Below, in pieces: positions 1-54,142 of a stretch of DNA of 54,142 bases (the stretch's first letter is position 1; every line of letters starts with the position of its first letter). The notes below the pieces were generated by a model. It saw nothing but the letters and a program-made list of their open reading frames with translations. It was not told the origin of the DNA and did no database searches. The position numbers and the translations under genes were made by a program. Source of the stretch: a virus (taxonomy: Duplodnaviria > Caudoviricetes); IMG/VR virus record IMGVR_UViG_3300022936_000002, positions 1-54,142 of that record; one strand, 5' to 3'.

Positions 1-127
1 CCTGCCCGCCGGTGACAGCTTTCAGGTTGATCACTTCGCCGATATCTTCCTTCTCGAGCTCGAAGAATCTTAATGCAGGAGTGACGAGGGCCGCATATTC
101 GTCGGTACCATGCCCGACCATCGCATC
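1..127. repeat. 127-bp terminal direct repeat (copy 1); circular assembly overlap
   Basis: 1-127 is identical to 54016-54142, and an ORF reads in frame across the join. Confidence 0.97.
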
Positions 128-2482
128 ATCGGTTAAAAACCGGCCGCGCATAAAGTTCGACACCCGCCATTTCGAGCGATACGGTGAATCGTCTTCGAGT
201 GTTTGCGCTTCTGCCGTTCTAAACTGGAGCCATTCATTGCCCACTCGCAGTAAATTAACCGTGGGATAGCGTGCGATGTCGTCAGATGTCACCGTTTCCA
301 GTTCGATCTCATCGAAAAACCAGATATCGAGAGTGTTGTCTGTATCTTCATCTCCCTTCGAGTTTTCCCAATCTGCGAGCACTTCCGCGCATAACCCCAA
401 CGGGGAGGATGAGTCGATCACCGACTGCAGCACATAGTTTTCGTCGCCGATCTCACGGTACAATGCCGCGTTTTCGTGATAACCCCGGCCTCGTCCCGAG
501 ATAGCAAGGTAAACGCCGAGCTTCCCGTGGTCTCTTTCGAGGATCGGCAGGGACGGGATAACGAATATCACCGTATTGCGCGGGAAGGGTACCGTTGACA
601 GCATGTTTTCACGGATGTTCGGCGCCATGTTCGCTATCGGCGGAATCTCGTTGACCGTGATAAATGCTATCGGGTCTCGGAGCACAGCTTGAAAGCGTAT
701 CTTCCCGATCGGCAGCGTCATTACCTTTTTCTCGATGCGGATCTCGTAAGTAAGGCCGTTCAGCGGCAGCGGGATAACATCGCCGATAGCCCACTTTGCG
801 ATTGACGGCATTCCCCAGAACTCGAACGCCTTGCTTTCGGCATGCTCTTTCCTGAGCAGGACTTCCGCGACCTGTCGCAGTCGGTCTTTGCTATCGACTA
901 TCGGGAACGTGTACTCCTTGCTCTCGGTCGATTTTATGCCGGCGAAAAACTGTGCGGTGACAGCCTCATTGTGGTATTCGAGCTCAGGTATCATCCCCGA
1001 TACCCTGACTTCCCGCGGCATTAGCGATTCTTCCTTTAGAAGCACTTCAGCATCGAACGCGGGCATTTCTTCCCCGTCATTATGCGCGCGAAGATCGTCT
1101 GCACTGATCGTTCCGACTGTCGGGCCGTTATCGAGTACGGTTATCAGCTTCCCGTCAACTTCCGCGAGCCTGAATTGATGGTACCGCTGAAGATGTTCGA
1201 TCAGAGCCTTCCGGGTCGTCGCTGTGTGCTCCAAGAAGCCTACCTGGGTTAATCCGGCAGTGTTCGACAGGTCGTAGTCCTCGATACCGACGTCGTTAAA
1301 TAACTCTTCAAGAATGTCGTTAACATCGCTGAATATGTACTCCTGCTCAACCGTGTAGTTCGGCAAATGACCTTGCTTCAGCGTTGTGTCCTGCAGCACG
1401 AATACAGAACATCCGCGCATTGCCGATGTTCTGGAGATACCGACACCGGTTCCCCACCGGCTATCGAGCCACGATATAATTCTGGAGTCCTGGGTCTGCG
1501 TTTCGGTTCCTGTGTAATACCTGATCTCCTCCCCTGGGATAGGAGTGGTCATCATCGTTTCGCCTGTCGCGTCGTCCTTCACCGGTTGGAAGTTGTAGTA
1601 TTCCGATGGGTCGTCGAGGTCTGTCGGATAGCCGATGAATGGATTTACGGCCGACGACATCCGATAGGTGCTATCGGGCCTTGCGAGATTCAGGTACGAG
1701 AAGTAAACACCAATCTTGTCGATATCGGGGATCGCGCTTGACGGGTTGCCGAGCTCGATAGAATTGACGTGCCCGCGCACCAGCACCGTCCGGACCGACC
1801 ACGCGCCATCTGTCGAATGAAATAAAACGGTCTGAGTAGTTAATCCCAGATCACTGTTCGTTTTCACTTCGACGTTTAGATTAGTGGCGCATTTATAGAA
1901 TACTGCAATACGGGTTGTGTCGATCGGTTCGACGGGCTCAACAGGGACGGCCGGGAGTGCTCCTGCAGGGGAAAAGGTTATCGTCCCGCCGTTTCCCAGA
2001 TTAGTGACGGCCAAGCCTTCCGATGCCTCTACATCCGGGAAGATCGCCGCGCCTCCCGCGAGAAATGCGTCTTCCGCCTCGTAGAACTGCTGAGTGTTAA
2101 CCCCGCCGCCGTTTACGCCAGCGAGGATGTCGGTATCGGCCCAGACTCGGAGAAAGTTCGTCACACGTCGCGATACAAGCACGGCAACCGATGTTTTATA
2201 TACGTGCGTCCTTGTCGCCGGCGCCTGCGGGACGCCACCCTTGCCGCCGCTCGAAGGCGTCTCGATGATGTAGTGGTCGATGCCCGTGGAAACCACGACG
2301 TTCCCGCCTAGCCTGACCTTTCCCCAGATGCGAGGGATAAACGCGCCGTAATCCGAGCCGGTGATCCGAATATCGTCGAATTTGCCTTTATCGACAGGCG
2401 GATTCTTGACCTTCGGCGCAAAGATGTACTGAAGGGCCATTGAGCCCGCCATTATCCCGACTTGTATAGCTATTTGAGGCAT
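1..2482 (-). CDS. Large tail tip / host-specificity protein, N-terminal part (continues across the origin into 54015..53852; about 881 aa in total)
   Basis: ATG at 2482 gives MPQIAIQVGIMAGSMALQYIFAPKVK..RITGSDYGAFIPRIWGKVRLGGNVV, a typical tail-tip N-terminus. In frame with ORF 53852..54136. Follows DUF2460-DUF2163-NlpC genes. Missing from the ORF track because it has no stop before the window edge. Confidence 0.85.
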   Translation of the reverse strand, partial: MPQIAIQVGIMAGSMALQYIFAPKVKNPPVDKGKFDDIRITGSDYGAFIPRIWGKVRLGGNVVVSTGIDHYIIETPSSGGKGGVPQAPATRTHVYKTSVAVLVSRRVTNFLRVWADTDILAGVNGGGVNTQQFYEAEDAFLAGGAAIFPDVEASEGLAVTNLGNGGTITFSPAGALPAVPVEPVEPIDTTRIAVFYKCATNLNVEVKTNSDLGLTTQTVLFHSTDGAWSVRTVLVRGHVNSIELGNPSSAIPDIDKIGVYFSYLNLARPDSTYRMSSAVNPFIGYPTDLDDPSEYYNFQPVKDDATGETMMTTPIPGEEIRYYTGTETQTQDSRIISWLDSRWGTGVGISRTSAMRGCSVFVLQDTTLKQGHLPNYTVEQEYIFSDVNDILEELFNDVGIEDYDLSNTAGLTQVGFLEHTATTRKALIEHLQRYHQFRLAEVDGKLITVLDNGPTVGTISADDLRAHNDGEEMPAFDAEVLLKEESLMPREVRVSGMIPELEYHNEAVTAQFFAGIKSTESKEYTFPIVDSKDRLRQVAEVLLRKEHAESKAFEFWGMPSIAKWAIGDVIPLPLNGLTYEIRIEKKVMTLPIGKIRFQAVLRDPIAFITVNEIPPIANMAPNIRENMLSTVPFPRNTVIFVIPSLPILERDHGKLGVYLAISGRGRGYHENAALYREIGDENYVLQSVIDSSSPLGLCAEVLADWENSKGDEDTDNTLDIWFFDEIELETVTSDDIARYPTVNLLRVGNEWLQFRTAEAQTLEDDSPYRSKWRVSNFMRGRFLTDDAMVGHGTDEYAALVTPALRFFELEKEDIGEVINLKAVTGGQ

Positions 2483-2547
2483 TTATTTACTACTCGTTTC
2501 AGTCATATTTTGGCCGTTTTTGCGAGACGGCCTTTAATTACAAGTAT

Positions 2548-3015
2548 TTAATCCACCAATCCCCTGATCCTGAACGCCGCCGCAATATCGTCCTTCCGCT
2601 GCCTGACACTCTCTATCCGTACCGTCCCGCCCTTTCCAAGAGCGAACGCGTGTATCAGCTGCGGTTCGATGCCCTTTTTCAAATCCGTTTCATCCGATAT
2701 CCTGATGGCGGCGTGTCGAGGCTTTATTCCACCGAGGCGCATAAGGTAGATATCGCCGCGCCTCGCTTCTGCTACGGGTATTTCGTCGAGGTTCTTTTCG
2801 AGAGTGGTCCTGATCACGTTCGCGCTCGGCACTCTCCGGTATCCTTCAACGTCAAATATCTCGGGGTATTTGATTCTCTGCCCGACGACGACGAGCAGGC
2901 CCACGCAGTCTATTTCGTGGTTCTCGTCCTTGTTGCGGCCCTGATGCCGGAACTTCCACCCCAGGCACTCCATTGCTGCGGCAACGATCTGATCTCTGGT
3001 AACTTTATAAGCCAT
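2548..3015 (-). CDS. NlpC/P60-family tail-associated peptidase
   Basis: LGWKFRHQGR..IDCVGL..HAAI motifs; position after DUF2163-like gene. Confidence 0.88.
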   Translation of the reverse strand: MAYKVTRDQIVAAAMECLGWKFRHQGRNKDENHEIDCVGLLVVVGQRIKYPEIFDVEGYRRVPSANVIRTTLEKNLDEIPVAEARRGDIYLMRLGGIKPRHAAIRISDETDLKKGIEPQLIHAFALGKGGTVRIESVRQRKDDIAAAFRIRGLVD

Positions 3016-3959
3016 TAGTTTGCTGATGGGACGCGGTTTGCGGCTTCAATGCCGGGCACGTAATCTTCGGCGCGACGGTTGATCACGTTGTCGTAGAGCA
3101 CGCACCTTTCAATTGTTCTGTCGCACCCCGCGGTAAAGGTGAAAGTGTCGTTACCCTCGATCGGCAGCGGAAACCGTCGCCGTAACGAAACGCGGTAGCC
3201 GGGGAACACTGTGTTGATCGTCGATATCTCGCGTGCGATGCCTTCGTTCTGCCCGGAAGTGCATTCGAGCTTCCCGTTTGCGAATAATCCGGATGTGTCG
3301 CAGTTTGCAGGGAGATCGCCTGACGAGAAATCTATCTCACCTTCCCCGGCAGCGAGTACGCACGGCACATCGGGATAAACAAGGTCGAAAGTATCGCCGT
3401 TGATAGTTACCGGCTCGCCTAAGTCTCTACCGCACTCCTCGTCCCCGAACTCCCTGCACCGGCAGAGCCTCGATGTAACTTTATTGACGTTGTTCGATAG
3501 CCTGGCGATAGCTCCGCGCCCTTCCGCCGTGAAAAACGTCTGATAGTCCTTGAACTCGCCCAGATTCCCCTTAAAATGAACGAATTCCCCGAGATCGGTG
3601 TTATCCCAACAGGCCGATAAAACCTCGACCGTCGCAAAGTCCCACTTCCCCGCCAATACCTCGATCTGATCGAACGAATCCGAGTTATAGATACCCGTCA
3701 TTTCGAGATTTGACGCCTCATCGAGCCCCGATTCGATCGTTGTGGGAGTGATAGCAGGGGTAGCCTTGAAAACCACGCCCGGACGCCCGGGAAGCGTCAT
3801 ATCCCGCGAGTTGGACGTAAACGCTACTATGTCCGGCCCATACTCCGGTCGGGTCGTTATCTGGATGAGCAGAGCCATACGAGGAGTGGGACTCGACCAC
3901 TGGCCCCAGAAGTCGTCCTGCGTATATGAACCCTGTATATTTTGGATTTCGTGGGGCAT
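3015..3959 (-). CDS. Tail hub protein, DUF2163/BR0599-like
   Basis: CRCREFGDEECG and AGCDRTIERC..NVINRRAE cysteine motifs; synteny. Confidence 0.85.
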   Translation of the reverse strand: MPHEIQNIQGSYTQDDFWGQWSSPTPRMALLIQITTRPEYGPDIVAFTSNSRDMTLPGRPGVVFKATPAITPTTIESGLDEASNLEMTGIYNSDSFDQIEVLAGKWDFATVEVLSACWDNTDLGEFVHFKGNLGEFKDYQTFFTAEGRGAIARLSNNVNKVTSRLCRCREFGDEECGRDLGEPVTINGDTFDLVYPDVPCVLAAGEGEIDFSSGDLPANCDTSGLFANGKLECTSGQNEGIAREISTINTVFPGYRVSLRRRFPLPIEGNDTFTFTAGCDRTIERCVLYDNVINRRAEDYVPGIEAANRVPSAN

Positions 3960-4610
3960 CTATTCGCCTCTTACCTCGACCATCGGAACATCCGGAAGCT
4001 CGATGCGGTAGTGCTCGACCGATCCCGCATCTACCCATTGGTGAAAAGCTTCTGCGCGAAACTCGTCGGTAGCGAACCGCGCAGGAGTATAAAATTCGAA
4101 CGTCGCGAGGATTGAGGCATCCGCAGCCGGCGCGCTCGTAAAGGTAGCGATTCCCGTCGCATAGTTCACGCTGTAATTTGCTTCCGGAACAGGTGTTCCG
4201 TTGATCGCAAAGAACACCGTTCCCGACTTCGGATAGGTGATGACGCGCTTGATCACGCCTCCGACTCCATCGTCGTAATATTTGTAGATCTGGAACTGAG
4301 TCTTTACGCCGTCGGCCTCATCACCGTCGAAGAGCACGATGGAACTGCCCGATACCTTGTAATCCATCCAATCTTTGACCAGAAATGCCGTTTCCCTGCC
4401 CCTGACGGTGTGGAAAAACGCGATAAGCGCGTCAACATCCGCCTTCGTCTTTACCGAGTATTTTGCATCGAAGGATCGAAGCGCGTCCTGCCAGTTGGCA
4501 TTTCTCGATTCGTGGCCGCTCGCACCCGTCGTGATGGTCGTGTTATAACGAACCGTATGACCCCAACGCCCCACCGAAAGCGGATATATTTTATCTAGCT
4601 GAAGACTCAT
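3960..4610 (-). CDS. Distal tail protein, DUF2460-like
   Basis: SGHESRNANW, FFHTVRGR..FLVKDWMDY, FEFYTPARF motifs; directly after tape measure. Confidence 0.88.
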   Translation of the reverse strand: MSLQLDKIYPLSVGRWGHTVRYNTTITTGASGHESRNANWQDALRSFDAKYSVKTKADVDALIAFFHTVRGRETAFLVKDWMDYKVSGSSIVLFDGDEADGVKTQFQIYKYYDDGVGGVIKRVITYPKSGTVFFAINGTPVPEANYSVNYATGIATFTSAPAADASILATFEFYTPARFATDEFRAEAFHQWVDAGSVEHYRIELPDVPMVEVRGE

Positions 4611-7600
4611 GAATTACGCCTTTCCTCCCACCTTGCTTTTGCCATTCCGTCACGAACCCCCCGGCTTGCTGCATCCTGGACCTGACGGGGGTTGCCGCCG
4701 GGCGCGTTAACGTTTACGTGGATCGTCGGGCCGTAGGTCGTGTTATTGTTCGTCGAGGACATGCCCGAGTACGCGCCGACCATTCCACCGCCCGCAAATG
4801 CAGGCATTTGAAGATTGTTCACTTTTTCGAAAAAGTCTCTGCCCCAGAACCGGACGGCGCGGGCGGTGTTCACGAACTCGCCGTTAGATAACCGGGCGAA
4901 TATTGAATCGGACGTTCCGCTGCCAGGTCCCGAGATAAGTCCGCCGGATGCATGGCCGATGAGACCACCGAGCCCGCCAAGCGCGCCCTCTCCAACAGAA
5001 TGCGCCCCTGTTCCTAAACTAGTGGTCGTGGGCGTGCTTGCTGCCGCGCTAATGATCTTCATAATGGCCTGATAGACCATGACTTTTATGAGCTCCTGAA
5101 TGATACCTTGAACGAGTTGAGCAAATCCCTGAAGCATCGAAGTAAAGAACCCTTTGAATGTTCCGTCCCATTTTGCGACGCTGGTCGAGATAACATCAGC
5201 AACGCCAGACACGGCATCCGCCATACTGTCCTTGAAAGCCGTCGAAAATGAGACGGATCGCGCTTGCATCATCCCTATCCGATCCATAAATGTTTCGCTA
5301 TCGGCAATCGTTTTCTCAGTAATTGCTTGACGTATTTCAAGGATGCGCTGCAATTGCGCCGCTTCAAGGATTAATGGTTCCAACGTAGAATAATTGGCTA
5401 TGCGTTGCTTTAAGTCGGCGATGGACTGATAGGTGCCGATTTGATTCAATAGCGCGTCGCTCTCCGTCTTAACGGCAAAAAACTTTTCGGCTCCCACCGC
5501 CTTGATTTGATCGATGGTCGCCTGCAAGCCTTCCGGGCTTCCAAAGAAGGAAGCTAGATCATCCTTATCCTTGCCCTGCTTGAGAGCTTCGCGGGATTGG
5601 CTGAGCTGTTTGATAGCGCCGTTGAGTTGCAGAATCGCCGCGCTCGTTTTGGGTGCTCCGTTTTGCTCAAGATCAGCGAGGTTTTTCTGAAGAGATTGAA
5701 TCACCTCGTCATATTGCGTAACGGCATCGGTACCTTCTCCGCCTCGACTAATTGCGGCGCTCCGGTTAGCCATTTGCGCCGCTATGGCCGATTTCATCTT
5801 AACTTTCTCTAATTCGTAGGCATTGTTAATACGAATTTTCTCGGCTGCAATCAAATCGTTCGTCGTGCCAAGCTCGGTATCGAGTTGCCCGATCTGCGTG
5901 TCATAGCGCAGATTCGCACTTAGCTTCTGAGCTTCGTAAAACCCTTTAGCCCCTTTGGTCCCGTCTCCGATAGCAGATGCAAGTTGCAGAAACTGAATTT
6001 TCACTTTATCGGACAGCGTGGTAGACGCGCGGAAAAATTCAACTAGCTTCGTGGTAGATTTGCTGCCAAAAGTGTCGGGGTTAAAATAAATGTCCGCGAG
6101 ATTGCCTCCTAGATCGCCAATGGCTTTCAACGTGCTGTTAAACGCGTCTCTCCTGGATTGTAAACTGCGTACAAGTTGGTCGTTCTGCTTCTCGGATATA
6201 TCAAGCAATCGACGCCCGCCTTCTTCTGCGAGCTTCGCGACGTCAAGGTTCATTCTAGCGTTGATATTTACACGCTCTTCCGCTGAGAGCGACTCGTCTT
6301 GAAGTTGGAGCGAAGTTTGTTCGCGGATTATGGCGCCGATCTTTGCGTAGGCGCGCTGCGTCTCGTCCGTAATTCGAGAAAATGCCTCCGTTGTTGCCGT
6401 GCCCAGAGAAATGGACGAATCGAAATTAAACGCGGAAGTATCGAGATTAAAGGAGACGGATTCAGACGCAATCTGCTTGAATTCCAGTAGGGCAGACCGG
6501 CGTTGCTTTAGAATTTTGTCTTCCGCTTCTGCTATCTGTTTCGCTGTATTGATCTCATGGAGAGCAAGGTCGGTACTGATCTTCCCAATAGTGCGCGCTT
6601 TATCGTCTTCGATCGCCTCTCGCTGCTTTGACGTCAATCCCAAGATCGCAAGCTCGCTCCGGAAAAATCTTGTCGCTTCCGCTAACTGTTTTTCAAGTCC
6701 CTGTTTTTTTACTTTTGCCAGCTCCCTTACGCCGTCGAGCTCGTCTTGCGATGTCTTTCGTACGCGAGCCGACACCATGGCTTCGTTAACCCGGTTAAAG
6801 CTGTCCGTAATCGCCGACTGAGCGGAGTAACCCCTTTTCCATGTTTCCAATATTTCGGCCGCCGTCTGCTTTGCGCTCTGAGCGGCCTTACTGTCCGCAT
6901 CCTTTAGTTTTTGGGCCTTTTCTAACGCCGTGGTGATCATCTTGTCACCTTCTGTCCGCATCATATTGCCTGCGTCACGCATTGCCTGCCCGGCTTTCGG
7001 ACCGAACATAAAATCATCGCCCGCGTCCTTCAGTCCTCGCATGACGACTAAAAACGGTTGCAGGATGGGCGAAACGTCACCCCGGAAATTCTTCTTGAGC
7101 TCTTCGATGATGATTCCGCCGATGCCCTCAAGTCCTTTCCCAATACCCTCGCCGATTTTCTCGCCGATTACCTGACCCGCCGCATGCCAATCACCGCCCC
7201 GGCTTTGTATTTCGCCGATGGTATCGCTTAAGGCATTATTAATGGCATTTCCCCATGCCGCAAACGTAGCCTGGTTGTCCGTGAGCGCCTTGGATGCAAG
7301 GTTCATCCCTGTGGTGATCGCGGGCGCGAAAGCGAGCGTGAATCTGGCTGCACTGGTTTTTGCCTGCAGGCCAACCATGTCAAGTGTATCGCCGAATTTA
7401 TCTGCTGCGACTATCGTTTCTTTATCAAGAATCAGTCCGAGATCGCGAGCACGTTTGATCACGTCCGGAATACTTCCGCCGAATTCCTTAAGAAAGGGAA
7501 TCATATCGGCACCGGAACGACCAAACCCCTCCTGCGAGGCCTTCATCTGCTCTATGCCTTCGGGGTATTTGAGAATTGTCTGATAAGCCTGCCCCAGTGC

Positions 7601-8326
7601 AGTTTCGAGGTCGTTAGACGTGACGCCAAGGCCAGCCATGGTCTTCTTAGCCTCTTCGTTTCCTTTTTTAGCACTACCGAGCACGCGCACGAACTTGTCG
7701 ATCGATCCGGACACCTCGTCGAAAGATACTCCGCCTTGCGTTGCCGCAAAATTCAACGCTTGCAGTGTGTCAGTAGAGAGGCCCGTCTTCGCTGCTGCAT
7801 CATTGATCATCGACCCGAAGTCTGCGGAAGCCTTTGTTAGCGTGAAAAGCGCGCCGGCGGTAGACTCGAATATCTGCGCGGCCTGGCCCGCCACTTGTGA
7901 TACAGCACTAAAGGCAGCGCCAACACCTGTTAAGACTTGACCTATCTGCGCGAACTTGCCTAGCTGTGACGGGGGCTTGAAGTCTGCGAGACGCGCAGCC
8001 GAATCCTTTAATCGGGTATTGAGCGCATTAGTCGCCCTTTCGGTAGAATTGATCGCACTCTGAAATTGTTTACTATTAATTGCACCACGCGAAAATGCAT
8101 CGGCCGCCGAGCTGAGTTTTTTCTGGGTTTCCGATACCCTCTCTGTCAGCTTCTCATACGATCTAGCTGTGACTGCGGTGGTTTTCCCCAGGTGAACGGC
8201 TTCAGCTTCCTGCTCAGTGATAGCGCGCCCCGTCCTTCGCAATGCCGCCTCGGCATCCCTCAGCGAACCCTCAAACGAATTGGTGTCGGTTCGGAATTCT
8301 GCAAATATTTCGAAAGCGTTTGCCAT
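4607..8326 (-). CDS. Tail tape measure protein (1239 aa)
   Basis: Long Ala-rich helical ORF; C-terminal ASGGLISGPGSGTSDSIFARLSNGEFV motif. Confidence 0.92.
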   Translation of the reverse strand: MANAFEIFAEFRTDTNSFEGSLRDAEAALRRTGRAITEQEAEAVHLGKTTAVTARSYEKLTERVSETQKKLSSAADAFSRGAINSKQFQSAINSTERATNALNTRLKDSAARLADFKPPSQLGKFAQIGQVLTGVGAAFSAVSQVAGQAAQIFESTAGALFTLTKASADFGSMINDAAAKTGLSTDTLQALNFAATQGGVSFDEVSGSIDKFVRVLGSAKKGNEEAKKTMAGLGVTSNDLETALGQAYQTILKYPEGIEQMKASQEGFGRSGADMIPFLKEFGGSIPDVIKRARDLGLILDKETIVAADKFGDTLDMVGLQAKTSAARFTLAFAPAITTGMNLASKALTDNQATFAAWGNAINNALSDTIGEIQSRGGDWHAAGQVIGEKIGEGIGKGLEGIGGIIIEELKKNFRGDVSPILQPFLVVMRGLKDAGDDFMFGPKAGQAMRDAGNMMRTEGDKMITTALEKAQKLKDADSKAAQSAKQTAAEILETWKRGYSAQSAITDSFNRVNEAMVSARVRKTSQDELDGVRELAKVKKQGLEKQLAEATRFFRSELAILGLTSKQREAIEDDKARTIGKISTDLALHEINTAKQIAEAEDKILKQRRSALLEFKQIASESVSFNLDTSAFNFDSSISLGTATTEAFSRITDETQRAYAKIGAIIREQTSLQLQDESLSAEERVNINARMNLDVAKLAEEGGRRLLDISEKQNDQLVRSLQSRRDAFNSTLKAIGDLGGNLADIYFNPDTFGSKSTTKLVEFFRASTTLSDKVKIQFLQLASAIGDGTKGAKGFYEAQKLSANLRYDTQIGQLDTELGTTNDLIAAEKIRINNAYELEKVKMKSAIAAQMANRSAAISRGGEGTDAVTQYDEVIQSLQKNLADLEQNGAPKTSAAILQLNGAIKQLSQSREALKQGKDKDDLASFFGSPEGLQATIDQIKAVGAEKFFAVKTESDALLNQIGTYQSIADLKQRIANYSTLEPLILEAAQLQRILEIRQAITEKTIADSETFMDRIGMMQARSVSFSTAFKDSMADAVSGVADVISTSVAKWDGTFKGFFTSMLQGFAQLVQGIIQELIKVMVYQAIMKIISAAASTPTTTSLGTGAHSVGEGALGGLGGLIGHASGGLISGPGSGTSDSIFARLSNGEFVNTARAVRFWGRDFFEKVNNLQMPAFAGGGMVGAYSGMSSTNNNTTYGPTIHVNVNAPGGNPRQVQDAASRGVRDGMAKARWEERRNS

Positions 8327-8334
8327 TTTAAAAG

Positions 8335-8422
8335 AAAAAAGCCCGCCGAAAAGATCATCATCTTTCTAGCGGGTGGTTGGCCTGAATTACAGGCGACGGC
8401 CCAGTGAGCGGTATTAAATTGT
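8335..8422 (-). promoter_or_regulatory. Conserved late leader/hairpin element upstream of tape measure (copy 1 of 2)
   Basis: Minus strand ACAATTT..GGGCCGTCGC..GCCAACCACCCGCTAGAAA..TTTTCGGCGGGCTTTTTT; similar element at 17478-17559. Confidence 0.6.
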
Positions 8423-8461
8423 CAGTTATATTCTACATCAACCGCGGGAGATTTCAATCAT

Positions 8462-8803
8462 TTATTCGATGCCCCACACGCGAATATAGTACTTCCCCTT
8501 TCCGTCAATCGTAATATTGACCGACTCTGGCGGCACATCAATAAGAAACGTTCTGCTGAGAAACGCCTCGTCGGTATATAGCAACTGAAAAGAAAATCCT
8601 CCGTCCCATCCATTAATGTGAATGCTTTGACTCGAACCTACATTATTACTACTAATGCCGATACGAATCTGCTTGTATTTTGCTGCATTAAAACTCGCGA
8701 CTTCAACGAAGGTCCCAGGCGTTAAATCTTTAAATCCCTTGAAGATTAAGGGTGCCGCCACGCAGTTTGCCGCAAGCAACAAGCTAAGAAAAAGAGCTTT
8801 CAT
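8462..8803 (-). CDS. Small secreted hypothetical protein
   Basis: Signal-peptide-like MKALFLSLLLAANCVAA; AGGAGG RBS upstream. Confidence 0.7.
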   Translation of the reverse strand: MKALFLSLLLAANCVAAPLIFKGFKDLTPGTFVEVASFNAAKYKQIRIGISSNNVGSSQSIHINGWDGGFSFQLLYTDEAFLSRTFLIDVPPESVNITIDGKGKYYIRVWGIE

Positions 8804-8840
8804 AAATCAGCCTCCTAAAAGTGCAACCGATTATAAACTA

Positions 8841-8868
8841 AAAAGGCGGCTAATTAAAGCCGCCTTTT
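8841..8868. terminator. Intrinsic (likely bidirectional) terminator directly after GGY-NN array 1
   Basis: AAAAGGCGGC-TAATTAAA-GCCGCCTTTT perfect stem with A/T tails. Confidence 0.85.
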
Positions 8869-8871
8869 CCC

Positions 8872-8961
8872 TTGCCCTACCTCGCCTGACCAAGCCTGAC
8901 CAAGCCTAACCAAGCCGTGCCCCGCCATTCCGTACCATGGCGCGCCCCGACTCACCAGGCC
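8872..8961 (-). ncRNA. (GGY-NN)18 pentamer array 1; putative guide RNA
   Basis: GGCct GGTga GTCgg GGCgc GCCat GGTac GGAat GGCgg GGCac GGCtt GGTta GGCtt GGTca GGCtt GGTca GGCga GGTag GGCaa; strict 5-nt phase, between the HNH stop and a terminator. Confidence 0.85.
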
Positions 8962-8979
8962 GTATACCCCTTGATAAGC

Positions 8980-9273
8980 TTACTCCCACAGGTGTTTACG
9001 CCAGTCCGGCCCAATTATACCCTTTTTTAGCGCGTTCGCGATCATCCCCCTGTGTCTATGATCGAGCCTCAAAACATGATGCATGCGGCAAAGCACCCGC
9101 AGGTTCGATATATGATTCGTGCCCAGCTTACCAGATCGAATATGGTCACAGTGGAACTCTTCAAAGGTGACGGGATGCTTGCCATAGGGGTACTGGCACA
9201 TCCCGCCATCCCGCTCATAGACGGCCTTTCTCATTTCTTGCCAGATCTCTCGCGGCGGTCGTTGTCGCGGCAT
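8980..9273 (-). CDS. HNH endonuclease
   Basis: VYERDGGMCQY..HCDHI..GTNHISNLRVLCRMHH; start overlaps stop of the RAMP-like gene (TAATG). Confidence 0.9.
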   Translation of the reverse strand: MPRQRPPREIWQEMRKAVYERDGGMCQYPYGKHPVTFEEFHCDHIRSGKLGTNHISNLRVLCRMHHVLRLDHRHRGMIANALKKGIIGPDWRKHLWE

Positions 9274-9956
9274 TATTCCTCAATCTCAAACGAAACGGTC
9301 TGGAAACGGCCGAACCCGATAGCCCGGGCATCCCCAAGACCAACTAGGACTCCGGCATCATTTAGCACACTTTCCATTTGCGCCCGGTTAACCAGCGTTT
9401 TATCCCAGAGAATCTTAAAGGTACACTCCCACCCCGGCGAAGCGGCCAAACGATAACGCACGTTTCGTCCTTTGGTGCTAGGGTTACGAACAGAGCGCAC
9501 ATCGAGATAAACAGGTGCGCTCGTATCGCGTGACGGATCTTCGGCCTTCGTGATATCGAATTTGGCCTCAAGGTCGCCTGCTTCATACAGCCCGATACGG
9601 GGTATCTGCAACCCACCCTCCTTGTTTGCGAACACGGGATAACCGGGCATAAACCTATCGAGCAAAATCTGATCATCCAAAACTTGAAGTGTTGCGGCAA
9701 CGTCTGTCTGAATCGACCCCTTTCCCTTTTTCGTATATTTTGCCGCATTACGCAAGCACGAAAAGATATACGACCCATCGACAAAAAGCTGCCCGGTTTC
9801 TGTAACCATTGCCGATTTTTTCCACTCTTCGGGATCGTTTCCGGCAACGCCCGTGCGTTCCTGTTTTTCGAGAGGCAGTGATGCCTCGGTGAATCTGTGT
9901 TGTAGCAGGGGCCTTACGCCCCTGATCGTGATTGCTGCTCTAATAATATTCGACAT
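9273..9956 (-). CDS. Solo Cas7/RAMP-like protein (Vipr-like putative RNA-guided effector)
   Basis: N-terminal ITIRGVRPLLQH strand, LFVDGSYIFSCL, GWECTFKI, C-terminal G-rich loop AGVLVGLGDARAIGFGRF; no cas1/cas operon nearby. Confidence 0.8.
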   Translation of the reverse strand: MSNIIRAAITIRGVRPLLQHRFTEASLPLEKQERTGVAGNDPEEWKKSAMVTETGQLFVDGSYIFSCLRNAAKYTKKGKGSIQTDVAATLQVLDDQILLDRFMPGYPVFANKEGGLQIPRIGLYEAGDLEAKFDITKAEDPSRDTSAPVYLDVRSVRNPSTKGRNVRYRLAASPGWECTFKILWDKTLVNRAQMESVLNDAGVLVGLGDARAIGFGRFQTVSFEIEE

Positions 9957-9979
9957 ATTTTATTCTCCTTTCCTTAGTT

Positions 9980-10588
9980 TTACCAACATTCTGGACATTT
10001 TGTGCGTTTCTCTCTGATTAACCATCGCACCGACGAAAGGAACGGCTTACTGCCCTTTCGCGTTGCCGAGCACACGCTGCACGTTGCCTCTATTTCGTTA
10101 ATACCCATCCCCAATTCCTCATCTGCCTTCGCACTCGACGGGAATTCGGTGTAGGCAATACTTCCCGCTATAACGCCTAGAAGAACCCATTTGCATCTAT
10201 TTCGATACGGCCCGCGGCGCTTATTAAGAACGGCAGTTGTCCCGTTCGGCTTCGCGATACACGTATCCCCAAAATTGTCGTACGCGTAACCCACCAACAC
10301 TGGCGGGCGCACATCAGCTGATAATTCCACGTCCTGACGCTGCCAAATCGTGAGCGGTTCGCTATCACCGATGCGATCTGAGTACCCCGGCCTCATCAAT
10401 AAGCACGTTCCGTTTTCAATGCCGACGGCGCGCAAGCTATCGTCCTCGATTTGTACTACAGCGTGCAGGCCTTGCGCCTTCAAGACCGAATCGCTTGACT
10501 GATTAGTTGCACCAATATCTTTACCGTGCCGCCGAATAAAGCCGTTTTCAATCTTTGTGACTTTTTCTTTTGTGGTAATATTTCTCAT
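9980..10588 (-). CDS. Hypothetical protein: degenerate S24/LexA-like domain plus C-terminal Zn ribbon
   Basis: VQIEDDSLRAVGIENGTCLLM resembles V.GDSM..GI..GD; CSVC..CPEC. Confidence 0.55.
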   Translation of the reverse strand: MRNITTKEKVTKIENGFIRRHGKDIGATNQSSDSVLKAQGLHAVVQIEDDSLRAVGIENGTCLLMRPGYSDRIGDSEPLTIWQRQDVELSADVRPPVLVGYAYDNFGDTCIAKPNGTTAVLNKRRGPYRNRCKWVLLGVIAGSIAYTEFPSSAKADEELGMGINEIEATCSVCSATRKGSKPFLSSVRWLIREKRTKCPECW

Positions 10589-10658
10589 ATATTTAGTTCC
10601 TTTCCTAGGGATTAAATGAAGGGCTTTCCAGGTTTGCGCTTTGGAAAGCCTTTCGCCA

Positions 10659-10901
10659 TTAACCGAATAGCTCCTTAATCATCCCGGCCAGTTTAAGAAA
10701 TGCCGTTGAAGGCATATAGCCGTAAGCAATGCGTTTTACATTATTAGGATCGACGTGCTCAGCGACAAATCCGTGATGACGTGTTGAGTGGACAACAACG
10801 GAACCATATTGCGTTTCGATTTCCCCTGCTCGACCAGAGCCGACAACTTGATCTAACTTTCGTAGTGTCGGCCAGTGCTCCATGTCTATGTTATTTATCA
10901 T
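10659..10901 (-). CDS. Hypothetical protein, first gene of the leftward cassette operon
   Basis: 80-aa ORF with GAGG RBS downstream of a consensus promoter. Confidence 0.7.
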   Translation of the reverse strand: MINNIDMEHWPTLRKLDQVVGSGRAGEIETQYGSVVVHSTRHHGFVAEHVDPNNVKRIAYGYMPSTAFLKLAGMIKELFG

Positions 10902-10946
10902 ACTTACCTCACCGTATTTGTTTAGTTAATTACTTAACTAATAATG

Positions 10947-11039
10947 ATTTTACATTACGCGTATATACTTGTCAATAGTATATCGTATAGATATATCATT
11001 TATTTTCTTGACGCGTATATACGTGTTGTGCTATACAAT
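10947..11039. promoter_or_regulatory. Divergent sigma70 promoters, each containing ACGCGTATATAC (putative RHH operator)
   Basis: Minus strand TTGACA(10975-10970)-17-TAAAAT(10952-10947); plus strand TTGACG(11008-11013) then TATACAAT; 12-mer at 10957-10968 and 11011-11022. Confidence 0.75.
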
Positions 11040-11043
11040 AGGT

Positions 11044-11208
11044 ATGGCGAATAAAGGGAAAGAAAAACTGGAGAACGACGCCAATGTTTCGGTAAAGCTC
11101 CCATCCGCGCTGCTTGAAAAAGCGCGGGCGAAGTCTCGGGAAACAGGCGTGTCCATATCTTTTATTGTCCGGAAGGCTTTAGAGGAATGGGTAGCTAAAA
11201 GTAATTAG
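11044..11208 (+). CDS. Ribbon-helix-helix (CopG/Arc-like) regulator
   Basis: NVSVKLPSALLEKARAKSRETGVSISFIVRKALEEW; probable ATG at 11044. Confidence 0.85.
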   Translation: MANKGKEKLENDANVSVKLPSALLEKARAKSRETGVSISFIVRKALEEWVAKSN

Positions 11209-11226
11209 GTTCTATCGATCTTTTGC

Positions 11227-11296
11227 GGCGTGGTACAGCCAGGCTGGGAGAGGCGGGGCACGTTGTGGTGGGGCGGGGTTTGGTTTGGCAAGGTTT
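11227..11296 (+). ncRNA. (GGY-NN)14 pentamer array 2; putative guide RNA
   Basis: GGCgt GGTac AGCca GGCtg GGAga GGCgg GGCac GTTgt GGTgg GGCgg GGTtt GGTtt GGCaa GGTtt then T-rich tract; same GGCAAGG 3' end as array 1. Confidence 0.82.
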
Positions 11297-11309
11297 TTAT
11301 TTTGATGCC

Positions 11310-11627
11310 CTACTCTAGCTTCTTTAGCTTTTCTAGTATTTTTTTGCGGAGCGTTTCTTTACCCTGCCACGCCGCGGGTATAAGATAGGGCTGTGACGCC
11401 ATGCGGCTTGTGCCGAATTCCACGAATCCGGCGTGGGGGGCCGTGAACCCAACGCGTGATACATTGCCTTCGTGCTCTACCTGCATAGAATCGCGTAGTT
11501 CCCCTGTTCGTACAGGTGCGTTGCGCTGAGCGGTCACGCCAACCTCTTCGGCGGTTTCTACGCGCGCTTCATCTACCGCCGCCTTCGCCGCCGCCGTGAT
11601 CACGCGGATCCTGCTTACGATTCTCAT
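11310..11627 (-). CDS. HK97 gp10-like tail completion protein
   Basis: APVRTGELRDS..HAGFVEFGTSRMASQPYLIPA. Confidence 0.9.
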   Translation of the reverse strand: MRIVSRIRVITAAAKAAVDEARVETAEEVGVTAQRNAPVRTGELRDSMQVEHEGNVSRVGFTAPHAGFVEFGTSRMASQPYLIPAAWQGKETLRKKILEKLKKLE

Positions 11628-11875
11628 TTATCATTCCCGCTTCGTTTCTGCTCGATTTCCACTCGCGCATTATGCCCGCGGATTTCGCCCTGTTCGCACG
11701 TCAGGGCCATAGACTGCCACTTCGCTCTATCCGGCCGCGCCGCCAGCTCCCAGACCGGGACATTTAAGTAGCGGGCCGCGCGAACCAGATAGTAGTAAGG
11801 AGGCGGAGAACCTATTTCGCCTTCGCTGCCGAGCCACTGGCTGATTGCTCGGACGTCTGCGACTTTCCCTGCCAA
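11624..11875 (-). CDS. Tail assembly chaperone -1 frameshift extension (gpT-like)
   Basis: Lies in the -1 frame after the GGGAAAG slippery site. Confidence 0.75.
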   Translation of the reverse strand: MAGKVADVRAISQWLGSEGEIGSPPPYYYLVRAARYLNVPVWELAARPDRAKWQSMALTCEQGEIRGHNARVEIEQKRSGNDK

Positions 11876-12156
11876 TTCTCCGATACGAGCTCAAGAATAT
11901 GACCCAGGAAATCTGCCGGGCATTTAGACAGGTTTTCGAAGTTTGGCGGGAACGGCTCCCCGTTCATGTCGATGTCCCACCCCTTGATGATCTTGGAAAG
12001 CGCCGTTGCAAATTCTATCGGCTTTTCTTTGACATCCTGAAAGCACTGCATGATCTGGGGCGAGAGGGCGTTGTCGTAGACCTCGACCTGATATTTATGG
12101 CCTTTGTACTCGCTCGACAACGTTACAAACGATTCTGTTATTTCTGCGATATTCAT
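11812..12156 (-). CDS. Tail assembly chaperone (gpG-like)
   Basis: After tail tube; IIKGWDI..GEPFP motif; slippery site near the 3' end. Confidence 0.8.
   Translation of the reverse strand: MNIAEITESFVTLSSEYKGHKYQVEVYDNALSPQIMQCFQDVKEKPIEFATALSKIIKGWDIDMNGEPFPPNFENLSKCPADFLGHILELVSENWQGKSQTSEQSASGSAAKAK
11863..11869 (-). other. Programmed -1 frameshift heptamer G GGA AAG
   Basis: CAG GGA AAG in frame 0; identical to the lambda G/GT slippery sequence; -1 frame is open. Confidence 0.8.
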
Positions 12157-12165
12157 GTAAATTTC

Positions 12166-12582
12166 TTAGTAGGTCGAAGTTGCAATAGCGCCGTCCAGGG
12201 TGATCTCGGCCGTCAGTTCCATTACCGAATTGATCTCGATAGGATTGCCCACCTTGTGAATATGGACCGCGCCGGTGTACTTCGGATTGCCGCCCGTGCT
12301 GCCGATCGGGCCGAACTGGATGTTAACGGTGTTATCGCCGAGCAGGGCAGCGTGCAGCTGCGTAAAGATCGCGGCACTGTAGTAAAACGTCACCGAGAAC
12401 GTGGCACCGTACAGCCCTTTAAGGTTCGCCTTCGAGCCGTTGTTATTGAAGGTGTTCGCTTCCAGTAAGTCGCGCTCGATGTCATATCCTGCGCTCTTTA
12501 CGCTATTGGATAAATCAACGAGGGTTGAGGGTGTTCCGGTCGATCCCAGACGAAAATCTAAATTCTTTCCAACTGTAGGCAT
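12166..12582 (-). CDS. Major tail (tube) protein
   Basis: 138 aa directly upstream of chaperones; QFGPIGSTGGNPKYTG, ends LDGAIATSTY. Confidence 0.75.
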   Translation of the reverse strand: MPTVGKNLDFRLGSTGTPSTLVDLSNSVKSAGYDIERDLLEANTFNNNGSKANLKGLYGATFSVTFYYSAAIFTQLHAALLGDNTVNIQFGPIGSTGGNPKYTGAVHIHKVGNPIEINSVMELTAEITLDGAIATSTY

Positions 12583-12591
12583 AATATCTCC

Positions 12592-13332
12592 TTAAGATCC
12601 TGTGTAATTAAAGCTCATCGCGACTGCGACGGTATTCGTAGTTCCATCCGGGTTAGCGGCAACGCGCACGTAGCGGTTAACTGTGTCGTCCGTTTCTATG
12701 ATCTGCGTGCCGGTGTTGATCTCGTAGGTCGTATTTGTGATCAGGTCCACCCATACCGAGTTATTTGTCGAGTGCTGAATAACAACGTTTGCAACGTCAT
12801 CGCCGGCGAGAACATGAATTTGGGCGGTAAAGCCCGTAGATGATGCGCCGTTGTCGTAACTCGCGCCGTTCGTTGCGCCCGTTACAGTCTGGTTGAAGAG
12901 CCACACCCCATGCTGATAAGCCACTTTCCCGGCGCTCTGCGTGGAACTACCCGAAAGGCTCGCCATGATCAGACTGCCGGCCTCAATACCATCGATCGAA
13001 TACTTCGCGGTGTTGAGGTTGAGCATTACCGCTAAATCGCCGATAGTGAAACCGTCACCGATACTGAACATCATTAACTGCTCGTCATCGCTTGAAACGG
13101 CGCCTTGGAAGATGGAGTTGATCAGCACTTCAGCGTCGGGGTCGAACTCGTTGAACCCTTCGGCGGTCATTTCAACCGCATGCAGGCCCTTGGCGTTCTT
13201 CTTCGCTCCTGCACCGCAGAAGACATTTGCATCCATCAGGTCGCGCGATGCGTCGAGGCCGACCTTCTTGAGATAACAAGATAGGTCCCACCCGTTCAAA
13301 ATTACTTTTTCGCTTAAGCTTACCTGTGGCAT
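12592..13332 (-). CDS. Tail-tube-like paralog with C-terminal extension
   Basis: DLSCYLKKVGLDASRDLMDANVF..KGL aligns with DLSNSVKSAGYDIERDLLEANTF..KGL of the next gene. Confidence 0.65.
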   Translation of the reverse strand: MPQVSLSEKVILNGWDLSCYLKKVGLDASRDLMDANVFCGAGAKKNAKGLHAVEMTAEGFNEFDPDAEVLINSIFQGAVSSDDEQLMMFSIGDGFTIGDLAVMLNLNTAKYSIDGIEAGSLIMASLSGSSTQSAGKVAYQHGVWLFNQTVTGATNGASYDNGASSTGFTAQIHVLAGDDVANVVIQHSTNNSVWVDLITNTTYEINTGTQIIETDDTVNRYVRVAANPDGTTNTVAVAMSFNYTGS

Positions 13333-13335
13333 ATT

Positions 13336-13599
13336 TTATTCGTCCTTATGGATGATCTCGGCAACGACTATCTCGCCTTCCTTCGGAAGCGTGGGATCCT
13401 CGAAGTGCTTAATCGCCCCGCTCGCGAGCAATGCCTTCCAGACCGTGGGAGCAAAGTCTTCTTCCATTACGAAACGCGGCTTGGTCTTACCAGGATCGTA
13501 ACGACGCTCGCCGTCACCGTCCGGCACGTTAAAGCCCTTCACCACTTCATACGTTCGGGCAATCTGTTTCTCGGTTAGCGTGTCGGTTTTCTTTGCCAT
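13336..13599 (-). CDS. Hypothetical virion-region protein
   Basis: Tightly packed 87-aa ORF in the late operon. Confidence 0.7.
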   Translation of the reverse strand: MAKKTDTLTEKQIARTYEVVKGFNVPDGDGERRYDPGKTKPRFVMEEDFAPTVWKALLASGAIKHFEDPTLPKEGEIVVAEIIHKDE

Positions 13600-13601
13600 A
13601 A

Positions 13602-14030
13602 CTACTCTGTGAAAATATCTAAAAAGAATCCCTGGTGATAAATACTGCGGTCGCTCAATTTCTCCGTATATGACGGTATATCCTGCGTTCTGCGAACCAT
13701 TCGAACCGTGTTGCCCGTAAGGGTCATTGAATCGCCTATTGCGGTCTCACAAGCTGCAAGGATGGCCTCTCCCAACGCCTCCGGCTCGAGAGTTTGCGAA
13801 CTATCTTCGTCCGTCAGAGCCTTGATCATCCAAAGATCGCGTTCAGCAGCAAGGTTATTGCCTAGGGCGTAAATCGCGGGTCCCGGCGCCTGCCTCTGGA
13901 ATATCACATAGGGCCGTGCCGTGCCTTCGGGAGCCTGCTTGTGAAATATCCCCGTTACGAGGCCCGTCACATCGGAGACGTTTAGCTTCGCGAAAAGGGC
14001 AACTCGTACTTTCTCGGAAATGGCCGACAT
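13602..14030 (-). CDS. Tail terminator (DUF3168/gp17-like)
   Basis: QAPEGTARPYVIF motif; synteny. Confidence 0.75.
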   Translation of the reverse strand: MSAISEKVRVALFAKLNVSDVTGLVTGIFHKQAPEGTARPYVIFQRQAPGPAIYALGNNLAAERDLWMIKALTDEDSSQTLEPEALGEAILAACETAIGDSMTLTGNTVRMVRRTQDIPSYTEKLSDRSIYHQGFFLDIFTE

Positions 14031-14443
14031 TAGTTTTCCCTTTCTGCGATAACCTCAAAGACCACGCCGGACACGTCGCCGACCGCTAAAATTCTAAATA
14101 CCTTTACAGGCTCGTTTCCCCGTGCGTTTACGCTCAATCTGTGCAGCGAGGGGTCTAAATTGATCCTCGTGCCGTTCTGGTGCGTCGGGAGCGTCAATAC
14201 ATACTGCTGAGACGATACGTCCTGATCTCCCGCTGCTATCCGCTTCCCTGCACTGGCAGGCTCGTAAGATACAGGAACGTTCGAATAGACCGCGGGCGCC
14301 GATCCTTTAACCATTCCGCCGCCCGGACCCTGTACTTTTCCTTCGCCTAGAATGCTCATCGTATCGACGAGTCCTTTAGCGGCGAGCTTGGCGAAAATCT
14401 TTGGCGCTGTGCGCTGGCCCAGATTGTTTAGAATTCCGGCCAT
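14030..14443 (-). CDS. Head closure protein
   Basis: Synteny; QGPGGG and YVLTLP..FRILAV features. Confidence 0.65.
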   Translation of the reverse strand: MAGILNNLGQRTAPKIFAKLAAKGLVDTMSILGEGKVQGPGGGMVKGSAPAVYSNVPVSYEPASAGKRIAAGDQDVSSQQYVLTLPTHQNGTRINLDPSLHRLSVNARGNEPVKVFRILAVGDVSGVVFEVIAEREN

Positions 14444-14444
14444 G

Positions 14445-14780
14445 TCAGTACCATCTCAAAGAACTGAATCCCAACTCATTGCCGCCGTTCGCCGCATAAT
14501 CCCCTGCTGTTCCAGTAAGTGCGGGTAAGCCGAAGCGAAGTCGCGATCGATTCCGAATGCGGCCGATCGTCTCTTCAACACTGATCTGCGCGCCGAGCAA
14601 GGCGTTACTACCTCCGATATCAACGCCGTCCTTTTCGTCTGCGTACAAGCCGTTATCGACGAGCTGCGCGTCCCACTGAGCCTCTTCCAGAGATTCAATC
14701 CGGCCCTGGGCGTCACTATAGGAGTTAAGCCCCAGGACTTCGCGCGTGCTCTCGATTTGTTCCGGTGTCGGTGTCGGCAT
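14445..14780 (-). CDS. Putative head-tail adaptor
   Basis: Position between capsid and head closure; 111 aa, helical. Confidence 0.55.
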   Translation of the reverse strand: MPTPTPEQIESTREVLGLNSYSDAQGRIESLEEAQWDAQLVDNGLYADEKDGVDIGGSNALLGAQISVEETIGRIRNRSRLRFGLPALTGTAGDYAANGGNELGFSSLRWY

Positions 14781-15158
14781 TTACTTCTTTCGTTTCTTCG
14801 TCTCGACGTCCGGCAGCGAAACCCTCTCCGTGTCGTCAGCAGGTGGTAGGGCTTCCCCGGTGCCGTCGCCGGTGATCTCCTCTGGTACCTCCACGACCTC
14901 TTCGGGCGCGTCCTCGAGCACTTCTTCCAGAGATTCCGCTTTGGGTGCCGCTTCCGCGCCTGTTGCATCTGCGATCCTCGTTAAAAGATCGCCGAGATAT
15001 TCGAGCTGTACGGCCCGCCCGTGAGCAGGGTCCATACGGCCGATATTCGGCAGCCCCGTAACGTCGAGGTTGAATTTAGCCGCGAGTGCGGTGCTCGCCG
15101 TTTCAATGGTCTGCACCGCTATCGCTGTTTTCTTGGCTGTCTGAGCTTCACTTGCCAT
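14781..15158 (-). CDS. Hypothetical acidic protein after major capsid
   Basis: Probable start MASEAQ at 15158; coupled to neighbours. Confidence 0.6.
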   Translation of the reverse strand: MASEAQTAKKTAIAVQTIETASTALAAKFNLDVTGLPNIGRMDPAHGRAVQLEYLGDLLTRIADATGAEAAPKAESLEEVLEDAPEEVVEVPEEITGDGTGEALPPADDTERVSLPDVETKKRKK

Positions 15159-15162
15159 AGTT

Positions 15163-16236
15163 TTAGTACATCGGCGAACCGTAGTTCGTCGGGATTGCAT
15201 AAGTACCGTTGCCGATACGCGCTACGACGGCACCGACACGATTCCACGCACCGAAACCGGCACGACGGATGTACTGGCTCTCGTAGAAGGGGTGGTCATT
15301 GCGCTCCGCGACCTTGTTGAAACCGCGCAGGCTGTCTTCCACGTCCTCACGCATCGCAAGCGGACGATCGCCGCCCGTGGTAGTTGCGACCATGTAGCTA
15401 TCCGGCAGGCTCTTCCATTCCACGATCCAGCACTTGTCGGTGTAGCCGATAACGCGGCCCGGAACCTGGGCATCGAGATTGCCGACGAGGGTCGAAGTGT
15501 TCACACCTTCGCGGATGTTGGGATCGCCCTTTTCCTTGAAGTTCGCCAGCGCCTCAATCGAAGCCGTCAGATTTGACGGTACGAGCACAATGACCTCGCC
15601 CGAGTTCTCCGGGTGGGACATCAGCGCGTTATAGATGCCGGGGAAGGGATTGGTAGCATCCGCGATACCCGAAGCCTGCGCGATATAGTTCGTTGCGGTT
15701 GTCGGGGCATCTGCGCCGGTTAGCACGTTGTACACGGTCGAATCGCCGTTCGCAAGGCCCTGAATGGTCAGGCTTCCCCACTCTTCGTCGATAAACGTCC
15801 ATCCGTTGGTCGTGCTGAAAAACAGCGCGGCGAGGATGTGATCGCGGACCCATCGAGCATCGGCCATAATGAGCGTGCTTACTGCGTCGTTCACGTCCTG
15901 GACCCGCATTTTCTGCGAGGTGACGTAATCCGCGCCCCATGCTCCGCCTGCCATCTGAATCGGATAACCGACATCATACGAGCCCGCGGGCTTGATCGGC
16001 AGCGCGCGGCCGTTATTGTCGAGCGGCTGCAGACGGGCAGCGCTTACGGTCTTGAACCGGGTCTTATGCGCCGTTGTCCGGGTAGCGAACATCGAAATGA
16101 GCGCGTCAATCTGACGGTTGTGCTCATTGAGCGTGGTTACGATCGCTTTATCCATAACCTGAACGCCGACCTCAGTAACGCGCTTCGCCATGAGGTCCTT
16201 CATATTGTGAAATCCGTATAGGATCTGATTAGCCAT
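15163..16236 (-). CDS. Major capsid protein
   Basis: 357 aa after scaffold/decoration genes; C-terminal RRAGFGAWNRVGAVVARIG. Confidence 0.85.
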   Translation of the reverse strand: MANQILYGFHNMKDLMAKRVTEVGVQVMDKAIVTTLNEHNRQIDALISMFATRTTAHKTRFKTVSAARLQPLDNNGRALPIKPAGSYDVGYPIQMAGGAWGADYVTSQKMRVQDVNDAVSTLIMADARWVRDHILAALFFSTTNGWTFIDEEWGSLTIQGLANGDSTVYNVLTGADAPTTATNYIAQASGIADATNPFPGIYNALMSHPENSGEVIVLVPSNLTASIEALANFKEKGDPNIREGVNTSTLVGNLDAQVPGRVIGYTDKCWIVEWKSLPDSYMVATTTGGDRPLAMREDVEDSLRGFNKVAERNDHPFYESQYIRRAGFGAWNRVGAVVARIGNGTYAIPTNYGSPMY

Positions 16237-16254
16237 AGTAAAAGAACCTCCTGA

Positions 16255-16659
16255 TTACAACTCCACCGAAAGAATCTTATCGGCTGCTACGCCGAGCGTT
16301 TGAGCCCACCCCGGAAGCACCCGGCCTACCCTGACGCTCACGGTACCAGCGGCATCGCCAAGACGCGCGTCGGTGTCCGAAACGTAGATCGCGGCGTTAT
16401 AAGCCTGTGTAAACGTAAAGCCGTCCAGTTTTCCGCGACGGATCGCAGTTACCGGCTCGTTAGCGGCAACAGTTTTCGTCGCGATGCCGTAGATATTCGA
16501 CTCCGTGGCGTCCGTGCCGTTTCCGTTCACGAACTTGCCGCTTGTGTCGATGCGCACGGGAGCGCCGGCGGAAATCGCTTCTCCGGCGGGCGCGGTGTGC
16601 TGTTGAATTGATTCGACGACCTCGATTCTGTCGGCGGTCGCAACTGCGATGTTTGCCAT
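16255..16659 (-). CDS. Capsid decoration/cement protein
   Basis: AGEAISAGAPVRI..YGIA..ANEPVT motif. Confidence 0.75.
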   Translation of the reverse strand: MANIAVATADRIEVVESIQQHTAPAGEAISAGAPVRIDTSGKFVNGNGTDATESNIYGIATKTVAANEPVTAIRRGKLDGFTFTQAYNAAIYVSDTDARLGDAAGTVSVRVGRVLPGWAQTLGVAADKILSVEL

Positions 16660-16675
16660 ATTATTTGGACTCCAG

Positions 16676-17431
16676 TTAGAAAATATTGAGCGTTGACGCC
16701 GACTGTCTCGCCTGCGCGGCCTTCTCGGCCTCTATATCCGACGGCGGGCCTGTCGGTGTCGGGCCTCCGTTGAAGCCTGCCTTGGTATCGCTCTTCGCGT
16801 CGAGCGCGTTAGCGAAATCCCCCCAATGCTTGGTTTTGTAGTCGGCGTAAGGATGATCGGTTTCAGTCTCACCGTCTTTAGCGACGAGAATGCCCTTCTT
16901 CACCTTTTTGCCGTCTTCCTCGACCTCGACAACCTTCGGCGTTAAGCCGTCCTGTTTTATCAAGCGCGTTAATGCGCCCACGTTTTGAACTTCGACCGCC
17001 CGGGCGAATTCACCGATAGACTTCTCAAGCTTGAACCCTTCGTTTTCCTTGCGGATCGTTTCGACTTCCTCAAGCGTCTTACCGACAGTCTCGGGGTCGA
17101 GGTTCTTTTCCTTGAGCCTGGTTATCAACTCGGCTTCTTTCTTCGGCACCGTCACATACCCGTTGGGCACTGCTTTCGATTGCGCTGCGCTTAGATCTCC
17201 TGCCAGCTTGCCGATCTCGCCGTTCATGCGGGCGGTTTCGGATGTTAGGCGGTCGATCTCGGCCTTATCGGTCTTCTGTTTGGTGATAAGCTCGGTATTC
17301 TTTGCGAGTACCCCGGTAACAGACTCGAAGCCTTCGACCTGTAACTCGTACTTACCATCTTTCAAAACGTAAAATGCTTTTTGTTCCGTAGGAACTTCCG
17401 CTTCGGTAGCGTAAAACTGTTTCAATGCCAT
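16676..17431 (-). CDS. Capsid scaffolding protein
   Basis: MALKQFY..FYVLKDGKYELQVEG N-terminus, coiled coil, Pro/Gly tail. Confidence 0.75.
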   Translation of the reverse strand: MALKQFYATEAEVPTEQKAFYVLKDGKYELQVEGFESVTGVLAKNTELITKQKTDKAEIDRLTSETARMNGEIGKLAGDLSAAQSKAVPNGYVTVPKKEAELITRLKEKNLDPETVGKTLEEVETIRKENEGFKLEKSIGEFARAVEVQNVGALTRLIKQDGLTPKVVEVEEDGKKVKKGILVAKDGETETDHPYADYKTKHWGDFANALDAKSDTKAGFNGGPTPTGPPSDIEAEKAAQARQSASTLNIF

Positions 17432-17477
17432 CCGTTGGACTCCATTGTTCTGGGCGTTGCCCGTGGTGTGTAAAAAC

Positions 17478-17559
17478 AAAAAATCCCGCCGGAAACCTAA
17501 GTTTCTAGCGGGCGATTGGCTCGTAAGAGCGATTGACCCGTCCTAAGACGTAAAATTGT
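17478..17559 (-). promoter_or_regulatory. Conserved late leader/hairpin element upstream of scaffold (copy 2 of 2)
   Basis: Minus strand ACAATTT..GGGTCAATCGC..GCCAATCGCCCGCTAGAAA..TTTCCGGCGGGATTTTTT. Confidence 0.6.
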
Positions 17560-17624
17560 TAAGCGGACGAATCCGCTTTCAAGTAAATGCTACACCATAT
17601 CTAGTAGTGATGCAACATAAATTA

Positions 17625-17906
17625 TTAACAAGTTCTGAGGTTAGTCACGAGCCAGTTATTGGTGGCATCATTGCCCTGGCCTGCCACCGGCTTATGCAAT
17701 TGGATAATATAAAGCGAGTCGTTGCCGTCGAGGTACTGCCTAACTCGCTCGTATACGACTGCCGGTTGCTCATTCGTATTTAGTGCATACGACGATTCGG
17801 ATAGCTTCATAAAATCGTAGCTGTCGCGAACCTTGTAAAGTCCGTTATAGTCGCCTTTTTTGTGGCGTTCTGCGTTAAGGTCGTAGGTCATTAAAAGAAC
17901 TGACAT
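17625..17906 (-). CDS. Cas2/VapD-like ferredoxin-fold small protein (moron)
   Basis: LLMTYDL..YNGLYK..LSESSYAL..DGNDSLYIIQL; AGGAG RBS before ATG at 17906. Confidence 0.6.
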   Translation of the reverse strand: MSVLLMTYDLNAERHKKGDYNGLYKVRDSYDFMKLSESSYALNTNEQPAVVYERVRQYLDGNDSLYIIQLHKPVAGQGNDATNNWLVTNLRTC

Positions 17907-18349
17907 TGTTATTCTCCTGTATAAGTCAAATAGGTTAAGTAACGGCACTATTGACTTATCCAGTTGAGGCGTCGTATATTAGACACAGTTAGAGCGTCTG
18001 TTCGGCCTCTTCCAAGTCAACAGCATTTACGGTTCGCCTGCCAGCGAGCCGTTTTCATTTTACTAGAAAGTTAAGTTTTTACCTAATAAAATTAAATCCT
18101 CCTGTAGTAGCTATACTCTCCGTTGACAATCACTTGGAACGAGAAACTTAAGGTAGAATGTCATACTACCAATTCCCTCAATTCCGGTAGAAACTCTTTA
18201 TAAACATCCGGACTATCCTTCGCCACGGATCGCAGGCCGTTCGCATAAGCACGAAGGGCGCGCTCCGCCCTTTTGCGGCGAGACTCCTCGGCTACTTCAG
18301 CCAGCTTCTTAACTTTGATTGGACGCTTTAGAGACATTCAAAAAAACTT

Positions 18350-18697
18350 TCAGCAGTAGCCGGTGCGGAGCGCCTTCTGCATCCGTTCGATCAACAGGCT
18401 TACATCTCCTGCCTCCCAGACCGCGAATAGATCGGTATGATCGAAAAGACCGTCTCGCGTTTCGCATTCTAGGTCCAAACGAATTGACCTCCCGTTTGCT
18501 TGTGCGTCGGTAAGGATTTCATAAAACTCGGTGTCGTTATTGAACTCAATCGCGTCGGATATAGGCTGCACGTTCCAGTCCGCCTCGGATACAGTCTCAC
18601 CTTTGATCGCGAGGGGCCCGAAGATGCAGGGCGTGTATTTGGAGTAGACAGTCCCCGGCGGCATCTTGAGAAATTGTTCGCGGTTGATAATTTTCAT
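18350..18697 (-). CDS. Conserved phage hypothetical protein
   Basis: MKIINREQFLKMPPGTVYSKY..RDGLFD..FAVWE. Confidence 0.7.
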   Translation of the reverse strand: MKIINREQFLKMPPGTVYSKYTPCIFGPLAIKGETVSEADWNVQPISDAIEFNNDTEFYEILTDAQANGRSIRLDLECETRDGLFDHTDLFAVWEAGDVSLLIERMQKALRTGYC

Positions 18698-18715
18698 AGC
18701 TTAAATATATCGCAC

Positions 18716-18907
18716 TCACTTCCCTTTATTCTTTACGTGCGACGTCGAAATTCGCACCTTTCCGTTTCCCTGCTTGACGCCCTTAACGGCTACCTGTTGG
18801 CCGCGATAGCCGAATTCCCAGGTTGATTTGCCATTCTGTGCCGCCTTCTCGCGAACGATATCGACGGTCTTGGCGTGGATAGCTTCGTAATCGGTTGTTT
18901 TGCTCAT
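18716..18907 (-). CDS. Small basic hypothetical protein
   Basis: Coupled 63-aa ORF. Confidence 0.55.
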   Translation of the reverse strand: MSKTTDYEAIHAKTVDIVREKAAQNGKSTWEFGYRGQQVAVKGVKQGNGKVRISTSHVKNKGK

Positions 18908-18908
18908 A

Positions 18909-19274
18909 CTATCGCCTCTCTATCTCTACATCCTTTAGCCAGTCTGCTAATTGTCCTAAGACTGTCGCTACTCCATTGCCCATTCCCTGTTGTCGCGGGC
19001 TTAGTTCCTTTAACGGTTTCTCCAAGATGATGATCTTATCGACCGGCGGCGGCTGTCCTGGGTTCTGCGCCTGCCACTTGCGGAGCGCGCGCGGAATAGT
19101 CACGCCTTCGATGATCCCGTAATCGCCGTCAAACCACTTCGCTACCTCTGCGGATGCGTCAGACCACGGGAGATGCTTCGTTTCGTCGGTCGAGCGGCCA
19201 CCGCCAAGGGATGCGGCTAAAGTGGTCTTGCCGGTGCCTGGACCGCCGATGATCAACGTTCTATTTCCCGACAT
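18909..19274 (-). CDS. Small P-loop NTPase/kinase-like protein
   Basis: TLIIGGPGTGKTT Walker A; GIIEG Walker-B-like; overlaps portal 3' end. Confidence 0.75.
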   Translation of the reverse strand: MSGNRTLIIGGPGTGKTTLAASLGGGRSTDETKHLPWSDASAEVAKWFDGDYGIIEGVTIPRALRKWQAQNPGQPPPVDKIIILEKPLKELSPRQQGMGNGVATVLGQLADWLKDVEIERR

Positions 19275-20760
19275 AAGCCTCCGTTGCCAATTCGGTCGCT
19301 ATCTCGCTCCGGCGCTTCTCGTCTATCCCGAGGTACATTAGCCGGTCGTCAAGCGGTAGTATCCCCGTCGCTTTTGCCACATTATCTAGCTTCTTGCCGT
19401 ACAGTTCCGCGTCTTCCACCTCCGTATTCTGTACGAGTACGCTGCGCTTAATGTGGAAATCAAGCTGCCCTTGGCTGTACGAGTCGAGGTTAAACGGCGC
19501 GAATACGGACTGCTGCTTCGTGCCCTGCTTCCAGTCCTTGGTACGCATACCGGCCACGGCGATCCCCATCTGCCTTAGTTTGGTCAGTTGGTTGTTATAG
19601 CCGGATTGCACGCCGTCGAGGCGGTTCTGGGCGGGCCCAAGCATCCTTTCGAGTGCGGCGCCGGACAGTTGCGAGTTCTCGCGGATGATCGAGTTAGCCT
19701 GGAGTTCGGGGTAGTCGTTTTCGAAGCTGTCGAGCTGACGCTTTAGCTCCGGCGATGCGGCCGTGATATCGAGCAGGCCCGAAAGGTCGGACACGCTCGC
19801 GCCCTCTTCTGTTTTGAGCACTACCCAATTTAACCGGGGGTCTTCGGGCGTGATGATACCGGTTTCCTTATTTCTCGTACCGCCGATAATCGGCACGATC
19901 TCACCCTTCGTAGAAATGACCTTCGGTGATTCAATAGCCTTATGGATGTAATCGTCGAGGTGGCTCGCGAGTGAATTGACGTTATCGATCTTGTTGTAGT
20001 CCTTGCACGCCGGCAGTCCGTTGTCGGCGCCGTCGTCGTTGTGCTTTATCCAGACCGCGAACACGAAGCCGTAGGGATTCTCCTCGACCGCTTCAGTCTG
20101 CCCGGGCGGGACAAAAGGTTTATCGTTCCGGAAGTACGCGCGCTTCTCCTTATCGACTACCTGTTTATAGCGATAGGTCTTTTTCAGATCGGAATCCCAT
20201 ACGTCATATTCGAGTGTATAAGCCAGAACGTCGCCCGATGCCGATAACTCCAATTCCTTCACATATCCCGGCCAGATGGTCTTATGCGTGACCTTCTCGC
20301 GGTCGAGATCATCTATCCCCTCGATGAGCACGTTGCCGGTTGCTGCGGCGTACCGCTTCACGATCTGCATATCTGACAGCCAGTTTCCCCACTGGTCCAG
20401 TTGTGCGACCGCGCCCTTGATCTTATCGTCGGTGTTATTGGTCAGCGGCGTAACGAGTGATTCGAATACTGGATCATTCGCGGGTTGCCAGATGTTATCA
20501 ACGTAGAAATCGACGATCTGCGGCACCGGGTTATAGATGAGCCGGGTATGCTTGTACAGTTCCCTTGCCGCGAGATACGCCACCCACGCCGTCACATCGT
20601 CCCGTCGGGAAAACATCGTCGAGCGGTAATACGCCCAGCACATCGAAAAGAATTCGATCTTCTGCTCCTGCGACATATTACGAATGACGCTCTCGGGGTC
20701 GGTAAACGCCTTATACGCTGCTTGAAATGCCATAGTTGTCCTTTGCCAAAGTGTTGCCAT
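19261..20760 (-). CDS. Portal protein
   Basis: 499 aa directly after TerL; YNPVPQIVD, ENPYGFV, LSGAAL motifs (SPP1-like). Confidence 0.85.
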   Translation of the reverse strand: MATLWQRTTMAFQAAYKAFTDPESVIRNMSQEQKIEFFSMCWAYYRSTMFSRRDDVTAWVAYLAARELYKHTRLIYNPVPQIVDFYVDNIWQPANDPVFESLVTPLTNNTDDKIKGAVAQLDQWGNWLSDMQIVKRYAAATGNVLIEGIDDLDREKVTHKTIWPGYVKELELSASGDVLAYTLEYDVWDSDLKKTYRYKQVVDKEKRAYFRNDKPFVPPGQTEAVEENPYGFVFAVWIKHNDDGADNGLPACKDYNKIDNVNSLASHLDDYIHKAIESPKVISTKGEIVPIIGGTRNKETGIITPEDPRLNWVVLKTEEGASVSDLSGLLDITAASPELKRQLDSFENDYPELQANSIIRENSQLSGAALERMLGPAQNRLDGVQSGYNNQLTKLRQMGIAVAGMRTKDWKQGTKQQSVFAPFNLDSYSQGQLDFHIKRSVLVQNTEVEDAELYGKKLDNVAKATGILPLDDRLMYLGIDEKRRSEIATELATEAYVGK

Positions 20761-22044
20761 TTAGTTCATGCTCATTCCGCGAAATGCGGCTTGCTCGCGG
20801 TCGGTGACTTCGAAGGGCCGAAGCTGTGTCTCTATCCCGTATCTCATGGCATCCATAAGATGGTTAACCGCGTCGACGGGTTCATCGTCCATAAATCGAC
20901 CGTCCTTTTCCTTCCACGAATAATTTTGGATCTCGCGGAATAAGTCTTTCCCGCCAGCGACGAGTTTCAGGTTGTACTTCTTGACTGCGTTAATGCCCTC
21001 GACTACCGATCCTTTGTATTTCGTGCAGGCCTTTACGTTGAATCCCGCCTGTTTCAGGTCCTCGATCATCTCCGGCCGTGACGAGTCCGCGATGATATAT
21101 TTCTTGCGGTCGACGCCAAGGTTATTCATTCTGTCGATCAACATGGTCGACGTCAGGTGCGTCTCGTATAAGAGCTCTTTTACGAAGTAATCCTTTTTGA
21201 GCGAATTGAAGTTATCCTGCACGGCACCGGCGATAAGCGCACAAGGATGGTTGAAGCCAAAGTCCAGGCCGTAGAATTGAGCCTCGGGCATATCCGACTC
21301 GGGCGCATAGTCCGGATATATAAGGCCTTCCGAGTTCTGTCCCCATTCTCCAAGTCCATAGACCTTGTAATAGTTCGGATTCGTGTCTTTAAGAGCCTCG
21401 ATGGCGGGCGCATAGTTCGGGTCAACGGCCAGCATCTTTTCGTTATCGCGATAGGTCGATTTGAAAATGTAGTGTGCCGCCGGCCGGTTCTGGTGTATCT
21501 CGGTATTCAGCCAGTGATGGACGTTTATAGGGTTATAGCTGAGCGTGATCTGCACTTCATCGAATCCGCGAAGCCTTAGCCGAAGCTGGTCCAATTCGTT
21601 CTGCGATGTGAGCTCCGTAGCCTCCTCGATCCAGATACGATCGACTCCGGAGATAGACTTCACCTTTTCGATATCGTCGAGCCCCAGGAAGATGAACGTA
21701 ACACCGGTTATCTTATTCGTGATCTGCAGCGGGCTTTTCAGGATATCGAAACAGTCGTCGAGATTCCATTCGTAGATAACGGTTTTAAGCTCCGAATAGC
21801 AGCTATCCTTGAGCGTATTGAAGACTTTGCGGACAACAAGGGTCTTACGGTTCCTTCGGTGAGACTGGAAGCTTAGAGCGGTCTCCTTTTGGGCTTCGAA
21901 ACGCGACTTACCCGAACCCGCCGAACCGAACAGGTGAAGGAATTCCGACTTGTTTGCAAACAGCGGGATATACGCGCGGTTGTAGTTGCGCGGGTCGCTG
22001 AAGTCGAAGGTCTTCACTTTCTCTATTTGGGCGTTTTGGGTCAT
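20761..22044 (-). CDS. terL: Terminase large subunit (PBSX family)
   Basis: GSAGSGKS, GLDDIEKVKS, IWIEEATE, GLDFGFNHP, NHLMDAMRY. Confidence 0.95.
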   Translation of the reverse strand: MTQNAQIEKVKTFDFSDPRNYNRAYIPLFANKSEFLHLFGSAGSGKSRFEAQKETALSFQSHRRNRKTLVVRKVFNTLKDSCYSELKTVIYEWNLDDCFDILKSPLQITNKITGVTFIFLGLDDIEKVKSISGVDRIWIEEATELTSQNELDQLRLRLRGFDEVQITLSYNPINVHHWLNTEIHQNRPAAHYIFKSTYRDNEKMLAVDPNYAPAIEALKDTNPNYYKVYGLGEWGQNSEGLIYPDYAPESDMPEAQFYGLDFGFNHPCALIAGAVQDNFNSLKKDYFVKELLYETHLTSTMLIDRMNNLGVDRKKYIIADSSRPEMIEDLKQAGFNVKACTKYKGSVVEGINAVKKYNLKLVAGGKDLFREIQNYSWKEKDGRFMDDEPVDAVNHLMDAMRYGIETQLRPFEVTDREQAAFRGMSMN

Positions 22045-22090
22045 TTGTTAAACACTTAAAAGTGTTTTGCCGTGTTTCTGAGCACTTGTG

Positions 22091-22567
22091 TTAAACATTT
22101 TCGCTGTTTTCGGTCGTATCAGTGGGTAGAATTACCCGCGTTGCCGTCTCTATCGGCCCGCCGTCCTTGCCGGTATGCTCTAAAGTTTCCTTCGGCTTGC
22201 CGAGCGTTCGGTTAAGCATTGAATCGATCGCGCGATTGTCCGGCGGTATTTCTGTAATACTGTAGTAGCTTTCTCCCACCATCCCGCTGCCGCCGTCGTT
22301 CCCGTCGAGTACGCTCTTGATTTCGTCGGCGTTGGTAACAAGCGTGTGGACCCGTTTCTTCTTGCCGTTGTCATCTTCCTCTTCATCTACCCGAAAGATG
22401 CGCACAGAGCCCACAGCAAGCGACAACTGAGCCGTGAACAATGCGTCGGCATGGGTAAGCACGCGCTGGTTGAAAGCCTCGGCAACCTTAAGTTTCTCCA
22501 AGGTCTTTCGGCTCTTCCGGCCCTTCGGTCGTCCGGCGTTCGCTCTTTGTCCTCCGTGTTCACTCAT
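22091..22567 (-). CDS. terS: Terminase small subunit
   Basis: GGQRANAGRPKG N-terminus; EHTGKDGGPI C-terminus; upstream of terL. Confidence 0.75.
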   Translation of the reverse strand: MSEHGGQRANAGRPKGRKSRKTLEKLKVAEAFNQRVLTHADALFTAQLSLAVGSVRIFRVDEEEDDNGKKKRVHTLVTNADEIKSVLDGNDGGSGMVGESYYSITEIPPDNRAIDSMLNRTLGKPKETLEHTGKDGGPIETATRVILPTDTTENSENV

Positions 22568-22716
22568 AATCTAAACTTGAATCTATTTTCAAGAATTCAA
22601 TCGGCGTCGAAACTCCTTGTAGCTCACCTTCCCGCACCGGCTGCAGACCGTTAGATTGGACTTGCCTACCCTTCTCAACATTCCCTTGCAGTGTCCGTAG
22701 GTCGTCGGGCTGTTAT

Positions 22717-23097
22717 TTATGTTCTCCACGTCTTTACCTCTTGAATCAGCTTCTCGAGGTCGTAAGGCTTCTGGTAGATCTTTCTTACGCCTACCCTGTC
22801 GGCCACGTTTTGAACCGTCGCATCAACTTCGCATCCGGTAATAAAGGCGATATCAACCGGCCTGCGTGTCGGGTGGATCTCCTCGTTAAGCCTGATCTGC
22901 TCCGCGATGGTGAGGCCGTCGAGGATCGGCAGCGACAGGTCGAGCAGTATCACGTCGATATCGGCCTGGTCCGTGTCGAGATACCGAAGTGCTTTGAGGC
23001 CATCCGTGTAAACGACAGTTTCGACGCCTTCACTTTCCGCGATGTGGCGGAATAAAACAGATAGATCGTTATCGTCGTCAACAAATACTACTTTCAC
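22717..23097 (-). CDS. Single-domain response regulator (CheY-like receiver)
   Basis: FVDDD, ILLDLSLPILDG (phospho-Asp), FITG, QKPY all intact. Confidence 0.92.
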   Translation of the reverse strand: MKVVFVDDDNDLSVLFRHIAESEGVETVVYTDGLKALRYLDTDQADIDVILLDLSLPILDGLTIAEQIRLNEEIHPTRRPVDIAFITGCEVDATVQNVADRVGVRKIYQKPYDLEKLIQEVKTWRT

Positions 23098-23495
23098 TTT
23101 TTGCCCTCTAATTCTGCCTGGAGCCGGAAGTTCGCTTTCTTGATCTGCTCGTTGTCGCGTTCAAGATCCTTCTTCGCTTCCTTGTACTCATTGTTCGAGT
23201 TCTTCAAGTCGATGATCTGCGATGCGCGGGCATCTGCCAGATCTTTCCAGGTATCGCGGTTCTGTTTGACCTGCTCAATATCCTTTGCTTTGAACACGTA
23301 CCAGACCACGCCTGCCACGATAACCAGCCACCCGATTATTTGAGCGATTAGGTTGATCGTGTGCAGGGATTGTTCTGTCTGGTTGACGGCCGGCGGGCCC
23401 TGCCCGATCACGATCGAGCGGAACGCCAGTATAAAGACGCCCGACAAAAACAGGGCCCAGGGTTTACGTAGGAGTTTTTTCATTAGTAGCTTCAT
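23094..23495 (-). CDS. Membrane protein with coiled coil (holin/spanin-like)
   Basis: Two hydrophobic segments followed by a coiled coil; in the lysis region. Confidence 0.55.
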   Translation of the reverse strand: MKLLMKKLLRKPWALFLSGVFILAFRSIVIGQGPPAVNQTEQSLHTINLIAQIIGWLVIVAGVVWYVFKAKDIEQVKQNRDTWKDLADARASQIIDLKNSNNEYKEAKKDLERDNEQIKKANFRLQAELEGKK

Positions 23496-23517
23496 TCTGC
23501 TCGGCTCTTGCTTTGGG

Positions 23518-23709
23518 CTATCTCAATACTTCCGGCGCCTTCGGTAAGTCTTTGCCGGTTAAGATGGCCTTGAGCAGTTGTGCCGCGTAAACGAGCGATG
23601 CACCGATAGCGTCATCCTTGCCCGTGTCGTTCTCGTCGCGGTTCTTGTATTCGATCCCTGCCATTTCGAGCATCGGGAGTAGGAATGTTAAAAGGGTTTT
23701 CCAGTTCAT
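23518..23709 (-). CDS. Hypothetical protein
   Basis: AGGAG RBS; 63 aa. Confidence 0.6.
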   Translation of the reverse strand: MNWKTLLTFLLPMLEMAGIEYKNRDENDTGKDDAIGASLVYAAQLLKAILTGKDLPKAPEVLR

Positions 23710-23873
23710 AGTTGTTATCTCCTGTTAGTTAGTTAAAAGTCTGTAAGCCAAAAATATTAGTAGCCCGATCACGAACACCGCCCCTGCGACAAAGACCTTC
23801 TGCCCCACCGTCAGGTCGTGGTAGAGGCTGAATATCTTTTGTATTGTTGTAGGGTTGGTCAAACTCATCGGTT

Positions 23874-23945
23874 TATTTAGGAGCGGGTCTTATCGCTCGC
23901 CTCGGTCGCTCGTCTGCTCAATTTGCGCCTCTCAAGGCGCTCACC
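23874..23945 (+). repeat. Dispersed ~70-bp cassette-end-like element
   Basis: TATTTAGGAGC..GCGCC-TCTCAA-GGCGC-TCACC. Confidence 0.7.
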
Positions 23946-24158
23946 TCAGTTCTGCGCCTGCTCGCCCTTCCGTCGCCAGTACGGATTGACCATCGAAAAA
24001 TAATGCTGAAATGACGAATGTTCCGGGCAGAAATACGTGACGTTCCCGCGATAATTAAACGCCTCTTTTTCTTTTCCGCAGTGGCCGCAGACCGTTTGGC
24101 GCATAAACGCTTCGGCCTCGTTCTCTGCTGTTGCTTGTTTACTTAAGTTTCTCGCCAT
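23946..24158 (-). CDS. Small Zn-finger hypothetical protein
   Basis: CGHC..CPEH; GGAG RBS. Confidence 0.55.
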   Translation of the reverse strand: MARNLSKQATAENEAEAFMRQTVCGHCGKEKEAFNYRGNVTYFCPEHSSFQHYFSMVNPYWRRKGEQAQN

Positions 24159-25078
24159 TCTCCCTCTCGCCTCCTACAAAACGTCGGCGTCTAAAATATC
24201 CAGATCATCGTGCGGTATGGTCATCACAGCTTCACCCGTATCCGAATTTACCAGTGATACACTGATTTGAAGTGATGGGTATTTAGCCGCCAAATTTGCG
24301 AGCTTTACCGTAAATTCTTCGTCTTCTTTTGAAGGTGCCATAGTTTCCCTCTCGTCTCTTTTTAACCGAGTAACCATAAAGGCCAGCAAAATATCCAGAA
24401 TATCCGCTCTTTATGCGTGAACGGTTCCTTTATCCACCGTGCCTCTTCGTGCTGTTTTCTCGCCTCCCCTGATATGCAAAGACCGAAAAACAAATAACCC
24501 ATAATCGCCACGCTCAATAAGATGGTATTGCCCATATTCTCCTTTTTATGTACCGCCGGGAATTCTCGACCAAGACAACCCCGGCGGCACGGCACAACGC
24601 TGTATCGTTGCCTCTCTCTGGCTTTCCAGAAGTGAATTGAGGAAGGGGCTCACGGCTGCTGTCCTGTCGGGGTGCCGTTGCTCATCCTTACGGGGTAGAG
24701 CCTTCCTCAAACTTGTTAAACTTTTTTAATTGGCTATTGAAATATTCCTGCTCTTCTTTCGAGTAGGTTCGCTCAGCGATAACCTTGCCGCCGACCGCAG
24801 TTTTTCTCGTCACAGTTCCATCGGCGTTCGCTTCGAAGGAAAAGGTGCGAACGGACTCTCCTTCTTTTGAATGGCCGTCCCGTATCAATCGAATTTTTAG
24901 CCACATTAGAGCGATAACGTATAGCCCGATCAATAAGGTGATTGTGATTAATGCGTTTCGTGCTTCTTGGTTCATCTTCTCTCTCCAAATATCCCCTCTA
25001 TCATCCTGTACGCCAGTTCCGGCATCATCGGTAAGCAGGCGATGAAAAGTAAAAGTAATATGGCGGGGGTGTGGTTCA

Positions 25079-26059
25079 TTATTTTTGGTATTTTGTCTCG
25101 GGTTCCTCGCCGATCTCTGCCACAAGTTCTGCTCTTAAATCTCTCCGCATTAGCGATGTCGGTATCGTCTCGCCGTCCAGTACGGTCTTGTCGGTTGTAA
25201 GTACGGGGCTGTTTCGGGTCGGGTCCGATTTCAGGTGCATCGCCTCGGTGACGAACGCCCAGACCTTCTCGCGGTTGGAGATAATCAATTTGCCGAATTG
25301 CCACAGAGCAATGCCGAGGATCGCGCCCAGTACGAACTTCGCCCAATCGGGAATGCCTGAAACCCACGCCGTGACATTTGCAAGGCTTATCCCGCCGACA
25401 ATACGCAGCCAAAGACTTTTATCCTTGGCGGCATCGGGGATGTACTGGATAAACGGCTTATCTTCGACCGGAGGCGTTATATCTCCAGTATTGATGATCT
25501 GGTCAGCGTTTTGTTCCAATGGAGTTGCGCCTGCCTCGGGGGTCTCGTCAGAAGATTCGGGCAAGATTTCTGCGGGAGTATTTGCGGTTGCTGCGGGGGC
25601 AGGCGCGGAGATTTTTACGGTTTCTTTGACCGCTTTATCGAAGCCCAGGCTCCACGGCTTTGTCGAGTCGTAGAGTTTCGGGTCAGAGTTAACCGAGATA
25701 TGCGCGTGATGGTCGTGCGGGTTCTTTCCGGTGTACGGCTTCCACCTTTGGAGGTCGCTTCCCGCCACGGTTATACGCTTTTCGTAAATGATGTACTTTA
25801 CCCGCGGGTCTTTGCTTGCGCGGATCGCGGACACGATAGCTTCGATAGAATGAATGTTGCTTGCCAGATCCTCGTCGATGTCGATCGCCGTCACTACTCC
25901 CACGCCGTGCTTATCCTTTACCCACGGATTATGGTCCGAGTTTCGAGAGGCGTGCGCGGCGTCGCCTATGCCGCCGTCACTCGACTTGTCGCGGTTGGGA
26001 TATTGCTCATTTATTTGAGCGCGTAATTGTTTGAGCGATTCTGCGATTCTCCAAGCCAT
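25079..26059 (-). CDS. Endolysin-like peptidase with C-terminal transmembrane segments
   Basis: DGGIGDAAH..SDHNP..AIDID..YTGKNPHDHHAHISV Zn-peptidase motifs, Pro/Ala linker, two hydrophobic helices. Confidence 0.75.
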   Translation of the reverse strand: MAWRIAESLKQLRAQINEQYPNRDKSSDGGIGDAAHASRNSDHNPWVKDKHGVGVVTAIDIDEDLASNIHSIEAIVSAIRASKDPRVKYIIYEKRITVAGSDLQRWKPYTGKNPHDHHAHISVNSDPKLYDSTKPWSLGFDKAVKETVKISAPAPAATANTPAEILPESSDETPEAGATPLEQNADQIINTGDITPPVEDKPFIQYIPDAAKDKSLWLRIVGGISLANVTAWVSGIPDWAKFVLGAILGIALWQFGKLIISNREKVWAFVTEAMHLKSDPTRNSPVLTTDKTVLDGETIPTSLMRRDLRAELVAEIGEEPETKYQK

Positions 26060-26234
26060 AATGTTGATTCCAATAAAAAAGACACCAAACGATCCCCTTC
26101 GGTTTTGAAGGTTCTCGCAAGGTGCCGTGGTCTTGCACGCGCCTTCCATCTTCTCTAGGGGGCGCATCAGCGAACTGAATTAATTAATATAATATCGTTT
26201 TACACTATATAATGTCTATCAAATTTTCTCGGGC

Positions 26235-26624
26235 TCAATCCATTGTGCTTACCACTCCCGGAAACTTCGCGGTGGGACTTGGCAGGTAGTCGTCCGGTAT
26301 GTCAGAAAAACTAACTGCGTACACTTTGGCCTTTTGGTCATCGTCGAAACGGACGTTATAAATATTCCTTGCTTTTTTCAGCATCTCCCTGTACGAAATT
26401 GTCTGATTCTCGAATTGGCAATAGATCATATCGTCAACCACGGAATATAGGTAAACATCGACATCATTCAAATGCTCGACAAATGAACCTACAATCGTGG
26501 CGTTCTGCGAGTTCTTGCCAACGAAAAGTATGGGATAATCGTGATACAGAAGTTCCTCATAATCTTTAGCAATAAGCGCGGTCTTATGATCGGAAATGAG
26601 TTGGTTTTCAGCAGGAATCCACAT
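26235..26624 (-). CDS. Hypothetical protein (DUF6575-like), AT-rich moron
   Basis: YHDYPILF..IPDDYLP. Confidence 0.55.
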   Translation of the reverse strand: MWIPAENQLISDHKTALIAKDYEELLYHDYPILFVGKNSQNATIVGSFVEHLNDVDVYLYSVVDDMIYCQFENQTISYREMLKKARNIYNVRFDDDQKAKVYAVSFSDIPDDYLPSPTAKFPGVVSTMD

Positions 26625-26647
26625 AGCTTATTATCTCACAAAACCCT

Positions 26648-26851
26648 TTATTTATCTAGGTTTAATGGCTTTTCTATCTTTCCGTGAGGAAAGTAATCGC
26701 TAGGAAAAACCCTCTTACAAATCGGACATAAAAGTTTGACCGAAACTTGTACAATCGCAGTCCCGCGCTCCAACGCCGCTACCGAGTCGGCAGACGGCGG
26801 GATTATTTCGTGCTCGCATTTGGAGCATTTGAAGGGGCGGGGGTCGGGCAT
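26648..26851 (-). CDS. Small Zn-ribbon protein (possible late regulator)
   Basis: CSKC..CPIC; last gene of the early leftward operon. Confidence 0.5.
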   Translation of the reverse strand: MPDPRPFKCSKCEHEIIPPSADSVAALERGTAIVQVSVKLLCPICKRVFPSDYFPHGKIEKPLNLDK

Positions 26852-26856
26852 AAAAA

Positions 26857-27210
26857 TTAGATAGTTTTCACGTATTCAATTATTGCTTTACAAGTCTCGA
26901 TGTCGGACTGTCCGATGTGGATCTCGCGCCCGAATTTCTCCATCAGCCAGATATAGACTTCCTTTCGTTTCTTCTTACCGGACTGCCATATCGGGTCGAT
27001 AGCTTCGTGCGCCTTTTTCCGCAAGTCTCGCAGCTCCTTGTTCGCTAACGTGCCGAGAGGTTTGGTCGTATTGTTGTGACAGCCAACGTATGCACCGCAC
27101 GGGCGGCATAGCCAGATCATCGAACTCTTACCGTAGCTGCGCCCGTACACTTCGGCGTTATCCACCCATTCGGCAGGGTTCGAGCAATAAGGGCAAATTA
27201 CTTCTTCCAT
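26857..27210 (-). CDS. DUF3268-like zinc-finger protein
   Basis: CPYC..WLCRPCGAYVGCH..PLGTLANKELR. Confidence 0.85.
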   Translation of the reverse strand: MEEVICPYCSNPAEWVDNAEVYGRSYGKSSMIWLCRPCGAYVGCHNNTTKPLGTLANKELRDLRKKAHEAIDPIWQSGKKKRKEVYIWLMEKFGREIHIGQSDIETCKAIIEYVKTI

Positions 27211-27212
27211 CG

Positions 27213-27593
27213 TTAGTTCCTCAACTCTCCCATCAGCGCCGCCGTCGGCAGGATCGCTTTCGTGGGTTCCTTGTAAAAGATCGCGGATGTGGTTTCGTCG
27301 TGCGTCTTTGCCCTGTTCGGGACGATCCTCGGTGCCGGTTCGCGGTAGAAGTATCGCTCCGGTATCTTTAGTTCGGGTATGATCCGGTCGGATAGCCACC
27401 TTAAAGCGGTGTAGGTCCATTCAATGCGCGTTTTCTTGCCCAGTGCTCTATGTATGTCGCCTATTGTCATTGAAGGCTTGCTGCGCTTGATTATGGTCTC
27501 TATCAGCTTGGCGTAGGCTTTGAAGTCCTTACGCTCGAAGATTGTTTCTGATATTTCTAGGTCGTGGTTCATTTTGTTGGGTATGTGTCCCAT
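27213..27593 (-). CDS. Hypothetical protein
   Basis: ATG at 27593 with GGAG RBS. Confidence 0.55.
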   Translation of the reverse strand: MGHIPNKMNHDLEISETIFERKDFKAYAKLIETIIKRSKPSMTIGDIHRALGKKTRIEWTYTALRWLSDRIIPELKIPERYFYREPAPRIVPNRAKTHDETTSAIFYKEPTKAILPTAALMGELRN

Positions 27594-27614
27594 AATTCTG
27601 TTTCTCCAAAGGGT

Positions 27615-27685
27615 GATGTCTGAGCTTGATCTACCGCTCGTCCGTCTCGCTAGACTTGGCGGATTTGGGCGTCTCAACGCCCTCC
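27615..27685 (+). repeat. Dispersed ~70-bp element (left of YopX gene)
   Basis: GATGTCTGAGCTTG..GGGCG-TCTCAA-CGCCC-TCC. Confidence 0.7.
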
Positions 27686-28116
27686 ACGGCGAGTAGTTCG
27701 GGGTTCGCAAAAATATTCCCCAATACTGTTGTGCCGGTCTGGTCGATCCAGTCCTGAGTTAGCCCACCTTGTAGCCCCTGCAGCCGATTTGCTGTACTGT
27801 CCGCCCAACGGAGCGCATACGACCCCCATTTGTCGTTCCATTCGACAATGCGAACATATTCGCGAGTACCGAGAATATCGCCCTCGTAGATCTCCACGCC
27901 GTTCTTGTCTATGATCCCCGTGAACTGCGTAATTTTGAATTGTTGAGCGAAATAAGGGTTCTGCGTCCAATCGATTTCGCCGCCTATAGGCTGTAAATCG
28001 GACGTAAACAATATCCAGTCATTACCCTCCCCGCCGCTCCTGATGAACTGGAACAGGTGGTGCATCACCTTTTTCCCCTCATCCCAACCTCTAAATTTTC
28101 TCAATATCTTTGTCAT
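27631..28116 (-). CDS. YopX-family protein
   Basis: KFRGWD..QFTGIIDKNGVEIYEGDIL..VLGNIFANPELL. Confidence 0.9.
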   Translation of the reverse strand: MTKILRKFRGWDEGKKVMHHLFQFIRSGGEGNDWILFTSDLQPIGGEIDWTQNPYFAQQFKITQFTGIIDKNGVEIYEGDILGTREYVRIVEWNDKWGSYALRWADSTANRLQGLQGGLTQDWIDQTGTTVLGNIFANPELLAVEGVETPKSAKSSETDER

Positions 28117-28130
28117 AACTTTTCTCCTAA

Positions 28131-28201
28131 GTAGAGCGGCTTGAAAGCCGCCCATCCGAACGATTAGCGGTCGAGGTGGATATGTCGATCGCTCTTGGAT
28201 G
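28131..28201 (-). repeat. Dispersed ~70-bp element (right of YopX gene)
   Basis: CATCCAAGAGC..GCGGC-TTTCAA-GCCGC-TCTAC. Confidence 0.7.
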
Positions 28202-28206
28202 CCCCT

Positions 28207-28485
28207 TTATCCGTCAGCTTCCGCTATCGCATAATCAGACAAATGCTTACACCGTTCGCACCCCTCCCCGGCTATACAGGGGGAAGATTCGGCGTGAGCG
28301 TTGATTGCTTGGGCTATGAATTGACCGATGTTATCAATCTCGGATTCAGGCGGTGAATCGTTGTTATAAACAAGGCTCGCTATCGATACCCCGTCTGCGG
28401 TTACGATGTACCCGAACTGATCGTCAAATCGTACCGGGTACTCTAAATCGGGTCGTTTCAGCCCGTCCCCTTTCTCGCTGTTCAT
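28207..28485 (-). CDS. Hypothetical protein
   Basis: AGGAG RBS; shares CERCKHL with the next gene. Confidence 0.6.
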   Translation of the reverse strand: MNSEKGDGLKRPDLEYPVRFDDQFGYIVTADGVSIASLVYNNDSPPESEIDNIGQFIAQAINAHAESSPCIAGEGCERCKHLSDYAIAEADG

Positions 28486-28509
28486 AAAAAATAATCTCCT
28501 TTTTCCTGT

Positions 28510-28579
28510 CATTTCAGAGCGGGTCAATCGCTAATCTCGGTGCGCCACGGTTCGGGTGGGCCGATCTCAATCGGCTCCC
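28510..28579 (+). repeat. Dispersed ~70-bp element
   Basis: CATTTCAGAGC..GCCGA-TCTCAA-TCGGC-TCCC. Confidence 0.75.
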
Positions 28580-28585
28580 GTGCGG

Positions 28586-28936
28586 TTAAAACGGTGTCTT
28601 CTGTGCGTCTCGGAGTTCGTCATCGTCCAGATGTTTGCATCTTTCACAGTTCTCGGCGTTCAGCTTCGCGACGACGAGATTGCACCATTGCTCCTGCGTA
28701 TCGATCGCCTGTTCGTCTGGAACTTTCGAAGAGGTTAGCGCTCCCCACCCGCGCACTTGGAATAACATCTTTCCGTCGGCATCGTGAATCGTCTGTCCGT
28801 CCGTAGAAACCGGCAAAACTATTTCGAGCACCCTTTGACGCCAGCTTACGCACGTATCGTTCGGCTCCGGTGCGTCAGTTTTAATCTCCATCATTCTCGG
28901 CTTCGTGCCTGCTACTGCTAGTTTTTTACTCATCAT
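28586..28936 (-). CDS. Hypothetical protein
   Basis: AGGAG RBS; QVRGWG motif; CERCKHL. Confidence 0.6.
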   Translation of the reverse strand: MMSKKLAVAGTKPRMMEIKTDAPEPNDTCVSWRQRVLEIVLPVSTDGQTIHDADGKMLFQVRGWGALTSSKVPDEQAIDTQEQWCNLVVAKLNAENCERCKHLDDDELRDAQKTPF

Positions 28937-28946
28937 TTCTCTCCTG

Positions 28947-29011
28947 TTGGCGGCTCCCCAGAGCCGGAATCCGATACTCGTCCTACGACCGCGCTTCGCG
29001 GCTCCTCATTT
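28947..29011 (-). repeat. Dispersed ~65-bp element
   Basis: AAATGAGGAGC..CGGCTC-TGGG-GAGCCG. Confidence 0.55.
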
Positions 29012-29746
29012 CCCTAAATCTTCCGTTTTCTGCTCCTCCACTCCTACTAGGTGGCGGGCGAGATTTAGCGGCACGTTTAAGGGCGTCTCTGCTAGATACA
29101 CGTCTACGCTATCTGAATACCAATGTCCTATACCTCTTTCATCCACGATCCGCCATCCGTTTCGCTCAGGGCGGCCTAACCGAATGCCTTCAACTCCGTC
29201 CTTGTCTTTCATCAGAAGCCACCGCAGACTGTGGTTTTCACGATTGATCGGCAACCACTTCGCTTCTTTCACCCGTTCCTCGGCTAGGGCAAGGGCTTGG
29301 CGGAGGCGGGCGGTTTCGGCGAGTAACTTTGGAATGTCATCGAGACTTGCGCCGATGACTAGATCGGGGTCGTGGTCGGGACGCGCGGGAATTGACATTT
29401 CCCACTCACGCGATTCTTTGCTACCTTTTCGAGCGCATAAGGCCGTCACCAATTTGCACGCATTTTCGTAGCGGCGGATAACGTCTTTGCTCTTGACCGT
29501 TTCGGGCTCACGGGCAGGACAGACCGATTGATTCCAAGCCTTTATCGAGAGAATATCGGCTATGTAGCCGCCTACCTCAAATTCGCAGTCGTGGCATTTC
29601 ACGAACCACTGCCCCATTCTGTCCACGCGGTTATCATCTCGTCGCCGATATACCTCGACGTTCTGGCTTCCACATTTGCAATCCGCCATTACGGGCGCCT
29701 CCCCCGCGTCCGCTACGGTGTGTGTGCTAGTTGTTTCGTTGGTCAT
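29006..29746 (-). CDS. Mosaic hypothetical protein with Lar-like Zn domain
   Basis: CKCGS..WFVKCHDC..KAWN. Confidence 0.55.
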   Translation of the reverse strand: MTNETTSTHTVADAGEAPVMADCKCGSQNVEVYRRRDDNRVDRMGQWFVKCHDCEFEVGGYIADILSIKAWNQSVCPAREPETVKSKDVIRRYENACKLVTALCARKGSKESREWEMSIPARPDHDPDLVIGASLDDIPKLLAETARLRQALALAEERVKEAKWLPINRENHSLRWLLMKDKDGVEGIRLGRPERNGWRIVDERGIGHWYSDSVDVYLAETPLNVPLNLARHLVGVEEQKTEDLGK

Positions 29747-30006
29747 AATTTTGTGCCTCCGTCTTTCCAGTCGATTTGATCTGGCTGAATATCCGCGCAT
29801 TCGTCGCAGACCCACGTCACTTCATCGTCTATTTTCGTTCTTTCGGCAATTTCGCCGTTCGTTATAAAACAACCGCAAAGCTGGCATTCGTTATCCCATC
29901 TACTGCCCGTCGGTTCGTGCTTTTGAATCGTCGTATGCGTCTGCGTTTCGATTTGTTCGCTCATTTTTTGTATTAAGTACTCCTCCCGAAAAACGGGGTT
30001 TAGGAT

Positions 30007-30076
30007 TATGCCGGAGCGGATCAACCGCTAGGGGCGGGGGCTTAGGTCCGGATGGGCGGTCTGGTGACCGCTCCCC
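30007..30076 (+). repeat. Dispersed ~70-bp element
   Basis: TATGCCGGAGC..GCGGTC-TGGT-GACCGC-TCCCC. Confidence 0.7.
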
Positions 30077-30297
30077 TTGTTACCGCGCAGCGCCTGAGCA
30101 ACAAGCAATTTCACGAGTTCCTGTATCGCCTGTTCCTCGGTTTCGCAGTTATTGACCATCAGCCCTGCATCTGCCATTTCGTCGAAACTTTGCGTCGCGT
30201 TCCCATCCGGGCAGGGATAAGCGAACCATCCGCCCTCGTCGGAACAACAATTTGTGTGAATGTATTTTTCGTATTTCGATAATCTAAACTTGCTCAT
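30028..30297 (-). CDS. Hypothetical protein
   Basis: GGGAG RBS; lies between an inverted pair of elements. Confidence 0.55.
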   Translation of the reverse strand: MSKFRLSKYEKYIHTNCCSDEGGWFAYPCPDGNATQSFDEMADAGLMVNNCETEEQAIQELVKLLVAQALRGNKGSGHQTAHPDLSPRP

Positions 30298-30308
30298 TTC
30301 CGTCTCCC

Positions 30309-30377
30309 GTAGACGCCCTTGAGAGGGCGCATCTGCTTACTCGTCGTCCGTCGTAGGCTGGCTCAAGCTCTGAAATG
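30309..30377 (-). repeat. Dispersed ~70-bp element
   Basis: CATTTCAGAGCTTGAGC..ACGGACGACGAG..CGCCC-TCTCAA-GGGCG-TCTAC; first 17 nt identical to 48108-48124. Confidence 0.8.
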
Positions 30378-30896
30378 ACCTGAAACCGCGCTCGCCTTCC
30401 TTGTCTCTGGGGTGGAGAAGGGCACGGGCACTGTAGAATCTTTCAGGTAAAGCGGATGCCACGGCTCTTTCGATCCCATTTTCAGCATGTGAACATCGAG
30501 GCCGGTTAATATCTCCCGTACCTGTTTCGACCGCTCCAAGTGCGTACCGTGCTGACTCCACGCCGCTACGACCAGGGCCGCGTTATGAGCGATATTGTGA
30601 ATGTAGTAGTCGTTGCTTTCGCCGATCGGCTCCGCCTGCCGTTTCATCTCTTTTGGATCCGTGGCGCGGTAAGCGAAGATATTCGTTGCGCACATCGCGT
30701 CATATCCCCAGGCTTTGGCGAACTTGATGCACTTGCGCATCGTCGGGTCGTCGTTCGTCTCGTCCGCGGTCGAAGGATTGAGGCATATGAAATTCACGTA
30801 CCGGCCGCCGTCGGACCAGTTACGCCAAAGCGTGTAGCGGTATTTGCGGCAGGCCGAAAAGTCGGCGGTTCGCATTATCATTTGAGAAAGTGCCAT
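30363..30896 (-). CDS. DUF1643 domain protein
   Basis: YRYTLWR..LNPSTAD..DDPT..NIFAYRATDP..HPLY. Confidence 0.9.
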   Translation of the reverse strand: MALSQMIMRTADFSACRKYRYTLWRNWSDGGRYVNFICLNPSTADETNDDPTMRKCIKFAKAWGYDAMCATNIFAYRATDPKEMKRQAEPIGESNDYYIHNIAHNAALVVAAWSQHGTHLERSKQVREILTGLDVHMLKMGSKEPWHPLYLKDSTVPVPFSTPETRKASAVSGHFRA

Positions 30897-31132
30897 AAGT
30901 ATTTATCCAATCCTCTCTCGGTGAACGCGATCCTTAACTTCCGCATCGCTTTCGCCTCGATCTTCTTGATGTTGTTCTGGCTGCACCCGCAAGCATCGGC
31001 TATTTCCTGTTGCGTTCGCGTCTCCCCTCGAGGTGTCGCCAGGTGCAGCAGAAGCAGCCCCGCGTCTATGGACCCGTCCGTAAGGTCCGAGAACCCAGAA
31101 ATCGATATCGCCGATGTATCCCTGTCCTTCAT
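30878..31132 (-). CDS. Sigma-70 region-4-like HTH protein
   Basis: TQQEIADACGCSQNNIKKIEAKAMRKLR. Confidence 0.75.
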   Translation of the reverse strand: MKDRDTSAISISGFSDLTDGSIDAGLLLLHLATPRGETRTQQEIADACGCSQNNIKKIEAKAMRKLRIAFTERGLDKYLWHFLK

Positions 31133-31164
31133 AGGCTTTTTGCATTAATTCTCCGATGGCAGTT

Positions 31165-31929
31165 CTAGTAAGGGTTTTCATAAGCGTATTTCCACGCCCC
31201 GGTTAGAATCTTTTGCGCCCGGCGCCATACCTCGTTATCAGGATCGGAGAATAACTCACGGCCGACATCGTTTCTCGCTCGCACAAGGATCTCGGGTGCG
31301 GTCTCCGGTATCGAAAGGCGGTCTGGTTTCTTACTCACCGTCTGCTCGAGCGCGCGGAGAACTTCGGTCGGCTTTGGATCGTAACCGCCGTTTTTCTCGA
31401 TCCACCGCGCACGGGCTGCGTCATGTGCTTTCGGCCGGCAAAAGCGGCAAGGAAGTCTGATCAACTCGGACGGGTTTTTGAAGTTAACGATATCGACCTC
31501 TCCGTCGTCGGTGACGTGCTCGCCTTTCTTTTCGCAAAACTGTGTAGGATTCGCCTTGCGCTCTTCCTGGTCGGCCGCGGCCGCTCTCTCGCGATCTTCG
31601 GACCTGATCTTTTCCCACGCCGCTTTTATCTCGTAAGCGTTAACCGGGAAAACGCTTTCGTGCTCCGCAAAGGCGCGATCGAACGCGTCCTGCAGCCGGT
31701 GGGCCGGTATCAGCCCGAACAGCACCCGCGCCCAAATATCCGCACGCGCCGCCTTGTCCGCCAGCGAAGCGTTTTGGGAAGAGAGCGAGAAGGAATCACT
31801 CACGATTAACAACATTCTCTCTCTGAACTCGGTCTCGTTCTGCGATACTCGCTCTAAGCTGCTCGAGCTTCCGGTGCTCATCGATGACCTGCTCATCCCG
31901 TTGTTGGCGATAGTTATTGCTCTTTCCAT
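31165..31929 (-). CDS. Replication-associated protein (possible helicase loader)
   Basis: Overlaps 3' end of the initiator gene; PCRFC Zn motif. Confidence 0.5.
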   Translation of the reverse strand: MERAITIANNGMSRSSMSTGSSSSLERVSQNETEFRERMLLIVSDSFSLSSQNASLADKAARADIWARVLFGLIPAHRLQDAFDRAFAEHESVFPVNAYEIKAAWEKIRSEDRERAAAADQEERKANPTQFCEKKGEHVTDDGEVDIVNFKNPSELIRLPCRFCRPKAHDAARARWIEKNGGYDPKPTEVLRALEQTVSKKPDRLSIPETAPEILVRARNDVGRELFSDPDNEVWRRAQKILTGAWKYAYENPY

Positions 31930-32617
31930 TTGCGTTTCCGTTTTTCCTGTTTTTCAGCGTGCCGATTAAAAATTCGTCCGGGTTGACCGGGTTAGCGGCC
32001 TGGGTAGCGGCGATGCACTCGCCTAAAAGCTCGCGGCCGTACTCTTTCCCGAGCTTGCCGAGAAGCGACCGGGCGGAATGGTCCGCAATGCCCCCGGATT
32101 TGAGAAGGTCGAGCCCGTCCGTCCAGATTCGTCGAGAAACCGGATCGACCACTTTCGACGGTGCAGCCGTCTGCGTAGCAGGTTCTTCTCTTTTCTTGTT
32201 CTCTTCTCTAGTTCCCTTATCCTTATAGGCAGTCGAGTTTCCGACTGGGGAGTCGAGATCCTGACTCTGTATCCTGACTGCCGACTGTGCAGTCGAGTTT
32301 CCGACTTCCGACTGGGGGTTTTCAGCGCCCTTTTCGGCCTGTAACTGACCGATAATCTCCGCAAATGTTTTCAGGACGCGGATAGAAAAAGCGTACTTTT
32401 CTTCTATCCAACCTCTCAATTTGAGCTTCTGCCTGGCCTCACATACACCGCTGCGCGAGCGCCCGATCTTCTCGGCCACTTCTTCATCTGGACAGTGCCA
32501 GCGGCCGTTCTCGTTACCCGTAGAGGAGACGTAGTACAAAAACACGTCTTTCTCCGCCGGGGTGAGTTTCTCGGCGTTAGCAACCTTTATAAATTTGCGA
32601 AGTTCAATAAAATTCAT
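31796..32617 (-). CDS. Phage replication initiator (winged HTH)
   Basis: LTPAEK..EVAEKIGRSRSGVCEARQKLKLRGWI; repeated VGNSTA linker. Confidence 0.7.
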   Translation of the reverse strand: MNFIELRKFIKVANAEKLTPAEKDVFLYYVSSTGNENGRWHCPDEEVAEKIGRSRSGVCEARQKLKLRGWIEEKYAFSIRVLKTFAEIIGQLQAEKGAENPQSEVGNSTAQSAVRIQSQDLDSPVGNSTAYKDKGTREENKKREEPATQTAAPSKVVDPVSRRIWTDGLDLLKSGGIADHSARSLLGKLGKEYGRELLGECIAATQAANPVNPDEFLIGTLKNRKNGNANGKSNNYRQQRDEQVIDEHRKLEQLRASIAERDRVQRENVVNRE

Positions 32618-32622
32618 TGATT

Positions 32623-33297
32623 TTAGGAGATGTATTTCCCCTCTTCCGCGACGTAGTTTGCTGAAATATACTCGAGATCCTCTGCTGACAAATCGAACCA
32701 TTCGCCTCGAACCCGCTTGTCCGCATAAACTCGATGCAGCATCCGCTCTTTATGAGGAATATCGGGCCATACCCAGACGATTACGAAGTTGTTAGGTGTG
32801 GGTAAAAGAGTGTCCTGTTTGACGAGTTGCCGCAGTCTCGCCTCCGGGTCGTTGCTACGTCCGATTTTGTGGTAGCCGGTATCCTGGTCGCGGATAATAT
32901 AAATGTTCGTAAAGGCGGAGAGGCGGGCTTCGACAATCTGCCGCTCGCGAGCATTGAGCGGTACCTGGAGAAGCTGTTCGATCGCCCATTTCGAGTAAGG
33001 GAATCCCTGCTCCCCGATAACGGTTAACGCATAGTAGATTAAGATTAGCGTGTAAAACTCGTCGTAAGCCTTGTCGATAATAAGCAGATCGTCAGGCGAG
33101 CATCTCGTCACGGCCGCATCCAAGCCGATCCCCTCTATCCCGCCGGAAACGAGAGAATATACTGGCACAAAAAATATATGTTTTTCTCCACCCAACGCCT
33201 TCGGGTCCGGTATCGCGACATAGAACTCGAGTGCGGTGTCCGGGTTCGTGCCGCGGCCCGCGTGAAGTCTTCCGTTAAATAAGCTGTAATATTCCAT
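32623..33297 (-). CDS. GIY-YIG (T5orf172/Mug113-like) nuclease-domain protein
   Basis: IYII..HKIGRSNDPEARL..ERMLH..RVRGEWF. Confidence 0.85.
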   Translation of the reverse strand: MEYYSLFNGRLHAGRGTNPDTALEFYVAIPDPKALGGEKHIFFVPVYSLVSGGIEGIGLDAAVTRCSPDDLLIIDKAYDEFYTLILIYYALTVIGEQGFPYSKWAIEQLLQVPLNARERQIVEARLSAFTNIYIIRDQDTGYHKIGRSNDPEARLRQLVKQDTLLPTPNNFVIVWVWPDIPHKERMLHRVYADKRVRGEWFDLSAEDLEYISANYVAEEGKYIS

Positions 33298-33371
33298 TTC
33301 TCTTTATTCCTTGATCCCCCGACCCCATCCCCTGTTTTTATATTTCAGAGAAGGATTTGATTTACCGTCCT

Positions 33372-34472
33372 CTAACGTAAGCAGCCTTTTTCTATCATCC
33401 GGCTGACTATCGCTTCGATAACGCTTGCCGTGAACGCATTGCCGAGCATTTTGTATCTCTGGGTGTCGCTTATCTCTACCAGCCTCCCGTCGAACATCCC
33501 GTACTCCGTCCAGTTGTCGGGTAGCGCTTGTAACCGTTCGCACTCTATCGGCGTTAGCCGGCGGATGCTGCCGTCCTGCCGCGCCCTCGCGTTCAAGGTA
33601 GGTGATACATCGCTTTGCATTTCCCGAAAGCCCTCGCCGTCCTTATGCGTTCTCAAAGTGCCTACCCGGTAAAAATTATTCTTTGCTCCGCCGGTAGCCG
33701 CTAATCCTTCGGCGTCGTAAACCCTCGAACCCTGCTTACCTTCGGCTACCTGTAAAAGCGTCATTGAACTGTGCATCCCTCCGCTGTGTCCGCCTGCTGT
33801 AAGGCAATTAACTGCGGTTTGCTCTGACCTTTCAACAACCCTTGCATCGTCTTTTCCGACAGAAAGTATTTCTCGCTCACATCGCTCTGCAAGATGTCCG
33901 ATAAAGAACACTCGCTCCCTGTTTTGGGGAACCCCGTAGTCCTTTGAGTTAAGTAAAGGGACTTCCACGAAATAACCGAGGTCGGCGAGAACCCCAAGGA
34001 TTCGCTGCATAGTTTTTCCGCCGTCGTGACTGCGTAGGCCTCCAACATTTTCGAGTAGAAAATGTGGCGGTCTTTTGTGTGATAGAATCCGTGCGATCTC
34101 AAAAAACAAAGTGCCTCGGGCTTCATCAAATCCGCGTCGTTTTCCAGCAATTGAGAAAGCCTGGCAAGGAAATCCCGCGATGAGAAAGTCGAAGTCCGCG
34201 AGCTCGCCGGGAACAATCCGAGTTGCGTCGCCGAAGTTCCTGTGTCCGGGGAAGTGGCGGGAATAGACGGCTGATGCGTATTTGTCGATCTCGGCGAATC
34301 CAACACAATGAGCGTGTTGTGGTCGTAGGATGACTTGCTCATTGTCGGCGCTATTTTCGTGTCCAGAATTCCGCCCGGATTGTTGCCCCGCCCTCTCTGT
34401 AGTATTTGCATACGCATCTCCAATCCCTTGCTCTCCCGTGCCGCAACCGCTAAATATCGAAAAATATTTCAT
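33372..34472 (-). CDS. dcm: C5-cytosine DNA methyltransferase
   Basis: FSGCG, AGFPCQAFS, LLENV, PQNRERVF, RRLTPIECERLQ, LGNA. Confidence 0.93.
   Translation of the reverse strand: MKYFSIFSGCGTGEQGIGDAYANTTERAGQQSGRNSGHENSADNEQVILRPQHAHCVGFAEIDKYASAVYSRHFPGHRNFGDATRIVPGELADFDFLIAGFPCQAFSIAGKRRGFDEARGTLFFEIARILSHKRPPHFLLENVGGLRSHDGGKTMQRILGVLADLGYFVEVPLLNSKDYGVPQNRERVFFIGHLAERCEREILSVGKDDARVVERSEQTAVNCLTAGGHSGGMHSSMTLLQVAEGKQGSRVYDAEGLAATGGAKNNFYRVGTLRTHKDGEGFREMQSDVSPTLNARARQDGSIRRLTPIECERLQALPDNWTEYGMFDGRLVEISDTQRYKMLGNAFTASVIEAIVSRMIEKGCLR
33761..34423 (-). CDS. Alternative-frame ORF nested in dcm (M.EcoHK31I beta-like)
   Basis: 220 open codons in another frame of the same strand; ends in CSLSDILQSDVSEKYFLSEK. 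Confidence 0.55.
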   Translation of the reverse strand: MEMRMQILQRGRGNNPGGILDTKIAPTMSKSSYDHNTLIVLDSPRSTNTHQPSIPATSPDTGTSATQLGLFPASSRTSTFSSRDFLARLSQLLENDADLMKPEALCFLRSHGFYHTKDRHIFYSKMLEAYAVTTAEKLCSESLGFSPTSVISWKSLYLTQRTTGFPKTGSECSLSDILQSDVSEKYFLSEKTMQGLLKGQSKPQLIALQQADTAEGCTVQ

Positions 34473-34486
34473 CGAATTTTAAAAAC

Positions 34487-34652
34487 GAAAAAGCCCTCGT
34501 AGCTTTCACCGTGTGACATTTTGCTTAGGAACGTCAGAAACGAGAATAGCTACGAGAGCCTTTTGTATTAGACCTGATTGAAAATAACCAGTCAAACGAT
34601 GCGCACTCCGCGCCCGTTTCTGATCCGTTCCTAAGCAGTTCCAATTATAGCA
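34487..34652 (-). promoter_or_regulatory. Promoter plus structured attenuator-like leader upstream of dcm
   Basis: TGcTATAAT at 34652-34644; 34615-34637 complementary to 34522-34542; stem 34496-34504/34548-34556 followed by a U-tract. Confidence 0.6.
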
Positions 34653-34720
34653 AATTCCAGTCATTTTTCCTAACCTTTTTTCACGTTTCGCCCTGTAAAA
34701 TGCAGGGTTTTTCTCACTTT

Positions 34721-35104
34721 TTAACGCTCCGCCAGCATCTTAAAAACCGTGTTCGATTTGACCTGCGCTTTCATCTCCCGGTGATGGATTAAAAGGCGGT
34801 CTTTTTGCGCCTGAGACAGCCCGTAACCTTCCGGGTCGGTGGCGATCTTGTACGCTTCATCTTCCGTCCGGGCGATCCCGCAGTAGCCGGGGAACTCGCC
34901 TAAAAACTTCATCTGCGTTTTTTCTATATGCGAATGCCTTCCTTCGGCTTTGATCTCGATAAAGACCGTTCGTCCTTTGTGATGGGTGACGATATCTGTT
35001 ACGCCGCCGCCGCTTGTCGCCAGATCCAGAACGTACACGCCGCGCTGTTGAAGCGCCTTGGCGATCTCGACGTGATTTTTATCTCTGCGAATGTATTTCC
35101 TCAT
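34721..35104 (-). CDS. VRR-NUC/PD-(D/E)xK nuclease (resolvase-like)
   Basis: RRDKNHVEI..GGVTDIV..FIEIK. Confidence 0.8.
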   Translation of the reverse strand: MRKYIRRDKNHVEIAKALQQRGVYVLDLATSGGGVTDIVTHHKGRTVFIEIKAEGRHSHIEKTQMKFLGEFPGYCGIARTEDEAYKIATDPEGYGLSQAQKDRLLIHHREMKAQVKSNTVFKMLAER

Positions 35105-35391
35105 TTACAGTTCTCTTCCAGCTCCTTCCACAGTGACGGGATATCGAAACAGATCGGCTCACCGTCTTGCGTTGCTACATGGTCCGCACGTCCGAAGTCC
35201 TTTTCGAACGCATACCACGAAATCCAGTCGTAGCCTTCCGTGCTGTAGATCGCCTTGAACAGCTCGTTGATAATGCCGTGAAAATCATCGGTGAAATTCG
35301 AGAGGTCGATGCCGAGCTTATACGCGGCTGACTGTCGCTCCTGAAGTTTCTCCAGGGTGTTGATGATCTCTGTGAATTTCTCTAATTCCAT
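35101..35391 (-). CDS. Hypothetical protein
   Basis: DWISWYAFEKDFG motif seen in phage hypotheticals. Confidence 0.65.
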   Translation of the reverse strand: MELEKFTEIINTLEKLQERQSAAYKLGIDLSNFTDDFHGIINELFKAIYSTEGYDWISWYAFEKDFGRADHVATQDGEPICFDIPSLWKELEENCK

Positions 35392-35396
35392 GACAT

Positions 35397-35465
35397 TGGG
35401 ACGGCCCTAGCCGTCGAACTGGAGCGACGAGCGATCGTGATAAGCGAGGCTCAAGCTCCTGGATT
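35397..35465 (-). repeat. Dispersed ~70-bp element
   Basis: AATCCAGGAGCTTGAGC..GACGGC-TAGG-GCCGTC-CC. Confidence 0.7.
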
Positions 35466-36255
35466 AATTCTTTTTGTAAAGGTTGAGAAAAAATACCGCC
35501 ACTATCCCTAGTAGTAATCCGAATGTGTGTTTGTTCATTTGATCCTCAAGACTTTGAAAATAAAGAAAATTACTCTCTGCATATTGCTTGGTAAGTAGTG
35601 CTTCATACCGATTCGATCTCCATCCTTCGTTTAGCGGCGTATTCTCGCCAATATCTTGTCCGTCCGGTTTCCGTTGCTCGTTTAGCCGCCTTCTTTTTCT
35701 CCGCCGCGATCTTGCGCTTCTGGTTGTAGTTCGGCTTCGTATTCCACCGAAACAGGCAATGCAGCGACTGTTCGTCACAGACCTTCAAGATGCACTGGGT
35801 ACAAATTAGGTCGAGTTGATCATTCTTCATCGTCATTACCGAGTGCGGCCTTCAGCGATTCGATTTGAGTCCGCTTTTTATCTGCTTCTTCCTCAAGCGC
35901 GAATATCTTGTCCTCGATGTGTTCCACGTCGCCTTCAAGACGCTCTATGCGCGATTCCAAGGTTTTCTTAACCAGCCGTTCTTTCGCCTGAATGTAGTCG
36001 TCAAGGCTCGTAAACGTCGGTCGGTATGTGACGGAATGTCTGCAACCAGTCCCGACAGATCACTACTAAAGACGGTCGGATACGTGTTCTGGATATGTTG
36101 TGCTACTGCCTTCTGTGCAAAGTTCATCTCGTTTCTCCGCAGCCTTAAGCTGCCCTTTTAGCGTGCCGTAAAGACCGATCTGGACCACTGCCGCGCCCTT
36201 TACTTCTTCGAGCTGTTCCTTAATATCGAGAGTGGTCATAGAATCCGGTTTAGGT

Positions 36256-36326
36256 TCATTAAGAGCTTGTTTCATCGCCCGCCTGTATCGACGAGTTTTG
36301 GATGGGCGGCTCTCAAGCCGCTCTAC
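36256..36326 (+). repeat. Dispersed ~70-bp element
   Basis: TCATTAAGAGCTTG..GGATGG-GCGGC-TCTCAA-GCCGC-TCTAC; 3' 27 nt differ at one base from the 28131-28201 copy. Confidence 0.75.
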
Positions 36327-36679
36327 CATTTCGATCCCCACTGATAAGGCTGTACGGCTAATCCGGTAATAACTTCCATAATCTCCATCGCCTGGATTTT
36401 CTCGCACGCAGCTTGCGCCTCTTCGTGGGTAAACATATCTTCTTCATCGTCGGAATCGTGTCCGAAAAAGTAATTGGGCGTGCCCTGCCTATCATTCGGA
36501 AACTCATCAAAATCAAGCACTACCTCAAACCCGAAGAGCTTTTCGATTTCGCGCTGCTCCTCGCTGGTAAAAGCGCGTTTTGTGCACATAGCTACTTCCG
36601 CCATATTCGCTCCGGTGACGCGCTTGAGAGCGCGAATCTCGATAGACTGGCGAGCGTCGTGGTCATCTCGAACGCTCAT
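36323..36679 (-). CDS. Hypothetical protein
   Basis: 118-aa ORF with GAGG RBS. Confidence 0.55.
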   Translation of the reverse strand: MSVRDDHDARQSIEIRALKRVTGANMAEVAMCTKRAFTSEEQREIEKLFGFEVVLDFDEFPNDRQGTPNYFFGHDSDDEEDMFTHEEAQAACEKIQAMEIMEVITGLAVQPYQWGSKW

Positions 36680-36840
36680 AAATAACTTTCCCTCTCTAAA
36701 ATTCGACCGCCTTAGTTACCCCGGCGGTCAGCACTTCAAGTGTCAAGAGGAGGACTGTTTTCAAATATTGCCCCCGACAGAGAAGACGGCTTCCATGACC
36801 TACAACGCTGCCGGGGGTCTTCGGGGCTTAGCCCGGAAGG

Positions 36841-37254
36841 TCAAGTCGTAAATCTGTTTACTTCGTTCTCCACCCTCAACAGGGTCTGGTGATACGAAAG
36901 CTGTGCGGCGAACATCTTGAAGGCTGTATCGGACGTTTCGCACGCGAGCTTGAGAACCTGGTATTCCTCGTACTCTTTTTCGCACTCGAGCTCGATCAGC
37001 GCCTTTACGTCGTCCGCTAAGAGCTTCTTGGTCTTTACTTCCTTGGCGTACTCCAACGTTGCCGGGTTCTCAAGTTTCTCCGGCAATCCGAACGCGAGAT
37101 AGAGGCGGGTCTTACGCTGTTTCTTGTGCCACGCCTCGGACGCTTTAGCGAGCTCCTGGCGTTCTGACTGGTAGCCCTGGGAAATGCTCGCCATATTCTG
37201 AAGCAGTTCGTCCGGCGTCATCTTCTCTACAATTTCTTCTGTCAGCTTTTCCAT
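36841..37254 (-). CDS. Hypothetical coiled-coil protein (recombination module)
   Basis: 137 aa, helical, after the Sak4-like gene. Confidence 0.6.
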   Translation of the reverse strand: MEKLTEEIVEKMTPDELLQNMASISQGYQSERQELAKASEAWHKKQRKTRLYLAFGLPEKLENPATLEYAKEVKTKKLLADDVKALIELECEKEYEEYQVLKLACETSDTAFKMFAAQLSYHQTLLRVENEVNRFTT

Positions 37255-37355
37255 ATCGTTATTAAAGGTTCGGGGTCGTGCGTATCACTTCAGTTTTTGC
37301 TTTGCCTAGTAACGGTCCGCGCTTCCTCGCGGTCGGTGCCGTACCCCGAATGTTG

Positions 37356-38249
37356 TTATTTCTTTAGTACCAGTAAGCGTTCGTTCAGATCGATCGCCAG
37401 CTTCTTCAGCGTGTCGTAGCCGAGTTCGCTAAATGCCGCGCCGTAGCTATGGTTCGTGTATTCGTCGAGCTGTACTTTGTTCCAAGTAATCGAATCGCCT
37501 TCCGTATTTAGCGACTTGCAGGTTTCGAGGATCTTCGCTTGAAGTTCCGAGCGCGGGGCGTCGTCCACTTGCTTCCCGTTGGGCGATAACCACGCCTTTA
37601 AGGTCGCCGCTACTTCCTTCCCTGCCTTGGGGTAGGTCTTGTCCAAAAGGTCGATACAACGGGTCTTAATGATGCTGAGATTGTTGTTTTGGTCGAGGTC
37701 GCCGAGCACGTCGAATTCGTACTCGATGCCGTCACGCTGGACGGGCGCCATACCTACTTTACGGATGGTGGTTTTGTTACCGTCCTTTTCGACCGAGTAT
37801 TCCGATTTACTGCGGATAGTCGCGATAACGTGGCATCTCGATCCCAGAATCGCGTTAAGCACGGCGTTATGTTTCGGCGTCGCTGCGCCCCAAGCTCTGA
37901 AGCTGTCCTTCAGCCTGGCGGATTCCTTGTCGTGCAGTTCGAGAATCCCGCCTGTGCCAGACCATTCGTGAGTAAGCGAGTCGATAATAAGCACGTCGTA
38001 CCCTGCTTCCTCTGCGGCGTGTACCGCGGCGATGTAGTTCTCCGGCGAAAACTTCTCTAACTCCAAAACATCGAAGCCGAATATGTCCGCATACTTCGAA
38101 GCCGATCCGCGCTCCGTGTCGATCACCGCTACCTTTTCTCCAAGGTTGGAGCCGATAGCTAAAGCCGTGTATGTTTTCCCGCTTCCCGATATTCCGGTTA
38201 AGGCCATTCTTAGGCGGGCATTTTCTTTTGTTGCTTTCTTGAATTCCAT
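37356..38249 (-). CDS. Sak4-like/AAA_24 ATPase recombinase
   Basis: GISGSGKT, VIDTERGSA, LIIDSLTHEW, RDGIEYEFD; adjacent to ssb. Confidence 0.88.
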   Translation of the reverse strand: MEFKKATKENARLRMALTGISGSGKTYTALAIGSNLGEKVAVIDTERGSASKYADIFGFDVLELEKFSPENYIAAVHAAEEAGYDVLIIDSLTHEWSGTGGILELHDKESARLKDSFRAWGAATPKHNAVLNAILGSRCHVIATIRSKSEYSVEKDGNKTTIRKVGMAPVQRDGIEYEFDVLGDLDQNNNLSIIKTRCIDLLDKTYPKAGKEVAATLKAWLSPNGKQVDDAPRSELQAKILETCKSLNTEGDSITWNKVQLDEYTNHSYGAAFSELGYDTLKKLAIDLNERLLVLKK

Positions 38250-38258
38250 AATGCCTCC

Positions 38259-38681
38259 TTAAAATGGGATGTCGTCCTCAGTGTTTGGTGGTCCCGAAAA
38301 TTCCTGTGGCGTGTTTGGATTCTCACGTTGTGCGGGCTGTTCGTCGCGCTGTGCGGGAGTGCCGAGAAACTTCATATCCGAAGCCGAAACTTCCAAGGTG
38401 AAGCGATTGTTGCCGTCGCGATCCTGCCACTCTTCGATTCGAAGTCTGCCTTCGACGTAAACCTGTGAACCTTTGTCGAGATACTTCGAAGCGTTCTCCG
38501 CCATCTTTTCCCAAAGGGTCACGCGGAACCACGTCGTTACGTCCTGCGCATCGCCGGACTTATCACGCCTCTTTTCATTCGAGGCCATAGTAAAGCTGCA
38601 TACAGCCTTACCCTGCGGCGTGTAGCGCAACTCAGGCTCGCGCCCTAGGTTGCCCACTACGATAATTTTGTTGAAACTCAT
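38259..38681 (-). CDS. ssb: Single-stranded DNA-binding protein
   Basis: NKIIVVGNLGREPELRYT..KGSQVYVEGRL..DDIPF. Confidence 0.97.
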   Translation of the reverse strand: MSFNKIIVVGNLGREPELRYTPQGKAVCSFTMASNEKRRDKSGDAQDVTTWFRVTLWEKMAENASKYLDKGSQVYVEGRLRIEEWQDRDGNNRFTLEVSASDMKFLGTPAQRDEQPAQRENPNTPQEFSGPPNTEDDIPF

Positions 38682-39297
38682 TATTTGCTCCTGTGTCTAA
38701 ATTTTCGATCAGAGCGATTCGCTCAGGAAGAGGCCCGCGGCCCCTGGTCTCAGTGAATCGGTCGGGTCAGCGGTTTTTCTCCACGATCTGCTGACAGCGT
38801 TCGGCTGCTTGTTCGTACCCGATGGATGCGCCTACAAGGACGGCGATGATAAGGAATGCTATAAAGCCGAGTAGTTGTTTCATTTCGATTCCTCCTTGCG
38901 TTCAGCCTTTTCTTCCGGCGTCTCGTCGCGATACAGACCGATATAGCCGTGCTTATCTAAGACTTCGACACTTGTGCCGTCGGCGCTGGTCTGCTGCGGT
39001 TTGCCCACTTCGAACTTGCTCGCCCATTCGTTTATGTCCGGGTCGGTGTTAAGCGCGACGTGATGGTTAGCTACCCAAACTTTCATTTCGCCTCCAATAT
39101 CTCGACAACATCGCCGGGGAGTATCTCGCTGTCCGGTCTCAGTGCCTGAGCAAGCCATTCGTCCGATCTGTCCGGCCCTACGACCACGGGAGAGCAGTGC
39201 TCAGCCTGGCGCGAGACGGAGTTAACGATGTGGTTCATTCCGTTGTCGTATCCGAGATGGACGGTTACGGTTGGTTCGTCGTCGGTTAAGATCATTG

Positions 39298-39537
39298 TTA
39301 TTTGTTCTCCCGGTTGAGTTCGTCTATGAGAGCGTCGGCGGTCTTAATCGCATATTCAGCGAGTAGGCTGTCCGGCTCGGTGGCGAGCGATGAGTTTGCG
39401 CAATAGCCCTGCATCGCCAGTCCTGCGAAGTATTCCCGTTTAGTTAGCGGCGTGTTCGGCACATTGCTAATCGTGTCGTGTCCGCTTATAAAATCGTTTC
39501 CATCTGTTTTCACATCTATTCCTCCGTAACTGTCCAA
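39298..39537 (-). CDS. Conserved phage hypothetical protein
   Basis: LTKREYFAGLAMQG..ADALI motif. Confidence 0.75.
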   Translation of the reverse strand: MDSYGGIDVKTDGNDFISGHDTISNVPNTPLTKREYFAGLAMQGYCANSSLATEPDSLLAEYAIKTADALIDELNRENK

Positions 39538-40130
39538 ACTTTTTTACCGTCCGTGCCTACCTCGTCCAGATTTATCGGATAGGGCCGCGGGTCTTGGAAC
39601 GTAACGTCGAAGTGCATGAAGCGCGGTCGCTTTGATTGAGCGTCCAGTTCCTGGATCTCGTCGGCACATTCGATCAGTAGTTCCTTTATTGCTCTGTCGT
39701 CCATATCTACCGCTCTGAACATCCGCTTAATGAAGCGTTCTATTAACCTCTCGGCTCTCCGTCGTCCGCGCTTGTCTATCGCGAAGTGGCAATTCCTGCC
39801 TGCCGGTAACACTCTGAATATCGACCACCAGTCCTCAATATTTATTTCGGGCCTGCGCTTCGAGTGAGCGCGGTCGATATCCCCGCAATAGTTCCGTCCG
39901 TAGCAGACGTGACAGGTGCGCTCGATCCCCGATTTGATAAAGAACAGCTCCAGTACCTGATTCATAAACAGGTTGAGCACGCCCCGCTTCCCTACCTGCC
40001 TCAACCCCTTCCGCTTCTTCTCCACGACCTTCTCTGCGCGATTGTTGGTGTAGCGGCACGGCAGCTTTACCGTTCTATCGTTCCGGTACTTGTCCGAGGT
40101 CGGGCGTTCCTTTGTGCGGGTGCGAATCAT
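39516..40130 (-). CDS. Hypothetical protein, HNH/NinG-like
   Basis: CHVC..DRAHSKRR..RNCH. Confidence 0.5.
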   Translation of the reverse strand: MIRTRTKERPTSDKYRNDRTVKLPCRYTNNRAEKVVEKKRKGLRQVGKRGVLNLFMNQVLELFFIKSGIERTCHVCYGRNYCGDIDRAHSKRRPEINIEDWWSIFRVLPAGRNCHFAIDKRGRRRAERLIERFIKRMFRAVDMDDRAIKELLIECADEIQELDAQSKRPRFMHFDVTFQDPRPYPINLDEVGTDGKKVWTVTEE

Positions 40131-40347
40131 CGTAAATGCGCTCTCCGAATATCTTCGTGCTGTAAAGGCTTGCCGCTTATCTTTCCGCCGTAAGCGTTCC
40201 GACGGGTTCCGCATAAGTCGCCCGAATCGTGAGTGCAGCGGCAGTGCTTACAGTCAACCCGGTAGTAGTCGGCGCAAACATCATCTCGGTCGTGAATCCA
40301 TCCGCAAAACCGGCATCGCTTGGAATTGTTCGCCATAATCCCCTCCC

Positions 40348-40800
40348 TTAAGCCGCCTGCTCCGCGACGATCGCGTGTTGTTCCGCCGTCCATTCTCCCG
40401 GTGCCGTGCAGGCGGCGTGCTGCTTTTTCCAGTTATGAAGATTGCCGGAGCATACGGCGTGAGTTTCGTTGCAGATGCAGATAAGGCGTTTGCAGTTCGG
40501 CATTTCGCAGTAAGGGTTGCTCTGGACCTGGAAGTGGGTGCCGCGTATGTTTTCCTGACCGCTCCAGATACGAACATCAACGGTGTGCTTACCGCAGGCG
40601 AAGTGAACCACTTTCTTATCGAGAAATACCGCTTCCGTACCGGCTTTAATCGAGTTGTTGCAAACTTTGCAATAACTGGAGAATCTCGCGGGGAAGGATG
40701 AGTTTAGGTATTCCTGGGGATGGTTCGGCATAGCTGCTAAACGCTTGCCGGCTTCCATAATCTCGTTCCACCGTTCTATTGTTTCTGGTGATGTGGTCAT
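40348..40800 (-). CDS. Cys-rich hypothetical protein
   Basis: ARFSSYCKVC..HFAC; start MTTSPE. Confidence 0.55.
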   Translation of the reverse strand: MTTSPETIERWNEIMEAGKRLAAMPNHPQEYLNSSFPARFSSYCKVCNNSIKAGTEAVFLDKKVVHFACGKHTVDVRIWSGQENIRGTHFQVQSNPYCEMPNCKRLICICNETHAVCSGNLHNWKKQHAACTAPGEWTAEQHAIVAEQAA

Positions 40801-41716
40801 AATGGTTATCCTTTTAGTCCTGAAATCGTGCGGGGTTGCGACGCTCCAATTCCTCAACAATCGCGCCTACTCGATCATCGATAGCGAGCTGCCGGGCCGG
40901 ATCCTCGTTGAATTGACTCGCTAGAGTCGAATTGTGGTTCGCGGCCTCGTATTCCTCTTCCAGTGCCGCATCCGATAGTGTTGAATAATCTGTGGTCATA
41001 ATCGTTTCCTCTCTAAGCCGCTATAAGCTGTAAAAATCTCTCTACATCTTCCATCGCTGCCGACGTGTCGATGACCTGAATGTTCGTTCGTACCGAGTAG
41101 GTGTAATGTTGGAGCTGTGAATGCCTGATCGCGCTCATCGCTCTCGATCCGTCCGACCATTCAATGATGTAGGCTCTCTGCCCGTCTCTCTCTGTTACTT
41201 CCGCGACCTTGTACCAGTTGGTTGCATCCGAATCGTCTATGCCGTCCGCAAGGTTGGTTATGCCGATCTCGTCGCCGGTGTGGAGGTAGGGGATGAAGCC
41301 GTTCATTGCCCTTCCTCCTGGATGTGGGCTTCGAGTCTCGTCAAAGCCTTTTGCAGCCACTGGATCGCTTCGAGCGGTAAGATCGCCATTCCGTTAGCGA
41401 GCATCAAGCAAAGCCGTCCGTTCTCGATTTCGACCGATACCGTCTCGCCCTCGAATTCTGTTTTTAAGGTGATGTCTGTGGTCGTCATTTGAACTCCTCT
41501 CAAAAAAGTTGATAAACCCGCCCGTGATCGTTCCCGCTTGTTCGTTGGGGTGAGAAAAGTTAAATGAAAGGTATCTAATCACTCAAATAACCAAACTCGC
41601 CCCCGTTATGTTTTCAATTCCCCTGCTTGATCGGCCTCGGCGATGTGTTTATTTATCTTTTAGCAGTTCTCTCTGCGCGTTATCGTTTCGGCCTGCGTTC
41701 CTTTGAACTGATTCCA

Positions 41717-41745
41717 ATATTATCGCATCATCGATCTAATGTCAA
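41717..41745 (-). promoter_or_regulatory. Early leftward sigma70 promoter
   Basis: TTGACA(41745-41740)-17-TAATAT(41722-41717); ATTCCAAT motif at 41711, 41761 and inverted near 42043. Confidence 0.65.
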
Positions 41746-41770
41746 ATCTAATTTGAATGTATTCCAATTC

Positions 41771-42022
41771 TTACGATGTCGCCGCCGATAGATCGGTAGC
41801 TTCGTAAGGAACTGAAATTTTCTCATAGCTATCGACGCCAAGAGCAAGGACAAGCGCGGCCTGTTTGCGCGGGTTTGTCGGCGTGAAATCGCCTGATTCC
41901 CACTGTTGATAAGATGTCAGCGAGAAAACGCCGTTACTATTACGCACAATATCCATAGGCTTTCGGTCGCCTCGGGCTGCCCTTACCAGGGCCGGTGATA
42001 GAACTCTTACGCCTGTGATCAT
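41771..42022 (-). CDS. Cro-like HTH regulator
   Basis: SYQQWESGDFTP XRE-like motif; divergent from the repressor. Confidence 0.7.
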   Translation of the reverse strand: MITGVRVLSPALVRAARGDRKPMDIVRNSNGVFSLTSYQQWESGDFTPTNPRKQAALVLALGVDSYEKISVPYEATDLSAATS

Positions 42023-42201
42023 ATGAGTCTATTATCCATATTATTGGAATGCAGTCAAATGATATTTATGGACTACATGCCAGATTTTGACTATGAGGGG
42101 TTGACGGGAAGGATTATTTGCGCCTATAGTAGGCACGTACTCAAAACAAATTTGAGTTTAAGGCGTTGACTATGACCATTCTTTTGGAAAGAATAGGGCT
42201 A

Positions 42202-42732
42202 ATGCCCGGCACAGACCCTAAAACTGAATACAAGAACCTCTTCGGCGAAGAGCTTCACCGCTTGCGAACGGCCGTGGCAAAAGTGTCGCTAAAAACTCTT
42301 GCTCAGCGTGTTGCGGATGCCGGGGAACCGATCGATTTGTCGTATATTGCGAAACTTGAGAAAGGGACCGTGCGATCACCCGACGGCAGAATTAACGTTT
42401 CCCACCAAAAGGCGAGAGCGTTATTCAAGGCTGCTGGCGGAAAGCCTTACGATGCGATTAGGCTCTTGCGAGAGTCGGGGCCGTCTAGCGCTGCGGTATC
42501 CACGCCTGACATTGACGATCTGATATCGGGAATGGAGGTATTAACGCCGGTAGGACAAGACTTTGTGCGCCGACAGATCGAGCAGCTGATCAATAGTACA
42601 GAGGAATTCGAGCGAAAAATGAAAGAACATGGGGCGGTGGAAGAAGATTCCAGGCCGTCTCTTAAAGATGTTAACGATGAGGTTATTTCGCTTGCCGCGG
42701 CGTTGGAGATTCAGGACGATGACGAAGAGTAA
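42202..42732 (+). CDS. CI-like XRE repressor (no C-terminal S24 domain)
   Basis: FGEELHRLR..SLKTLAQRV..SYIAKLEKG; start uncertain (42166-42202). Confidence 0.8.
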   Translation: MPGTDPKTEYKNLFGEELHRLRTAVAKVSLKTLAQRVADAGEPIDLSYIAKLEKGTVRSPDGRINVSHQKARALFKAAGGKPYDAIRLLRESGPSSAAVSTPDIDDLISGMEVLTPVGQDFVRRQIEQLINSTEEFERKMKEHGAVEEDSRPSLKDVNDEVISLAAALEIQDDDEE

Positions 42733-42781
42733 AAATCTTAAAAATTATAAAAAATGGGGCGCATTGAACACCCCATCAAGA

Positions 42782-43066
42782 TTACTTGTTGATTTTGAAA
42801 GTATCTTGTGAGAAGATTGCAAACCTTTTCGGAAAAAGGAATACTTCCACAATTGTTATGTCCTTATCAACTTTCGTTATAAGGAGCGTACGGGCCTCGG
42901 GGCAGACTTCACCCTGAGGGCAGCAATAATCTACAGTGTCCGGCTCATAGGCCTGCCAGTAGATGCCCGGGGCGCATCCAGCGACGTTAACGATCGGCAC
43001 ATGGCCCGCAAAAGCAAACGCAGATAGACCGAGCACAAGCCCGATCAAAAGAATCAGATGTTTCAT
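42782..43066 (-). CDS. Small secreted peptide precursor
   Basis: Signal peptide MKHLILLIGLVLGLSAFAFA then GHVPIVN; AGGAG RBS. Confidence 0.7.
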   Translation of the reverse strand: MKHLILLIGLVLGLSAFAFAGHVPIVNVAGCAPGIYWQAYEPDTVDYCCPQGEVCPEARTLLITKVDKDITIVEVFLFPKRFAIFSQDTFKINK

Positions 43067-43139
43067 AAATTTCTCCTAATATTGGCTGAGAAGCGATACA
43101 AAATGGTATCCGTAATACTTTAACAGAAGGTTGTCTCCT

Positions 43140-44540
43140 ATGTCAGTACCCCTGAATACACTAACCGATGCAGTAACAATCATTCTCCAGGCGCGAGATG
43201 CGGAGCTAAGCGGTAATTTCTCTTCAATCAAAGACGTACTAGAGCCTATTTGGGACTCCGCAACGCCCCCCGACTTCGCGGAATATGAGCCGGCGATTCG
43301 CGCTGAGTTGATTAAGTACGCGGGGTTATATCTTAATCATGCGGGATGGGCTGAAGGTCGCGTTGGGTACCAGTTGCGCGCGAAAGACGCCCTTACTAAT
43401 GCGGTTGATTTATTCACATCTCTCGACGACGCAGAGAAAACCGCCGATGCCCAGATCCTTCTTGCGAAATGCTATTACTATCTAGGGGAATTGGAGGAAT
43501 TCCGGGACCTTCTAACCATGGTCTCAGGGCGATTCGGGGCCGCGCACCCGGCTACCATCCGAATCCAGCTCAACCAGATCAGCGTACTTCATTTTCAGGG
43601 CGATTATGACTCAGCCGCGGCCGTTCTTCAGTCAGTCGGCGAATCTATCCCGGATTGCGCCGAAGAGCGTCTTGTAATCCAATACCATAACCTCGCAGGC
43701 ATTGTTTTTCAGCATGTTGAGCAATCTGACCGCAGCCTTGCCCACCTTAACAAGGCGGTAGCGTTATCAAAGCATGCCCAAAATCGTACTTATCTTGGAT
43801 TGAATCTCAACGAGATAGCGATTTGGAATCGCCGGCACAAACATTATGCAACGGCTCATGATTACGCCGACCGTGCGATTAAGGTTTTGCCCGATGGACT
43901 GACCGCTCACGCGCACGAAACGCACGCATTGACCTATCTGGACGAAGGGCGCCTCGCGCAAGCTCTTCAGTCTATAGACTTGGCACTCCGTTTCTTATTA
44001 AAAACCGAGAATCACGACGCTCAGATGGAGGCCCTTCTTACTAAATGCCGATGCCTAGCTAAGCTCCGCCGATTTCCCGAATCGATGCGCGTGTACGCAC
44101 AGCTGTCTCAGATTGCGAACGAATGTGGCGGGCATGTTATTGATAAGTACACGCAGGCCTTCTGTGAAATCCTCAGCCTTGGAAAGCCTGAGATCACAGG
44201 CGTAAGAGTGCCGCGGTTTGAGTGCGAATTCTCATACTCGGGCAGGCCCTTATTTTTTAGTGTTAATCGCCGTACAATGCGAGATATGAACATTGAGGCT
44301 TCGAGCGTGGTGCTTACATCCCGGCTTTACACGCCGGTCGATGGACTCAATATCCTTGTCCACGGTGAGAACGGCTTAGAAACCGCCCGCTTGGTTCACA
44401 ATGACCTCTGCACGATCATACAGCGAGCTGATGGCGAGTTTGTTGCTCAAGATGGTCCCGAGGCTGTTGGCGCTATCTTGGGTTACTGCCCCCTCTCTGA
44501 GGCCCAGGGCGACGTAGTTACATTTAAGAAACTTCCATAA
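43140..44540 (+). CDS. TPR-repeat protein with degenerate S24-like C-terminal domain
   Basis: Repeated helical TPR-like motifs (AQILLAKCYYYLGE, YHNLAGIVF, HETHALTYLDEG); beta-rich C-terminus. Confidence 0.75.
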   Translation: MSVPLNTLTDAVTIILQARDAELSGNFSSIKDVLEPIWDSATPPDFAEYEPAIRAELIKYAGLYLNHAGWAEGRVGYQLRAKDALTNAVDLFTSLDDAEKTADAQILLAKCYYYLGELEEFRDLLTMVSGRFGAAHPATIRIQLNQISVLHFQGDYDSAAAVLQSVGESIPDCAEERLVIQYHNLAGIVFQHVEQSDRSLAHLNKAVALSKHAQNRTYLGLNLNEIAIWNRRHKHYATAHDYADRAIKVLPDGLTAHAHETHALTYLDEGRLAQALQSIDLALRFLLKTENHDAQMEALLTKCRCLAKLRRFPESMRVYAQLSQIANECGGHVIDKYTQAFCEILSLGKPEITGVRVPRFECEFSYSGRPLFFSVNRRTMRDMNIEASSVVLTSRLYTPVDGLNILVHGENGLETARLVHNDLCTIIQRADGEFVAQDGPEAVGAILGYCPLSEAQGDVVTFKKLP

Positions 44541-44547
44541 GAATATT

Positions 44548-45006
44548 GTGAAAAATAATATAAACCTCGTCGCAGTTATCTTGATTCTGATCGTTATCGG
44601 CTGTAAATGCCCGGACCCGAAAGACGGATCTTCAACTGGCAGCACTCCGACCGCATCGGATTCGAGCACCCCCAAACTCGAACTGCTTTCGAGCCGCGGC
44701 GAACGCAATAGCTTCAGTCTTAAGATCACCGGGCAGGTGAAAAACATAAGCGGCGAGAAACTTGAGACCGTTAATGTCGTGGTGGACAGCTACGGCGCTA
44801 ATGGCGAGCTCATTTCAAGCGAAACGTCGTTTCTGGAATACAATCCGCTTATGCCCGGACAAACTTCGCCGTTCACAGCTATCGTTCAGGAAAACCCGTT
44901 AATTAAAAACTATAAGATCAATTTCAAGCATTTCGCCGGTGAGCAGATACCACATACCGACTCTCGGCCTAAAGAAAGTCCGAAAGAAACAAAGAAAAAG
45001 AAATAG
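44548..45006 (+). CDS. FxLYD-like lipoprotein
   Basis: Lipobox VIGC; ITGQVKN..DSYGANGELI..LMPGQTSPF. Confidence 0.8.
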   Translation: MKNNINLVAVILILIVIGCKCPDPKDGSSTGSTPTASDSSTPKLELLSSRGERNSFSLKITGQVKNISGEKLETVNVVVDSYGANGELISSETSFLEYNPLMPGQTSPFTAIVQENPLIKNYKINFKHFAGEQIPHTDSRPKESPKETKKKK

Positions 45007-45016
45007 GAGTAAAACA

Positions 45017-45154
45017 ATGAAAGGATTCGTACCAATAGCCGGGATAACCGGGCATACGCCGGTAGTCGGAATAAAAGGGTGGGTGCCGATCAGCAGCTTC
45101 ATCGGATGGGTCCACGACTCCGGGTTCGCCGGTAATACTCCGATAGGTGGATGA
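45017..45154 (+). CDS. 45-aa peptide of five 9-residue GxxP-type repeats
   Basis: AGGAG RBS; KGFVPIAGI/TGHTPVVGI/KGWVPISSF/IGWVHDSGF/AGNTPIGG. Confidence 0.7.
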   Translation: MKGFVPIAGITGHTPVVGIKGWVPISSFIGWVHDSGFAGNTPIGG

Positions 45155-45279
45155 ATTCAGAGATCGAAACAATACGCCGTCATAACGAACGGTTCAATAG
45201 ACGAATGGCGTCGAGGCTCGGCGCTATTTTCGTTGGTGCCGTGGCGTTAGCATGGTATTTGATGGAGTGGCGGTTTTAA
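45151..45279 (+). CDS. 42-aa membrane peptide
   Basis: ATGA overlap with the previous gene; LGAIFVGAVALAWYLM transmembrane-like segment. Confidence 0.5.
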   Translation: MNSEIETIRRHNERFNRRMASRLGAIFVGAVALAWYLMEWRF

Positions 45280-45292
45280 GCGAGATTAAATT

Positions 45293-46132
45293 ATGAAGAA
45301 GTCTATACAGGTCCAAGGAAAAACGATCAATGTTATCCCGCACGGCGAGGCTGACTATATCTGTCTGACGGATATGGTTAAGAGCTTCAAGGGCGGGGAT
45401 CAGCTTATAAAGAATTGGCTGCAAAACAAAAACACCCTCGAATACTTAGGGATTTGGGAGGAATTAAACAATCCAGATTTTAAAATGGTGGAATTCCACC
45501 TAATTAGAACTGAGGCCGGATCTAATAAATTTCTCCTATCCGCCAAGCAATGGACGGAGCGGACGGGCGCGATCGGACTAGAGGCACGGGCCGGCCGCTA
45601 TGGTGGCACGTATGCGCATAAGGACATCGCTCTCGAGTTCGCATCGTGGCTCTCGCCGGCGTTTCGATTGTATGTAATAAAAGAGTTCCAGCGTCTTAAG
45701 GAAGAAGAGACGAAGGGGCGTCAGCCCGGGTGGGACATTAACCGCACACTGGCTAAGGTGAATTACCGTCTGCACACGGATGCCGTTAAAAAACGGTTAG
45801 TGCCGCCGACCGTCACAGCTAAACAGGCCGGTTTTATATATGCCAATGAGGCAGATGTTATTAACGTCGCGGTATTCGGTCAAACGTCCAAGGAATGGCG
45901 AGACGCCAACGCAGCACTCCCCGGCAATATCCGCGACCACGCGTCCGTCGAGCAGCTCTTGGTGCTCGCAAACATTGAGAGCTATAACGCTATACTGATC
46001 GATCAAGGCGTGTCGCAAGCTGCCCGCATACAAGAACTGAATAAGCGCGCCAGGTCTAACTTCAAGTCGCTTACTAGCACGCCGTCGGTAAAGGCCCTAA
46101 AACCGCCTCCATTGCTCCGCTTGAAGGAATAA
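45293..46132 (+). CDS. KilA-N domain protein
   Basis: YICLTDM..GRYGGTYAHKDIALEFASWLSP. Confidence 0.92.
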   Translation: MKKSIQVQGKTINVIPHGEADYICLTDMVKSFKGGDQLIKNWLQNKNTLEYLGIWEELNNPDFKMVEFHLIRTEAGSNKFLLSAKQWTERTGAIGLEARAGRYGGTYAHKDIALEFASWLSPAFRLYVIKEFQRLKEEETKGRQPGWDINRTLAKVNYRLHTDAVKKRLVPPTVTAKQAGFIYANEADVINVAVFGQTSKEWRDANAALPGNIRDHASVEQLLVLANIESYNAILIDQGVSQAARIQELNKRARSNFKSLTSTPSVKALKPPPLLRLKE

Positions 46133-46202
46133 GGGATGGCTCCCCAGAGCCGAAACTGGGACGACGGGCGAGCGTGGCTAATATCTCGAACGCTCATAAA
46201 TC
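46133..46202 (-). repeat. Dispersed ~70-bp element
   Basis: GATTTATGAGC..GGCTC-TGGG-GAGCC-ATCCC. Confidence 0.65.
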
Positions 46203-46366
46203 ATCTTGCAAAAGTCTTCAAAATAGTGTAGATTTAGACCATCTAATCATTCAAATAATCAAACTCCCTAAAAACCTAATCTAGAAAAAGTTTTAACTTT
46301 CTTCAAAGGCCCGTTATGTCTATCAAACGACAGAAGCGGGCTTTTTCGCGTCTGCGGAGTAAGGAT

Positions 46367-46435
46367 TATTTCGGAGCGTGAATTATCGCTAACCACGGTG
46401 CTCACGTTCTCAGTCCGCCGCCAGTGGGCGGGCTC
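46367..46435 (+). repeat. Dispersed ~70-bp element (left of HD gene)
   Basis: TATTTCGGAGC..ATCGCTAACCACGGTGC..CCGCC/GGCGG hairpin; resembles the 28510 copy. Confidence 0.7.
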
Positions 46436-46449
46436 AACGGGGGAGATTA

Positions 46450-47100
46450 ATGATTACACAATCGGGAGTTCATATTCAGAAACAAGGCGGTGAAACGGGC
46501 ACGCCGACCGCCGAGGATATTGCTGTCCATATGGGTCGTATTTGTCGCTATGGCGGGGCTGTCTGGTACACGCTCTTGCCGCACTCTATATTCGTCGGGC
46601 TAATGGCGTACAGGCGTTCCGGTGACGTGCAAAACCTTGTCTGGGGCTTGCTCCACGATGCGCACGAAGTGGTCACGAGCGACGTGCCGCGTCCGTTCAA
46701 ATGCCAGTGTATGAAAGACGAGCAAACTTTCATCGACCAACGTATATATGAGAAGTTTTGCCTGCACGAAACCTTTCCGACGCCGATCAATATGGCGCTC
46801 ATAAAACAGTGCGATAAAGACGCGCTTCACATCGAGGCCGCCGAATTACGGTTGCCGGGCTTTGCCGAGATCGAACTGAAATACGCGAAAGACTACCTAA
46901 ACGAAACCGAGATTTATAACGGCGACGAGGATAGATATTTATTTCAGCGGATCAAAAACAGCGTCTTTCACAAAAACACAATTTACGGGATGGAATCGGC
47001 GGGTGTTCGGATGTTCGCCGAAGTCTTACGAGAAGCGGAAAAGGGTAACTACCGATTAGCGAAAAGAATCGTTGATGGATGGGGATTGCTCGACGGCTAA
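46450..47100 (+). CDS. HD-domain phosphohydrolase (YfbR-like)
   Basis: DIAVHMGRICRYGG..HS..LLHDAHE..DVPRPFK. Confidence 0.85.
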   Translation: MITQSGVHIQKQGGETGTPTAEDIAVHMGRICRYGGAVWYTLLPHSIFVGLMAYRRSGDVQNLVWGLLHDAHEVVTSDVPRPFKCQCMKDEQTFIDQRIYEKFCLHETFPTPINMALIKQCDKDALHIEAAELRLPGFAEIELKYAKDYLNETEIYNGDEDRYLFQRIKNSVFHKNTIYGMESAGVRMFAEVLREAEKGNYRLAKRIVDGWGLLDG

Positions 47101-47103
47101 CAA

Positions 47104-47171
47104 GGGAGGCGCGATAGCGTCAGGCTGAGCACGTCGCCCCCGAGACAAGCGATAGGCCAAGCTCCGAAATG
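47104..47171 (-). repeat. Dispersed ~70-bp element (right of HD gene)
   Basis: CATTTCGGAGCTTGG..TATCGCT..GCTCAG..TCCC; imperfect hairpin. Confidence 0.7.
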
Positions 47172-47210
47172 ATCCTAAACCGGCCCCCGGCAGGAAGAGA
47201 GAAACAAAGT

Positions 47211-47645
47211 ATGGAAAACGAATCATCATTACCCGATACATTTGAAGCGCCGGCCGGAGTGATCTGGACGGTACAAAAAGGCGAGTACGCTAGCACGAAT
47301 GTTAAGACAACGTATATTCGGGTGGATAGAAGCGTATATGGATGGCGCTACATCTGCGTCGCGTTGAACGTCTTTGAAGATTTGCTTACCGCCAAAACAA
47401 TGGAAGCCGCCGCCCTCGAAGCCTTCGACCTGTGCCACAAGAAAGCATCGGATCTGTGTGCCGCATTTGCCGAGGCAAGAACTCAGACACCACTTCCCGC
47501 CGCTCTGACGGAACCGCCGGACGATGATCCTGAATCTCACGCCTGCAGTGGGTGCCAGACTCCGTGCGGATGCTCGAACGGCGTTTGTATGGGGTGTGGA
47601 GATTGTCAGGATCGAGGGGATTGGGGGTATAGACCGAAGAGGTAA
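47211..47645 (+). CDS. Hypothetical protein with Cys-rich C-terminus
   Basis: CSGC..CGC..CMGCGDC. Confidence 0.5.
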   Translation: MENESSLPDTFEAPAGVIWTVQKGEYASTNVKTTYIRVDRSVYGWRYICVALNVFEDLLTAKTMEAAALEAFDLCHKKASDLCAAFAEARTQTPLPAALTEPPDDDPESHACSGCQTPCGCSNGVCMGCGDCQDRGDWGYRPKR

Positions 47646-47648
47646 TTT

Positions 47649-48104
47649 ATGCACGACGTACATTTTTCAAGTGAGACGGTCGAGTGGGCGACGCCTCAGT
47701 ATCTTTTCGACGAGCTGAATAGAGAGTTCGGCTTTACCCTCGATCCGTGTGCAACGCCTGAAAATGCGAAGTGCGACAAGTTTTACACGATCCACGATGA
47801 CGGACTGGTACAGGACTGGTCGGGCGAAACAGTTTACGTTAATCCGCCTTACGGACGAAAGACTGGAGATTGGATTGAGAAGGCTATCGTCGAATCGAGA
47901 AAAGGATCCACGGTCGTCTGTCTGATACCGGCTAAGACCGAAACGCGGTGGTGGGCAAGGTTCTGGGATTACGAACGGCACAGACCTGTCCACGGTGTCC
48001 AAGTGAGATTCATTTTCAAGCGGGTAAAGTTCGGCGAATCAAAGATCAATGCGCCTTTCCCCTGCGCGGTAGTTATTTTTCGGGGGAAGGAATCGAAGAG
48101 GTAG
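47649..48104 (+). CDS. Phage N6-adenine DNA methyltransferase (Dam family)
   Basis: EWATPQ..FTLDPCA..DDGL..VNPPY. Confidence 0.92.
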   Translation: MHDVHFSSETVEWATPQYLFDELNREFGFTLDPCATPENAKCDKFYTIHDDGLVQDWSGETVYVNPPYGRKTGDWIEKAIVESRKGSTVVCLIPAKTETRWWARFWDYERHRPVHGVQVRFIFKRVKFGESKINAPFPCAVVIFRGKESKR

Positions 48105-48107
48105 GAA

Positions 48108-48178
48108 CATTTCAGAGCTTGAGCAATCGCTCAGCACGGACGACGAGGGAGCAACTGGCGCGTTGGTACGCGCTCTAC
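48108..48178 (+). repeat. Dispersed ~70-bp element (left of SPFH gene)
   Basis: CATTTCAGAGCTTGAGC..ACGGACGACGAG..GCGCGT-TGGT-ACGCGC-TCTAC. Confidence 0.8.
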
Positions 48179-48194
48179 AAAACCAAAGGAGAAT

Positions 48195-48989
48195 ATGAAA
48201 AATAAACTATTACTTTTAACAATTATCGGAATGAGTTTTTTAATGACCGGATGTTGGCAGACCGCCAAGGAAGGCACGGTTGAGATTCAAACGATCTGGG
48301 ACAAAATGACCAAGATTATCCGTGCATCCGACGGCGGCGTTTCGTCCTGGAGTACGATTGGCGACGATTACTACACCGTCTCGCTTTTGTCGCAAACCAC
48401 GGAAGCCGACGTGCAGGCGTCGTCGAAGGATAACGCAGGACTCTCTATCAAAATCGCGGTCACGTACCATCTGAAAAATTCGGATGAGGCAATAGAAAAC
48501 CACGTTCGGAAGTTCGGCCTTGTAGAGAAAACCCGCAACGAGCAGTTTTCCCGCGTCCTTGTCGGACAACTTAATACCGAGACAAAGAACGCTATTGCCG
48601 AATACGACGCGTATGGCATTCTCGCGAATCAAGAAGCTATTCAATCTCGAATATCGGAGAAAATGAAGCCGATACTCGAAACGCAGCTCGGACAGGAAAT
48701 CGAATCTATCCAGATAATCGGACGGCCGGATTTTGTCGATGATCGAATCGAACAGGCCGCGTCACAGGTTGTTGCTAATCAGAAACTCAAGCAAGCCGCC
48801 GAAGCCGGACTGGAGGCGTCGAAGGTTAATGCTCAACAGAAACAGGTCGAGGCCGCGACTTATGCGAACCCCGCGCTGTTAGAGATTCGCAAACTCGAAT
48901 TACAGGTGGAGATAGCCCGCGAATGGCGGCAGCATTCTGGCACGCTCGTATTCGGCGGGAACAGTCCTGTAATGGTGGGAGATAAATAG
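48195..48989 (+). CDS. SPFH/band-7 domain lipoprotein
   Basis: Lipobox MTGC; ASSKDNAGLSIKIAVTY; C-terminal Ala/Gln/Glu coiled coil. Confidence 0.75.
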   Translation: MKNKLLLLTIIGMSFLMTGCWQTAKEGTVEIQTIWDKMTKIIRASDGGVSSWSTIGDDYYTVSLLSQTTEADVQASSKDNAGLSIKIAVTYHLKNSDEAIENHVRKFGLVEKTRNEQFSRVLVGQLNTETKNAIAEYDAYGILANQEAIQSRISEKMKPILETQLGQEIESIQIIGRPDFVDDRIEQAASQVVANQKLKQAAEAGLEASKVNAQQKQVEAATYANPALLEIRKLELQVEIAREWRQHSGTLVFGGNSPVMVGDK

Positions 48990-49335
48990 TATGGGCAAGA
49001 TTGTATTGTTCTGGCTCATTGGAGTACTTAGCCTTGTAATCCTTTTCGGCGGGGGTGGGTACTACTTTTTCTGGCTATTCCGAAAAGGCAAAAAGGAGAA
49101 ATTATGGTAGAAGAAACCGACGATATTCACACTACGCTCGAGACTGAGCCGGAAACAAAGGTAATGGATGTGACCGACAAGGACGAGGCGACGGACTGCA
49201 TTCCGAACTCATTTACCGGCTCGATCTACGACAAGAAACCGGCGGCAGGAGAAGCTGATGGTGAAGCCGGTCAAGCGGTAGCATAAAGGCAAGGAGGCGG
49301 GAGGCGTCTAAAACGGCGTCTCCATTCTCTACGAG

Positions 49336-49406
49336 CGGAGCCGTCACCAGACGGCAAACTGAGCAGATTAGCGAGCGTCGTGGTCATCTCAGGGCGCTCA
49401 GAAATG
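49336..49406 (-). repeat. Dispersed ~70-bp element
   Basis: CATTTCTGAGC..GCTCAGTTT-GCCGTC-TGGT-GACGGC-TCCG. Confidence 0.75.
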
Positions 49407-49456
49407 AATAAAAACGGGACCAAAGCAGCCCGTCCAGAACCAGGGGGGAGTAAAGT

Positions 49457-49867
49457 ATGATCGCAGGACAAAAAATTAATCCGTCGGATATAGATAATTA
49501 CCGATACCGGAAATCCCGCTGCGGAGATTGTGGATTTACCCAGGGAACGAAAGCGAACCTATCCGGTCTGACGGCGATCAAGGCCGCGCTCTGCGCCGAC
49601 ATTCCGACACCGTTTCTCTGCCATTTCAACGCGGAAGGCAATGAAGTACCGGACGGCAAGGAAGTTCTCTGCCAAGGATGGGTCGAGGCGTGCAACGAAC
49701 TCGAATCTATCGGTCACTACGAGAAACAGCCCGACTGGCTGCGGGATCACAAACTAGCGATCACCGACATTATTTCAGAGATCGAATCGATGGACTTCGG
49801 CGGCGACGAATCGGGACCTACAAGATATTTTGCGTACCGGATGACGGAAGTTATGGAAAAGGGGTAA
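49457..49867 (+). CDS. Cys/His-motif hypothetical protein
   Basis: CGDCGF..PFLCH..LCQGW. Confidence 0.6.
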   Translation: MIAGQKINPSDIDNYRYRKSRCGDCGFTQGTKANLSGLTAIKAALCADIPTPFLCHFNAEGNEVPDGKEVLCQGWVEACNELESIGHYEKQPDWLRDHKLAITDIISEIESMDFGGDESGPTRYFAYRMTEVMEKG

Positions 49868-49873
49868 AGAAGT

Positions 49874-50116
49874 ATGAGCACGGACGACGAAAAACGATTA
49901 GAAGAGAAATTGGACCAAGTTATCGACGCTCTGCCGATCATCTACGCCTTGGGGGATCTTCTTGTCACCCGGGGAGAGGTAAACCGCACCCGGGGGCTGA
50001 ATAAGAATACCATCGCCCAGAACGATGGAATCGCCACATTCGAGCCGGTCGGTATTCGTAAGACCCTGATCGAAATAAAAGATATTACTGTGCTGCGAAA
50101 AAAGCGCAAACGCTAA
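49874..50116 (+). CDS. Putative excisionase / recombination directionality factor
   Basis: 80-aa ORF with basic C-terminus converging on the integrase. Confidence 0.45.
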   Translation: MSTDDEKRLEEKLDQVIDALPIIYALGDLLVTRGEVNRTRGLNKNTIAQNDGIATFEPVGIRKTLIEIKDITVLRKKRKR

Positions 50117-51237
50117 TTGATCGAATCCGTCTCTATTATCGGCCCGCTTATCACTTCCCTGTACTTCTTCACAAAAGCCTCGTCTAAATGCGAATATCGA
50201 ACGTTTGTCGAAAGGTGCACCTGCCCGAGCAATAACATTCTTTCCATGTCATTAAATTGAGGCATGAGCAGGATCTTCGAATTATAGTAGTGCCGAAAAT
50301 CTCGCAGCCATATACCCTTCACGCCGATCGATCGACAAAGCGTTGCCCACGACCGCCGAAAGGTGGTAATCGGAAATATAATATCTTCCGGTGAAGGGTT
50401 TGTGCGGAGATGCAGCGCTCTTAATCCAGTCTCAAGCTCCCGCGATGCCGGCACAACCCTTTCCTTGCGAATTCTTCCTTTATAAGAAACTAACCTGACG
50501 GCTTTGAAGTCGAACTCGAGAACGTGCGCCCACGTTAACGGCTCCCGGATCACGCTATCGTCAGAAGCATTGAACGGATGGATCTCCGACGGTCTGGCGC
50601 CGGTGTGCATGGCAACAAGTATTAGATAATGCAAAAGGGGCTGCTCGGACTTCCGGGACCGCGCGAGCAGGCGTTTAGCGATCCTGTCCGTTAGAGGTGA
50701 TTGCCGCGGCAGCTCCAAGGCGATCTCAATAAGATTCTCCCCAAAATCGAACGGACTTTCTTTTACCCATTTTCGAGACAACGCTTTTTTAAACATCGTC
50801 CGCATTAAAGCAAACTCGCGGTTTACGGTGGCGATAGATACGTGCTTCAGTCTTTCCCTTTTATACCGCCTTAAGGTGTCCACGGAGATCGTAGTGAGCT
50901 GATGCAGGCCGAACTGCTTTACCAGGTGCGCCAAGGTGTACCGCTGCGCCTTCCACGTCCGCACGCCGATCAGCCGCTTCCCTGTTTGATAGACCGGGGG
51001 TATCAAAAATTCTCGCTCGTACCACTCTGCCAGCCAAGTAAAGGTTTTATTCGAAACATTCTCAGCCTGTGGGTTATCGAGCATGGCAAGTGCCCATTGC
51101 CGAGCCTCGGTTTTGCTCGAAACTTTTTTTCTTTTTTTCTTATATTTGCCGTTTCCGAGAGGAATATTTACAACCGCGTATAGATCTCCGTCTATGATCG
51201 CGGTGTAATCCCCGTACCGGCCTCGTTTCTTAGGCAT
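50113..51237 (-). CDS. int: Tyrosine integrase
   Basis: ATVNRE, TGARPSEI, RDFRH, LGQ..TNVRY; adjacent attP. Confidence 0.92.
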   Translation of the reverse strand: MPKKRGRYGDYTAIIDGDLYAVVNIPLGNGKYKKKRKKVSSKTEARQWALAMLDNPQAENVSNKTFTWLAEWYEREFLIPPVYQTGKRLIGVRTWKAQRYTLAHLVKQFGLHQLTTISVDTLRRYKRERLKHVSIATVNREFALMRTMFKKALSRKWVKESPFDFGENLIEIALELPRQSPLTDRIAKRLLARSRKSEQPLLHYLILVAMHTGARPSEIHPFNASDDSVIREPLTWAHVLEFDFKAVRLVSYKGRIRKERVVPASRELETGLRALHLRTNPSPEDIIFPITTFRRSWATLCRSIGVKGIWLRDFRHYYNSKILLMPQFNDMERMLLLGQVHLSTNVRYSHLDEAFVKKYREVISGPIIETDSIN

Positions 51238-51240
51238 AAG

Positions 51241-51483
51241 TTACTGTCCAACTACTGACTATTTGAGGTAGGATTCTAGCCCCTTTCCCGTCCTATTGCA
51301 AGAACAAAATAAAAAAGCAGAGTCCGTATGGCCCCGCTATTTGCTTGATTTTATTGGTGCACCCTGAAAGACTCAAACTTTCGTCCTTCTGATCCGAAGA
51401 AGGAAGTGCTGCCGGGGTCGCGTCCAGTGTTTACAGGCTTTCGACCTATCATTGCGAATTTTACTGTCCATTTTACTGACTAT
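51241..51483. other. attP region: core plus flanking arm-type repeats
   Basis: TTACTGTCCA-n-TACTGACTAT at 51241-51262 and 51461-51483 flank the tRNA-derived core. Confidence 0.8.
51355..51399 (-). other. att core: 3' half of tRNA-Arg(UCG)
   Basis: CT-TCG-GA-TCAGA-AGGAC-GAAAG-TTTGAGT-CTTTC-AGGGTGC-A-CCA; 5' half absent. Confidence 0.8.
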
Positions 51484-51551
51484 GTGATTACGAATAGACA
51501 GTATTTTAACCGTTTCACCTGTGCAACAGAATCTGCTATCCTGTTCGTCCG

Positions 51552-51944
51552 ATGCCCCGATACCGCTACACCTCACCTTTTCAGCTTTGGTATATGTACG
51601 ACTGTGAATGGTGGCCGACCACTTACGACCTCACCGAGGCCAGGCAGCTTGCCGAGGCAAAGCATCCGGACGCAACTATCGGCGTTCACGCGGAATGTCT
51701 GATCGAAGGTGTTCAGCAGACCGCGAAAGTGTTGATCTATGTAAAGGGAACTATCGGAAAAACGAACGATGAAGTTTGCGAGCTGCTGGATAGGGAGATC
51801 GACGCGTTCATAGTGTTTCGAGACAGGACCGGCCCTATACCATTCGTGCCAAAGCAGCGATGGGATAATTATAGGAAACGAACCGGCAAATCTTTATATC
51901 CGCTTGTAGAAGAGTTTATTAAGAGGACGCAGAAGGTTATTTAG
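51552..51944 (+). CDS. Hypothetical protein
   Basis: 130-aa ORF beside attP. Confidence 0.5.
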   Translation: MPRYRYTSPFQLWYMYDCEWWPTTYDLTEARQLAEAKHPDATIGVHAECLIEGVQQTAKVLIYVKGTIGKTNDEVCELLDREIDAFIVFRDRTGPIPFVPKQRWDNYRKRTGKSLYPLVEEFIKRTQKVI

Positions 51945-52034
51945 AAAAAAGCTGTGATATAATGTCTGGGCGAAGCGAGGGGATGCGTCAACACTACCTC
52001 GCTTCTTACACAATCTACTTTCTAGGAGTAAATC

Positions 52035-52358
52035 ATGTCCCAGTTAAGACTAACAAATAGCCGTACTGCGTCCAAACGCAGTTTTCTTGTCCTTCTTTTA
52101 ACGATCCTTTTAACACCGATCATCTCCCTGGCCTGCGGAGTCCCGCAACCTATCTACGGCACCGCGCCCGCCGGGTCCATCATCGAGTTAGAATTCTTTA
52201 CCTATACCCGTACAACACCGTTCGGTTACTTCTTTTTTGAACCGGTCCTGCCGTGCTCGAGCTACACCGTCATAATGCGCAGTAAGCGGGCCGGTACTAT
52301 GACGGTCGTTGTCGAGCCTCCCGACTTCCAAGGCAAGGGCGTCGAGATAAACTTTTAG
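52035..52358 (+). CDS. Small exported protein, carboxypeptidase-regulatory-like domain
   Basis: Hydrophobic leader (ISLAC); RTTPFGYFFF..YTVIMRSKR. Confidence 0.6.
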   Translation: MSQLRLTNSRTASKRSFLVLLLTILLTPIISLACGVPQPIYGTAPAGSIIELEFFTYTRTTPFGYFFFEPVLPCSSYTVIMRSKRAGTMTVVVEPPDFQGKGVEINF

Positions 52359-52361
52359 ATT

Positions 52362-52553
52362 CTATTTATCTTTCGACTTCGCTGCGGAGGCTAGTTTCTC
52401 CGCTGGATTGTTCGCCTCGATAATGGACTCGCACTTAACCAGTACCGAGTCCATTATCATTGCCGTTTTCAAAAACCCCGGCTGTCCGCACTGGATCTGC
52501 TGCTGCCCGAGCACTGCCTTTATCAAACTTGCCTCTTCAAATGTGAATTCCAT
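52362..52553 (-). CDS. Small protein after tail fibre (chaperone-like)
   Basis: AGGAG RBS; position. Confidence 0.5.
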   Translation of the reverse strand: MEFTFEEASLIKAVLGQQQIQCGQPGFLKTAMIMDSVLVKCESIIEANNPAEKLASAAKSKDK

Positions 52554-52562
52554 ATTTTCTCC

Positions 52563-53852
52563 TTATGCTATTAATCCTAAGTTTTTTAATCGCGTCCTAA
52601 CCTCTTCGATCATCAGTACAATTTTCGCAAAGTTATCGTTTGCGTCCGAATCCCCCGTTGCGACCAGTGCCGGGATCATCGTGTTACCACCTGTGCTGTC
52701 GGTAAAGGTCGAGAAGTCCGATGGCTGAGAAATGGGAGTGACGCCGTAGAAAGATAGTTTCTGCGTCGAGCCCGTGCCGATCTTCGTGCCGGTCGTTGTG
52801 CCGAATATCAGATTCCCGGCATTTGCGATATTCAGATGAAAGTTATGATCTACCCAGACTTTTGGCGTAAAGCTCGGATTACATACTTCGAACACCGGAA
52901 CGCTTTGAGAAGCATCAGATAATAGTGTTAACGCTCTCCCCGCCCCGCCGGACGTGGGAATAATCTTAAAAGGGTAATTCGGCGAGTGGTCAAATCGCAA
53001 TTGCGCAGTGCTGTTCGTAGTGCTCGCGATGTAATTCACAGACAAACCATTCGGGAAGTAAGGCTGATTGCCGGAGCGGCGGATGATTGCCGAGCCTCCC
53101 TCGATGTCGGTGATTATTCCGTCCTTATCGACGCGAAAATACGCGCCATTCCCGTTCTTTCCCAGTTGAAGCAAATAGCCAGTATGCGATGCCGTGCCGT
53201 CTCCAAATATCACCGCGTCGGAATTATTCTGTGCTTTGAAATGCCCAATCGCTGCGGGCGACGTTGCTCCGACACCTATACGGCTGTTGGTTGCGTCCCA
53301 GACTAAGCCCGTGCCGGTAACGATGCCCGTACCGTTAAAGTAGGCCACGCCGTTCGTTGTCTGGCTCGTCGCGTTTGTTCCGCCGTTAGCTATCGGTAAC
53401 TGACCTGAAACCCCCGTTCCGAGTGCTACCTGCGCCCACGCCGGATTATTCGATGTACCTGTATTCGAGAGGTACCGCGTCGCACTCGTACTTTTCGCCA
53501 GCACCGCCGCTGTGCCTGCTCCCGTGCCGTAGATAAGATCACCCTGAGCGATAACGAGTCCTACGAGCGCGAGACCGCTGTCGGTGATGGTCTTGGCTAC
53601 GAGGTTTCCGGTCGATGCGCGCGCGGGGAAGGTATTGGCGGCAAATGACGTCTGGCTGAAGGCGTCCGCACCTGTGCCGATGGTTAAAGTATTAGCGGCG
53701 ATGGTGAGGCCTGCGAGGGCGGTGAGGGTGGCATCGACCGGCTGAAACAGGGATGACGGGGAGTATGCCTCATAAGCTGTACCCGCGGCATTCACACGCA
53801 CCGATTGGAGGGCGCTCAAAGCTAATCCTGTACTTAATTCGCCTATTCTCAT
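52563..53852 (-). CDS. Tail fibre protein
   Basis: QPVDATLTALAGL, LPIANGGT, GTTTGTKIGT..QKLSFYG fibre motifs; Gly/Thr/Ala-rich. Confidence 0.8.
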   Translation of the reverse strand: MRIGELSTGLALSALQSVRVNAAGTAYEAYSPSSLFQPVDATLTALAGLTIAANTLTIGTGADAFSQTSFAANTFPARASTGNLVAKTITDSGLALVGLVIAQGDLIYGTGAGTAAVLAKSTSATRYLSNTGTSNNPAWAQVALGTGVSGQLPIANGGTNATSQTTNGVAYFNGTGIVTGTGLVWDATNSRIGVGATSPAAIGHFKAQNNSDAVIFGDGTASHTGYLLQLGKNGNGAYFRVDKDGIITDIEGGSAIIRRSGNQPYFPNGLSVNYIASTTNSTAQLRFDHSPNYPFKIIPTSGGAGRALTLLSDASQSVPVFEVCNPSFTPKVWVDHNFHLNIANAGNLIFGTTTGTKIGTGSTQKLSFYGVTPISQPSDFSTFTDSTGGNTMIPALVATGDSDANDNFAKIVLMIEEVRTRLKNLGLIA

Positions 53853-54142
53853 TACAGATTCAAGTCCTTTTTAACCAGGGTTCCTAATACGTCGCCGAGC
53901 TCGTCAAACGTGTAGCTTTCCGCGTTAATCGTGCGGTCTTCCGTATAGTTACCAATCTCCCACCTGCCGATCGCTCCATCGAACTCGAAACTTGCTATCG
54001 GCGCGACTTCGAGCGCCTGCCCGCCGGTGACAGCTTTCAGGTTGATCACTTCGCCGATATCTTCCTTCTCGAGCTCGAAGAATCTTAATGCAGGAGTGAC
54101 GAGGGCCGCATATTCGTCGGTACCATGCCCGACCATCGCATC
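53852..54142 (-). CDS. C-terminal end of the tail tip protein that starts at 2482
   Basis: In frame across the circular join (2482-121 = 787 codons). Confidence 0.8.
   Translation of the reverse strand, partial: DAMVGHGTDEYAALVTPALRFFELEKEDIGEVINLKAVTGGQALEVAPIASFEFDGAIGRWEIGNYTEDRTINAESYTFDELGDVLGTLVKKDLNL
54016..54142. repeat. 127-bp terminal direct repeat (copy 2)
   Basis: Identical to 1-127. Confidence 0.97.

Follow-up and report, generated by a model that had tools for sequence, protein, structure and literature searches.

Does a temperate phage of diderm bacteria carry, next to its repressor gene, a switch that senses a secreted peptide? This question is raised by a locus in a 54,142-nucleotide stretch of viral DNA (the whole stretch analyzed here, referred to as the window), in which a small gene with a signal peptide diverges from a gene for a tetratricopeptide repeat (TPR) protein. 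To our knowledge, all described cases of peptide signaling via cytoplasmic TPR receptors, phage arbitrium among them, come from Gram-positive bacteria (Firmicutes). The scope of an RRNPP detection study comprises Firmicutes and viruses (PMC10075063). Our searches for literature joining RRNPP with Acidobacteria found none, and those on Pyrinomonadaceae quorum sensing and on Acidobacteria prophages, lysogeny, or quorum sensing found nothing describing the genes reported below. The initial annotation of the locus had proposed an RRNPP/arbitrium-like system, and all of the elements that it named are in place (Table 1).

Table 1. Features of the lysogeny region of the window
Feature	Coordinates	Strand	Details
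Cro-position small ORF, 83 aa	41771-42022	minus	first of leftward early block; divergent from cI-like gene; role proposed from position only
Promoter-like sites, both directions	42101-42130; 42058-42031	plus; minus	between cI-like gene and Cro-position ORF
XRE-type "cI-like" protein, 188 aa	42166-42732	plus	alternative start ATG 42172; position, profile match
Terminator-like hairpin and T-run	42777-42753	minus	directly 3' of ORF94 stop; 10 pairs, 5 G-C, then TTTTATAATT
ORF94, exported small protein (precursor)	42782-43066	minus	94 aa; MKHLILLIGLVLGLSAFAFA then GHVPIVN
ORF94 heptad GHVPIVN, aa 21-27	42986-43006	minus	predicted mature N-terminus
ORF94 signal peptide, aa 1-20	43007-43066	minus	predicted cleavage between AFA and GHVPIVN
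ORF94 Shine-Dalgarno AGGAG	43073-43077	minus	7 nt before ATG; read from sequence
ORF94 promoter-like site CTGACA-18-TAAAGT with TG	43146-43117	minus	consensus match only
TPR gene	43140-44540	plus	466 aa from ATG; 469 aa from TTG 43131
TPR superhelix, ~17 helices, residues 7-346	43140-44177	plus	Pfam TPR_12 E 7.7e-13, TPR_19 E 4.9e-8
LexA/S24-like beta domain, residues ~355-466, and stop codon	44202-44540	plus	profile, fold comparison
Lipoprotein-like ORF, 152 aa	44548-45006	plus	...VIGC lipobox; 8 nt 3' of TPR stop
Heptad-concatemer ORF, 45 aa	45017-45154	plus	no signal peptide; AGGAG 7 nt before ATG
42-aa ORF, C-terminal hydrophobic helix	45151-45279	plus	ATG overlaps concatemer stop (ATGA)

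A three-gene cassette in acidobacterial phages and chromosomes

The window is a temperate phage of soil Acidobacteria, with direct terminal repeats, a terminase, and integrase N-domains marking its phage-like nature. The cassette comprises three genes, namely those for an XRE-type, "cI-like" putative repressor, an exported small protein, and a cytoplasmic TPR protein. It is present in the lysogeny modules of three phage-like elements: the window, the L021 element, which contains an integrase, and the G286 prophage, which contains an integrase (E 1.8e-22) and a cI/cro pair. Chromosomal copies at loci L008, L009, and L053 lie in syntenic housekeeping contexts. All cassette-bearing loci with a name belong to the Acidobacteriota, in keeping with the diderm host suspected earlier. 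The TPR protein has no Fis-type helix-turn-helix (HTH) in each of the three phage-like elements, and most chromosomal homologs have one.

Two IMG/VR scans (124 and 56 pattern matches) confirmed the TPR protein on no other viral contig, and a blastn search ("distant") of a phage GenBank collection gave a sole match of 89 nt, under a KilA-N gene. PADLOC returned no match for the three cassette proteins. The sequencing runs listed as carrying this DNA are two DNA runs and no RNA run.

The exported small protein and its conserved heptad

Signal peptides and cleavage sites were assigned by the A-x-A rule together with our own hydrophobicity heuristic (a basic n-region, an uncharged hydrophobic core, and an A-x-A site). 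Beyond its heptad, ORF94 contains four Cys residues and a hydrophobic tail. A single-sequence search with ORF94 recovered only ORF94 itself, and the protein Atlas offered no usable match (its model of ORF94 has a pLDDT of 0.45). A profile of 18 relatives, from which ORF94 was excluded, matched ORF94 residues 1-36 with a probability of 97.3% and an E of 2.6e-11. The precursors of the relatives are 61-89 aa long (50-51 aa in L063 and L064), and the mature proteins, at 40-75 aa, are conserved end to end within clades.

Across 46 distinct precursors, Ala20 and Gly21 are invariant, and G-x-x-P directly follows the signal peptide in 34. The most conserved block of the precursor is the mature N-terminus, G-x-x-P-I-x-G, which coincides with the N-terminus GHVPIVN predicted for the phage protein in the initial annotation. 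A second, internal heptad copy is present in 6/46 precursors, with three copies in L054. The paralogous cassettes of G286 have different heptads: DGQIPIGG in the prophage, and DGNMGSG and DGHMPSGG in the chromosome. The C-terminal tail is hydrophobic/aromatic, ending in Phe in 34 of the 46 precursors, and half of them (23/46) contain 2 or 4 Cys residues.

Other assignments of ORF94 were considered and rejected, namely (i) a lipoprotein with a VAGC lipobox, because in most relatives an Asp or Glu separates the hydrophobic core from the Cys, and in two clades the Cys is absent from this position; (ii) a double-glycine leader, because the hydrophobic core is long and GG is absent from many members; and (iii) a PEP-CTERM or other C-terminal sorting signal, because the C-terminus has neither a long transmembrane segment nor a basic cluster.

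Pairing of the exported protein with the TPR gene

A locus was regarded as assessable if at least 330 bp of sequence preceded the TPR homolog. In 48 of 50 such loci, a divergent, ATG-initiated signal-peptide ORF (61-94 aa) occupies the expected site upstream of the TPR homolog, compared with a background of 25/908 for the signal-peptide test among small ORFs elsewhere. The two misses are L020, which has no ORF, and L030, which has a frameshifted copy. In a second sample, all 14 assessable loci contain a divergent signal-peptide ORF. The pairing of ORF94 and the TPR gene is beyond chance, and the linkage to which the initial annotation had tied its proposal is strongly conserved. In the phage, the two genes diverge with 73 bp between their start codons (43066 and 43140), as had been described, and ORF94 has its own ribosome-binding site, promoter-like site, and terminator-like hairpin.

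A TPR superhelix joined to a probable LexA-like pseudo-protease domain

In the AlphaFold model of the TPR protein (pLDDT 82.1), the TPR helices begin at residue 7, and the PDB fold matches of this part are peptide-binding TPR superhelices (LGN/Pins, Rap, and MalT). In the homolog alignment, polar residues of the phage protein that are conserved include Q78, R80, K82, H183, N184, N224, N225, H257, D260, and K302. PHROGs matched the protein to two families of unknown function only.

The last ~112 residues resemble the C-domains of LexA, lambda CI, and 186 CI (peptidase S24 fold). With a profile of this domain, LexA accounted for the top 9 of 13 matches among PDB sequences (best E 0.028), and the best Foldseek matches were the C-domains of LexA, lambda CI, and UmuD, with a best E of 2.7e-3 and none at or below 0.001. 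VIA-align superposed the domain on the LexA C-domain with a Z of 7.8 and an rmsd of 3.9 over 97 aligned residues, where, by the caution of the tool, a Z below 8 may reflect a common arrangement; the phage 186 CI C-domain gave a Z of 6.8-7.0. These comparisons lend moderate support to a LexA C-domain fold, and thereby, at the fold level, to the degenerate S24-like C-terminus that had been suggested. In alignments A1 and A2, an invariant Met stands at the position of LexA Ser119, and Gly/Ala at that of Lys156. With the catalytic Ser and Lys replaced, the domain would be a pseudo-protease, and not an S24 member by activity. Unlike in LexA and CI, it is joined in the phage copy to a TPR sensor rather than directly to a repressor HTH. 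The phage 186 CI C-domain is likewise not known to be a self-cleaving protease and serves oligomerization.

As had been noted, the phage TPR protein has no DNA-binding domain detectable by Pfam or by homolog alignment. Its 13 nearest homologs contain a ~95-aa insert with a Fis-type HTH, absent from the phage copy; in HTH-bearing homologs, the HTH is C-terminal to the TPRs. Chromosomal homologs are mostly 507-597 aa long. Identity between the HTH-less phage protein and the HTH-bearing homologs is 30-37%, and the phage protein belongs with heptad class G-x-x-P-I, whereas an HTH-less chromosomal clade (23-24% identity) has heptad class G-[DEN]-M-G-x-G. Peptide class tracks receptor clade, not receptor architecture.

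The TPR homolog of L064 (431 aa) has no LexA-like domain, and its divergent precursor retains the heptad, which points to the TPR part as the constant partner. The A|G-x-x-P unit is similar to the Ala-Gly sites at which LexA-type proteins cleave themselves, and by analogy the dead S24 cleft might be a peptide-binding site. The TPR groove is in our view the likelier site, since the exported partner is retained in L064 and L065, which have no such domain. Co-folding of the TPR protein (A1) with mature ORF94 (A4, residues 21-94), run with no controls, scored 0.00, a result that is neutral on binding.

The XRE protein and the control region

The cI-like protein matched HTH_31 with an E of 0.021, under the Pfam cut-off, and has no S24 domain by Pfam, in agreement with the initial annotation. 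In a profile-profile comparison, its residues 22-151 matched the XRE proteins upstream of TPR cassettes at 18 acidobacterial loci (probability 92.1%, E 6.1e-7, 118 columns). The phage "cI" is thus homologous to the XRE protein of chromosomal cassettes, which indicates that the three genes travel together. Its G286 counterpart matched HTH_3 at 5.9e-11. We regard the cI-like protein as a putative repressor, with which its location, divergent from the early lytic operon, is consistent. The Cro-position ORF matched no Pfam family above cut-off, and a repeat search found no operator common to the cI/cro and ORF94/TPR intergenic regions.

A heptad concatemer downstream of the TPR gene

The lipoprotein-like ORF that follows the TPR gene matched no Pfam family and only unnamed clusters in the Atlas. 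It lies outside the conserved cassette and has no counterpart 3' of the TPR gene in L021. The concatemer ORF consists of Met-Lys and five 9-residue units (GFVPIAG-IT, GHTPVVG-IK, GWVPISS-FI, GWVHDSG-FA, and GNTPIGG). Its 45 residues contain four matches to the strict heptad motif, versus 123 among the 866,276 residues translated in six frames from all DNA compared, and its DNA has no tandem repeat. Among all DNA compared, such a concatemer is present in this phage only, where it shares an operon with the TPR gene; both products are predicted to be cytoplasmic. RTX-type nonapeptide repeats were rejected, as the Asp pattern is absent.

Comparison with known peptide-sensing systems

In the RappLS20/RcopLS20/Phr*pLS20 system of the Bacillus plasmid pLS20, which belongs to RRNPP, an HTH-less TPR anti-repressor binds a separate repressor and an exported peptide releases the repressor (PMC7430634). 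The phage similarly has an HTH-less TPR protein, a separate putative repressor, and an exported small protein on a mobile element. However, the phage host is a diderm, the phage TPR protein has a LexA-like pseudo-protease domain at its end, and the mature product has its conserved peptide block at the N-terminus.

The RRNPP signature of the detection study comprises a propeptide of 10-100 aa, a Sec/SPase I signal, a receptor of 250-500 aa, TPRs, and adjacent genes (PMC10075063). The phage pair displays all five features, with a 94-aa precursor, a signal peptide by our heuristic, a 466-aa receptor, TPR_12, and genes 73 bp apart. The proposed RRNPP/arbitrium analogy stands for the architecture, and homology to the receptors would be conjecture. 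The TPR matches are generic, and the domain order differs. By sequence, Rap chains and NprR matched the TPR protein with E values from 2e-5 to 6e-3, and kinesin light chain did better (2e-13); in Foldseek searches with the TPR part, Rap ranked 43, behind LGN and consensus TPRs. Moreover, in contrast to RRNPP receptors, the phage protein has no N-terminal effector domain (HTH or 3-helix bundle) before its TPRs.

Like arbitrium (AimR-AimP) of Bacillus phages, the cassette is a phage-borne pair of exported propeptide and cytoplasmic TPR protein beside a lysis/lysogeny switch. The HTH of AimR is N-terminal, and the C-terminal end of AimP gives rise to a hexapeptide signal. By contrast, the phage receptor is HTH-less, the HTH of its homologs follows the TPRs, and the conserved block of the peptide lies at the N-terminus; the two genes diverge, and the cassette includes a third gene, for the XRE protein. 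In the Rgg/SHP systems of streptococci, the peptide and receptor genes are divergent, the hydrophobic peptides end in GG, and Rgg has an N-terminal HTH. The cassette shares the divergent layout and, presumably, hydrophobic peptides ending in GG. In the detection study, SHPs are described as maturing from the C-terminus and as having no Sec signal peptides (PMC10075063), whereas the cassette precursors are of the Sec type with an N-terminal conserved block, and the TPR protein has no N-terminal HTH.

A proposed peptide-sensing switch and its alternatives

We propose, with a probability of roughly 0.55, that the cassette is a peptide-sensing switch, the XRE repressor being the target of its HTH-less TPR protein. 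This estimate jointly covers what we consider the best explanation of the locus, namely that a temperate phage has taken a regulatory cassette conserved in Acidobacteriota (Pyrinomonadaceae and relatives) and placed it at its lysis/lysogeny control point. The ORF94 product would be exported via Sec and trimmed of its signal peptide, leaving the heptad G-x-x-P-I-x-G at its N-terminus; the heptad-carrying peptide would build up with the density of element-bearing cells, re-enter the cell, and bind the concave face of the TPR superhelix. Most chromosomal TPR copies could then act directly on DNA through their own Fis-type HTH. The loss of the HTH from the phage copy leads us to propose action through protein contact, with the separate XRE repressor sequestered or released by peptide occupancy, as in RappLS20/RcopLS20, and with the LexA-like domain possibly mediating dimerization. 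Density would in this way bias the lysis/lysogeny decision, and, inside the cell, the 45-aa concatemer might offer the TPR receptor a multivalent ligand or a mimic.

This proposal is favored by the linkage, the conservation and multiplication of the heptad, the XRE membership, the carriage in phage lysogeny modules, the concatemer in the same operon, and the pLS20 precedent of an HTH-less TPR anti-repressor with peptide release on a mobile element. The different heptads of the G286 paralogs and the association of peptide class with receptor clade favor it as well, although both patterns are also explicable by co-inheritance of neighboring genes. Counting against it are the two crossings that a diderm outer membrane imposes, the generic TPR matches (kinesin light chain and LGN above Rap and NprR), the lack of a shared operator, and the restriction of the concatemer to one phage. 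Further, the conservation of the small proteins over their whole length within clades, including the tail, singles out no short released peptide, and the 2 or 4 Cys residues in half of the precursors suggest disulfide-bonded periplasmic products instead of linear imported peptides.

These last properties suit a relationship of regulator and target, in which the TPR(-HTH) and XRE proteins are local transcription factors and the secreted protein is their output (a bacteriocin-like, membrane-active, or surface factor) that is not sensed back. Divergent regulator-target pairs are commonplace, HTH-bearing homologs could bind the shared intergenic region, and mature proteins of this size with an amphipathic/aromatic C-terminal tail and frequent Cys pairs would fit such an output. 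Even so, we consider this reading unlikely, if the most serious of the competitors: the pairing is kept in the phage, L021, and G286 though their TPR proteins are HTH-less, no other conserved output or immunity gene accompanies the cassette, and a motif acting only outside the cell hardly explains heptad multiplication and a cytoplasmic concatemer beside a cytoplasmic TPR protein. The shared cytoplasmic location would also be accounted for if the TPR protein held the unexported precursor or concatemer, as chaperone or partner switch, until export freed it to act on the repressor. Type III secretion offers examples of TPR chaperones that are also co-regulators, but the signal peptides here are of the ordinary Sec type, with no sign of regulated export and no secretion apparatus linked to the cassette, which makes such secretion-coupled control improbable.

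More doubtful again is a DNA-damage input, whereby the dead LexA-like domain would dock on activated RecA filaments and confer SOS sensitivity on a repressor with no S24 domain of its own, the small protein being incidental. The best fold matches, the C-domains of LexA, lambda CI, and UmuD, include several solved on RecA filaments; however, homologs with no LexA-like domain (L064 and L065) keep the cassette, it is hard to see why the chromosomal copies in housekeeping contexts (L008, L009, and L053) would require SOS coupling, and the conserved exported partner is left unexplained. Such an input could coexist with the peptide-sensing switch. Finally, the moron-like promoter and terminator signals of ORF94, together with its failure to find homologs in a single-sequence search, might suggest that unrelated accessory genes ("morons") came to lie next to the repressor by chance. 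This we find scarcely credible, as the linkage counts (48/50 and 14/14 loci) contradict it, as do the profile matches of ORF94 (2.6e-11) and the XRE protein (6.1e-7).

Implications for Acidobacteriota and their phages

Extending the peptide-sensing switch beyond this phage, we tentatively suggest, at somewhat less than even odds, an unrecognized peptide-signaling family of Acidobacteriota, with a Sec-exported precursor of a G-x-x-P-I-x-G-type peptide, a cytoplasmic TPR-pseudo-protease receptor, and an XRE partner, often in several orthogonal copies per genome. Phages may have taken HTH-less versions of it for an arbitrium-like decision, with the five-fold concatemer of one phage acting as agonist or jammer. 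If true, this would be the first case of TPR-type peptide-receptor communication from a diderm phylum and the phages that infect it. With a conserved equivalent in a soil phylum that is abundant and poorly cultivable, peptide communication, both phage-phage and cell-cell, would reach into the diderms, for which the cassette supplies a concrete ligand motif and a candidate receptor. The union of TPRs with a dead S24 domain would be a new pseudo-enzyme architecture, and the heptad concatemer suggests a new route by which a phage may manipulate peptide signaling from inside the cell.

Conserved pairing of the TPR gene with an exported small protein

The initial annotation had proposed a candidate RRNPP/arbitrium-like peptide switch beside the phage repressor, and every part of its underlying observation was confirmed, including a small signal-peptide gene with a GHVPIVN heptad, which was recovered in the sequence and lies divergent from the TPR gene, and a TPR protein of ∼466 aa. 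The linkage whose absence was to count against that proposal proved conserved. For this comparison, we defined the partner as an ATG-initiated ORF that encodes 40-130 aa, has an N-terminus resembling a signal peptide, and starts on the opposite strand no more than 450 bp before the TPR gene, and we sampled 52 sources (8 genome loci, 43 metagenome loci, and the window), 50 of which have sufficient DNA upstream of the TPR gene. The partner is present in 48 of these 50 loci and in 14/14 assessable further family-genome loci (L053-L056, L059, L061-L067, L070, and L071), versus 25 of 908 small ORFs qualifying under the same definition elsewhere in the same DNA. Outside the 14 are L058 (not assessable), L057 (L002 again), and L060 (unpublished). 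L020 has no such ORF, the precursor copy in L030 is frameshifted, and L065 has the signal peptide without the heptad motif. L020 is the single full locus in which the precursor gene is missing; directly upstream of its TPR gene, at 2563-3300 (+), is a 245-aa multi-pass membrane protein instead. L059 (G253:C4) and G253:C4:1087654-1092521 are two complete TPR-precursor cassettes arranged head to tail within 5 kb, and their heptads differ (GDGSIPTGG versus GEGDGTTHSGG).

ORF94, the 94-aa precursor of the phage, has an AGGAG at 7 nt before its ATG, its own promoter-like site, and, directly 3' of its stop, a hairpin followed by a T-run. A single-sequence search with ORF94 returned only itself, whereas a profile built from 18 relatives, ORF94 excluded, matched its residues 1-36 (probability 97.3%, E 2.6e-11). 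Across 46 distinct aligned precursors, M1, A20, and G21 are invariant, and the layout comprises (i) a signal peptide ending in Ala, (ii) [D/E]-G-x-[I/F/V/T]-P-[I/M]-x-G, (iii) a variable Thr/Ser/Pro-rich middle, and (iv) a hydrophobic/aromatic tail. In 34 of the 46, G-x-x-P comes immediately after the signal peptide; Phe is the final residue in 34, and the mature part contains no Cys in 23, two in 19, and four in 4. An internal heptad repeat occurs in 6/46, and the L054 precursor has three EGDMGSGGYTC-type units. The family profile matched 106 clusters of a large protein collection; every named one is annotated as a hypothetical protein from Acidobacteriota or Pyrinomonadaceae, and none carries a Pfam domain. 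The family members P0166 and P0168 lie on a single contig under neighbouring locus tags, and in L025 (2433-2928, -) the precursor gene forms tandem duplicate copies next to a single TPR gene.

The putative phage repressor belongs to the cassette

At 54,142 bp and with direct terminal repeats, the window represents a complete virus record (CheckV completeness estimate, 100%). A leftward gene run (1 to 42022) contains the large terminase (E 9.7e-44), a tail protein, methylases, and an AAA_24 ATPase, and a rightward block starts at 42166, with promoter-like sites in both directions between the two. The integrase-like ORF scores 22.6 bits against Phage_int_SAM_5 (cut-off 22.3) and 26.8 bits against Int_N (cut-off 27). 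Together, the opposed promoter-like sites, the gene blocks, and the integrase domains place the 188-aa HTH protein where a temperate phage carries cI. No S24 domain was found in this protein, as the initial annotation had stated.

Features of the phage record
Feature	Coordinates	Strand	Remarks
C5 cytosine methylase	33372-34472	-	
HTH ("cI-like") protein, 188 aa	42166-42732	+	cI position
ORF94	42782-43066	-	MKHLILLIGLVLGLSAFAFA then GHVPIVN
TPR protein, 466 aa	43140-44540	+	TPR_12 E 7.7e-13; divergent from ORF94
Lipoprotein-like ORF, 152 aa	44548-45006	+	starts 8 nt past TPR stop
Heptad concatemer ORF, 45 aa	45017-45154	+	11 nt past lipoprotein gene
42-aa ORF	45151-45279	+	ATGA overlap with concatemer stop (translational coupling); C-terminal hydrophobic helix
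Terminator-like hairpin	45232-45251		inside 42-aa ORF
KilA-N domain protein	45293-46132	+	Pfam E 4.6e-24; PHROG transcriptional regulator E 1.4e-50; full-length match to PADLOC candidate defence model PDC-S22, E 3.3e-123
Accessory genes on the repressor strand	46450-49000	+	include HD-type deoxynucleotide phosphatase-like protein (PHROG 318, E 3.9e-17), Dam methylase (E 1.1e-27), SPFH/Band 7 protein (E 1.4e-11)
Integrase-like ORF, 374 aa	50113-51237	-	match to integrase N-terminal domains

Most loci have an XRE-type ORF (138-194 aa) upstream of the small gene, oriented like the TPR gene. A profile of 18 such ORFs matched residues 22-151 of the phage "cI" (probability 92.1%, E 6.1e-7), extending past the HTH into the helical part; the unit thus consists of a putative repressor, an exported small protein, and a TPR protein, and the putative repressor of the phage is the cassette's own. 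Another small ORF occupies the XRE position in L019, L021, L024, and L048, and from their sequences we read these replacements as putative ribbon-helix-helix proteins; Pfam gave no match for the one in L021.

Architecture and distribution of the TPR family

In the model of the phage TPR protein (pLDDT 82.1), a disordered linker (residues 330-352) connects a 17-helix superhelix to a beta domain, which was also modelled separately from 19 sequences (pLDDT 86.9). This domain aligned (i) by VIA-align with the LexA C-domain (Z 7.8, rmsd 3.9, 97 residues) and the phage 186 repressor C-domain (Z 6.8-7.0); (ii) by Foldseek with a list headed by LexA, lambda CI, and UmuD (best E 2.7e-3, nothing ≤0.001); and (iii) by profile against PDB sequences with LexA as all of the top 9 of 13 matches (best E 0.028). 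These comparisons, each moderate, agree on a predicted LexA/S24-like fold. In the alignment to LexA, Ser119 is replaced by an invariant Met and Lys156 by Gly or Ala, so the domain is S24-like but not a protease; the earlier description of a degenerate S24-like C-terminus thus holds.

In all 13 homologues (533-586 aa; 27-37% identity by BLASTP, 30-33% in the TPR-family alignment A1), an insert of ∼95 residues separates the TPRs from the beta domain. It matched RtcR/PspF-type models in their C-terminal HTH (E 0.001), and its weak match to Fis-type HTH_8 (E 0.0024) scored 18 bits against a cut-off of 22. The insert is absent from the phage protein, which agrees with the annotated lack of a DNA-binding domain. 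Among the best 150 matches of an exhaustive profile search are three length classes, with proteins of (i) ∼550-600 aa covering the whole profile, (ii) ∼460-500 aa with a two-stretch match and no HTH, and (iii) ∼420-440 aa with TPRs and HTH only, lacking the beta domain.

All eight species-genome loci come from MAGs titled Acidobacteria, Acidobacteriota, or Pyrinomonadaceae. Matches at E 1e-30 or better occur in 5/201 genomes of an even sample of the phylum and in 69/101 genomes of the family of L002's genome (66/98 without the unpublished G215, G219, and G233), with up to 8 per genome in the family; the weaker matches cover the TPR part only and include other architectures.

Phage-borne and chromosomal cassettes both occur. 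The phage-like contig L021 encodes an integrase (Phage_integrase E 3.4e-9), small early ORFs running leftward, an HTH-less TPR protein of 472 aa, and a precursor close to ORF94 with four Cys in an identical pattern. In genome G286, a cassette is flanked by an integrase (E 1.8e-22) and an HTH_3 cI/cro pair, beyond which lie methylases and other phage-like genes; its TPR protein (478 aa) has no HTH, its beta domain matches with 93.3% probability, and its precursor heptad is DGQIPIGG. This prophage also encodes a 126-aa ORF with XRE-like sequence and no Pfam match (L066, 755-1135, -), which overlaps the TPR stop in one operon and is additional to the cI-like XRE gene across the precursor gene. 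G286 has two further, chromosomal cassettes, with heptads DGNMGSG and DGHMPSGG (the latter twice in one precursor), and the syntenic chromosomal copies L008, L009, and L053 share their flanking oxidoreductase and DinB-like genes. The chromosomal cassettes indicate that the system is host-native and was borrowed by phages.

A heptad concatemer downstream of the TPR gene

The phage also encodes a 45-aa concatemer of heptads, MK-GFVPIAG-IT-GHTPVVG-IK-GWVPISS-FI-GWVHDSG-FA-GNTPIGG, preceded, as is ORF94, by AGGAG at 7-nt spacing. Its 45 residues hold 4 strict motif matches, versus 123 in the 866,276 six-frame residues of all DNA compared, and a six-frame motif scan located it in this phage only. 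Tandem Repeats Finder detected no repeat in its DNA, which argues that the periodicity is maintained at the protein level. No signal peptide was found on it; that such a cytoplasmic concatemer shares an operon with a cytoplasmic TPR protein is the strongest hint of recognition of the motif inside the cell. The neighbouring lipoprotein-like ORF matched no Pfam family and is not conserved in L021; its Atlas neighbours are unnamed clusters, in one of which 17% of members carry DUF2393, and a possible role is that of a surface or exclusion factor in the lysogen.

A candidate peptide-sensing mechanism

We propose that the precursor would be exported and then processed, and that a heptad-bearing peptide would accumulate, re-enter the cytoplasm, and bind the TPR groove. 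Binding is likelier at the TPR part, since the exported partner is retained in L064 and L065, which have no LexA-like domain. The HTH-bearing chromosomal receptors resemble a LexA/CI-type HTH-linker-C-domain module with a TPR sensor fused to it, and the peptide would alter their own DNA binding; in the phage, the HTH-less receptor would act on the XRE repressor, binding or releasing it. On plasmid pLS20, RappLS20 binds and releases RcopLS20 under Phr* control (PMC7430634), and this pair offers a model for an HTH-less phage TPR protein acting on a separate XRE repressor. Against peptide sensing stand the conservation of the small proteins along their entire length and their frequent Cys pairs, the outer membrane of a diderm host, the generic nature of the TPR matches, and the finding of no operator shared by the cI/cro and ORF94/TPR intergenic regions.

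The RRNPP/arbitrium assignment stood in part. The phage pair shows the five-point signature of small propeptide, Sec signal, receptor of 250-500 aa, TPRs, and adjacency, as outlined in PMC10075063, but the TPR protein differs from RRNPP receptors in domain order; as kinship with them is likewise not established, we do not class the pair as an RRNPP member. A literature search found no paper joining RRNPP with Acidobacteria, and abstracts on RRNPP or arbitrium/TPR in Gram-negatives, on RRNPP-like phage systems, and on Pyrinomonadaceae quorum sensing describe nothing of this cassette. We put at roughly 40% the chance that the cassette represents a truly new family of peptide communication systems in a diderm phylum and its phages.
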